From the NCBI GenBank assembly GCA_965287045.1, contig OZ336870.1, forward strand, positions 132,680,001 through 132,744,000: a DNA stretch of 64,000 bases, written 5' to 3'. The stretch comes from Carcharhinus amblyrhynchos. Its lineage: Eukaryota. Of the stretch, positions 1-64,000 are shown one piece after another; position 1 is the first letter of the stretch, and every line of letters starts with the position of its first letter. The notes under the pieces are model-generated. The model saw only the letters and a list, made by a program, of their open reading frames with translations, made no database searches and was not told the origin of the DNA. A program made the position numbers and the translations under genes.

Positions 1-1598
1 TGCGGGCAAGCCAGTTCTGGATCCACAAGGCAACAGCCCCTTGGATCCCGTGCCCCCTCACTTTCTCAAGAAGTCTTGCATGGGGGACCTTATCGAACGC
101 CTTGCTAAAGTCCATATAACCCACATCTATCGCTCTTCCTTCGTCAATGTGTTTAGTCACATTTTCAAAGAACTCAACCAGGCTCGTAAGGCCTTTGACA
201 AAGCCGTGCTGTCTACTATTGAGCATACTAAACTTCTCTAAATGTTCATAAATCCTGTCCCTCAGAATCTTCTCCATCAACTTACCAACCATTGAGATTA
301 GACTCACTGGTCAGTAATTTCCTGGGCTATCCCTATTCCCTTTCTTGAATATAGGAACCACATCCGCAATCCTCCAGAACCTCTCCCATCTCCATCGACG
401 ATGCAAAGATCATCGCCAGAGGTTCTGCAATCTCTTCCCTTGCCTCCCACAGTAACCTGGGATGCATCCCATCCAGTCCCAGCGACTTATCTATCTTGAT
501 GCTATTCAAAATTTCTAACACATCCTCTTTCTTAATGTCCACATATTCAATCTTTTCAGTCCGCCACAAGCCTACAGTACAATCACCCAGATCTTTTTCA
601 ACTGTGAATACTGAGGTAAAGTATTCGTTAAGCACTTCAGCTGTTTCTACTGGTTCTGTACAAACTTTCCCACCTTCACATTTTATAGTTTCTATTCCTT
701 CACATCTCATCCTTTTACTCTTCACATATTTGTAGAACGCCTTAGGATTCTCCTTAATCTTACCTGCCAAGGCCTTCTCATGACCCCTTCTGGCTCTCCT
801 AATTTCCTTCTCAAGTTCCTTCCTACAAGCCGTATACTCCTCTAGATCCCTAACATCTCCTAGCTGTCTGAACCTTTTGTACGCTTTTCCTTTTGACTAG
901 ATTCGTTACAACTTTCGTGCACCACGGTTCCTGTGACGTACCAAAACCTCCCTGTCTCATCGGAACGTTGTCGTGCAGAACTCTAGACAAACATTCCTTG
1001 AAAATCTGCCGCCTTACTTTGGTATTTTTTCCCGAGAGCAACACCTTCCAATTTACTCGTCTAATTTCCTGCCTGATGGGTTCATATTTCCCCTTACTCC
1101 AGGTAAACACTTTCCTAACTCGCCTGATCCTATCTCTTTCCAATGCTAGCGTAAAGTAGATAGAGTTATGATCACTATCCCCAAGATGTTCTCCCACTGA
1201 GAGAACCGACAGCTGTCCAGATTCATTAGCCAGTACCAGATCAAATACAGCTTCTCCTCTTGTAGGCTTATCCACATACTGTGTCAGGAAACCCTCCTGA
1301 ACGCACCTAACAAACTCCTCCCCATCCAAACCCCTTACCCTAGGGATATTCCAATCGATGTTTGGGAAATTAAAGTCTCCCATCACGACAACTCTGTTAT
1401 TACTACATCTCTCCAGGATCTGTTTCCCTATCTGCTCCTCGACATCCCTGTTACTATTGGGTGGCCTATAGAAAACACCCAGCAAAGTTATCAACTCCTT
1501 CCTGTTCTGAACTTCCACCCACAGAGACTCCGTAGACAATCCCTCCACGGCCTCCGCCTTCTCTATAGCCGTGACACTATCCCTAATCGAGAGTGCCG

Positions 1599-1676
<78 letters not shown>

Positions 1677-2140
1677 CCGCCCGTCCTTGCCTCGTTCCCT
1701 CCCTGTCCTTTCTGAAACCCGGCACCTGAAGTATCCAGTCCTGTCCCTGAGACATCTAAGTCTCTGTAATGGCCACCACATCACATTCCCAAGCAGCGAT
1801 CCACGCTCTAAGCTCATCCACTTTATTCACCACACTCCTGGCGTTAAAATAGACCTATCTCCAACCTTCGGTCTGAGTGCTCCCCTTCCCCATCACCTGG
1901 CTATCCTCCCTCTTACACTCTCTACAATCCTTCTCTATTTGCGAGCAAACCTCCTCGCTCCCAGTTACCTCATCTCAATCTCTCCCCCCCCCCCCCCCCC
2001 CCCCCAACCTTTCTAGTTTAAAGTCTCCCCAGTAGCCTTAGCTAACCTTCCTGCCAGGATATTGGTCCCCTTGGCCTTCAAATGCCACCCATCTTTTTTG
2101 TACAGGTCACACCTGCCCCAAAAGAGTCCCCAATGATCCT
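1..2140 (-). mobile_element. CR1 LINE, decayed (ORF1 C-terminus, APE endonuclease and start of RT), running off the window start
   Basis: ORF 850-1755 has APE motifs (GVFYRPPN, VMGDFNFPNIDW, LGDSDHN). ORF 333-770 has CR1 ORF2 motifs (KENPKAFYKYV, LNEYFTSVFT). Frameshifted. Confidence 0.93.
1600..1675. repeat. (CA)n microsatellite inside the CR1 endonuclease region
   Basis: Pure CA run of about 75 bp. Confidence 0.98.
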
Positions 2141-2280
2141 ATTTGGTAAGACTATGGCTAATCCAGTTGTGGCTGCCTCTTTCCTATCTTCTCCCTATAC
2201 TCCGTGACTCCCTTGTCGTTAATCACTCTGCCTCAGCTGCTCCCTGGAGTAGAAGATTCCATAGATCATAAAACCTTGGT

Positions 2281-2892
2281 TAAGAACATAAGAAGAACAT
2301 AAGAACATAAGAAATAGGAAATAGGAGCAGGAGTAGGCCATCCAGCCCTTCGAGCCTGCCCCGCCATTCAATAAGATCATGGCTGATCTGTCGCTGCTCA
2401 GTTCCACTTTCCCGCCCTCTCCCCATAACCCTTAATCCCCTCTCCTATCAAAAACCCATCAATCCGTGTCTTAAAAATATTTAGCGAGGCAGCCTCCACC
2501 ACTTCAACGGGCAGAGAATTCCAGAGATTCACCACCCTTTGAGTGAAGAAGTTCCTCCTCAACTCTGTTCTAAACCGCCCCCCTTTTATCTTGAGGCTGT
2601 GCCCCCTAGTCCTATTGTCTTTTTTGAGCGGGAAGAGTCTTTCCACCTCTATCCTATCCATCCCATTCATCATCTTATACGTCTCAATGAGATCTCCTCT
2701 CATTCTTCTAAACTCTAACGAGTACAAGCCCAGTTTATTCAGCCTCTCCTCATAGCTCAACCCCCTCAACTCCGGTATCAGCCTAGTAAACCTCCTCTGC
2801 ACTCCCTCCAAGGCCAAAATATCTTTGCGCAGGTGCGGCGCCCAAAAATGCACACAGTACTCCAGTTGCGGCCTCACCAATGCCCTATACAG
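2281..2892 (-). mobile_element. CR1 LINE 3' end, young subfamily, copy 1
   Basis: Open ORF2 C-terminus (VRPQLEYC...FFTQRVVNLWNSLP) and a (taagaaca)n tail. Confidence 0.95.
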
Positions 2893-3425
2893 TTAAGCCG
2901 CATTTGGAGTATTGCACCACACTACCAGAAGGAAGTGGAAGCTTTGGAGAGAGTGCAAAGAAGGTTCACCAGGATGTTGCCTAGTCTCGAGAGTGGCTGT
3001 GAGGAGAGGTTTAAACTAGGATTGTTTTCACTGGAAAGATGGAGGCTGAGGGGAGACCTGATAGAGGTCTACAAAATTATCAAAGGCATAGACAGGGTGG
3101 ATAGTCAGAGACTTTTTCCAAGGGTGATAGTGTCAATTACAAGGGGGCACAGGTTCAAGGTGAGACGGGGAAAGTTTGAGAGAGATGTGCAGGAGAAGTT
3201 TTTCATTCAGAGAGTGGTGGGTGCCTGACATGTGCTGCCAGAGGAGGTAATGGAAGCAGGCACATTAGCAACATTTAAGAAACATCTGGACAGGTACATA
3301 AGTGGGGAGGAAATTGAGGGATATGGACCGAGTAAGGGCAGAAGGTTTTCTTTTAGTTTAGTTAGGGCATCATGATCAGAGGGCTGAAGGGCCTGTTCCT
3401 ATGTTGTACTTTTCTTTGTTCTTTG
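2892..3425 (+). mobile_element. CR1 LINE 3' end, different subfamily, opposite orientation
   Basis: LERVQRRFTRMLP...RLRGDLIEVYKI...FFIQRVVGAW, then the 3' UTR hairpin gggctgaagggcctgtt and a (ttctttg)n tail. Confidence 0.92.
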
Positions 3426-3589
3426 TAGATTAACATCCTGACACAAATGGCTTTATTATGTGAGGTATTTATTTTTATAGTGGACAAGCAGTTGGAAAAT
3501 TTATTAATGCCTCTAATATGCTCTGCTGTCTGAGACCTGCAAGATTTGAGCCCTGCACTTAAGCTTTCAGTAAGTGGTATGTGCTGCTA

Positions 3590-4350
3590 TGAGGAGTAAA
3601 CACAGTAAAAAGTCTGACAACACCAGGTTTTAGTCCAACCGATTTATTTGATAGTAAACGCACAAGCTTTCGAGGTTTCCCTCTTCGTCGGGTGAATGGA
3701 GAGTTCTGGCCTCAGACAGAGCATATAAAGCACAGACAGTTTAGAGATCACTGATTAGAATGCGAATCTTTACACCTAACCTGCTGTTCAAGTCCTAAAG
3801 TGGCCGACAATGTGAGTGGAAGGAGCACTGATCACAGGTTACAGAGATGTGTATTGTCTCCAGACAGCACAGTGAGTGAGGTTTTACAAACCCAGGCAAG
3901 TCATGGGGGTTACAGATAGTGTGACATGAACCCAAGATCCCTGTTGAGACCGTCCTCGTGTGCGGAACTTGGCTATCAGTCTCTGCTCAGTGACTCTGTG
4001 CTGTCATGTGTCATGAAGGCCGCCTTGGAGAACACTTACCCGAAGGTCAGAGGCTGAATGCCCATGACCACTGAAGTGTTCGCCAACAGGAAGGGAACAG
4101 TCTTGCCTGGAGATTGTCGAGCGATGTTCATTCATCCATTGTCGTAGCGTCTGCATTGTCTCCCCAATGTACCGTGCTTCGGGACATCCTTTCTTGCAAC
4201 GTATCAGGTAGACAATGTTGGCCGAGTTGCAAGAGTACTTACCGTTAACCTGGTGGATGGTATTCTCACGCGTGATGATGGTATCCATGTCGATGATCCA
4301 GCATGTCTTGCAGAGTTGCTGTGGCAAGGTTGTGTGGCGTTGTGGTCACT
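3590..4350 (-). mobile_element. Penelope-like element 3' part: GIY-YIG endonuclease and terminal repeat with hammerhead motif
   Basis: ORF 4004-4327 contains NIVYLIRCKKGCPEARYIGET...R..EHR (PLE GIY-YIG). Terminal sequence at 3604-3700 is shared with the hairpin at 28968. Confidence 0.9.
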
Positions 4351-4984
4351 TGTACCTTTACAAATTGGAATGTTAGTTTCAAGACTGTTGTACTAAAAAA
4401 GAATGTAATGCAATAGTTGAGACCACAAACACTCCTGATAGCACAGTGGTAAATGTACCTCTTATTGCGATATCAAGAAATAAAGAGTAGAATCGCCCAA
4501 TTTTGATTCCTAGTGCTGAATTATCTAATTTTAGCTGAAGTAGAAAGTTAAGCAGTTCGGTTTGTTTCATTGTCCTTGGGCTACAGGAAAGAAAATTCAA
4601 TAATAACTTGTCTCAAGACATTTTACGGAAGTACAATCAGATAAATGAGCGTTCAGATTAGCAGAGGGCGCCTAAATCCTTGATGTGTTTTAAGGAAGGT
4701 AGCAGAGACATTGTGACTTTCACAGAAAAGGGGAAAATTGGCAACTTTTGAAATTGCACAATTGGTTCATCAGTAACGAAGGAAAATCAAATGAAGACTT
4801 TCAATGAGAATTTGTGTCACAATATTTTGAGTGGTTAATTAATGTGTTTTTTGGCAGCATTGTTACCTTTTTTTTGAGCACTCTGGGCCAAGATCATGCA
4901 ATGTCTCAACCTTTTTTGTAGTTAATGTCAAGTCATGTTTTTTTCTGCTCCAGAAAATGTGACGCCAAATTATCAAGTGAGTTC

Positions 4985-5117
4985 TCCCAAAGAATAACAT
5001 TCGACTCAAAATGTTAACTGTTTATCTCTGCATTGAGACTGCCAGAGCTATGGACCTTTTCTAGCACTTGTTGTTTGTATTTCGGATCTTTAGCATCTGC
5101 AATATTTTGCTTTTATT
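4985..5117 (+). mobile_element. Short decayed Penelope-type terminal fragment
   Basis: ...aaaatgttaactg...agcatctgcaatattttgctttt; related copies at about 8635-8740, 14265-14362, 21760-21835 and 26980-27110. Confidence 0.55.
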
Positions 5118-8099
5118 GAGTGAATCACCTGGGTTGCTTTTGCGCACACAGGTTGGTCATGAATTAAATATGGAGGAATAAGCATGTTTGCTCTCCTGAC
5201 TAGCAAGGAAGCAAAAAATGCTGTTTGTGGAAAATTTAGAATGAGTTGGAAATATGTCCACAAACTAAATGTTTAGTGGTGTAAATATATATATGCATCT
5301 TTAGTTGACAAAGAATCTTCAGAATTTGAGTCTCAGCATGAGCAACTCATATCAAGGTCACTGGCTTAAGTTTCCTTGGTAAAATGGGCAGAATTGTAGC
5401 TTCAGTTTTCAAGACAGTAGTTAAAAATAATTTTGACTTGGTTTCTGGAATCAAATGGCACTCTTGCAATTATTATTGGATAGATAGAGTGTGGAATTAA
5501 CTTCCAAAACCCAGAAAAATTCCAGAATCTTGTGTATAGAGAAATGCAATTTGAGTCGAGTCAGTGAAATTATTTCTCCTGCCCTATTTATTCTATTAAA
5601 TTATTTTTTAAATTGTGATGTGTAACTATTCGGACCTATCTATGTCAGTACAAAATTAAATAGGGTAAAGATGAACCAGATTTGTGTAGCTCTATGTTGA
5701 ACAAAAACTCCCCTTCAAAAGGGATTGACTGTATTTGTGTTGTGGTTTCATGGGTAAAAAGTGAGGCCAATTATTCATTTTTTCCTTTATTAGTAGTGAT
5801 GGGAATTGTTGTTACTTTCAGCCACTATGAATATCTTTCTTCAACCGAGGAGAACAGGAAAATAGATTTAGGAACTACATTTATTTGGGCACAGTGAATG
5901 TTTCTTGTTTGTTGTACACATCACAATAAGAGATTTTTATTTTGAGAACTGGATTTTTTTTTGCATTTTTGGTGCCCATTGCCAGAAGTATTCCCAGATC
6001 AGCTACAGGCTGGTTAGATACAAAGAAGAAATTCCGTGATGCTTGAATATTGTATCTTAGCCTTCAACCTAACAAAGGCACAGCATCAGTGTGACATTTA
6101 TCACTTTCCACATTTGGCACTGATGTAGCCAATACTACTGAAATAATATCGCTTTCTTTTGGAAACCTTTGTTCACCAAGGCTTGAGACAACTCTGTCTC
6201 ATTTCATGTATTTAAAGAATTGGGACTTTCAGTTGCTTCTTGGAAAATTTTTAAATATTCTGAAGTGATTTTATATTTGTTGGTGTATTATCAACAGAGC
6301 AGAGAAACACAAATACCAAATCAGTTATTATATCTTTATTTGATAGCAGATGCTACATGGGATTGAATCAGATTCTCTAGCATAGTAACACATTGAAAAA
6401 TAACATGATTTGGTAAATCTGATTTTCAAGCATAAATCAGTATGGGCTGAAAATCTAAATTTTGAATTCATAGAACCCTATGTAAATTTGGTCCTCTAAC
6501 TTGGAATTCAGTAATTTATTACAACAATCTATTTTCTCAATTATATAGCTTATTGATTAGTTCTGGACAATTCAGTTGGCAATATTGTGTACTTACAGAA
6601 TTGTAGTATCTTTATGCAATTTTTGTATAGTATTCTTCTAGTTATTTTATGAATCAGGGTTTTGCGCATCCATGCTATATGCAAGAGTTGTAGATATACA
6701 CCATGTTAAATGATCATTTTCCATGATAACTTGGACACAACATTTATTTTGTGCACTAAAACTTCCGCTTTATTCAGCGTTTGATTAATTCAACCTTGAA
6801 TTAATGATTAACATTAGAAATTGAATGTTTTAATAATAGGTGGAGATGCATGTTTCTATTTTATAGGGTTTAATTTATTTTCAAAGAAAATGTGCCTATT
6901 TTAACTTGTAGACTCTTCTTTTTTTCTTTCATTTAATTTTTTTTGGATAGCTATCTTTCTCTGAGTATTATGTTTTTAAACTGCATTTAAACTTTATATT
7001 TTCCAATAATGAATTTGACGGTCAGCTGAAGTATTTCAAAAGTCATATTTCTTTCAAAGCATGAGTTAAGTACTTTAATTTTTACTAAAACAAGCTATAA
7101 GCTGTTCATATGTTGAAAGTTCTCCCATTGAAGTTTTAAATTCTAACATTTACTTAACCTTCAGCTGAAATGGAAAGCAGCCTGTCCCTAGTGTAATGCC
7201 ACACATTATTAAAGGTAAAAGCTATCATTAGTTATAATACTTAATTTTGTAGTGGGTGTGAATGACATATTTCCTGGCTGGGGTATTTTTGTTCATTGCA
7301 TAAAAAAATGAAGCTAAGGTTCCATGAAGAGCAGGAAAACTAGTAAAGAGTGATGCATTTTCCAGAGACTCTGTACTACCGATTGGATCATGATTGATGG
7401 CAATCATTTATCTTTGTCAAAGAGAAAAAAAATTCTGACAATGAAATCACAATGTCATCAAACTTCCTAAAATGATCAAAGCACATTGTAGGCAAACATT
7501 TTCTGGATTATCTTGACTGGAGAGATTTAAGCAAAATTAATGATGAGTTTCTTTTAATTGGAATAATTATGAGTATGTAATACTGTGCATTAATACTTTT
7601 GTTCATTTGTGATCTATTTAATATTGTTTTGAAAATTATTTTTTAAGATTACATGCAAAATATGCTGTTGAATTGGCTGGTATTAAAAAAAACACTTAAC
7701 ACCAGTGATATTTATTCTGCTGTTTGTCATTTAGTGTTCAAGATTATGTAAATACCAGATCATGTAATGTACAAGTGTGCCCAGTAAAGTGACAAATGCT
7801 TAATTTTAATCTATGATGGAGTTATGAACTGCAATACTTGATTAAAAATAGTCTGCAGTTTTTATGTCCATAACCTGTTATTGTCTATAGCATGCCTTTT
7901 TACCATTCTTAACATATATGAATTGGATCTCTACTGTTGGAAAACGATTAATTATTCTAAAATGGAAGATAACTTTAACTATTTGAACCTGGATGGTTTA
8001 TAGATATTATATTAGTATGTGTTCAATAAGTCATTTTAAAATATTGCCTCCTATTGCATTTATTTTATCAGAATTTATCTAAGAATGCTGAAAGTATAT

Positions 8100-8290
8100 T
8101 CACCAGTGGTGAAGCAATTAAAATGGGGGGTGATGAAGACTGTGGAATTAAAGGACTGGAGATATTTTGAGGAGTTGTGAGGCTAGAAGAGATTAAAGAG
8201 ATATGGAGAGAGTAGGCCATGGGGGGATTTGAAAGTAAGGATGGATATTTGAAAATTGAGGCATTGTTTAACCAGGAACAATGTATCTCT
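8100..8290 (-). mobile_element. L2 LINE 3' fragment
   Basis: Minus-strand translation FKISILTFKSPHGLLSPYLFNL resembles the L2 ORF2 C-terminus. Confidence 0.65.
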
Positions 8291-8829
8291 TGTACAAACA
8301 GCTTTATCCTGAAAATTGTCAATAAATTTGCAGCACCACTCAAGGGCAAAGCCTGACCCCTGCTTGTTACCAGGGTAAAACAGTGTAAACTTGGAGACAA
8401 TGCACGCTAATCTCACTATATGTTGTGGAATTGAATTTATTAAATAGTGCATTATGTGAACTAACATAAGAAGAATGTCTCTCTAACTTGATGTGGTCTT
8501 CACATGATCTTAATTCAGGCTATGTGATTGACTCTAATATCCTTTGAAATGGCCTAGTAAGCAATTGTTAGATGCAGTAAGGTTATAATTGGAGAAAAGA
8601 AAAACAGAGCTAGTTTATGCAGGGAAAGTCAAATAAAAGCAAAATATTGCAGATGCTTGAAACCTGAAATAAAAACAGAAAATGGACAAACTCAGCATGC
8701 CTGGCAGCACTTATGGCAAGCGAAATACAGTGACAGGTTGGCAAACAGTTTATGCAATAATGCCTGATGAGAAAGTAAACCTTGAGCAAGCACTTTTTAC
8801 TTCCCTTCCCTCACTTATATATGTAATCA

Positions 8830-10520
8830 AACTTGAGTTTTCTCTTTGCCTTCCCTGACAACCCGTTTCATTCGCAAATGTCCTTTGGGAAGAGGAAAAC
8901 CACCATCCTTAGCTGGTTTTGCTGACATCTGATTCCAGACTGACAGCAATTTGGTTATTCTCTTGCATGCGCCCTGAAATGGCCAAATAAGCCACTTAAT
9001 TGTACCAAACTGCCATGGAGTCAAAAATAAATGAAACCGGAAGTTCATCCAGCATTGACCAAGACACCAAAAATGACAATGGCACACCCATCCCCATCCA
9101 TCCTGCAAATTTCTCCTTACTAACTTCTGGATACTTATGCCAAAATTTAGAGAGAAGTTCCACAGATCAGTCTAGCAAAGCCTGACACAGACATACTCAC
9201 TGAATTATACCTTACAGACAATGCCAGACATCACCACCTCTTGCTCCAGCAGCAAGACAGACCCACCAGAGGTGGCAGCACAGTGGTTTACAGTTGTGGG
9301 GGAGTTGCCCTGGTAGTCCACAACGTTGACTCTGAAAGCTATGAAGTTTCATAGCATCAAGTCAAACATGAATAAGGAGACCATCCCACCCCACTCCATC
9401 TGATGAATCCATATTCCTCCATGCTGAACACTATTTGGAAAAGTACTGACGGTGGCAAAGGCACAGAATGTACTATGGTGTGGGATTAAACTACCTATGA
9501 ACAAACAGTGACTGGGTAGTATCACTGCTGTCAGAGCTGGCTGAATCCTGAAGGACATTGCTAGAAGACAAAAGAGAGAACCTACTTGACCTCACCCTCA
9601 CCAATCTACCTGTTTAAATGTATCTGCCCATACCGTTCATGGTAGGAGTGACTACCACATAGAACCGCAGCATCCCTACAGTGCAGAAAGTGACCATTCG
9701 GCCCATCAAGTCTGCACCGACTTCTGAAATAACCAGACTCACCACCCTGCCCTATGCCCGTAACCTGCACATTTACCATGGCTACTCCGCCTAACATACA
9801 TTTTAGGATACTAACGGACAAATTAGCATGGCCAGTCCACCTAACCTGCACATCTTTGGACTGAGAGAGGAAACTGGAGCAACCCATGTAGTCACAGGGA
9901 GAACGTGCAAACTCCACACAGTCACCCCATGCCAGAATCTAACCTAGTTCCCTGGATGTATGAAGCAGCAGTGCCAACTACTGTGCCACCTGTACTTGTG
10001 CAGAAAAGTTCCATCTTAACATGGAGGATACCGTCCTTCATGTTGTGTAGCATGTCTACCTTGCTGAATGGGATAGATTTGGATAGATCTAACAGCTCAA
10101 AGCTGGGCATCCATGTTATGGGCCACAAGCAGCAATAGAGTTATATTCAACTGCAATATGTAACCTCATGGCCCGTTCCTCATGCTACTATTACCATCAA
10201 GCCAAGAGATGAACTCTGGTTCAATGAAGAATTCAGGAGGCCATGTCAGGATCATACTCAAAAAATGAGATGACAATCTGATGATGCTACAAAACAGGGC
10301 AACTTGTATGCTAAAAGATATAAGTAGCATGCAGTAGAGGGAGCTTAGCAACTCCACAACCAATGGATCAGATCAAAACTCTGCAGTCCTGTCATGTACA
10401 GTCATGAATGGTGATGGACAATTAAACAACTTGGGAGGAGCCCTCATTGATATACCCATACACAATGTTAGGGCTACCCAACGTATAATTGAAACATGCT
10501 GAAAGGTATTCTTAACCATC
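8830..10520 (+). mobile_element. Old LINE 5' part with APE endonuclease remnants (clade not determined), interrupted by a SINE
   Basis: Degenerate APE motifs PDxxILTExYL (~9181-9215), QDRPTRGG (~9252-9275) and NLLDLxLTN (~9579-9605); many disablements. Confidence 0.6.
9658..9990 (-). mobile_element. HE1-type V-SINE (tRNA-derived)
   Basis: Reverse complement of ggtggcacagtagttggcactgctgcttca...gtgtggagtttgcacgttctcc (V-domain), with a CR1-like tail. Confidence 0.88.
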
Positions 10521-11649
10521 CCAAATTGCCCACAACTCATTCACTTCCAGTTTAAGTGGCAGCCAGAGGGACAGGTGACCAATTCACATTTTGTTTGGTC
10601 TCTAAACTAAAGAAACTTAACCCAAGTGAGCGACTGCTGGATCAATGCCACTGTGTTTACTTGCTGGATCCAGCATGCCTAGTTGGCCAACACACTACCA
10701 TCACAATCCACCCATGATCTCACCAGTAAGTCCGCTGACTTCCTACTCCAGGCCTCCAATCCCCTTCTGAGATTTCCAACCATTCCCACCTCATACCTAC
10801 AGGATTCTCCAGGTTCAAATCTCTGAACCCAAACCTCCCCTCCCCACCCCTCTTGCCACCCTCAAGTTTAGACGGGAATCTGGGCTCCACATGGTCCTGG
10901 TTGAGTGGATAACCAAGTAAGGGTTATCAGGGAAGGATGAAATAGTGGCTAGCAGTATGTGGAAGGGATAGTGTAGACTGCCTGTTTTCAGGGTAACCTT
11001 AAAAATGGCACCCAGACCTTTGACTCCATAAGTAATGGTAGGGGCATGACTTCCTGCTTGACCTGTCTGCGAGAATTGTTGAGTTCCTTGTGAAAGAGCT
11101 GAACAGCATAAGATTGTTCGTAGTTGACCATCCAGTTCCCCAGCCAAAATCACATCACATTGCACCTACCACTGAACTTAGACTCCAAAATTCTGGTCCA
11201 TTTGGCTTCAGAATTAAGGTTCTGGCCCATGTCTGTGACGCCATGTGCGTGTGGGCCATCTATCTTATAGGTTCCTCACATTCAACCTGCATCCCCACTC
11301 CCAGTGGGTTAGCAAAGTCAAAACCAAGAATATAAAACAGTATGAACTAGATTTCAATCCAATACCGAAAGGGGAATAAAGATTGGGAAAGTCAGAAGGA
11401 TGGAGAGAGAGTTAAATGTGATTGACAAGTAATTTTGTATTTCCGACCTTAATTAATTTCTTAAGCAATGATGTCCCACATTTTCAAATAAAATTTTCAG
11501 GATCAATCACATCTGTTTGGCCCTGAGAGTTGCTGTTTGGCAGGAACTATCATCTATCACACTGCTTAAAAATTTACATTTCTGAATGCACTACCTCAAA
11601 CTTTTATGACATCCTTTGTGGGGGACTAGTGGGCAAGGACCTCAAGTTT

Positions 11650-12706
11650 AGATCATTGTGCATGGGATTACTGGTAGTGTCTTTAGACGGATCGAAAGTT
11701 GGTTAGCAGATAGGAAGCACAGAGCTGGTATAAATGGGCATTTTTCCAATTGGCCAGCAATGACTAATGGGGTACCATAGGGATCTGTGCTAGGACCCCA
11801 ACTGTTGACACCTTGTTATTGATTTGGAAGAGGGAACTAAATATCTTTTTTCCAAGTGTGTAGATGTTGCAAAGTTGGGTGGGAAGGTGAGCTGTGAGGA
11901 GGATGCAGAGACGCTTTAGCATGATTTGGGCAGGCTGAGTGAGTGGACATATGCATGGGAGATATATGTGAGGTTATCTACTTCGGTTGCAAATATAGGA
12001 AGGCAGATTGTTATTTGAATGGGTATAAATTGAGAGAGGTGGATACTCAGCGAGACCTTAGTGTCCTTGTGCATCTATCACGCAAAGCACACAGGAACAG
12101 CAGGAATAAAGAAGGCAAATAGTATATTGGCCTTCACAGCAAAAAGATTTGATTTTAGGAATGTTTTACTACAATTGGCTAGGGTATTGGTGAGGCCACA
12201 TCTGGAGTATTGTGTGCAGTTTTGGTGTCCTTATCTGAGGAAGGATGTTCTTGCTATAAATGAAGTGCTACAAAGGTTCACCAGGCTAAATCCTGGGATG
12301 GCAGGTCGCTCAGATGAGGAGAGACTGAGTCAGTTAGGATTGGATTCATTTCAGTTTAGAAGAGTGAGGGGGGCTCTCATGGAAACTTATAAAATTCAGA
12401 AAGAATGTTTCCAGTTGTGGGCGAGTCCAGAATTAGGGTCATAGTTTAAGGATAAAGGGTAAACCTTTTAGGACTGAGGTGAGGAGAGATTTCTTCACAG
12501 ATACAGTGGTGAATCTGTGAAATTCACTGCCACAAATTAATTGAAGCCAAAACATGGAGTGATTTCAAGAAAAAATTAGATATAGCTCTTGGAGTTAAAG
12601 GGATATGGGAACAAAACAGAATCAGAAAATTGAATTTGATGATCAGCCATGATTAAATGAATGGCAGAGAAGGGTCAAATGGCCAACTCCTTCTATTTTC
12701 TGTATT
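11650..12706 (+). mobile_element. CR1 LINE 3' ~1 kb, decayed
   Basis: RT motif remnants (GVPxGSVLGP, ~11770-11800), LVRPHLEYCVQFW, and the 3' UTR gatcagccatgat...aatggc. Confidence 0.9.
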
Positions 12707-13484
12707 TCAATTGCCTGTACTTTTGTGCCGAATCTACCAACGAGGACTATTAACAGCACAATTTGGGTTTTCCACATTAAAGTGCATGAGTGGATGTCAG
12801 AATTTGCCGTCCAATTTTTACAGTTAACAGAGATCACTTTGAGCCCCACCGTTATCATAACGCTTGTTTGACCCATTAATTTTTCTAGGTTATTTAGACA
12901 GTTGCATCTTAATGGAATGCAGCAAACATTGTCAAACATTAAGAGCACAGTGGGTCTCTTGACACAACCTGTTAAGTGCTGCAATGTTAGTAGTCAATGG
13001 ATCTTACTGCAGATACTTATTAAAAACCTTTCTTCATGTCCTATTATAGGACTTGTCACTGGGACTGCAATGTAAATTTACTTGTTCTCGGTTATTAGCA
13101 GGAGCTCTGTGCAGGCGATGTGATGTTCATATGCAAGAGATATGTGCTATATTTACAGATTGTGAAGTTTTTGGGCTATTTTGTTATGCAAAACATTAAT
13201 TATTTTAAGCAAAGCCTAAATGTTGCCAAAAAAATCAAAAGTTATTAACCAAAGAGATATGTGCAACCAGTATATGCAATACTGCTTAAAAATACTGAAT
13301 GAAATTGAATAAAAACGCTTTCTAAATCCTCTGGCTTATTAAACATTCCTTTTACTGTATTTAGCATTTGTGTATTGTCTTTTTCAGTATTAATAATATG
13401 ACAGTCTTAGTTCAGATTATTGCCTAACTGAAATTCAAAACTGTTAAGAGCGTGTTATGTTACTTCAATTAATTTGCATTTATT

Positions 13485-13806
13485 GGGGCGGCACAGTGGT
13501 TAGCACTGCTGCTTCACAGCTCCAGGGACCTGAGTTCGACTTCCCCCTTGGGCCACTGTGTGAAGTTTGCACATTCTCCTCTTGTCTGCGTGGGTTTCCT
13601 CCAGGTGCTCCGGTTTCCTCCCACAGTCCAAAGATGTGTGGGTTAGATTGATTGGCCATGCTTACAATTGCCCCTTAGTGTCCTGAGAGGGATTAGTGGA
13701 TAAAATATTAAGGGATGTGGGGGTTCGGCCTGGGTGGGATTGTGGTCGGTGCAGACTCAATGGGCCTAATGGCCTCTCTCTGTACTGTAGGGTTTCTATG
13801 ATTCTG
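13485..13806 (+). mobile_element. HE1-type V-SINE, full length
   Basis: Pol III A box (ggcacagtggtt) and B box (gagttcgactt), V-domain (gtttgcacattctcc...ctgcgtgggtttcctcc...tcccacagtccaaagatgtg), CR1-derived tail (ttctatgattct). Confidence 0.92.
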
Positions 13807-14629
13807 TGAATACTCTGCAAAATAAAACTGGATGTAAAGTAGTAAATTCATAGCAGTTTATGCCCAGACAGTCTGACTCTGAGAAAATATTGTCCAGTTA
13901 AGAGGCATTACCAATTATTGCTGAATCACTAAAGGTGAATAATAGTTCAAGCTTGTTTTCGAAATATCTTTTGCTGTCCAAACTTCCAGGCCATTTAATT
14001 GTGAATTCCTTATGTTGTGTGAGTTTGATTCATTGGTGATGACATAGTCATAGTTGATGGCTTTATTTTCTTTTTCCTACATTTGGAAGTTATAAATTTA
14101 ATTGAAATTTCCCACATCCATTGCATTACATTTTTTGTGAAATTTCTGTTGATGCTACTTCCAGATTTGTCCAACTAAAATTGAAATGCTTTCTCATATT
14201 TTAGGACACTTTCTTTTATTCTCTGAAGCAATGAATGATTAAAGAAAAGTTTTAAAAAAGAAGTCAGGTGAAGGATTCATGCCTTTAATGTTAACTTCTT
14301 TACTCGCTGTTCAGATATTGACTGACCTGCTGAGTAATTCTATTATTCTCTGCTTTTCTTTTCAAAACAATGCCTCACTAAAAATGCATAAGCTACAGAA
14401 TAAGAATATAACCTCAATGCTGTAGTTTAGTCTGGAAGTTCTTTTCTGTTAGAAATGTTATACTTGAGAACATAGGGAGGTTTCCATTTCTTTAAAATGC
14501 TCCCTAATTTTCATCAAATTTTAGTTGCTTCATTCTTGCCCGAGAAAGGACTGCTAGAATAGTTTGTGCTAATATTGCTGTGATTTGGACACTCCTTTAG
14601 AGAAAAGGCATTTGGTTTTATTTCTTCGA

Positions 14630-14978
14630 GATATGTGCTTCTGTTCAGTAGTAGCATTCTTAAGTCTTGAGTCAGAGCATTGTTGGTTCAAGCAATACTC
14701 TAAAGCCTGAGCACATGATTTAGGCTCACACTTTAGTGCAGTTGTTGGTCTTGTCTTTCAGATGAAGCTGATCAGTTGGATGTAAAAGATCTGCCCTATC
14801 TGAAGAACAGCAAGGGAGTTTTTCCTTTTTTCTGGCCAATAAACTGGTTGTATTCTGTTTGAACACAAATACCTTGATGTGTTGGCAAATATAACAACAG
14901 TGACTGCATACCGAAAGTAATTGATTAAGATTATTGTGGGATGCCCCAAGGATATGAAATGTGTTACACAAATACATG
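14630..14978 (+). mobile_element. Old Deu-domain SINE (SacSINE1/AmnSINE-like)
   Basis: tRNA-like head (ctgagtcaga...ggttcaagc), Deu core (ggatgtaaaagatc...gaagaacagcaagggagtt), L2-like tail. Confidence 0.65.
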
Positions 14979-15187
14979 TTTTAATTATTTTTTTCTGTTA
15001 CCTGTGCTTAAGGTTTTTTAAGGTTACGTGATCATGTAACTGGGAGGCTGATGTATGAATGCAGTATTCTAAAAATGACACTTCTATCTCTAAATTGTAT
15101 CTCAGAAATGTCTCCAAGCACTTTATGCACTTTGAAAGACAGCAATGGTAAATGAAGGCACCATCCTTCCTGGAGTAAGACCCACAA

Positions 15188-15653
15188 ATTGCTATTGAAA
15201 GGGTACAGAGGAGATTTACAAGGATGTTGCCTGGACTGGGAGGCATGCCTTATGAAGTTAGGTTGAGGGAACTGGGTCTCTTTTCCCTGGAGAGACGTAG
15301 GTTGAGAGGCGACCTGATAGAGGTTTATAAAATGTTGAGAGGAATAGATAGGGTGGATTCTCAGAGGCTATTTCCCCGGGTTGAAATGGTCGCAACGAGA
15401 GGACACAGGTTTAAGGTGCGGGGAGGAAAGTACAGAAGTGATGTTAGGGGTAAGTTTTTCACTCAGAGGGCGGTGAGTGAATGGAATCGGCTGCCGTCAG
15501 TGGTGGTGGAGGCGAACTCGCTGGGGTCTTTTAAAAGACTTCTGGATGAGTATATGGGGTTTTATGGGATTGGGGGTTATAGATAGGTGTTGATGTGATC
15601 GGCGCAACTCGTGGGCCGAAGGGCCTGTTTGTGCTGTAGTGTTCTATGTTCTA
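15188..15653 (+). mobile_element. CR1 LINE 3' end, young
   Basis: Open 120-aa ORF2 C-terminus, CpGs retained, 3' hairpin gggccgaagggcctg and (gttctat)n tail. Confidence 0.95.
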
Positions 15654-18459
15654 AATTATGTAAATGTCTAATTTTATTTTTTAGCTATCATTCTTTAGTG
15701 TTGGTGGTTGAAGGAAAACCTGTCTGCTTCTTTAGGCCATGGGATCTTTTATGTCCATCAGAAAAAATGGACAGTTCAACAACAACTTATCCCTGAAGAT
15801 GGCTCAAGTCTTGAAGTAGGTCTTGAGCATGTCCAGCTTAGCCAAACTAAGATTTAAATGAACTTTTTTAAGTTTATTTCTGAAAATGCTTCATTTTATT
15901 ATTAAATGGATTTTAATTGAGTTTTGCTGAGTTATTTACATCATAAGTTATGATTCAAAAATGAGCAATGAATGTTAAACATTAAAAATAAGTTGTGTAA
16001 AAATCAGTATTAATAAGTGTAAATAATTGTTTATTTGTGTAGCTACTTTTTTGATAGCAGCTTTTGTTTTTTTTTTGAATTGTTCAAATTTGAAGACTTT
16101 CTACATATACATATGTTAACTGGTGTGACTGCACGTACACGTGATATGACTGTGTTGACTGGGACATTCACTCATGCTCATAAGTAGGTGGTCCATCATA
16201 AAACAATTGTAAATTAATCAAAAAGTAGTGCATGATTTAAAGTTCTTTGGATAATAATTTACTGATTTTGTTTTTAGCATAGTATTTCTGTAATATTTTA
16301 ACATTCTAGTGTGTCCAAACCAGCACTGGTTTCTGGGAGATACTGCTGTGCAGCATATTGAATCAGGAGTTGATATCTAGTTAATGACTGCTATCAATCA
16401 GAAGTAAATTACATACATTTATAAAGCCAAACCTTGCACAAAAGGCTTAGACACTAAACATAATATACCTCGTTTCATCATTGACTTTCAAGCAGAGACT
16501 AGTATTTATGACTCTGTTATTTTTTGTGATGAAATAAAAACTAGCAATTTGAGGTCTGTTTTGGTGGAGCACCATGAAATTTGTAGCTATTCAGCATTTA
16601 TAAAGATCATATTGTCAAGAAGTAAATGGACAACATGAGCTTTCTGTCAAGATTACTCTTGAGTGGGGCATCTTGTTGTGGGAGAACTAATTACACAAAT
16701 AGTGTATAAATGAACACTGCAGATTCCTTTTGTGATTTTAATTGTTGTTATCTTGAAGAATGGCATCACATAATTCTGTCAAAAACTGTCAAGGATGGAT
16801 GAGAAATTAATAATTTATTGGCTTAAAAATATATTTAGCACACAAAGTAATGGAACGATTGATAGCTAGAGAGGTTAACACATTTTACAGGCTTTCATTA
16901 GCTTTTCACTATCATATGTTGTTTGTGGCAGTGTGTGAAATAAGCTTTGTAAGAAACCTAGGTCTTGAGAACTAATTACTTCTGCCGATTGCCACACTGA
17001 TGAATAGACCTTCATTGTATCTTTCCCCAGAAGACTGGGTGCAGTCTATGATTCACGCCTGGATCTCAGTAGATATTTGATAATAATTTTAATAGATGAA
17101 TGTTGGAAGCCAGGATGATGAAGTGCCTGTTCGAGCACTGCAGCTATCGCAGCCAAACACATAACAGTCTGTCGTATGTGACTAAAATCGAGTAATGGAC
17201 CTTGCGTTCACATTTTTTAGAGGTAGCAGTTTTAAATAAAAAAGAAATGGTATTTCAGATTACAATTGATTTTTGGTGCACTATTTGTTATTTTCTGAAC
17301 TTCAACATTGTCTTCATTGCATAAATAAAAAGAGGATGGAGGGCGCACATATTTGATAAATACTTAACACATTTTCTTATAGCTGATCATTATGTGTAGG
17401 AGACTTTACTATGGTTTTAAGCCCATATTAGTGAATTAGCAACGTTATGATTTAATGGTATAATTATGTTGATGAAGCTGTAGACATAATTCAGTCACTG
17501 CCGGGAAATGCAGAATACTGATACACAAAATTATGCACTTCTTACTGAATGCTCGTACTTGTTCAGATTGTATTTCCTAAGTGAATTGTTTTACACCAGA
17601 GGCGTCTCAGGTAGTAGATTAGAAATAATTCTTCTCTTCGTGTTGTTATTTGTGTATCCTACTACAAATAATGTCTAAAGCTTGGTGGTTGAATTACTGC
17701 TTTAATACTGCTGTTTTTTCATCCATAATGCAACATTTCTGCATTTTCTATTTAGAAATAGCTATGTTGCTTATAAAATTCCAGTAAGTTAGAATAAAAA
17801 AAATCAGTGTTGTATTGAAACTGAGAAATGTTGCCTTCCACTGAATAAAAAGGTTTATCTTGCATGTAACAAATCTTCCTGTGTTGTTTTTTGGGAAGTT
17901 TTTAAACAAAGCTCCAAATGAAAGAGGGAATTCTTCAGGCTGTGTCGGAGAGCATTCTTTCAATTTGACATGAACAGATAAAAAGATTAGTGTTACCTTT
18001 TTATTGTATTTTGCTGAATAAAATTAGGTGTGCTTGACATTTTGCCTCCTAAAATATAAAGAAAATAATCTAATGTCATTTATTTTAAATATATTACCTT
18101 GTCTTTATGTAGCAATGGGTCTTTAAAATACCAGTAAAAGAAAAGAGATGCATTTTCTTGTATAACTCTATGCCTCGGGGGCTAAATGTAATGAATATTT
18201 TAAGAGATTATTTTAATTAAATTTCTGCACGTCTAAATAGAGTAATATTTTATTATCTCTCATATATGTGCATTACAGTACTGTTCATTAAAGTTAACAC
18301 TTTCTGGACTGAGAATGCAAGGAGTGATTTACTGACCTTGTGCGAAAACACACAAATTGGGAAGAAAAATGATGAAGGGGTAGACTTTGATTAATATAGG
18401 TAATGCTATACCATATTTATAATGGCTTTTTCCCTATTCTGGTTTATAAACGCAGTCAC

Positions 18460-18591
18460 NNNNNNNNNNNNNNNNNNNNNNNNNNNNNNNNNNNNNNNNN
18501 NNNNNNNNNNNNNNNNNNNNNNNNNNNNNNNNNNNNNNNNNNNNNNNNNNNNNNNNNNNNNNNNNNNNNNNNNNNNNNNNNNNNNNNNNNN
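18460..18591. other. Assembly gap (132 N)
   Basis: Run of N. Confidence 1.
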
Positions 18592-18775
18592 GAAGAAAAT
18601 GGAAAGGGGTTTCTTAGTCTGGAAGGTGATATTGTTATTTTCAAGGACAAACCTAACTTAAAGATTGCAGACTGCAAAAATGACCAACCAAACAAGGAGA
18701 TCTTTATTCAGCACTTATGTGCTACCATGCTGTTTGATAATTGCTAACATATGTGCTGCCTCTGTTTCATTGCAG

Positions 18776-18900
18776 TCGTCCTCGTGAGTTCTGGCGCCTT
18801 GACTACTGGGAAGATGACTTGCGGCGCCGCAGACGATTCGTTCGCAACTCTTTTGGATCAACACATCCTGAAGCAGCACTTAAAGCAGCAACTGAACACG
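18776..18900 (+). CDS. LRBA: LRBA coding exon (DUF1088 region upstream of PH-BEACH), 125 bp
   Basis: ttgcag acceptor and G|gttagt donor. Translates (x)[41 protein letters not shown], matching the conserved LRBA/NBEA motif [20 protein letters not shown]. Not captured by the ORF track. Ends in phase 1, compatible with the exon at 60047. Confidence 0.95.
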
Positions 18901-20779
18901 GTTAGTTTCATAGAGAATTGGTTTCTTATTGGCAGTAGGGTATACAAGAATACAATTAGTTATATTTGTAAGACCACTTAAGCTGTGCCACAGCACATGC
19001 TTGTATGTCAAATAACTTATTTTGAAGTATAAACATTTGCTGAATAGTTCCATATCATCTCACCAGACAAAGGTGCTTGAATTTACTTTTGGTTTGTGGT
19101 ATATTGCACAACAAAGTAGCTAAAACAGAAAACATGTGATTCAATGTGGTATTTTATTAATCCATCTTTTTACATATTTAGACAATTTTTTTATAAGTCC
19201 ATCCCCCTTTCAATGCAGACACATCTTAATTTAAAAAGAACTCTAAAATTTTATGTGACCAAGACTGAAATAATACACTTAAATACTTAGTGCTTCTTTT
19301 CAAGAAAATATTTGGATGAGGAAATTGAAAGAACAAACTAATAACTTCATGACAGAATAGGATGTAAACCAACATGAAATAGAATAAGGCCAAAGATTGT
19401 CTTGTTTGGTGAACAAATTCTGCATTAGAAAATCAAATAAGAAAGGACACTAGTACAGAGTGCCTTTCTGATTTTTAAATAAACTAATGCTATTCTTGTA
19501 GTTGTTTGGAAGACTGATTAAATTTATTTTCTTTAGTTTTCTGTCTTTCCCATGATGCTTGTTTGTCCCCAAAAGCCCTTTTTTAAATCACAGTCTGTAT
19601 TCTAATGATCATTGGATTGGAGCTATAATTTAATGAGCTATAATATTGATTAGTACCCCTATAGAAACAGATTTATTTAACCTGATCGTGCACTTGGTCA
19701 TTTTTAACTGCAATGAAAACTAATTAACAAGCATTGATTACCTTGCAAAAGTAACAGAGTGAATACTGCAAAATACTAGTGCAGAATACTTATTTCATTG
19801 GTGTGTGCTGGTAGTAAAGCTGTGCTCCCGTCTCTTGAAGATGTTGTGTTTGGAAATAACTTCAGTTATTACCAGTGAACAATTGTAAAAGCAAAATCTT
19901 TTTGAAGTTCAGTAACCATTATACAGTATTATGTACCACTGATTTTGAAACATTCTAAAATCAGATTTGATTGCATGAATATGTCCATATCAGTTTGGAA
20001 TTAAGCATTTTTGTTTTACTAGCATACTTTCAGAAAATTGATTATTGCAGTGGTTTCCAATTTCAACTTTTAGAAGTATTTCTTACAAAGGAAATGGAGT
20101 GGCACAATCAGTTGTATTTTGGTTTCTGTCTAGTAGTTTAACCTATTGCACCCTGCCTTAAAGAGGTATTTCTGGAAGAAAATGTTCACAATATGTCACA
20201 GGATAACACTGCAGTCGTGACATCTGTATTCAAGATGAATGGCCAGGCTGACACTAGTCAATAAGAATGTGATCTAAAAGCAATAACTGTACCAAATCCA
20301 GAGATCCTTGGAGACTCGAGCAGGACCAAATAGGTGAAGTGCACAGCTGGGCTACTTCTGCCTAAAGACTTTTGATGTAATCTACTGCTCATATTAGCAG
20401 CATACATTTAAATCAATAAAATATGTATTTTCCCTATTGTTACATGGAATTGTTTTTCTAGATGTGGACAACAGCAATATTTCCTAAAATGGTGACATAA
20501 GCTACTGAGTTGGTGCTCCTGATTGTCTCTTCCAAAACTGTTTCAACTTGTTACCTTTCTGTCTGCCTTCAAATGCATCCTTAATGTTCAATGCTTCAAC
20601 AATGCCTTTATTTTATTCCTACCACTTTCATTTCCTCCTTGTGTGGAATGTGACATGTTCTACTTAAATGCAAGTTAATAGCTATGTTATAGACAAATAC
20701 ATAATGTTATTTGCAGTTAATATTCCTCCTTTGACTTGCCATCCATTTGAATAATACCTCTAACGTGTCATGATATGTA

Positions 20780-20930
20780 TTTTTTTAATTCATTCGTGGG
20801 GCATGGGCGATGCTGGCTGGCCAGATTTATTGCTGTTGGGCAATTGAGAGTCAACACATTGCTATGGCTCTGGAGTCGCATGTAGGCCAGACCAAGTAAG
20901 GCCGGCAGACTTCTTTCCTTAAAGGACGTT
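20780..20930 (-). mobile_element. Short non-autonomous LINE-related/SINE fragment
   Basis: Reverse complement shares sequence with the 5' part of the LINE at 8880-8960 and ends in gaatgaattaaaaaaa. Confidence 0.5.
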
Positions 20931-21999
20931 TTGACACTAAAGACACTAAATTCTTGTTATCAAGAAACTACAGCAGTCTTGTATCTTACTTGCTAGAATG
21001 CTAGTCCAGATTTTAGTCCACAAAGAATTATTATTTTGAAATAGCTTTTTATTTTACTAGTGTTAATTTCATTTTAAACCTCAAGTTGAAGCCTTGTACC
21101 TGTTGCAATATGCAATTGTGTCATGGCCCAGAGAGCTCTAAATATACAATGATCGGTTGAAACCCAACAAGTTGATGTGATGTGTCTGGTGCATGGGTGA
21201 AGAGAGTTAGCATGCTTTTGGATTTTGTGTACAAGTTTGCTTTTCATCTTCAGACCATGCTGGTAGCTAACAGCAACATGAAAAAGGGAGCCCTATGTAT
21301 TAGTCTCCCCCTGTCAGTACACAGCCTTTCAGAGCTCAACTGAACCCCCTCGTGGTGACGCATCGAAAATTTCAGAGGAACTCGAAGGAAATTTAGCTAT
21401 TCGTGAACCAAACTCCGAGCTTCAGCCAAACAGCTCAGCTGCCTTGTGGGTACCTTTGGAAAGTCTGGGGTGGAGTCCAAAGGTGTTCTTTCTGAAAACA
21501 CCCCGTACCAAGCCACAGAGTGCTTTGGATTTCCTTTGGACTCAACTGGGGTGGTTGAGAGGGGAACCCTGATGTTTGAACAGCCCAGGGTTTCCATAAA
21601 CAGGTTTGCATCCTGAGACCACACCTTAGCTTCATGACTGTGTGTTAACACAACACGGGAGACATCCTGAGACCAACTCAGTTGGCATAGGATACAGGTG
21701 CTACAAACTCTCCAGCGGGAAGGACCACCATGTCCCACTGGTCAGCAACCATGAGCTAAAATGAAATGTTGGATCTATTCTCTCCCCACAGATGCTATCA
21801 AACCTGCTGAGATTTTCCAGCATTTTCTGCTTTTATAACACGTAACATAATGTAGATCAGCATAGCACAAACCATCATTTAGGAGATGAAAGGCTGCCAT
21901 ATTTCAGTTGAGATCCATGTACCTATATTGGTTTCTTAAAGCTGCAGCAATGAAAAAATATCTCCTGGTTTATTACCTTCAACAAAGGGAAGCATATTA

Positions 22000-22400
22000 T
22001 GTTGATTAGATAAGGAAGGTTTCAATAGGTTTTTAAAAATGGAATGGACAGAGAAACTATTCATAGCAGCTGTCTGTGATCCAGTAGAAATGGCTAGCAA
22101 ACTCAAGAAACATCAATTTCACATGGTGGTGGAGTGGGAATTATACAGCTGGAGAAGATCACAGATGGGGAAAGGTTGCCGTGATTTTAACAACAAGGAT
22201 GAGAATTTTAAAATCAATGCATATCTTAACTAGGAGCAGTATACGTCAACAAACACAGGAGATTGGTGAGTGGGACTTACAGTGAGTTAGGATACAGGGT
22301 GCAGAGTTTACAATAATATCAAATTTGATTAAGCTAGGTCTAGGAGTACGCAAGAGCAATCAAGTCTAGAGATAAGAAAGGCATGGATCAGCAGCAAATC
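22000..22400 (-). mobile_element. L2 LINE fragments
   Basis: Purine-rich L2 antisense signature (aggatgagaattttaaaatc...gtgggacttacagtgagttaggatacagg); similar pieces at 26400-26540, 26830-27420 and 49200-49730. Confidence 0.6.
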
Positions 22401-23142
22401 TTGAGCTTTGTTTAGAGCTTGCTGGTTAAGGTTTCAATGTTTCTTGCTCAGCCAGTATCTGAGAGTTTTCACTGTCAACTATTTACATTGCACAATCACA
22501 TAATTTAGAAGTTTGCTTCTGAATGCATTTTGTTTTCAATATTGTTGGCATTAAACTGCCATCAATCAATTTTAACAAAGTCAGGGTGGTCATTAGTGCA
22601 GACTTGCCATTTAGCAGGTTTTGTCTTTATCAAGGTTACAGTTCAAAATAGAGAATTCATCTGGCACATAGTTCATTGTGGTAGTTGGCGTAAAATATAA
22701 AAAGATTTCTTGCATGATCTTTGGATTGTGCTATCATTTACATAGATATTGGGCAGGAAAAGTATGCATTCTGATTGTAGGGGACACAAGGTAATGGCCA
22801 GCATATTCAATCATATAGAAGGTAATCACAAAACATGATGGGAAAATAAGAAGTTGGAACAATAAAGTCATTGTGAAGAAAATTCAATGTTGAGAAAAAT
22901 TAATGTTGTTGTATTGCAGAAAGTGATTGAATGTATCTTAGAGCTTAGATGAGTGTTTCAGAGGGCGCACAACTAGTGCATGAACCAGAAAAGAGAGATT
23001 AGGAATATGAATCAGATAACAATTGAGTAAGTGGGACAATCATATCATGCTTCCTATTTAGAGCTTTTTAAACAAATTAATTGAATTTTAAAGCTTTTCA
23101 TGTGAATACCTGGGTTTTGACAACAAATGTAAACTTTCTCAG

Positions 23143-24070
23143 AGTCATAGAGGTTTACAGCATGGAAGCAGGTTCTTCAGCCCAACTTGTCCATGCTGCC
23201 CTTTGTTTTCAAAAGCCCTAAACATGTACCCCTAGATCTCTTTGTTCTGTAACTCTCCCCAATGCCCTACCATTAAGTAAGTCCTGCCCTGATTCAATCT
23301 ACCAAAATGCATCATCTCGCATTTGTCTAAATTAAATTCCACCTGCCATTCGTCAACCCACTGGCCCAATTGATCAAGATCCTGTTGCAATTGGAGATAA
23401 TTTTCTTCACTGTCCACTATGCCACAATTTAGTCTCATCTGCAAACTTACTAACTATGCCTCCTAGATTCTCATCCAAATCATTAATATAAATAATAAAT
23501 AACAGTGGACCCAGCATTGATCCCTGAGGCACACTGCTGGTCACAGGCCTCCAGTTTGAAAAAGTCTCTGCAACCACAACTTCTGTTGTGAAGCCAATGT
23601 TGTATCCATTTAGATACCTCACCCTGAATCCCATGAGATTTAGCCGTATGCAACAAACTGCCATGCGGTACCTTGTCAAAGGCCTTGCTAAAGTCATGTA
23701 GACAACATCAACTGCACTGTCGTCGTCTGCCTTCTTGGTTACCTCTTCAAAAAACTCAGTCAAATTTGTGAGACATGATTTTCCACTCACAAAGCCATGC
23801 TGACTGTCCTTAATCAGTCCTTGTGACCCTAAATGCCTGTCGATCCTGTCTCTCAAAATACCTTGCAACAATTCATCCACCACAGATGTAAAGCTCACTG
23901 GCCTGTAGTTCCCAGGCTTTTCCCTGCAATCCTTTTTAAATAAAGGCACAACATCTGCCACTCTCCAATCTTCAGGCACTTCACTCGTGACTATCGATGA
24001 TTCAAATATCTCAGCTAGGGGAGCCTGCAATTTTCTCCCTAGCCTCCCACAATGTCCTGGGATACACTTC
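23143..24070 (-). mobile_element. CR1 LINE RT fragment with internal deletion and 3' tail
   Basis: [15 protein letters not shown]...PGNYRPVS...[14 protein letters not shown]...[12 protein letters not shown]...FADETKL. Confidence 0.93.
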
Positions 24071-27000
24071 ATTCTAATCAAATCACTAATCTGATCTAAT
24101 CGCTTCTTTCTAACTAACCAGTGTTGCACATACTTAGTTTTCACATTTTTATTTGCATGTTTTTTTTAAATTGAATTTTTAAAGCTTTTCGTGAAAATAA
24201 CGTCTTCTTTTGTTGAAAGTTATAAAATGTCAACATTTTAATTAAATTTCTGTTCTGTACATCATATATCCATTTTCCATTATGCCCTTTGTCCAATCCC
24301 CGATATTCTCATGCTTCACACTGCTTACTCACTAACTGAACTATCCTTTTATCCCTATTACTGGGTATTACTCCCCTTCCAAATAATTACCCTCAAATGT
24401 TCAATGACTTAAATGCCCAAATTCTCAGTTCCCTGCAGTTCTTACCACATACCACCTGACTTCTTCAAATAATTACTGTACCCCACACTTATCCAATCCT
24501 TGGTTATTCAGTGCCTCTTCACTTATCTCGCATCATTATTTTCCCCAAGCTCTGGTTTCGTCAGCTTCCACATGTTTCCATACTCTCCAAGTTCTTTACA
24601 AATTCAGCATCCATTATCCAGTTTGTCTGCTGATTTATTGAGAGTTGTGCCATGGAAAATCCACTTTCATATGAAAGTTTATTTTGACTTCCAGTGAGCA
24701 ATGCCATGGAAAAACAACTATTATAAATTATTATTGTGTACAGATCTCTCAGATTGTCCAGTGCAAAATCCTGCATTGCAGTTTTCAAAAAACAAAGTTG
24801 CTCACTTTTAACATACAAGATACTAGAACCGTAATGATTGTAGGTTCTTAATACACTTTCCCACAAGCCAAACAAGGATTTTTGACCTCCTTTCCAAGTA
24901 GCACATTTACTCGACCAAATGCTCTCCCGGCATCCTAAAACTGATGAGCAAATTCCAATCTGTTTCTTTTTCATAAAACTTTCATTAAATTTTGACTTGA
25001 GCAGAATAACATATTGTGCAGAACTTTGTCACTTCAATTTTTTTTATAGTGTCATTGAACTTGCCATGAGAAATGCCACAGGTAATTTAATGCACACTGC
25101 CGATCCCCGTGACATTAGTCAATATTGAAAGTTTATTTTTTAAATTTCTGTTCTGAAATTTCTTTTGCTCATCTTTTTCCTGTCTGTCTTTGAATTTTCA
25201 CTAGCCCTTCAACATTCAGAAAAATAATCAAGCATTCTCTTTGTGATAAATTCATTTAAATTTGTTGCAAACTAGTTTGAGTTATTGTGGCATTGTTTCT
25301 ATTTTCAGCAAATTTGCAGTGATATCATCATTAAATATTATTTTAGCTTGCCTCACTCCTGGATATTTTTCAAATATTGAAACTCTAAATGATCATAACC
25401 ACAAATTATAATCATTATTTTACTCACTACATTTCCTCTAAACTTATTGTATATCCAGGATGTCATACACAATATAATTCATTACTGTGATGTCACACTC
25501 TCTCATCTTAATACTGGATCTAATAACAGGTCAGATTTAATATGCTTTAGTATTATTATTAATGGAAATGGGACATTAGAGAATGAGACCTAATGATGAT
25601 TCCTGATGAACTATGTCCTGACTTTTGTTTTTGGGAGATGTAGGTAAAATGTTCAACTTTAAAATATGATTTTTTTTTTGGTTTCATTAATTGGATGTTT
25701 TTTCTTTGAAAACTAATATATTTGTTGAAAATATGCTTTGATTTATTATTGTTACATGTATTAGTAAACAATGAAAAGTACTGTTCACTATATTGCGGAC
25801 TATACAGACAAAGCATACCATACATAGAGAATGAAAGGAGAGAGTGGAGAATGTAGTGTTACAGTCATAGTTAGGGTGTAAAGAAAAATCAACTTAATAC
25901 AAGGTTGGTCCATTCAAAAGCCTGATGGCAGCAAGGAAGAAGCTGTTTTTGAGTCAGTTGGCATGTGATCTCAGACTTCTGTATCTTTTTCCCAACAGAA
26001 GAAGGTGCAAGAGAGCATGCCTGGGGTGCGTGGGATCCTTGATTATGATGGCTGCTTTTTCAAGGCAGCAGGAAGTGTACACAATGTCAGTGGATGGGGT
26101 GGCTGATTTGAGTGATGGACTGGATTGAGTGAGGACATGAATTCTGATTTAGTTTGATCAATATTTATTTCTGGTTCAATGGCTACATCAGCTTGCTTAA
26201 TGACACTAAAGACATTGAAACACTTTTTTCTTAAATAGTAGCTAGCCTGTGGTGGTTGGAAGTACTTATAATATTCCAATTGCTATATAGTCTTACCAAA
26301 GAACAAATTATTACAATTTAGGGTTTTGCAATTTTTTTACATGCCAACTACAAAGTTCATTTCTAAAGCTTTCATTGGATGGAATATTTGAGTTGCTTTT
26401 AACATAGAAAAAGTGGAAAGTTTCACAGAAATGTAATTAAACAAAAATGGATCCAACCAAAAGAAGAGAATATTAGAATAAGTGACTAAAATGTTGACCA
26501 AAGATATGAGCCTTAAAAAGGACTTTAGAGGTTAGATAGGTTTAGAAATTAACTTTTTAAACTCAAAAAAACCAGAGTACTAAAAATGCATTCATAACTA
26601 GTGGGATGAATGAACTGGTGGCTATTAATAGGATCCAAGCTGGTTAGTGAAACAGAAACCAGTATGCATCTTTATATTTTTGATAGAATTTATTGACTTT
26701 GTTCAGTTGAATAGCTGACTTTCCACACATCCAATCTCTCAGCCATCCTCTTTTTACATGTGCTTCATGTACTTAATTAAACAATGCCCTTCACCTTTGT
26801 ATCCTAACAATGTAATTAACATGCATTAACAGTGGCTGCTTCAGAAAGAGGCCTGAATTAAGTGAGAGGTCTTGAGGGTTGAGGCATAGCAATATTTATA
26901 AAAAAATAGGATGAAGAATTTAAAGCTGAGTCATGGATGAACCCGAAGACAGTGTAGGTCACCGAGCATAGTAATGGATATTAAAACAGAAAATGCTGGA

Positions 27001-28127
27001 ATTTTCTCACACATCTGACAGCATCTGTGAAGAGAGGATAGAGCCAAAGTTTTGTGTTGGATGACCCTTCGGGAGAGCTCATTTCCAGTTACAGCATCTG
27101 ACGTTTTCGCTTTCATCATTGGTAGTGAGTTGGTGCAAGTTACAAAACGGGCAACAGAGATTTTGATGAGTTCACATTTCAGGAAAATGAGGAAAGGGAG
27201 TCCATCCAGGAAGGCATTGGCATAGCCGAGGCTGGAAGTATCAAAAGGCAAGGATGAAAGTTTAGACAACAAATGGACAAAGACAAGAGTGGTGATGGAT
27301 AATGTTAGGAAGATAGGTGTCTTTACGATGGAGAAGAAATGTGATTTGAATCTTGGCTGGGGTCAGAAAAGATGATAGCGTTACAAGCAATTTGGATTAA
27401 CCAAGAATGAGGCTGGGGAGTGAAAACATAAGGTGATGAAGATCAAAGAAGATGGCTTAAACTCTTGTTGCACTCTGATATCACAAATGCAGTCGAGGAG
27501 ATAGAGAAGCTTACAAAATAATGTTCTATTGATGTCCTTGGTTTGTATGTAGGACTTTGACTTGGGGCCCCACGTGACTTCAGATAAGTAATGTTGGTCA
27601 CGCCATATATCTTTCTATGAGACAAGATGGATTTAGTCAAAATCATTATTACACACCAGCAAAAAGCAAAAGTTTCATTTTTCAAGTGTGCAAATCAGTC
27701 TAGGTAACACATAGCCTTGACCAATGAATGAAGAGTTATACAGACAGACCCATCAGTTGAGCCTTTGTAAATGACATTCTTTGCAGACCTTTCAAACAAA
27801 TGCAGTAGCCACTCAATTTCTATCATGGGGCTTCCCATACTTTTTCCTATTGTGACCCTTCAGAGCAGCTGAGAGAGCAGGGATTGGAGAGACCTGTGAA
27901 GGTTTTAGGATTTTAATCTTAACTTGCTTTTAAAAATTGACCATTTTCATGGGTTTTTTTGAGCAGTAATCCAGCCTCAAGCATTAGACATTTAGGCCAG
28001 ACTTATTATTTAAAAGAGAAGTGAGGATTTAAAGGGGCTTCACAGTTGTTAAGATTCAGTTGCAGCTCTACAACATTGCTGCTGCAGAGCTCTCAACGGC
28101 AGAATCAGCTGGAAACCCGACCCTCAG

Positions 28128-28146
28128 TTTGAGAACCCCTGCTCTA
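28128..28146. mobile_element. Possible hAT/Charlie-type terminal inverted repeat (one end only)
   Basis: tttgagaacccctgctcta is the reverse complement of tagagcaggggttctcaaa; the partner end was not found. Confidence 0.35.
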
Positions 28147-28192
28147 CCAGTTAGTCTTTCATTGAATTACATAGGTATTTTCCTCTAGAGTT

Positions 28193-28733
28193 ATAAGAAC
28201 ATAAGAACATAAGAAATAGGAGCAGGAGTAGGCCATCCAGCCCTTCGAGCCTGCCCCGCCATTCAGTAAGATCATGGCTGATCTGTCGCTGCTCAGTTCC
28301 ACTTTCCCGCCCTCTCCCTATAACCCTTAATCCCCTCTCCTATCAAAAACCCATCAACCCGCGTCTTAAAAATATTTAGCGAGGCAGCCTCCACCACTTC
28401 AACGGGCAGAGAATTCCAGAGATTCACCACCCTTTGAGTGAAGAAGTTCCTCCTCAACTCTGTTCTAAACCGCCCCCCTTTTATCTTGAGGCTGTGCCCC
28501 CTAGTCCTACTGTCTTTTTTGAGCAGGAAGAGTCTCTCCACCTCTATCCTATCCATCCCATTCATCATCTTATACGTATCAGTGAGATCTCCCCTCATTC
28601 TTCTAAACTCTAACGAGTACAAGCCCAGTTTATTCAGCCTCTCCTCATAGCTCAACCCCCTCAACTCCGGTATCAGCCTAGTAAACCTCCCCTGCACTCC
28701 CTCCAAGGCTAAAATATCTTTGCGCAGGTGCGG
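28193..28733 (-). mobile_element. CR1 LINE 3' end, young subfamily, copy 2
   Basis: Nearly identical to 2281-2892 and 39377-40022. Confidence 0.95.
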
Positions 28734-28967
28734 ATATGTCTTTAACATAATTTAACATAAGAGTTATGTCTTGGCTTCACAACTGCTGCAACAATGTAAA
28801 GAACATTACTAAATGATAAATCAGAAATGTGGTCCCTATTTCCATAAAACTCTTTGAATACATTTTTGCCTTTGAGAAATCAGTCTTTTAGGTAGAAACA
28901 CTTTAATTAAATCATAAATAGCAGCTTTCATAATGTATACTCCTGTGGTAACTGACAAATATTGCCT

Positions 28968-29194
28968 AGTAAAAAGTCTGACAACACCAGGTTTTAGTCC
29001 AACCGATTTATTTGATAGTAAACTCACAAGCTTTTGGGTTAGCCCCTTCGTCAGGTGACCTGTCATTCACCTGACAAAGGGGCTATCCCAAAAGCTTGTG
29101 AGTTTACTATCAAATAAATCGGTTGGACTAAAACCTGGTGTTGTCAGACTTTTTACTGCGTTTACCCCAGTCCAACGCCAGCATATCCACGTCA
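28968..29194. mobile_element. Penelope-derived hairpin element (91-bp inverted arms plus 37-bp tail) with 16-bp TSD
   Basis: Arms 28968-29058 and 29067-29157 pair at 89/91 positions. Direct repeat tgacaaatattgccta at 28953-28968 and 29195-29210. Confidence 0.92.
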
Positions 29195-29571
29195 TGACAA
29201 ATATTGCCTATGCAGAAACTATCTTGCTTAGGTTATATTATTGCATAAGAGCTTTAGAATGCATGTTGATTTTTTTTCTAACACAGTTATGATTTTCTCA
29301 GATGTATACATGTGGTAGTATTCAACGGCAGTTGACATCACTGACATTTTTCTGATGTACTTCAAAAGAATAAAATCTAATTTCCCAGTATACAGTTACA
29401 GAAATGCCATCTTAAGGGTAATACCTTGCTAAAGATAACCTTTGTTAAGCTATATAATGTCACGCATGGAGGGGAAACCTATAATTAATGAAGATTTAAC
29501 TTCAAACAAAATCTCTTTCCATTTAAAAAGGAAAGGTAATTATTCTTCTAAAAAGGAAATGGTGATTTTTT

Positions 29572-29905
29572 TTCAATGAAGAGGCTGTCGAAGCAGCTGG
29601 AAAAGCTGTGGATCGTGATTGTACCGATGACTGCATCGCGACTGAAGCTGTCAGACGAACTGTGGGTCCTGGCTGAAGCTGAGGGCTGCGCTGTGACTGG
29701 AGTTGGAAATGTTGTAGAACGTGACTGAATTTGCGTCGTGACTGGTGCTGGGAACCCAGATGTATAAATACCCATACCTATTTGTGTTCAGAAAGAAGCC
29801 TGGTAAATCACTGTTAGGTGCCAGATCTCTCCCAAAAGCTTTTGTAATAAAACTACTGTACTTTGACTCACTCACAGTCTCATAGGTGTCCTTTTACCAT
29901 CAACA
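29572..29905 (+). repeat. ERV 5' LTR (recognisable part; 5' boundary uncertain)
   Basis: Aligns to 37561-37871; TATAAATA at 29763, AATAAA at 29846, ends in ...CA. Confidence 0.9.
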
Positions 29906-29908
29906 ATT

Positions 29909-29926
29909 TGGTGCCGAAACCCAGGA
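29909..29926 (+). promoter_or_regulatory. Primer-binding site, tRNA-Phe
   Basis: tggtgccgaaacccagga, 17/18 match to the complement of the vertebrate tRNA-Phe 3' end (TGGTGCCGAAACCCGGGA), 3 nt after the LTR. Confidence 0.9.
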
Positions 29927-30379
29927 TTCTGTTTGCGGGTCCAGTTGAATGGCCACAACTGGGGCACTGGAATAAAATATTGAACTTAATAGTGTGAGTC
30001 AAACTACAGTGGATGATCATCTGTAATGAGAGACTGTGAGAGTGAAAGACGTCTGAACTAAAAATATACAGACAAGGAGGCATTAACAGCCTTAGATCGG
30101 TTGTTAAGAGGGGAAATCCCCCATGCGAAGGTCAGGAGTTGAAGTGGCTGTATAGACTGGAGAAAGAGATGCCTGGAATGTGATGTTCAGACGTGAGTAA
30201 GAAAGAGACTGTCTGAGTGATTGCCGGAGTAGAAGGAAAAGCCGGCTTGATAGTGTAAGCTTACTAGTGTAAATGGTGGTACGGAGGGATCTGATCACCT
30301 CTGACAGGTATCACCGGACTCCGATAAGAGCAACCTAGGAAGGGGAGAGCGGGAAGGGAGAATAGAAGACTCCAGGTGG

Positions 30380-31694
30380 TGAGTATAAGCTTAGCTGTAT
30401 TATATCGGGATCACAAGGACAGTGGGTACCCCCGGGATCCCGGATTTATGAATGTATGACTGAGAGGGACAGATTCATTACACAGATGAGAAAAAGGGGC
30501 TGAGACTCATCTCACCTGTTAGACCAATAACGAGAATGGTTGAAAAAAGAAAAGAAAGACAGAACTAAGAAAATTGGAGTTCTTAGTTCACCAATTGGCC
30601 AGATTAATTGAACAAGTCTCAGCCTTGGGTAAGAAATGGGCTGATGACAAAGCAAAAATCAAAATGTTGGAATCACGCAATAGAGAACTAGAAAAGAGAA
30701 ACCAAATTTTAGAGGACCCCCAGCTGAGGATCTTTGCCTCCCTGTGGGTCAGCCTTAAAACCCATGGCACCCGTAGGAGACTTCGACCCGATGAGGAGGA
30801 GGTCTGATCTCGCTCCCATAACTCGGGGCGGGACATTATAGAATCCCACTGCCCGATACAAACTCTTTACCCCAGGAGAAAGACAACAAGTTTTGGCATC
30901 CCTGGGAAGGCTTCAGCCCCGGAGTAACAACAGCAAATTTTGGGCAGAACTGGACACCATTTGGGTTGGACACCAGTTACACTTGCAGGATATACACCAG
31001 TTGGTACAGGCTGTTTGTCCAAAGGACAAGTGGAGACTAATGGGTGATGGAGCGGGCCAGAATAACACCGCCGACCAAGCTCAGTTAGATTACCGAGACG
31101 GAAGGTGGACGTATGCGATAGAGGCAAATGCCAAGATCGAGGCAATGGTGGAACCGTTTAATTGCTTTAAGACGGAAATCCAACGAGTCTTGGGCAATGC
31201 ACCAACCAACTGGTCCAGAATTACCAATACTAAACAACAAAGGGGTGAAGGAGTCTCCGAATTTGGGGAGCGACTCTTTAAAGTATATCAAGAATGTTCG
31301 GGAATGCCCGAACAAATAGAGCCTTTTTACAAGCATTTAAAGATGGGCTGTCGCCAGCTCCCCCAAAAAATCATTAAAATGGGAGTTCTTAGTACCCAGA
31401 ACTATGATGAATTCGTGGAATGGGCTTCTGGGATTAAGGACCAGATGATAAATAATACCCAAGAATAAAGCAGAAGCATGTACTCTTAACTAATGGGATC
31501 AAGCCTAAGGGGACGTCATAATTGTGGGAAGCCAGGACATTTCACCCTGGACTGTAGGGCCCCAAAGTGGGGGTAAGAGGAAAATGTTTACATGCCAATT
31601 TTGCAAGAAGGATGGCCACACAGAGGCCACTTGTTGGAGCAAATATAGATGACCTAGTCAGGCTTCCCCCACCATCATGGAAGGGGTAAACTGA
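30380..31694 (+). pseudogene. gag: ERV gag (disrupted; start approximate)
   Basis: MHR-like KQQRGEGVSEFGERL; zinc knuckles (R/C)HNCGKPGHFTLDC and CQFCKKDGHTEATC; ends GGG GTA AAC TGA. Confidence 0.85.
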
Positions 31695-32060
31695 AAGGGA
31701 CAGCCCCCGCATGTTTGGGTAAGAAGGAGGGTAGAATCTATGTGCCTGCACTAGTAGTAACGGGCTGACAATGTGAAATGCTGGTGGACACAGGAGCCTC
31801 CATGTCTATCACTGACCTACCTTTACCCATCACTAATAAAATGATCTATGTAAGTGGAATTAACAGGTGGAAGACTCCTGCCTACGTAAGCGAAACTGTA
31901 GAAATTAATAACCTGTACATAACTATGCGATTTTATCTTTGTAAAAATAATGAGGGAACTATTATGAGAGATGACCTGATGAAGGAATACAAAGTCTTCA
32001 TAGATTGTGGGAAGGGCAAATTGATTTGACTCCGCCCTGACGGGAGAAAAGACAGGGTAG
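31688..32060 (+). pseudogene. pro: ERV aspartic protease
   Basis: MLVDTGAS active site; later IMRDDL corresponds to the ILGRD motif. Confidence 0.88.
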
Positions 32061-35000
32061 GAACATATGTAAACCATCTGCAATAGGACACGACTGGCAG
32101 TTAGAAGGTAATGGATTTGGCACCATTTGTGCCTCAGTTCCAGGGGTCTGGGCAAAAACTAAACTAGATACTGGGCTAATTAAAATGGACCCCATCTTAG
32201 TGGAAGGCTTGGAGCGTAAACTTCACCGACCATATCTGATTAAGTCCGAAGCCAAGAGGGCGGATGAAGAAATCGTGAAGGAATTGGTGAAAAAAGGGAT
32301 CCTGCGGGAGACTACTAGTACCACTAACTCACTAACTTGGCCGGTGTCCAAACTGGATGGGAGTTACCAATTAACCATTGATTAAATAAAGTAACTCCTA
32401 AACTAATCCCAGCTGCACCACTGTCCTAAACAGATTGTCACCATCCCATGAAATTTTTATGGTATTAGACATTGCCAGTGGTTTTTGGTCCATCCCTTTG
32501 GATTTTAATTCACAGGATAAATTTGCTTTCACAGTAGGTGATAAGCAGTATACATGGACTAGGCTCCCTCAGGGATTCCATAACAGCCCAGCCATATTCC
32601 ACCGGGTAATGAGTTAGATACTGGAACAAGTGGAGCTCCCGGACGGGAGTACAATTTTACAGTACATAGATGACTTCTTGATAGCTTCTGAAACTAAAGC
32701 AGAACATCAGACGTCACTATACTCGGTCTTGAAGCACTTGGAAGATCAAGGACTAAAGGCAAACCCAAAAAAGGCCCAAATAAGAAAACCACAAGTATTA
32801 TATTTGGGACACTTAATATCCAGAGGGATCAAGAAAATGCCCGTAGACAGGAAAACGGCGATGCAACAAATGCCAAAGGCAGTAACTGAACGAGGAGTGA
32901 GTAAGGTTTTGGGATTGTTTAATTACAGCCGCAACTTCATACCAGAATATGAAAAACTAGTTGAGCTAATCCAAAGGCTGTTAAAAGGGGGGAAACCTGC
33001 TTTGGAAACTGTGGATCAGAACAGGAAGAAGCATATAGTAACCTAAAGGTAGGATTAATGTTGGCCCCATGACTTGTGTTACCAGACGCTAGTAAAGATT
33101 TTCATATCTATTGTAACAATGAAGGAGGGTTCTATTCAGCAATAGTAACCCAAACCCATAACGTGGAATAATAACCCAGCTGGTGGGTTATTATGCCACA
33201 GTGGAGGGCCCCATAGTAACCCGGATGTGTAGCCGCACTGGATTGTGCAGCATGGGCAGTAAAAGTCAGCAAACCCATTGTAATGACAGGAAATAAAGTC
33301 TTGCACACCAAACATACCTTAGTGGAAATGTTAAATGCAGGAAAGTTATGGTCTGTCTCAAATATAAGAGCGAAGTGGGAGGCAGTACTACTTTCCCCCT
33401 TTAAGTCTATCACCATCGTACAAGACGGGAGAGAACCCTGCCGAAGGAATGTTAGGTGAAGGAAAACCACACACATGCAGCAATGTAGACGAGGAGATAG
33501 AGGAAAATAAAATAAAGCATGTGCCTTTGGAGGCACCAGAGGAGACCATGGTTGTGGATGGTCACAGAATTATGTAGATTGGTCACTGCGAATGGGATGG
33601 GCGGTGGTAAAACACAGACTTGCATGTGGTCCGAGCCGGAAGGATAGAGGGAGGTATGTCAGCACAAGTGGCAGAGCTAGTGACCTTGATCCAGGCTTTT
33701 ACTGAGGCAGCAGGGAGAAAGGTCAACATTTACAGCAACAGTAGATATACATTTGGAATTGTGCATGACTATATGACTGTTTGGGGAAGAAGGGGATTTG
33801 TTACAAATGGAGGCACTCCAGTCAAGCATGGACAGATAATGGAAGCCTTATTGGATGCCAGTGAGCTCCCATTGGAAGCAGCGGTATTGTAAGTAAAGGC
33901 ACACCAAAAAGAACCAGATAAGCAAAGCCGTGAATGGTATATTTTTAAGGGAAATCGGGCAGCCAACAAAGCGGCACGATCAGCTTTAGAAATGGGAGAA
34001 GTGCAGGCTGTGTCAGCTGCCTCGGTTTAAGTTGAACCCCCGATAGACATCTCGCAGCTACATGCTGACACACCTGAAGAAGAACACGCAAGGTGGAAAG
34101 CACAAGGAGCTATGCCTGATGAAAAGGGCGTATGGAGACTAAATGTTTTAGCACCAGAATGTGTCCAGCACGCTTGATGTGGTTACGTCATGAAGTGGCT
34201 CATGTGGGAAGGGATACCATGCCGACCAGTATAGGAAAGGAGTGGTGGTGGAAAGGAATGGGATGGGACATTGCACGATATTGTCATTGGTGTGTAACTT
34301 GTGCCCAGTATAACCCAGGGAGCCTGTAAAAATCAGGATCAGGTACCAGCCTCGCCCTAAGGATCCCTGGGAACATCTACAAATTGACTTTACAGGACCA
34401 TTTCCTCAGTCACACGGGAGAACCTACTGCTTGGTGGTAACTGATCAAATCACCAGATGGGTAGAGGCGTTCCCGACTAAAATTGTTCAGCCACTATGGT
34501 GGCGTGAGTATTAGCTGAGGAAGGTGGGGGGGCGGTACCATTACAAATAGACTCTGATCAAGGCACACATTTCACGGGGAGGGAGTAAAAACCATTTGTC
34601 AACTGATGGGGATAAAACAGAAATTTCACATACCTTACTACCCTCAAAGTTCGGGAATGATAGAGTGTATGAATAGAACAAAGGCCATGCAGGATTCAGG
34701 AAAAAGATGAACTGAGGTGTTGTCCGCCATATCAATGAAACTCAGAGTCACTACGAATCGAACCACTGGGCTGACACCATATGAACTAATGATCAGAAGG
34801 GCTAAGCAACTGCCCGAGTCCATTATTACTGGTGGGGCAGATGTAGGCCCATTACGGGATAGGATTAGATGATATGTTTTAGAACTAAGCGCCCAACTGA
34901 AGGATATGCAAAAAACAGTAAGGGAACACCAAGTAGTGAAGGATAAGCAAAATGAGCTGGAACAGATCCCTGAGGTACCCCCGGTGGGCAGCAAAGTTAT

Positions 35001-35150
35001 GGTGAAGATGTTACCTGGAAAGCCTGGGTTTGCCCCCAAATGGAATGGCCCTTATGAAGTCATAATTAGTGGCGATACTTGTGCTTGCGAAGATATGCAA
35101 GGCAGGGGCATCTGGAAACATTGGATTCAGTTGAAAGAATATACCAGTGC
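32060..35150 (+). pseudogene. pol: ERV pol: RT, tether, RNase H, integrase (frameshifted, with stops)
   Basis: LDIASGFWSIPL...YTWTRLPQGFHNSP, QYIDD (~32663), RNase H SAQVAELVTL...VNIYSNSRY, integrase HxxxHxG...CxxCxxC, WEHLQIDF, and the GPY/F module PKWNGPYEV. Confidence 0.93.
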
Positions 35151-36218
35151 CAATTTCAAAAAAAATTATGTAATGTGCTCAATTCATAGATACGTGAGAT
35201 GGTTGACCTCTAAGCAAGTCGATTGGGTTCGTGGGAAGTTGCGCATGGGCCTTATAGCTTTTGAACCATTGTATAACAGTCGCACAGGTTATAATTAAGT
35301 GATAAAATGATTCTTTTGCTGCTTCTCATGACCCTTGCCCTGACAGTTACAGAGGGAAAATATAGGTGGAATTGTGTAGACTTGGGGACAGAGCATCACA
35401 AGCATCGATGTAACAATGATCCTATCTATTGTAACCTTCCGACACATGGAATAGGCCCCTGGGAGGTAACCCGTAGGAACCGCTTCTTGGAATTCCTTAA
35501 CCATGTTGTCAACTCTGTTAGAGGGGCGTAGTGTTTGGCGTCTCCCATGCAATGTAACTTGGTGTAGCTGGAATTGGAAATTCCAGCTACATTTAGCTAC
35601 CAGAATGGACCTCTGCTCTGCAACAGGGTTCGGAGGGGGGGGGATGAGTACATCAACACAAGATTTGGCTGATCCAAGCGATCATTATACCAACCCTTTA
35701 AAATCAGACCCCATCACGTAAACGCTTTTGTGTATATGTCTAACTTGTATGCATTACAGTCAAATTGGAATAAGTGGTGGGTCTGCTCACACACTCCCAC
35801 ATATGGAGACAAGAGGGGAAGTACTTTATTCCCTATCCCTTTGTCAACTTTGGAAATGGTAGAATGGATTTTAAATCAGAATGGAACCCAGGACGGGACA
35901 AGGAAAGTGACATTTAAAACCCCATCAGGCAGCACAATGCAAGGTACCTTCAATGTCAGTGACATTGATGCTTTTTTGGGATTAGGCAGAAGGTGCACTC
36001 TATCAGCTTTTAAGAACCATTACTAGCCTAGCTATAATAGATCAGACTCTCCTCCCCACTTCGTTGTGAAAAACCAACAAAGGGGATCTATCTGCTTGGT
36101 AAGAAACGGAACCTTACCTGTTGGCCATAGCTGCTGTACTCAGCAGGTTAATGTCACCAATGATGCCTGGACTTTGGAGCAACAACTTAGAATCCATTCT
36201 CTCTCTTCCTCCCCCCCC

Positions 36219-36219
36219 C

Positions 36220-36261
<42 letters not shown>
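36219..36261. repeat. (CA)n microsatellite inside env SU
   Basis: CA run preceded by poly-C. Confidence 0.97.
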
Positions 36262-36262
<1 letters not shown>

Positions 36263-37088
36263 CCGCTGTCCCGGTCAACCGCTCCTCACTGCATATAATG
36301 GTTCCTATTTTGTTTGTGGAAACAATACCTACCCATGGCTTCCATAGGATTGGGCAGGATCATGTTTTTTAGTACATGTGGTGCCCTGTATTCACCATTA
36401 CACTGACTTACGGGACCACACTGAAATACACCTGCTTAGAGCTAAGCGAGCCATTAGTGAGACAGCACAGTTCTTCATGATAGCCTACCCACCTTATGGG
36501 TCAGCAAAAGCGGCTCAGGAATGTATACATATGGCCTTGACCTTAGAGAGGATTACAAATGAAACCAGAATCAGGTTCGAGGAAATAAGCACCGCCTCTT
36601 CTGAGGTATCAGCCGAGGTTGTAACTATCCGGACTGTTGCTTTACAGGACCAATTGGCACTCGCTTATGTGTTAGCTTCCCAGGGAGGAACGTGCGCTAT
36701 AATTGGATCTGAATGCTGCACGTATACTCCAGACGATTCGGAAAATGTAACTCATTTGGCAGATTGTATCAAATGAGTAGCGAAGACAACACAAGTTGAA
36801 GGAAGCCAATATCTTAATTATAATCCTCCGGGATGGCTGGGGCAATGGTTCGGGTCGTGAGGATCATACTTGATGTGTGGGTTGATTATATTAATTGTCA
36901 TTGTTATCGCTTGTTGTGTTTGTATGGCATTATTGAATGCTTGTTGCAAAATGGTAACAGCCCAAATTACGCTGAGTGCAAGTATACAGGCAGAAAGGGC
37001 ACACTTCTTACGAAGGAGATAGGCCCATATGCTGGTAACATTTGGTTCTGAATTGGTCATGGCGCCATGCTTGGACCTGGCCATGACC

Positions 37089-37100
37089 AAAAGGGGGAAC
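37089..37100 (+). promoter_or_regulatory. Polypurine tract
   Basis: aaaagggggaac immediately before the TG at 37101. Confidence 0.85.
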
Positions 37101-37871
37101 TGAAGAAGGGAAAGGGTTAATGAATTTGTACCTAGCATAAGTCACAAACATAAGCCTTCCTCATGGCTGATCTCCTCAAACATATACTGCTTCTGGCATC
37201 AATATAAATTATTTATTCATGTTTTCCTTACTTGTTCATGTCTTTCATCCTTTAACTTGGATTTCCATAAAGATGAATAGTTAAATGTCAATGTTATTTT
37301 ACAGACATTGCAAACCTTACCTGTTTATAGAACATATAGAACATAGAACATTACAGTGCAGAACAGGCCCTTCGGCCCACGATGTTGTGCTGACCAGTTA
37401 AAAAACAATGACCCTCTAACCTAAACCAATCCCTTTTCATCCATAAACCTAACCACGGATCTACTAGCTAAACTTAGTTAAACAACTGCAGATGGTAAAG
37501 TGCGATAACAGCTATTTGACAGGAGGACTCCTGCTGGGAAGCCGTGACCACACAAGTTACTTCAATGAAGAAGCTGCCAGAAAAGCTGTGGATCGTGATT
37601 GTATCGATGACTGCATCGTCACTGAAGCTGCCAGACGAACTGTGGGTCCTGGTTGAAGCTGGGGACTGTATCGTGACTGGAGTTGGAAGCGTTGTGGATC
37701 CTGACTGGTGCTGGGAACCATGGTGTATATATAAATACCCACACTTATTTGTGTTCAGTGAGAAGCCTAGTAAACTGCTGTAAGGTGCCAGATCTCTCCC
37801 AAAAGATTTTGTAATAAAACTTTGTACTTTGACTCACTAACAGCCTCAGAGGTGTCCTTTTACTTAGAACA
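37101..37871 (+). repeat. ERV 3' LTR (TG...CA), with a CR1/SINE tail fragment at ~37328-37400
   Basis: Starts TG after the PPT; TATAAATA at 37730, AATAAA at 37813; ends ...gaaCA. Confidence 0.88.
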
Positions 37872-38384
37872 AGTGTCACCTCTTGTAACATAGGTATAGG
37901 GCATGGCAGCCTTTGGAACCAGCACTGGAAAAGAGCCACATTAACCAGTTGCAATGTTTGCCAATATCAGAGATTATGGCCAATGGTCTGATCTGAAAAA
38001 TGGGACAGACATGAAAAAGGATAGATCTTCAATATAAATAAAAAACTACAAAGAAGCAGCAAAGATGCATATCGCTGCAATTTCAGGTTCCCTCATCTGA
38101 CCAGAATCGTCATTTCTACATGCTTTTGTTTTGTGGTGCATTTTTATTGTATGTACTACTCTAGTCTGATAGTGATCTGGGTCACTACCAGTGACCTCTA
38201 AATAAAGTGCACTTACAAATAATATATCATTCTTGAAGACTGTATATTTTGCAAAAAAAACTAAGGAACTCAGAAGCTGGAGTAGGAGAATATGTACTTA
38301 CTAACAGCCTATACTCACACATAGGTGGTCAATTGAGGATTGAAAATTTCTTTAGATCTATGTCAGAATGTACATAATGTAGTG

Positions 38385-38760
38385 GTTTGCACCACCTCAG
38401 GACGTCCCATTAGTTTACTTTTTGAAGTGTTGTCACTGTTGTCATGGGAAATACAGCAACCGATTTTCCATAGCAGTATCCTACAAACAGTATTGAAATA
38501 AATGACTAGATAATCAGTTTGGCTGACAAATGAAATTTATCCACCATACCAGGCGAACCTTTGGTATTGGTACTGGATTGTTTACATCCATTAGGGAACA
38601 GAAAGTGTCACAGATTAACATCTTTCTGGAAAGATTGCACCTCAGATTACGTTGTATTCCCTCAGCGTTTTGAAATGTAAACCTAGATTATCTGCTCATT
38701 TCTGCTTGACCCACCGAACTTCTAACTTGTAGACAATTACTACCGATGAGCTTAGATTGA
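38385..38760 (-). mobile_element. Old Deu-domain SINE
   Basis: cctcaggacgtccca...tttttgaagtgttgtcactgttgtcatgggaaa...; reverse homologue of 14630-14978. A further tail fragment lies at 52835-52925. Confidence 0.6.
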
Positions 38761-39059
38761 ACTGAATCCATCAGTTAAATAAAGAATATCATGAATACTT
38801 GGCTTCCTGTATGGTGAGTGAGAAGATGGGCTGTCCCAATACTTAGATTGTCTCGTCCAAAATGGTATCAGTTCCAAATGGTGGATAAAATGGCTTCAGA
38901 CAAGAAAAGACAGAGATCACATGACTATGGAAAGCTACAGTACACAAAGGCACTTCTCTAACTATCCCCCTTCTCAAAAAAAATGATTTGCATACGCTAT
39001 AATTTGCAGTTGCAACTCACATAATGCCTAGTCTACAAGGAAAATCATCACGCGTGAAC

Positions 39060-42000
39060 AGAAAACTGTTCATTCTCATTTGTTCCTATTTTGTGCACAT
39101 AATCTTTGCATGTTTAGGTCTTCTATGTGTGAGTTGTTGCTGGTTTTCACTTGTCCACTCATTATTGGGGCAACCTTGCCTCTCTGGGGAATGACTGCTA
39201 GTGTGGTGAGTGTTGCTGCTATGATGATCGTTACTGCCTTTGTTGGGGAATGTTTGAACTCTGGGAATGATGGCCATTCGGTTCCCTGTGCAGTTGGTAA
39301 AATCACATGTTCCTCATTAGTTGCGTGATGTGAAGGAGTAGTGCAAAAATCTGTGGTTATGACGATAACTGGTAGTTAAGAACATAAGAACATAAGAAAT
39401 AGGAGCAGGAGTAGGCCATCTAGCCCTTCGAGCCTGCCCCGCCATTCAATAAGATCATGGCTGATCTGTTGTGGCTCAGTTCCACTTTCCCGCCCTCTCC
39501 CCATAACCCTTAATCCCCTCTCTTATCAAGAACCCATCAACCCGCTTCTTAAAAATATTTAGCGAGGCAGCCTCCACCACTTCAACGGGCAGAGAATTCC
39601 AGAGATTCACCACCCTTTGAGTGAAGAAGTTCCTCCTCAACTCCGTTCTAAACCGCCTCCCCTTTATCTTGAGGCTGTGCCCCCTAGTCCTACTGTCTTT
39701 TTTGAGCGGGAAGAGTCTCTCCACCTCTATCCTATCCATCCCATTCATCATCTTATACGTCTCAATGAGATCTCCCCTCATTCTTCTAAACTCTAACGAG
39801 TACAAGCCTAGTTTATTCAGCCTCTCCTCATAGCTCAATCCCCTCAACTCCGGTATCAGCCTAGTAAACCTCCTCTGCACTCCCTCCAGGGCCAAAATAT
39901 CCTTGCGCAGGTGCGGCGCCCAAAACTGCACACAGTACTCCAGCTGCGGCCTCACCAATGCCCTATACAGCTGCAGCAAGACCTCCCTACTTTTATATTC
40001 AATCCCCCTCGCTATTTTCACCATGTACTATTCTACATGGGTTCCAAGCTGCCAAGCAGACTGACTTTTGTTGAGAGTGTTGACTGTCTGGCTCTCCAGC
40101 TCTCAGCTTTGGCAATATTGTGGCAGTTTTATCAAAGTGTAATTTGGCTTTCTGTTGGTTTCACTTTGATTTTGTCACTCACTCCTGGTACCACTTCTGG
40201 CTTCAGTAGTCTTTTACCTTTGGAAGAGCGATTTGCGTCTGGCATAGCATCACTAAACTGGACTAGAATAGGTGTGTTTCTCATTGTACAATTGCCTTGT
40301 ACTCATGTCTGTGCTGGATTTCTTCAAATTTTTATGATCTCTTTACAATTTTCACTGTGGCCTCAATCTTTCCGTTTAACTGGGGATAGTGTGGAGATGC
40401 TTGACTTTGGCACTCGTGAACTGAGTACCGTTGATGTTCATCACAATATCAAGAATGCCATAATGATTTAAGTGTGCTTTCAGGCATTTTATGATCTTGC
40501 TGGTAGTCGTTGACATCAGCTTATCCAGCTCTCAGCAGTCTGAATACTGGTCAACTATGATGGGACAATCAGTTCCAGTGAGAGTGAAGAGGTCCACTTC
40601 AAACTTCATCCATGGTCTGTATAGGATGTCATGGGATGCTGTTTTAACTTGCTTAGTTTGATATTCATTACAACCACTGCACTGCCTGATATTATCCTTT
40701 ATCTCACTGCTCGCGTTTGGCCTATAGAGCATTTCTCCTGCCTTCCTCAGACTAGACCCAATTCTTGGTGGCTAGCATGAGTGCATTTTAGCTTTTTTCT
40801 CATCTCCTTAGGGATTATGACTCTAATTCCTTTAAACAAGATGCCATCTTGGACAGTCACTTCATACTCTTATTGCAATAGGTGTGTTCTTGATAGTGTC
40901 AGGCCATCCTTCCATCGCTACTACTTGCAGTACTTGAATGGTTGCATCTCACTGCGTAGTTTGCTTGATCAGAGCAAAATGCTTGTCTGTCAGACTTAAT
41001 GACTCAGCTGGGTTGATGACTTCCAGATTCAACAAGAAGCAACAGCATAGCATGCTCTGAAAAGTTTCACACTCTGCATTAGCAGCAAAAGATTTCTTCA
41101 AAGGGAGTGCAGCTCTTGACAGCATGTTGCGATGTACATCTATGTATTACCCCTGCTTGTACTTCTCTTCCAGTTGCTAACTTAGCAAACAAAGCAACAC
41201 CTTTGCAGTCGCTTTGGAGCAGGTAGAAGGGGTTTGCGAAAAATATTTTGAAATGGCTTTTGGTCTGACCCTACTGTTACTTTGTCTCTCCCAACAGGTA
41301 CTGATTAAAATGCTCACAAGCAAAGACAAAAGCCAGGCACCACTCCTCAGCTATCTAGCATCGTACAGCTTGTGTTAATGTTGTGCGTGCAAATGTAATT
41401 GGTTGTCCTTGCTGGGTGAGTGTTGCTCCAAGTCCTATTGCATCAGCATTACACTGCAGGGTGATTTCATCATTAACATTATAGCATTTCAGCAGTGCTG
41501 TTGTCATTATTATTTGCTTTTTTGTCCTGGGCCCCAATTGAATATTCTTTTGCAGTTAGTTTGCATGGAGGTTCATACTCTTGAAAGAAGTTCAGAATTG
41601 CAGCAAATCAGCGTGCAACCAACAGTAATCTGTTGGTTACTGCTGTCATCTTCTCAGTATCAGGGCGCACTCCTTTCACTGTCAATACGTGATCTTGCTT
41701 GTCTTCAGTCATTGGTTGCAGCTTATTGAACTTCAGATTCATCTGGTAAGTGCTTTCAGTCTCACTAGACATGGTCTGAGATGGCTTTTTATATTGTATC
41801 TCCATATCCATAGATGAGTAGATAATTCAGAATTATTTACACCCTGGGAGGATCATTGACTATCTCCTCCTGTTGGTTTTGATACTCGTTGGAAACAGTA
41901 CTAATGCCAAATGGCCTGCACAACCGAAATGGTGTCCAGAACATAGCCAGGAAACTGATACTTTCATTCAGCTTCACTTTCCAGTATCCATCCTTTGCAT

Positions 42001-43771
42001 TGGAGTTGTAAAGACCTTTGCTGTGACAAGCTGCAGCAGAATTTCTTCAATGTTTGGCATAGTTTGTGAGACCTCTTCAAAACTTTTTACAGTTCCTTGG
42101 ATCTATGCACACACTCAGCTTGCCAGATTTTTTCAATGCAACCATGCTGCTAATCCAGTCTGTAGGAGTTGTCACCTTTCTTCATTATTCCCACCTTTTT
42201 CAAGTTCTTTTATCTTGTCTTTCAGGCTGCACTTGAGAACATGAGAATTCTTCTTGGAAGATGCTAAGTTGATCTTGTACTCTTGTACTTCAAGATAATA
42301 TCCATAAGGTAGCCATCCAGGAAAACATCTTTGTAATTTTTTAAAGATTTGTTCACAGTCAAAAGCTTTGTGAGGTGCATAGTACTGTAAACTACTTCTG
42401 GCATGTGGAGGGTTGCCAATCTAAGCTTTTGACTTATTTCAGCTAAGATGAGTGGATTTTGCTCAGCATTGACCAATTGGAATTGCGGATCTGACTTTTT
42501 TCCCATTGCACAGGGTCTTAGTTCGTCCTCTTGGGGCGAGCATCATTCCATCATATAGCCTCAATTTCAGCTTTGACGTCTTTTTATGGTTACCACCTTG
42601 AGCACTTTCATACAAGTCTACAAAGCATGTGATGTTGCACATAACATCAGTGTCAGTCTGACACTTCATATTAACTTGATGGTCTTCTGCAGGCATAGTA
42701 ATAGTCATGAACCAAGTTTTCCTTGAATTTTATGCCAGTTTGCTCTGGGATGTAGAGTGAATTATCCACCATCTTTCCAGTAACCATCCTTATAGGCTTA
42801 TTTTTCTTCTTTGCAGCAAAATACATGCGTGCAAAGTGATTCAGCTTCTTGCAGTTAGAGCACTGCTTTCCCCAGAATGGACATGTTTCCTTTTGTGTGG
42901 TGTCCCCCGTAATATTTAGATCCTATATCATAGCCTTGATCTTTCTGTGGGCCCTTCTGTAAATATTTCTTCCTTTTCTCAGTTGTCTTGCACTTACAAG
43001 GTCTGGATTGTCTGTCAACTTAAATCCTCACCATCTTGAGCATCTTCACACAGGTCTGCAAAGCACATGATGTTGCACGTTGCACCAGTGTTGATCTGAC
43101 ACTTCTTATTAACTTGATGGTCTTATGCAGTCATACTAATAGTCACAAATCACATTTTCCTTGAACTTTATGCCAACTTGTTCTGGGGTGTAGAGTGAAC
43201 CATCTGCCATCTCTATTGGCTTGTTTTTCTCCTTTGCAATAAGGAGACATCGCTAGTACTCCCATCAACACTCCAACTTATGAGTAACAACCTCAGAGCC
43301 TCTGCGCATATCAGTCGTTTTCTTGAGAATAAGGTTCTGTTTTGCTAGTAGACATGCTGTCATGTTGAGATCTCGTTCCTGAGATAATTCTAACTCTGAT
43401 CAGATCTTCCTTCAGTTGTTCAAACATTCAAGATTCAGCCAGACATCTCATTCAGTAATCACATATAGACCAATATTCTCCTCCTCTTCTTGAGCTATGG
43501 TGTTGAACACGTAGCATTCATAAGTAGCAATAAAAGGTTCAAATGGATTTCAAGGCCTTCACAATTTCACAAGACTGCCTTTTCTGTCCCTCCATGAAGC
43601 TAGGCTCTTTCTGTAACACTGATAACAGAATTGCTACTTTTAATTGTTCAGCTTTCACGTTAATTATGTGGCAATTTCATAGTTCTGCCATTGAAACTGG
43701 AAGAATTTCCAAGTCATTCTGAAGTCCTCCTTCATCTTTGTAACTACAGATATTGGAAAATTCAAAGCCAT
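39060..43771 (-). mobile_element. Ty3/Gypsy LTR retrotransposon internal region, heavily decayed
   Basis: gag start MALNFP...WKFFQFQWQNYEIA at 43771; protease CQ(T/I)(D/N)T; RNase H LQCNADAIGLGATLTQQGQPITFA; integrase CSGC and RPWMKFEVDLF..IVDQYS. LTRs not identified. Confidence 0.88.
39377..40022 (-). mobile_element. CR1 LINE 3' end, young subfamily, copy 3, nested in the Gypsy element
   Basis: Open 182-aa ORF2 C-terminus; (taagaaca)n tail; Gypsy sequence on both sides. Confidence 0.95.
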
Positions 43772-43934
43772 ATTGAAACATGCAGCAGTCAGTATCCTAT
43801 ACAGAGGTGCAAACTCATGTTTTAATTATTATCTGCTGTTTCAAATTCAAACCCAGTAGGTCTAATCTAATTGGTTACCTTGAATTTGAACAGACCTTAG
43901 GAATTAACAGTTAACTGTTCTCTGCTACATTCTC

Positions 43935-44103
43935 AATGGCAACACCTCTACCAATTAGAGTTCCCTTCCTTGCTATCCAATCAGCACTCTCTTCTCATGC
44001 AGAGTAAATTGCTGTTCCCTTGCCTGTTGGGTTATCATGCAAGCTGTCTTGATGACTGCAAGACAGAAAGCTAAAACACTGTCTCTTTTTTCAACAATAC
44101 TCT
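43935..44103 (+). mobile_element. Old Penelope-type terminal repeat with degenerate hammerhead core
   Basis: ccaatcagcactctc...gtcttgatgactgcaagacagaaagct resembles CTGATGA-stem-GAAA. Confidence 0.5.
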
Positions 44104-45999
44104 AGTTCTGTGCTACCAAAAGGCAGTGAAGTTAATTTTGAGAAAATGTATGGAATCTTAATTTTCACATTATTAGAATATTTAAGAGCAGAAACAAAGC
44201 TTTGGAAAATATCTGGAATGAACCTTATTCATTTGTTGGCATCTCATTTCTATAGTAGCAAACAGTCTTATAATAAATTTAACTTAAGGTCACACATCCC
44301 TGTTGTGTGCACAGTTGCTAAATGTTGGTGATACTTTGAGAAGGATGTAGATCTCCATGATTTTGATAGTGCCAAAAGACCCTGGCCTATTGCATTAAAA
44401 AAAGGCTATAACATCAAGCATCTCCTATTCAATTGAGCGTATGAAACATTATGTCATTGGCATCATCTTCTTTGCTCTTCCCATTCCTACCCATCCCACC
44501 AATTTATTCAGTTTCCTTATCACCGCGGGTATTTTATGTATCCCACTAAGGTTGTGGCAGGAAAGGCTCCTCTGCTGGTCTGTGTGGATTGACACACTTC
44601 ATTAATTTCTCAAACTTTGCTAATTTATGCATTCCCTGAGATGGAAATTGGAGAAGTTATTTGAAATTTGTTTTTTCTTTTTGGACCACTACCAACATCT
44701 AACCAATAACAGTTCTTCATTTGTCATACAACAAGCATCTAGAATATGCCTCAACTCACCTGAGCAAGGTAAATATTAAAACTGAAATATCTTAACCAAA
44801 ATCCATCTAACACTAACACAACATTTAATGGCAATGCCATTTCCTGGAATTGTCTCCAGGATTGTCAGAAATCCCAACTGCCCATTGTGAAATATGCTAT
44901 AGTTATCTGTGTGCACACAATTATACTGTGGTTATAATTCCTCATGTAGCCAAGCAACAAGCTCAATAAAAGACAAATAAAACTCAAAACTGGCAATATT
45001 ACATAAAGGTTTATTTTGGGTTCTTCACATGCTGCTTTAAAACCATGCATTCCCAGTTAGATGTCATGCATAAGTAAAAAGGTTTTTGCCAAAACATGGC
45101 AGGCAGCCCTCTACTGGTAAACAATCTATATTGCACAATAAAGCCACTTGGCTTCTTCCATCCCATGGAAAGTTTCCAATGCCACCAAGCACAGTCAGTT
45201 CAGGGTTATCTTGAAGTGCTGAACTTCACCAAATAGCCAAAGCATTCAAAATATTAAAATTAAGGATCACATTTTCACAGCCAAAAATGTATGACTTCAT
45301 GAAGTTTGAAGAACTTGTGTGTAATTCCATGAAAAAGCAGTAAAAAGGTTCAGATGGTCTATAGCTCTACAGTATGGATCCCCCAGTGATACCAGTCCAC
45401 ATGTGGCCAGTCTTTTAACTTGCTCAAGAAAGCAAGAAACTATTGAACATAAATGACAATAACGTCTGATGGTTATGGACTTCTGCAATTTTCTTGTTGA
45501 AACACGTTATGTCCAAAATTAATTTGATTCTTGTGTTTTTTATTGTTTTTCACATTTCCCATCCTACCCTCCAGTGCACAATTGTAGCGCCTGCTATTTC
45601 TGCAGCTGACATCACTTGACTTAGAACAGACCCGCGCAGTCAAGATATGATTTTTCTAATTGCATAACTGATCAACACAACATATAATGTATTTAGCCTC
45701 GGAGCCATTATGAAGATTACTTTTTTGAATTCTTGAAATTAACTTCGTTATGCCAGGTAGCAATCTATATAATCAAAACCAGTACTAAAGAATTTCCACA
45801 TGAGGTCTTCATTTACCACACTCTTTGCTTAGAATGGTATCATGGTTTGGCACAAAATCTCTCTCCATATCCACAATATTGAATCCTTTCATCATGACAT
45901 TAAAAACTGGAATTGTGGTGTTACAATCCCGCCTAACTCCACTTCCAATCTCTACTAACGTGCATGCTATTTATTTCTAATAAGGAAAGATTTAAGGAT

Positions 46000-47044
46000 A
46001 TTAATGACAATACTCATAGGAGGCAAATTCCTATAAATGTTCCATCTCATTAATAGGGTAACTTAACTTAAAGATGATAAATAAGAATTCCAAGCTTATC
46101 ATTTTCTTCATGTCACCTGCAAAAGTTATTTTTTTCTTTAACATATGGTCTCTTTGCAGTTCTATCATATAAAATTTGGAGCCATCTTTGTTTACCATCT
46201 TTGAAAATGTTCTACAGTTTCTATATTATAGATTATATTAAAGAAAAAATGCAGGCCACAGACATGGTTTGCATTTTTGGCATATGTTAGTTCTTCTCTT
46301 GAAAGCTGTGACACGCGTCTGACTGTGAAAGCTATTATCTTGTAGTCCTAGTGATGCATCCTAACTTTCTATGAAACAGTATCATGGCCTAATCAACTTT
46401 TATATTTAATTATTTTGGGTTTATTTATTAAGGAATTAAGGGTTAGGGTGAGTGGGCAGGTAAGTGGAGCTGAGTCCATGCTAAGATCAGCCATGATTTT
46501 ATTGAATGGCAGAGCAGGCTTGAGGAGCCAGATGGCCTACTCCTGCTCCTAGTTCTTATGTTCTTATTCTAACATTTGGTCTGAAGTCCATCCTACTATG
46601 GGAACATGCCTTGAGAATGAAATGCGTAAACCAACAGGGTGTGATAACATCACTGACCCTTACTGCAAGGAAGCTGTAAATATTGGACATATGCCAGAGA
46701 CACAAATTAAGAGTTCAATGCTCATCAATAACATAACATTGTAACAGTAGGTCTGCCTTAAGAAGATGATGATTCAGTCCCTTGAGTGGATGTATGTATC
46801 AATACGTGACCCATCTCTAACTTTTTTTTCAATATACTGACATTACTTTGAGTATATTTCAAACCAGATGCAATCCAAGATATGTTGAAATATTTGACGA
46901 TTAAATGACAATACTCACAGGAGGCAAATTCCTATAAATGTTACATCTAATTAATGGGGTAACTTTAAAGATGACAAATGAGAATTCCAAGCTTATCATT
47001 TTCTTCATGTCACCTGCAAAAGTTATTGTTTTCTTTAACATATG
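46000..47044 (+). repeat. ~145-bp dispersed direct repeat (46000-46147 and 46900-47044)
   Basis: Both copies read atgacaatactca.aggaggcaaattcctataaatgtt...gaattccaagcttatcattttcttcatgtcacctgcaaaagttatt...ttaacatatg. Confidence 0.92.
46430..46568 (+). mobile_element. Short CR1 3' tail
   Basis: gatcagccatga...aatggcagagcaggcttgagg...ttcttatgttctta. Confidence 0.85.
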
Positions 47045-48620
47045 TGTTGGATATTCAGTTGTTTTAGAAGATGATCATTGTACAGTTGGACGATGTTATC
47101 CAAAAAAATAAAAACAGAAAATACTTTGACTCAGCTAGCCTTCATTTGACAAGTTGATATATAAAAAGGAACCAGTTGAGGGTAACAACTAGGTTATTTG
47201 CACCATGATGACTTTATGGAAGTCTGACTACTCAATAGATCCATAATAATTAAATGAAAGAAATTTGCACTCCTGTGTCTATAGATCATTTAGATCCTTG
47301 TTACAAAACTTTCTAAAATCAGTTTCATCAATCTCCTGCTAACCCAATCCACTTCATTTCTTCCTCCCTACTCAGAAAAGAGTGTGGAATAAGGCATTAC
47401 TTGGATGTTTAGCTGCAGCATTGGATTGGCATTCTACAATATTTGCTTTCTTTGATTATTTCTTCCACTAATCTTTGCCATCAAAATAACAGTTCCTTGT
47501 ATGCATTGTGATCATTGCCAGTTTTATAGCATTTTTAAAACTTTTAACCTTGGTGCACATGTCTACAAAAACATGCATACATTGGAAATGGAATCTCTTC
47601 AAGTCCAGGAAACTCACTAACCTTTTGTCAAGAGTGTTCTCCCACCTTAAGGCAATTCTGTCTGCTTATTTTGGTGATATCTTGAGATTATATATTGAAT
47701 CTTTATTTAGTATTGAGTGCAGTGCACTGAAAATGGCCATTCAGATTTCTGACTCAGATTCGTATTGGTTCCATAAACTTTCGCTGTAGGTCAGATATCA
47801 CAACATGGTATTATTTTAATATCACAGCTATTGCTTTAACATCAAAGGTGGATCATTTGAAATAAATGGGATAAAATGAGCATTTAAATATTGCTAATTT
47901 GAAAATTTAGGTTTAGAAGTCTTTTCTATTCTGCATCCATGCACATCTTTTTCTAGATCCCAACAGAAAGGACTGGAGACCTGCTCTGCAAAACTGTACT
48001 TTAGCTATGGCCCCTTAGTAGCAAGAAACTCCTCCAAATTTCATAAATTGTGTATCACCTTCAGTTTTCAAGTGCAATCAGGAACATTTATGAATAGAAT
48101 GTCAAACAGTTTGCTTGTGAATTTTCTAGTTTTAGGCAACTGATTGGGATCCAAGCTGGAAAGCAAAGTTGAGCAGCATGGATCCCCATGGAACCATTTG
48201 CTATTGGGACCCTTACAGGGGAAATGTTGTTATCTGGAAGTAGGTAACAAGCTTTGTCCTCTTGATTGAGGGAACTCTGCAGTACAGGGGGAAGAGGGGA
48301 AATAGGGAAAAAAACACATATATTAGCCAATGCAAAATGCATTATATAATCTTAATATAGTTTTCCCATTTCATTTCCATAAGGCATTCTTCTCGTAGTC
48401 TGTCCACCCCTTCTGATTACAACCTAAATATTTGTGAGCTATAGTTTCAGGATTTTTTGCTGGTCTCTTCAGTTACTGCATTTAATGAACTTATGAAAAT
48501 ATGAGGCTATTTTGCTGACTTTGAACAAAGAGGCTGCTAAAGGATCATGACCATATTAGCATCTGGTGCAAGATTTGAAGCACAGACTAAATGGAAAGAG
48601 GACTGGATATATAAGAAATA

Positions 48621-48752
48621 ATGTGGAGATGCCAGCATTGGATCGGGGTAAGCATAGTAATAAGTCTCACAACACCAGGTTAAAGTTCAACAGGTTTATT
48701 TTTTAAATAAACCTCTTGGACTTTAACCTGGTGTTGTGAGATTTCTTACTAT
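48621..48752. mobile_element. Second Penelope-derived hairpin, related subfamily, internally deleted
   Basis: Inverted repeat 48654-48752 (tctcacaacaccaggttaaag...ctttaacctggtgttgtgaga) with the same tail as the 28968 element, in reverse orientation. Confidence 0.85.
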
Positions 48753-51700
48753 ATGAGGAATGCTGGCAAGGCAGGATTGAATATGGTCTAGTTTGAAGAG
48801 TGCAAGAAAGCTCATAAGGTCAGTAGTTGGCAGTAATTAGATTAGACGTGGCTCACATCATGAGATGTATGCTAAACTGGAAAAAATAGAATTTGCAGTT
48901 TGACTACGAATATTTTTGGGAAATTTTAATGCAAATGTTGCATGCTTCCATTTTTCTTATCTCTCATTGTTAATATTATTTGAAGTGTTCCAACTTTTTG
49001 TAAGAAACTTAATATCCTTATTTCTATTACCTTGCTGCTCCTTGTCTAAGGGAACCAGTCACTCATTTGCAGGCATTACTGTTAAAGGAAGCCTGTGGAA
49101 TGTCAGCTGTTTCTGGCCTTGCATCACACCACTGCCTCTGGGAAGTCTTGTCCACGTTTTTGTTGTCTATGAACTTTGTTTGTCCAATACATTTCTCATC
49201 AACCTACAGGAGCTCCCAATGTGTCCTAATACCCATAAAGCCATCACATCTGTTCTTGGTAATCTCTGTTGGCTCCTTAACTCCAAATGCATTGAGTTCA
49301 AAAATCATTATAATTCTTACTTATAAATCCATCCATGACCAATCCACCTCTGCAATTTCATTCAGCCTTGCAGCTCAAGATGTAACCCTTGGCATGCCTA
49401 CAATATATCTATTTTTCAGTTATTGTCTATTTATTTCACTTCTGTGAAACACTTTGGAGTGTGCATCAAATCCATGCTTTAGAAATGAAAGTTGATATAG
49501 GAAACATATTGCCAATGCAAAAGCGATTAAAATCAAGGATATACAAGAGTCCAGAATTGGAAGAGCACAGAGATGTCATATAGTTGACGGGAAAGTTGAG
49601 ACTATGGGGTTTTAACATGGGAGTACAAATTTTAAACCTGAAGCAGTGATGAACTGACAGCCAGTATATGTCAGTGAGCATGGGGTAATGAGTGAGTGGA
49701 ACTTAGTGAAGAACTCTTGGAGGGTGAAAAATGAAAGGGAGTAACGGAAGCTGTAAATAGATCCAAGAGGGGAGAGGTCAAAAAGTAGCAAATGGAAATT
49801 AGAATTAATCTATGTGAAGTGATGCATTTAAGTTTTTAAAAAAAAGCAGAAATTATACTCTTAATGGAAGCTGGCTGGATACTATGGAAAAGAGGGATTA
49901 GGGGATTCAGCTTCTTGTGATATGGAAGGTAGACACTTTGGGTTGATGAGGGTGTAACAGAAATAGTTAAACTCCAGAATCCAATATAAAATTCTTAAGA
50001 CGTCCGTTAGAATACCATCTACACCATAGTAAGGCTTTGGAGGTTACAATGCAGATTCACCACGATGCTTGACATGAGGAAGTGCAGATATAAAATAACA
50101 CACAATAAATTGGGCCTTTTTCATTAAGGTGCAAACTTGAACTGAGCAAAATGGCATGTTTTTCATGTTGTAACCGCAAGAATCTTGACTTTCTCTAAGA
50201 ATCTCAATCACTTCCTTTCACTGTAATTAGAAAGCTGACATGTTAGGAGCCATAAGTATAATTCCATGTCCTTCCATTTATCAGTATATTATAGGTACAA
50301 TGTGCTATTTAAGGTTTTGAAACATGTTATTTTTATGCGCCTTTTCTTGTCCCTTGAAATTGACTAAATGGAAGTTTCTATATCCTAATGAAACATTATT
50401 TTTCTCTTTTAGCTCTAGCACTTTTTCTAAACTTATGAATGTTGTAGACCATCACAGTACTGACTACCTTGAATACTCTAGTTAATTTATAATTACCAGT
50501 ATGATGCCTTCCAATCTTTTTACATTGCAGTGACAGAATTGTGAAAACATCATCTTCACAGACAGATTCTACATGGAATGTGCAAATTTAACTAATATCT
50601 ATTGTGTTTTGGACTTCAATTCATATGTCAGCACTCTTTCAATCAAGTGAACTTAGTTTTGTCTCCCCATGAGCCCCCAAAAATCTGCAGGTAACCTCTG
50701 TGTCCCTCCCCCCTCAGGTGGTAATACATAATTAAGACCTAAACCCCAAAAGTTGGACTTGATTTGTGTGGGTTGCACAGTCATACTGCCACTGTTGTGC
50801 CCATTTCTGATGGAATTCTAAACTTCCCTCCATTGTGTTCATGTTGACAATTCGTCTGAAGAATATTTATTTTCTCCAGATTCCAAGCACTTTCACTACC
50901 CCTTTTCTCTCACTTTTTTTGTTGACTTAGCAATAATGGTACATCCTACGCGTCTCTGAACTTTTCTCTCACTTCCTTAAAGCATCAAATATGTTGAGTT
51001 ACATATTCTTCATTCTCCTTGCAACAACTTTGTTTTGAATTCACCTCACTGTGGGGTTTTTACCTCTTCAACCTTTCTTTGCAACTCAAAATGTCAGGCT
51101 TTCAAAGCTTATATTTAGTGCCATTTACCCAATCATTATTTCACAATTTACCATTTTTCTTCCCATTTTCACCCATGTTGGCATCCTGCATCATGTGCCT
51201 TTTATTTTAAAATACCCAGTTTGTAGAACAGGGGTGCTTTAAAAGTATGTGGTGAGAATGTTTCTTTCATGTTTGTAAAACTGACCAGGTTGTGATGTGG
51301 CAGTCTTATGAGCAATGGAATGAATGCCAACAGATGTCAACCTTTAGTTTGAGTACTTTACAATTCCTTAATGGGGAGTTCAGCACAGTTGAAGAAAGGA
51401 ACTTTCATCTTTTAAAAAATGAGAATTTAGGATGAAATGAAATTCTGCTATTTATGGATGTGTTTTCCCATTTGTGATTACAAATGTTTTGACTGTATTA
51501 TGGAAGCTTTACTGTTAAGAGAAAATAGAAAAGAAACATAAAAACAAAGTACGTGTGATAGATGAGGAAAACAGCAAAAGGAAGTGGAGGATTGATGTGG
51601 TATAATAATCATTAAGCAATGCAGAATGCCTTCAAAAATCTGTTTGCAAACCAGAAAGAGAGATTCACTGTTTGGTCTTGGGCTCACCTTTGATAGTTTA

Positions 51701-52084
51701 GCTGGTGATTAAATTGTTAGATTCTTACATGTTAGCAGTTTTGGAGGCTGTTCTCATTGTACACCACAACATGTACTTGTCAACATTGCTGATTAAAGAA
51801 TCAGCTGCTAATTTATATCTAGTTAGTGTAAGTATTACTCATGCTTGGTTTTTGAACCCTACTATAATGCAGTATTTACAAACGCATATAAATTATGTTT
51901 CAGTTAAAGCCATATTGATGTTCTGACTTGTCCACTACTTTCCAGTCTTACAATAACCTTTGATAGAGCTGGCACAAGGCTCTGTTGGTACACACTAAAT
52001 AGATGATAGTTGATCTATCACAACTACTGATTTTCAGTAACTCCTACTGATTTGATAATTTGCTGTTTAAAGTCTCATTGTTTA

Positions 52085-52420
52085 CTCCCTGAATGGCTTA
52101 GTTGGCAACTGCATGCCAAATGTGGATTTACTCTGTACAAGTGTTCAGAGTTAGCTGATCTCAGCCAGGCTAAAAGCCAAAGTTCTATAAGGAATTGAGA
52201 GAGGGAAAAATTAGTTAATCAACTGATTACTGTCCAGTAATTCCAGCTGCAGAGTGTGTATGTATGAGTGTCAGCTAGGAAACCGATTAGATTTGGCCTC
52301 CCCTAATCAGTCCTCCTAGTGCTTGTTCTTTTGGCTTACATTGAGGGATGCCCACTTGGACAATGATTAAGGAATGGCTGTCAGTGGAAGTGTATCATCA
52401 CCCAATTCAACATAGTCCGA
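52085..52420 (+). mobile_element. Old tRNA-derived SINE-like repeat
   Basis: tggcttagttgg A-box-like head and gagttagctgatctcagccagg core; a related fragment lies at ~4440-4560. Confidence 0.5.
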
Positions 52421-53302
52421 AGAGTTGGGATGGAAATCCAGCAGTACATGTGCATACATTCTGTGCCTACCTATCTCTTAGACCTTATCACTTTTGAGTT
52501 CCCCCTCAGTGGTATCAGATCCTATAACCTGCTTCATTCTCCCAGACCACAGAGCTACAATCAAATCACTTCTGGATCCCAAAGCTTTATCCCTGCTGCC
52601 AGACCCTGCGACCCTGCCCTTCTTTGGTAGTGATCATCTCCCTATCCTGACCATGCTGACATATCACTACATGATCATAATGTTTTGCCTGATACCCCAC
52701 TTCCAATAAAAGCTCAAATTCATCATGAGTAGTACCAGAGGACATCAACTTCTATATAAATAATAGAGTATGTTAGTGTGTGTATGCATATAAGTGAAAA
52801 AATATCTATTCCAGTAGTGCTTAGCTCAATATACAAGTTGGTTGCATTTCCTACACGACAGCAGTGACTACGTTTCAAAAATACTGTGGTAATGAAAAAT
52901 GCTATATAATGCAAGTGTTTCTATTCTAGAACTTCCCAGTTCGAGCACCACCTTGGTGTGCCACATTCACTGCACCAGCAGAACTTCCTCATGAACCTGT
53001 CGTTGAGTTGCAGTTTTTAATCAATTGTTCATTTCCATATTTTTGTCTTTAAATTGTTTTCTGTGGCAGCTATTAATTTAATTTGGAACAAGCTATTTTT
53101 TGAAAATAAAATAGGAACATATAAATCATGTTAATTTGAATAGAATTCTGTTGCTCTATTTTTGTGCCATAGTTCTTTACAGGCCTCCTCATAAGATAAA
53201 AGTAAAATTTTTATTGAATTTCTTTACATTTTAGCTCTTTTTGTTGCATTCTGCGCCACTCTTCAGTTTTCCACGTATTTCGTATTGATTTTTCTGAACA
53301 TC

Positions 53303-53324
53303 TATATATATATATATATATATA
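53303..53324. repeat. (TA)n microsatellite
   Basis: tatatatatatatatatatata. Confidence 0.95.
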
Positions 53325-56300
53325 GTGTTCCTTCAATCTTTCTTTGCTTTACTCATTTTTTTTCCATTGAATTGGATTATTTCTGTTGTGAAATCTTAAT
53401 GCTGTTTGTCTAAAACGTCCCAACTGCTGCCCAAAAGTAAATCAAACCTTCTCACAGAATGTTCCTGGTTTTTTGAATAATGAGATATAAACCACAAATT
53501 TATCTAAATCTCTTTTAAACGTTGCCATTCTTCCAGCTTAACATATTAAGGAACATTTGTATGTTAAATTGAAAATAATATGGCCCTATTACACATTTAT
53601 TTTTCTTGCAGTTTATTACTAGCATAAAAAATCATGGCCCATAACTTCCGCTCTCTGAAGGGGTCATACCTGGCAGGTATCCTAGAAGATGCACTGGGGT
53701 ACCTCTCCCCAGAAATCACCATGCAAGTACTGCACAGGAATTGTCGTAAGAAGTTAAAACTTCAGATGGTCAGTTACTCTGCACTGGGAATAATTTGATA
53801 CTAAAATTTAAATCCGTGACACTTCAACTCCTGAATAATTTTAAACCCCACAGGGCTCCGAGAGTCCCCTCCCCATCCCGCCTGACTCCCAGAACCCATT
53901 CACTCCCTCACCATGACTCTTACCCGTCTCACTGATCCCCTGCCCCCCATCAACTGACCATCAGAGCAAGCCTGACCTATTCTATCCTTCCACTGACTAC
54001 CTGACCATTCCACTGACCACTTTCCCCCACCCTTGCCTCCTGACCCATACCCCAACAGCCCAACTTTGATTGCCACTTCTCAGATACTTTGGCCCATGTT
54101 TCTACCAAAAGTTGGTTGTTTCATAAATTGCATTTAAAACAATTTCTTATGAACTGTGATTTATGATCAAATATTAATTGAGATAGCAATGCTCCTCAAT
54201 AGTTTAGCTATGAAGTTCTTGGTTTTTTTAGCCCTCTAGTGTTGTTGACTCAGCAAGACATTTCTGTTTCTCATACTATCTTATCCCTTTAGCCTCCTTG
54301 AGTGAACTTATATAATTAGTAACAAATTTTATACCCTGGGTATGCTTCTCATGGGAGTTAAATTTGAGACAGCTTATATACATTTTACTTATAATCCTTG
54401 AAGATTCTTCATTAAAGGGTGACTTTTCACCCATCTGTTTGGGCTAGATTTAAACAAGGTATTAAATGATGTATTAACCCACTCTACTATTCTATCTTTG
54501 ACTTAAATCTAACAGTAGCTAACTGGCATAATAGTGATGTTACCTTCTCCTTTTATGCCAATTAAATACTGACAAACTTTTCTATGTTGTCTATAAAAAT
54601 TCTAGTCCAGAAATTGAGCGATTGTGATGTCAGTTCTGTGTCTCTCTCCCTTTGGCCTTCTAGTTGCATACAAAAGACAAATCAAAGTATTTATTTTTGC
54701 GGAATAATTTGTCCCTTTCAACCAAAGTGTAATACAATTGCTAATTTGAACTTTAGCCCATCATTAAGCCACACTTTTCATGTTACCAAATCATTGACTG
54801 TTGCTGAAAAAAGAGAAATTGAAGCTTTTCACCTTGTATTCATCAGGACACTCCATAAGAATACCAGAAGAAACTTTGACATGTCTCTTTATTTCAGCAA
54901 TGTTCAAGGTCCATGCTACCAAATCACTAGTTGACTAGTTCTTTTCTGACACCAAATATTTCATGAATTTTCTAGCACCAACAAATATAAAATTGCCAAG
55001 TGGTCTGCACATTCACAAATTTCTGATCTTCTTGTATAATATAGCTGCACCTCATTCTCAAAACGACAAGTGTGAAATGGTAACTCTGATGTTATATGCA
55101 TAATTTCAAATTCAGGTGCATTTAGTGTTCGAGTCATCCGACCATGAAGTTAGAGAAGTAAGATGTGAATATTTTGAATTAGAAGTATATATATCAATAC
55201 TTTTATTTTACAATATTCCAGTTTTTATTTCTTTGAGTAGCCTAGCTATTTTAAAACATCAACTGCACCATATATTGAATTGGAGTTTGAATTTTTGAAT
55301 GTGAACCATTCTTATCTAGATTAATTTAGAAATCAGATTGCATTTACAGAGAAGACATAATTGAATGGATGAAAGAATTTCAAAAGCTTTTCCAGTTAAA
55401 TAATTTTGTTGAGTCTTCATCTGTAAATGTGTCTAGATTATGACATTTAAAACAAGATTTTATTTACCTTGTCTAGTAATGAAAAAGGTTTCTCCGAAAC
55501 TTTTTTTTTAAACAATGTTCTTTCTCAGTTTGGCCTTAATTTTTAGATAGATCTACTTTACTCTTTGGACCTGCGTATATCTGTAATTGTTTAAACCAGT
55601 TAAAAACTTTAGAACTATAAAATATCACATAGCAAAGTAGTTCTGCTGAGGCTAGTTATGTATTTATTGCTAAAAAGAGACATCTTTTTGGGGGATTGAT
55701 TCGTACTGAAGTAAGGCCTCCAGTGTAGAGGTGGCAGAGTAAATACCTGAAGAGTAATGTTGTCTGTGCTGCCGATCAATATCAGACCCACCATTGTACT
55801 CCAGGCACTCCCTTGTTAAAAACAAATTTGTTAATTCTGACAATTTAATTGCATTTCCCAGGGCTGATTTTAAGAGCATTTAAAGGGTTTTAGTGAATGA
55901 AAGTGCTCAGATCTTTTTTTGTTGTAACTATTGCTGCTATCCATGTGCTTCATGGATTACTTTTCCTTTGCAGTATACCAATATTCAGTCATATTTTCTT
56001 TTTTTTAATCAATAATATGTATTAGAATTAATACCTAATGCTGGATTTGGTATTTTGAACTTTGTTCTATAGCGATTGTTCTTGGTGATTATAATATAGC
56101 TACAAGCATCATCTCTGAACAATTACAATCTTGAGTTATGTTGCCAACTCAACAATTTTCTGGTTAACCAAGTAAAGCTTGTACATGTGGACTATACTTG
56201 TATCCAATGTATCCAAATACATTTTTAATGTTGGTAAAGAGCTGGCATTTTATTAACCAAACTTTTTGACCTTTGTTTTAATCTTGACTTTGTACTGCTG

Positions 56301-59300
56301 ACAGTTGCACTGCAGCTCATGTGAAGTGGGAACATGTGAGGCAGTCCTCTCAGTGCAATTTTCATTGCTTGCCTGAGTTTGATTGTTTTCAGTTGACTCA
56401 ATTTTTGCTTATGTAAAACTGAAAATATTTTTCATTACAATGTTTATTATGAAGAGCTGTTGTATTTTATTTAGTATTAGCAGGTCAGGACTTTTTAATA
56501 ACTAGTAAAAGTTATTATCCACTGTTGGGCTATAAGCTGCAACTGGCCTTGTATGTGGTATATGTTGCTGCTAACTAAAGAACCTCAAGGGAGAGTTAAT
56601 TGCAGGAAGGCCATGTTAAATATTTGTATGGGAGTTTTTTTCCCTACAGCAAACATTTTTTTTCACCTTTGAATTAACAGTTTACAAAAATACTTGACAA
56701 TTTGTCTTCTCTACACAAGCTGAGCAGCTAAATTTAAGACTACAGCATACAATTTAGACCTTGTCCTACTAATTGTTTTTCAGGCCTTGAATAATTTGCT
56801 ATTTTATATAGATTTTTTAAACTATCTTATTGCAGTTGAGTGGAATGAAGGAGACCATTTGAGCTGTTAAATAACCAAGGTATGTTGAGATATTTGTATC
56901 TATGTTGTAAAACAATCTGGAAAAAGACAGCATTGTATTTGGAGGACAAATTTGAAACATGACTGATTTAGCAGGCCACTAGGGACTATATTACTGTGGT
57001 ATACTAATAGATTGAATTGCTTTGTTTTCTTGAAATAATCATAGTAAAATTGCATATTTTTGTGACAAGCGTGATTTTGGAAAAGTAAATACGATTCTGC
57101 TAGACTAGAATGAACTAATGAGATATAATGTTTCTATATTTGTTGCATTTCTGAAATATTAGAGGCCCTGTTTGTATAATTATGAGAAATTAGAAATTAT
57201 GAGAAATTTAATTCCCAGGTATTAAAGTTAGGATATAGGGAGAGAGAAAACACACAGCAATGTTGACTAATTAAATAGCTTAGCAAATGTGAATAATTAA
57301 AATATTATAGATGAGGAACATTTGGTATCAAATATGATATATTTGGGTCATAATGAGAGAGATTCCATATAACTGCTGTGAATTAATGTATATGACTGAC
57401 TTTGGAGGCAGTTAATTTTGGTTTGACATCATCTGAAGAAGTTGGTCTCACTTTTTGGTCTTCACACCAGCTACAGTTCAGATGAAGAAATATTTTTGAA
57501 TGTAAAAATCACATGCCCTCCATTTAAATTGCAATATTAAAACATCAATATGAGCACAATCATGTTTTTAAAATGTTTTAATTTTTTTAAAGTTCTCTGT
57601 TAACCTAATATCAATGAGCATATGATGTACATGTCTTCTATTTATGCATTAAGTAATGATGTACTGATGTGAAATACTGTGTTGTTGCTAGTATGGAGAG
57701 ACAGATGTAATACTCAGTACTGATGCTTTGCATCTCTCGAAGAAGCGTATCTACACTTTCAACAGCCAAATGAAGTGCAAATTATTGTGGTCATATTTTG
57801 TTTAATTTGCTGAAGAGGGGCACTGATAATGTGTGGAATTGTTGAGTATCTGCCAAAACATTATCTCATAGAAACACTAACATATTAAACAGTGAAATGG
57901 TCAGAAACCATTTTCCTAAATACGATCCACGTGGTAAATGAAGAAAACACTATTAACAACAATCAGGAAACTTGGGGATGTGTTTTTATTTTTTGAATTG
58001 TCAAAAGTCTTGAGCGTTGTCGTGTTTTGATAGTCTTTCTCTTCTGAAAATTAGTCTCTTGGAGATTAGTCTCGTTGTGAAATGGTATTATTTATAATGA
58101 GTGTTAATGGCAGGAGTTAAAACAGAAAATAGAAAAATGTGAATCCAGTTTTACAGTACTTTGTACCCACACTGCAGACTATTGTGTTGGGTTCAGTTCC
58201 AAGTAACTTGGGTGCCAAAACCTTCTGAAGCTGCACCTTTACTAAGGCATCAAATGACCATGTTCTTGGAATAACTCAATTTGTGAACATGTGAACTTTT
58301 TTTGGCTCCATTATTTAATACCACCACCACCACCCCCACCCCCCCACCCGGCCCCCCATTTATTGAAAGTATCAGTCATTTCATAGGCTTGGATTATGTT
58401 TTTAAATGTGGCAATTAAGTTTTCAAAATGATTGTCACAATCGTCACAGTAAGACTCTGGAGCAGTTTGAGCTATTTCTGCCAAACTGTTTAGCTATTTT
58501 ATATTTTTTGTTTAAATATATTTAAAATTTCAACAGTACTAAGGTTAATGGAAATATTTTTTAAAGTGCTGTTTTAATTTTCGTTTTATAGCATTGCCTT
58601 TTTATGATAGTGTGTTCCAATCTAAATGCTTCTTTTAAACGCAAGTAATTTGAAACCAAAATTTAGTAAAACTGAAATGTACTAGGCCTGCATTTTAACT
58701 ATATTTGTTAGAATCACCAGGTGAACATAATTCTTGTACAAAATTGTTTTATCTCCCTATTTAATATGATCAATTTTAACATTTAATGTGAAGTTTTATG
58801 GCTCATTCCTGTACCGCAAACAAAAATTTCAAACACTGTAGACAACATTTTCAAATTCTATGATGGGCCACTGTGTAAAATTTAATTACTAATCCCAAGG
58901 AAAGTTTAATTGGCATTTTTCTTGTATTTCGTGAAAGTCATTGCCTTTTAATACAGATCGGCAAAAAGCAGCTGCCATATGTTATTTAGTTTGTCAGTCT
59001 GACTTGTGCCATTGTAGCTAAAGTCAGTGCGGAGTGAGTTTAGTCGGAGGTTGTCTTTTCTAATGTAATCATTTTGCCGGATAGAGCAAGAGTTCGAAAC
59101 ATCTCTGCATGGTAAATTTTGTGAGCTGCGTTTGTCCCTAAATCTCCTTGGCGTTACTTTTACTTTTGAAATACTTGTTAATGTGACGTTTTAATAATTG
59201 CAATTGGAGGGCGCCAAGAACTTAATAATTGGAGTCGGTGAAAATGTTTTAGATAGCTGCTGAAACGAGTACTTAATCGGTTGATGGTAATTTGTTCTGG

Positions 59301-60046
59301 CCTGAAATCTGTGGCTGCTATGCTATCTAAGGTTACAGCGGGTTGACTTCAGCCTTTACGTATTTAATTTTACGTGGAGCGAAATGTTGAAGTTTCGTAA
59401 CGAGACTCATTTTTAAAAAGTTAAATAGTTTTACTTTTCTGTCGCATGGAACTCATGAATATACTTTTGCTTTATTTTGTACAGATGTTTTTGCCAAGCT
59501 GCTTTTCTAGTCGGCGTTTTTAGTTGTGTTTTCTTAAATGCGATTGACGTTTTCTGAATTTTATAACGTTAGTCCATTGGTATGAAAGGAAGGTTTGTTG
59601 TGATCTAGTACAACTTGGAAGGGCACAGCGGCTCTCCGTAACCTGTGACCCGGTTCTCTTGGTATCTGGTGAATACCATTTGATTTGAATACCCGACGCG
59701 CGTTATATAAATCTATAAAAATGCCACTACACTAAAATGAAGACGGAATGGTCAAATTCAAACGTGAGCAATATTCTTAATACAGATCTCCTTGAAATAA
59801 AATGAGTTCCGAGGGTACTGAAACGTTCCTGCTTCTAATTTTAGCAGTGGAACTTCTCATAAAACTGCAACCCTTTTTGAAGTCGAGATTATAAATGTTG
59901 ATCACGAGTGAAAATTCTCGTTTTTTATGAAATGTTGAACTAATGCCTGTAATCGACATTTTTGTGGTTGTTAGATCTTTCATTGTGATCCTGTTTGGAC
60001 CCGACTTTCTTAGTTTCTCATGGGTTTGGGTCGTCTACGTTGGCAG

Positions 60047-60193
60047 GTTCTGAAGATGATGTGCTGGCTAAAGGCAGACAGTCCATTCGAACCCAAGCTG
60101 TGGGCAACCAGAACTCTGAAAGCGAGATTCTGCTGGAGGGAGATGACGATACGCTCACTTCACTGGAAGAGAAGGAGATTGATAACATGGCGG
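60047..60193 (+). CDS. LRBA: LRBA coding exon, 147 bp
   Basis: tggcag acceptor and G|gtaaaa donor. GSEDDVLAKGRQSIRTQAVGNQNSESEILLEGDDDTLTSLEEKEIDNMA is closer to LRBA (ILAKGKQSIRSQALGNQNSENEILLEGDDDTL) than to NBEA, as recalled. Phase 1 at both ends. Confidence 0.93.
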
Positions 60194-63100
60194 GTAAAAT
60201 AATTTATCTTTCTTTACACCAGCTTAACGTTGTAACTAAAGCTTCATGTGTAATTTCACAAGCTCAGTCCGGGGACTGTTGCTGGGACAGTGATGAATTG
60301 GCCCGATCCTAATGAAGCCAATAAAAATATCATTTTCCTTCGCAATTGTATCAGGAGCTCTAACATTACATTAGCATTTGGCTTTCCCCATTTCCCCGTG
60401 TGCCTGATTTGTCTCCGTGCACTTCATTTCTACTCACCTTGAAAAGTTTGCAATGAAATGACATGACTGTCGAGTTTTGTTTTTGAAGTGCCCTGTACCA
60501 CAGTGACTGATGTGATTTCCTGCCGCCGATAACTTTATAGCGGGTTTAAATATAGACCCGAATCCCAAGCCTCTTAAAAACAGACCTCTAAAGGGCGAGT
60601 CAGCCCGTGTTGTCCATTATGTACCCAACATGGTTACCCACTTCTGTTCGTATAGCCTTTCAGTCGTCGTAAATACAGTCAACTTTGGTCAAATTTGACT
60701 TGAGAACTGCAGGGAAAAGTTAAGCCTAAAAGCGTAAATATAAACAAGCTTAATTTTTCCCCCATATTTGATTATTGCGTAAAATGAGTTTACAGTTTAT
60801 TCTCCACGATATTCAGACGTGACATATGTTAAGGAATGTCACTTTATATGTGATATCTGTTGTATTTCCTCATTTCTTATCTTCATCCGTTATCTGGTGA
60901 GTATTGTTAAACAGGAGGAATAATGTCCCAATAAATAAATATGTCCCAGGTCGCATCAGAAAGAGTTAAAATGCATTCGTCACCCGGTAGATGGCTAGCT
61001 CTGGGAATAGTTCTGGGCAGATGGGAGGTTCGTCGAAGATCTCAATATTAAATTTAAAAAATGATCCGATCATATGTAAGGTGATATTCCATTCTTTCAG
61101 ATATCCAATAGATAACTGCCGATGTATTTCTCTATGACTGAATTTCGGAACAGGTGGCATTGCTGCTATCTCTGGCTGTGGGGTGGCTGGGTAGGAATGG
61201 AGCACGGATGTTACCGCGCTGGGAAATGGAAAGGGGAAAAGAGGATTAACTGCTGCCATTGGCGAGGAAATGGGGTAGCTGCCATGGCTGGATGCAAAAA
61301 ATAAGAAATGTGTTATCCCCTAGGTTGGTGGTGGGAACAGATTGCTGTGACTGCGGAGAGAGGGGGCAGATGTCATCAAGGGGGCCCAAGCGTGTAGCCG
61401 TTTTGGGGGGGGGGGGGGGGTGTTGGGGGAGGGGTGCCGGAATGCGAGTCTGAAAGCAAGCAAGGACACAACCTGCAATACAGAGTGAAATGTTCTAAAG
61501 CACTAAGAGTTCAACAATTATGTTGTATTTTGACCGTTGCTTAAAACCGAATTCAATAAACATAATTCAAGGAAATATAGCCCAAAGATGTGTTATGCTT
61601 GCAATCTGTATGCCTAATACCTTTAGAAATGATATGTTTCATATTTGGGATCTTTCGTATTCTATAACACGGCATTGAAGACAGCCACCTTAATTTAAAT
61701 TGCATTGTATAGCGCTACATTTTGGAACTGTTTATTTTAAATGATTTCATTTCTATGTGTATAGGCAAATAACACCGTGTGATGCGTAAATGTTGTTTTC
61801 AACTTCCCAGTAAAGTAACAAGTGTGAAATTGTTTTGCGATGTAACCACTTTCCCAGTACAGCGCAGATATCCGTAGTAGAAAGTGTAAAGGGGTGAGAG
61901 CAGGGTTTAATTATAAAATCTTGACATTGGGAATAGGATTAAGCAGTAATCCTTTCTAATAAAGTCTGCAGTGTAAATTAACTGGAAGTTATCAGGGGTC
62001 TCCTATAGGAGCCATGGGCTGTATGCAATGCCAGATCATTGCAGATGGCTGCTGTGTTCTCATTGTAATTGAATGTCTCACCGTGATTGAAAAATGTTAT
62101 TTCTCTCCTGTATTACATGTTAATGCATTAAGGGCACGGCGAGACGGCAGAGAACACGAGATGGTGATTCCATCCATTTTTGAAAGAGCTTGGGGAAATC
62201 AAGGCGGTTTTGTATCTATCTGCTGACCATCTGCAAACACAGTATATTGTAGACTGGGAATAGAGGACAAATCCTGCTCTAATCTCACATGAGAATCGCC
62301 TGCTATTGTCGAGATGGCATACATTAAGATTGATGAGAGATTAAAGACTACTCGGGTCTAAGCAATCAATGAAAATGACAATTAATTTGGAAATTTTTTG
62401 GCAATTACTCACAGAATGATTACCTCCACCAGTTCGCGGAGCGAACCCGATTTCGATGTCGAATATATTTTTAACATAAAGCCGTCAGTCGAATAGCGAA
62501 ATTTTGCGCTTCTGAAATCTGCACAGGCCGCAGTTTGAAATACGGCCCCGGGCGCTTTTTCTTTTAGTACATTCATATGGTTAGGCATAGTGTATACATT
62601 TTCTAAATCACATATTAAAAATAAATGCAGAAGAAAGTAGTGGCTACCGTATTTCAGCCTCTAGGATGCTCCAATATGATTTTATGACATAAATGGGTTA
62701 AACCTATCTATTGTTAAAATATTTCCCTTCACCTTCCTTCACAGAACTTTCATAGTTCTGTCCTTTGGAGCACATCAAATAAAACACCTATCAGTTTTGG
62801 ATGTTTATATCTAATGTTTTAATACTTTTGTTTCGAAATAATCCTTCTATAAATCCCGTTGTACTTAGTAATTATTACAGTGCCGTGCATTCAGCTGTAT
62901 ACCAACCGGGCAGCTGTGAAATGTGGATTCCCGGCATCTGACAGCAAGGACAATTCCCATAAAAGCTGCGCGCAAATAGAGGGGGTTAAGAGGCGATTTT
63001 TTTCATCAGTTGTTGTTCCAAAACTAAGTCATTGACCATTTCTAAGCCTATTAAGTAAAATATACATTTTAATCGCGGTGTAAATTGTATGAGTATTATG

Positions 63101-63410
63101 TATTGGTAAATAAAATAGCTGTACTTTAACAGGTCATCCCACAAGTTAAATCAAAATCTGTAAATTTTGTTACAATTACGGCAAACTCCTTTGCAAAAAT
63201 CTCCAAAAACGTGCAAACGTTTGAATTTTTAATACATCACTAGTGTAATGTTTACACAAAATGTAATGTGATTGCTTTCATTTTCAGATTTGTTTGCAGA
63301 TATTTTTCTTGCTGCCTTTTTATTTGTTTGTAAAATCATATTTTGATTAAGCTTCTACTTGTCTAAAAAAAAGCTAACAGCTGTCAGTAAACCATCCTAT
63401 TTCTTTCCAG

Positions 63411-63547
63411 GACCTGTGAATTTCACCACTTCTGTCCAGCTCATAGCTCCAGCTGTCGTTGCTAAGGGAACGCTGTCAATCACCTCTTCCGAGCTCTACT
63501 TTGAGGTGGACGACGATGATCCCGGTTATAAAAAACTAGACCCCAAG
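63411..63547 (+). CDS. LRBA: LRBA coding exon, start of PH-BEACH domain, 137 bp
   Basis: ttctttccag acceptor and AAG|gtaaga donor. GPVNFTTSVQLIAPAVVAKGTLSITSSELYFEVDDDDPGYKKLDPK; splices in frame with the previous exon. Confidence 0.95.
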
Positions 63548-64000
63548 GTAAGACGGCGCTGACACAACTGGGACTTTGTTTAAGTGACAGTCCTTAAATA
63601 CTCAAGATTTTAACCCCCAGAACAGCTGCTGATGCGCATAACGTTGCTTCATGTACGTGATCGGGCAGGACCTCGTGCATTCATTAGAAAGTAGCGAAAT
63701 GACAATGACTTAGCTACCTTACAGATAAAACAGCGCTACTGTAATTGCAGCAGAAATTTTATGGTATATATTTAATACTGAGTCTGCACCGTTATATAAA
63801 ATTCCGTTCCATCTGTTAATTGTGCAGCTTTTAAAGTTGAAACAACCACTTTTGCTTGTTATCGAATGTTTTACACCATAAATTAGTTTCATTAGTCTGT
63901 TGTAATGCAATATGTTAATATTACATTTTATTTTGAAAATGATGCTTTGTTACCAATCCTAAGCCTTATCTGTGTAGATACTTAAGAGCAAAGGTAAGCA

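Follow-up and report, generated by a model that had tools for sequence, protein, structure and literature searches.

A decayed provirus lies at positions 29572 to 37871 of the analyzed window, a stretch of 64,000 nucleotides. Read from its letters alone, it appeared to combine a tRNA-Phe primer binding site (PBS), two zinc knuckles and a gag-pro frameshift junction with a class-III-like reverse transcriptase (RT) and a gamma-type env, and was suggested to represent either an undescribed deep-branching lineage or a recombinant with a captured envelope gene. Which of these traits belong to a family, and is this family new? The data speak with considerable confidence for a fixed, now decayed member of a class-III-type family that has multiple copies and is related to the whale shark element rh_ty_ERV4; its active ancestors likely used UGA readthrough and likely infected via a gamma-type envelope. 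The frameshift does not hold, nor does the Phe PBS as a trait of the whole family; two knuckles are not unusual, and a class III pol accompanied by a gamma-type env has already been published. What remains is the UGA-CG context of the gag stop codon, the switching of primers, a recombinant within the family and a deep position whose nodes in the RT tree lack support.

Organization and decay of the provirus

The claimed order LTR-PBS-gag-pro-pol-env-polypurine tract-LTR was found, all on the forward strand, but the element is not complete at its 5' end. The 5' LTR remnant (29572-29905) comprises only the 3' half, about 335 bp out of an LTR of ~640 bp, and aligns to positions 37561-37871 with a K2P distance of 0.13-0.14; the first ~325 bp and the 5' target-site copy are gone, and no target-site duplication was seen at this provirus. 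The 3' LTR (37101-37871), whose limits follow from an alignment with the 5' LTR of L002, a sister copy, is interrupted at about 37326-37459 by a high-copy repeat of 134 bp, seen also as a depth spike. It is preceded by a polypurine tract (37089-37100), which was seen directly and has the same place before the 3' LTR in copies L002, L009, L010, L016 and L019. Within the window, Rfam gave no match.

The gag gene (30536-31694, start codon inferred) is interrupted by stops and frame changes, ends with a TGA at 31692-31694 and shares 31.6% identity (E=7e-24) with the Gag part of the Heterodontus sequence P0007. Of the two CCHC zinc knuckles (31514-31634), the second is intact (31593-31634) while the first is damaged here and whole in sister copies; Pfam zf-CCHC was matched in sister copy L009 (E=2e-7). 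The protease (31695-32090, DTG at 31787) matches Pfam RVP weakly (E=0.028) and, in this copy, does not share the phase of the gag stop. It is followed by the broken RT, tether and RNase H region (32095-33990; Pfam RVT_1, E=9e-12; RNase_H, E=1e-9), where the RT motifs are present at 32465-32677; the tether and RNase H assignment also holds for sister copy L014, in which Pfam RT_RNaseH was matched. A tblastn search of this region against P0123 and P0126 gave pieces in alternating frames with stops. The integrase (IN; 34130-35150) is likewise broken but has the HHCC motif, the core and the GPY/F tail (GPY at 35047), and sister copy L018 matches Pfam rve (E=8e-20). The env gene (35307-37022) is a single frame with internal stops, recovered as one tblastn piece against the Heptranchias env P0217 (36% identity, 7 stops), and carries a (CA)n tract inside SU. 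Against two relatives, the pol of this provirus is split into five or six segments that alternate in frame. Every gene is broken, and this copy is likely inert today.

A 601-base RT probe detected at least 42 matches of 77-89% in the genome besides the self match, with 40 out of 233 candidates scored. For the analysis, 40 family loci and 30 junction loci were taken; among the first 20 loci the longest open frame has 349 codons. The locus is matched at about 97-99% by contigs of four other organisms (four runs, four studies). Contigs of three of the other organisms bridge the junction between flank and 5' LTR, and three bridge the 3' junction; both insertion and 5' truncation are therefore older than the divergence of those organisms. 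In five copies the LTR pairs differ by K2P distances of 0.09-0.14, a range that includes the window provirus. At a rate of 2.2e-10, assumed by Han 2015, the LTR distance corresponds to about 300 million years, a date which is not trusted because 25 out of 35 LTR differences are transitions and the rate is assumed. A metagenome scan returned herring-type relatives, not contigs of P0123 or P0126, so that the DNA examined contained no unbroken relative from a shark; a single-protein scan of viral contigs gave no match. The host is likely a shark or ray. A shark origin is consistent with the nearest named Pol, that of Mustelus asterias, though this evidence is indirect; among envs, the closest named ones belong to Pristis, Scyliorhinus, Hemitrygon and Heterodontus.

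Gag-pro junction

To judge the offset between gag and pro, 32 loci were surveyed, of which 31 have a column at the gag stop and 28 a measurable distance between the stop and the protease DTG. TGA fills the column in 28 of the 31 copies (TGT, TAA and AGA once each). The distance preserves the reading frame in 21 of 28 copies, 20 of them at 93 nt; the window copy has 95 nt. Knuckle and stop share one frame in 23 of 31. Downstream of the stop, seven copies are not in phase. Five of these (the window copy and four others) are in the -1 phase, which would fit a -1 ribosomal frameshift in, at minimum, the subfamily of the window copy, and L130 and L134 have one indel place in common. However, the two indels of the window are at places absent from the six other out-of-phase copies, and L133 and L140, which belong to the same subfamily, are in frame on both sides of the stop. 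Moreover, a slippery heptamer is absent from all 31 copies, and whale shark rh_ty_ERV4 is in frame as far as its printed start can be read by eye. Frameshifting at this junction is thus highly improbable and was dropped as an explanation; the offset that had been taken for a frameshift junction reflects the decay of one copy.

Judged from the stop-codon column, gag-pro expression likely proceeded by readthrough of UGA. The codon might have been decoded by a near-cognate tRNA, aided by the C after UGA (type II context). This base is C in 19 of 31 copies, and the codon following the stop is TGG in 7, CGG in 6, CAG in 5 and CAA in 5 copies, besides eight singletons, a spread that seems typical of methyl-CpG decay. 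TGA CGG thus occurs naturally in 6 of 31 copies, and 12 more are one CpG-type transition away from it. There was no downstream stem-loop or folding signal in the 31 decayed copies (mean z -0.08). The type II context is given as UGA-CGG/CUA in the accessible part of a review (PMC13517186), which lists UGACGG for alphaviruses and coltiviruses and UGAAGA, UGACGA and UGAAGU for aquatic retroviruses; a retroviral UGACGG site would therefore be a small addition. Relatives in the same RT clade (L021-L024) possess an in-frame TAG.

Primer binding sites

At 17 of 18 positions, the PBS of this provirus (29909-29926) agrees with a tRNA-Phe(GAA) gene from the same genome, as assigned earlier, but Phe is a subfamily trait and not fixed in the family. 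A PBS was readable in 25 of 41 loci, the other 16 being without a 5' end. Twelve are of the Phe type, 10 of the Ser(CGA) type, and Ser(AGA) and Leu(CAG) were each found once; one was unassigned. For each of the named types the same genome has a matching tRNA gene. The family used at least four tRNA primers. The Leu(CAG) site belongs to copy L147, for which a Ser primer was rejected with a match of only 13/18. In a gag DNA tree, whose bootstrap is rough, Phe and Ser copies are on opposite sides of a 100/100 branch. PBS changes may have become fixed after another tRNA had primed reverse transcription, and primer variation inside one lineage is already described in the part of the literature seen here (PMC6114882).

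Subfamilies, selection and recombination

Between subfamilies, gag, pro, RT and env evolved under purifying selection. With a method that ignores transition and CpG bias, and with subfamily C represented by two copies, dN/dS was 0.06-0.15 for gag, 0.12-0.20 for env and 0.04-0.05 for RT against subfamily C; the RT value of 0.21 for A versus B is based on 7 differences. Private changes gave about 0.5 in all genes. As purifying selection on env spans all three subfamilies, env predates them. It was functional while they diverged, which suggests spread by infection; the family likely spread in this way with its gamma-type envelope. The env product would have been expressed from a spliced mRNA, with SU and TM presumably linked by a disulphide.

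The provirus belongs to subfamily A, which arose by recombination between lineages of the family. From B it differs by a dS of 0.50-0.56 in gag and protease and of 0.02-0.04 in RT and env, and in the 5' half A is nearer to the Phe-primed subfamily C than B is. Of the nine bins before position 32280, eight show 73-81% identity to B and one 85%; from 32280 to 37079, identity is 83-88%, placing the ancestry switch near the protease/RT boundary. Template switching between co-packaged genomes is a conceivable source of the recombinant. This switch is the real mosaic, and it is intra-family.

Placement of pol and env

An RT tree was calculated with 72 out of 202 extracted RT rows after near-duplicates had been dropped, with references from viral contigs. 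The labels SnRV, SSSV, Xen-1, MoMLV, REV, WDSV, foamy and loki were set by junction, length or motif matches to published data, while FeLV, KoRV, BaEV, RD114, GaLV, WEHV, ERV-S-like and class II are putative labels based on lengths or motifs. The element grouped with Mustelus (100/99), Heterodontus (100/98) and proteins of Pimephales and Clupea (97/95), together a clade of 11 rows. This clade is outside class I and II (100/99) and outside loki (97/98), whose RT rows, identified by a motif match to Loki-Aro, form a separate 100/100 clade. An AU test rejected grouping with the epsilon-like elements WDSV, Xen-1 and SSSV (p=0.000168). The proposal of an element outside gamma, epsilon, foamy and loki viruses was well founded. 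Neither RT nor TM nests with MLV/REV, RT is not in the foamy clade, and zinc knuckles are present. A lokiretrovirus (as defined by Wang and Han 2021, PMC7947760, in the part seen) had been suggested by many NYNRIN-like matches and was rejected by the position of RT; a paramyxovirus-F-like env (PF00523) was not matched, the env matching TLV_coat only (E=3e-13 in the env of sister copy L007). The GPY/F tail is uninformative as a class I marker because SnRV and loki rows have it too.

The env has the gamma-type features named for it: RAKR at 36438, CX6CC at 36693, a membrane span and an ISD that is there but decayed; CXXC, decayed here at 35775, reads CWVC in sister copies. In a TM tree of 98 rows, with a rough bootstrap that had not settled, the TM groups with envs of Pristis, Hypanus, Heterodontus, Aldrovandia and Esox, away from MLV/REV and SSSV/Xen-1. 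The best named env match is Pristis pectinata (53%), and a search among longer proteins gave none. Both trees therefore bear out a class-III-like RT joined to a gamma-type env. That an env-less class III element took up a gammaretrovirus-type env in sharks fairly recently is unlikely. In aquatic ERVs generally, the tree of Pol disagrees with that of env, which makes an env swap at some depth likely, but the TM is allied with Pristis, Hypanus and Heterodontus envs (80/95 for 16 rows; 85/87 for 10 rows) and not with MLV/REV or SSSV/Xen-1, and purifying selection acted on env while the three subfamilies diverged. A recent gammaretroviral capture is thus unsupported, the TM being placed with shark, ray and teleost envs.

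More difficult to assess is whether the family, instead of being SnRV-like, is a shark-teleost lineage of its own, as yet without a name, that branches from the class I (gamma/epsilon) stem; readthrough, two knuckles, GPY/F and gamma-type env would then be old inherited traits and no mosaic. In the RT tree, SnRV is outside a 59-row group (80/81) that holds the element, and in an IN tree of 49 rows the element joins class I (83/93) with SnRV outside. Furthermore, readthrough and a gamma-type env also occur in a herring-type relative from the RT clade of the element. On the other hand, the 59-row group also contains foamy viruses and class II, the TM of the herring-type relative is not grouped with that of the window, and the trees include few ERV-L/S references. 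Joining RT with SnRV is not rejected (AU p=0.185), and the figure of Xu 2018 (PMC6001957), taken in the order of its text, has the whale shark relative among the tips of clade Huo, one of five clades that its authors call strongly supported. The deep RT nodes, on which the relation to SnRV, ERV-S-like and foamy rows depends, lack support (36/16, 35/16, 59/21), and the free tree does not join the 11-row clade to SnRV. We regard the stem position as possible but doubtful. Slightly more doubtful is the fuller version, in which a stem-gamma/epsilon shark-teleost lineage kept an ancestral plan of readthrough, two knuckles, GPY/F and gamma-type env, together with an alphavirus-type UGA-CGG signal and at least three primer swaps in one genome. 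Nesting of both RT and TM in a described family was found only in part, because the RT tree shows no supported nesting with SnRV.

Relation to known elements

The preferred reading, a class-III-type family related to rh_ty_ERV4, means that calling the lineage undescribed was overstated: a class III Pol with a gamma-type env has been published, and in S2 Fig of Xu 2018 (PMC6001957), by the order of its text, rh_ty_ERV4 is between the SnRV and foamy tips in the clade Huo block. By eye, its protease and RT motifs equal those of the window family nearly letter for letter, and its printed start runs from the end of one knuckle through a second to TGA CGG, in frame and ahead of the protease, whereas the sequences between the motifs have clearly diverged. 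Chen et al. (bioRxiv 10.1101/2021.11.23.469661) report, in the part available, gamma-type envs in six cartilaginous fish, and also describe ERV-SA.a-Ppe, which by description resembles the window family in its class III, SnRV-related Pol and gamma-type env; "Ppe" probably denotes Pristis pectinata. Kinship to these two elements is based on motifs read by eye and on the Pristis env match, not on a tree. SnRV has an RT about 42% identical to that of the shark relative P0001, an in-frame stop and GPY/F, but differs by its UAG stop, one knuckle and lack of a gamma-type TM match and is not sister in the RT or IN trees. An SnRV-related ERV with env is also described for the elephant shark in the section of Han 2015 seen (PMC4422223). 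XtERV-S (Yedavalli 2021, PMC8278194; also PMC10536682), as far as these papers were available, shares the class III pol, the class I-like env, an in-frame TGA junction and a Ser PBS (found here in sister copies); unlike the window family, it is ERV-L-related, has no zinc knuckle and carries a dUTPase-like segment. The epsilon-like elements share the UGA junction (SSSV and ZFERV), two knuckles (Xen-1) and a gamma-type TM, but the RT grouping is rejected (p=0.0002) and their TM is in another clade. Two knuckles are therefore not foreign to class I, as had been presumed: the part of Jern 2005 consulted (PMC1224870) gives two for epsilon elements and HERV-H and one for SnRV.

Implications

In the literature searched, a UGA-CG context, four primer tRNAs per family and a datable recombinant subfamily were not found for shark elements. 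The window shows how a single decayed copy can fake a frameshift. A position on the class I stem would change the placement of the family, not its mechanism; if it is true, clade Huo would need splitting, and "class III pol plus class I env" would be inheritance in this branch. The insertion shared with other organisms is usable as a phylogenetic marker, and with the copies described here a branch that has been little described gains a shark family with good sampling.

Sister copies of the retrovirus family

Two copies from the same genome, L007 and L154, are sisters in the RT tree (100/99), yet the gag tree placed them on opposite sides. This discordance would be the result of a further recombination event or of gene conversion. 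Divergence was also seen in the primer binding site directly 3′ of the 5′ LTR, where the sister copies L146, L147 and L152 harbor Ser(AGA), Leu(CAG) and an unassigned PBS-like 18-mer, one copy each. Three other copies (L002, L003 and L012) share identical internal deletions, corresponding to window positions 31542-32270 and to a stretch starting at 33130, and env is absent from them. It is likely that these copies are non-autonomous derivatives and that they were copied in trans.

The gag stop and herring-type relatives

In the 31 copies analyzed, the 90-base segment that precedes the gag stop (window 31602-31691 and equivalents) folded better than shuffled sequences, with a mean z of -1.5 and values below -2 in ten copies. 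The downstream side did not resemble it. Relatives belonging to the same RT clade as the window element (L021-L024) possess open gag and pol genes, an in-frame TAG and one knuckle; L021 and L022 additionally contain an open gamma-type env. They were named herring-type after their cluster names, their source being metagenome contigs.

Repeats and other features of the window

Within the provirus, a C-run and a (CA)n tract (36205-36261) lie in env SU, and alignments to the sister copies break there. The 3′ LTR is interrupted by a high-copy repeat (37326-37459), and a related piece is located at 15596-15656. The sole other coding-looking frames of at least 150 codons in the window are LINE ORF2 fragments (endonuclease, E=1e-12; RT, E=2e-12) at 336-1755, 2401-2892, 23410-24165, 28296-28751 and 39479-40027 (- strand). 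Local duplications were detected at 42592-43212 and 46003-47044, 438 and about 900 bases apart, respectively.

Integrase phylogeny

Some members of a bird ERV Pol cluster, to which the protein P0049 belongs, are filed under Klebsiella pneumoniae, which probably reflects host contamination of assemblies. In the integrase tree, loki-type integrases joined the Latimeria protein P0038 (97/90), the RT of which groups near the snakehead retrovirus SnRV. This pattern is in line with the integrase swaps that Wang and Han reported (PMC7947760).
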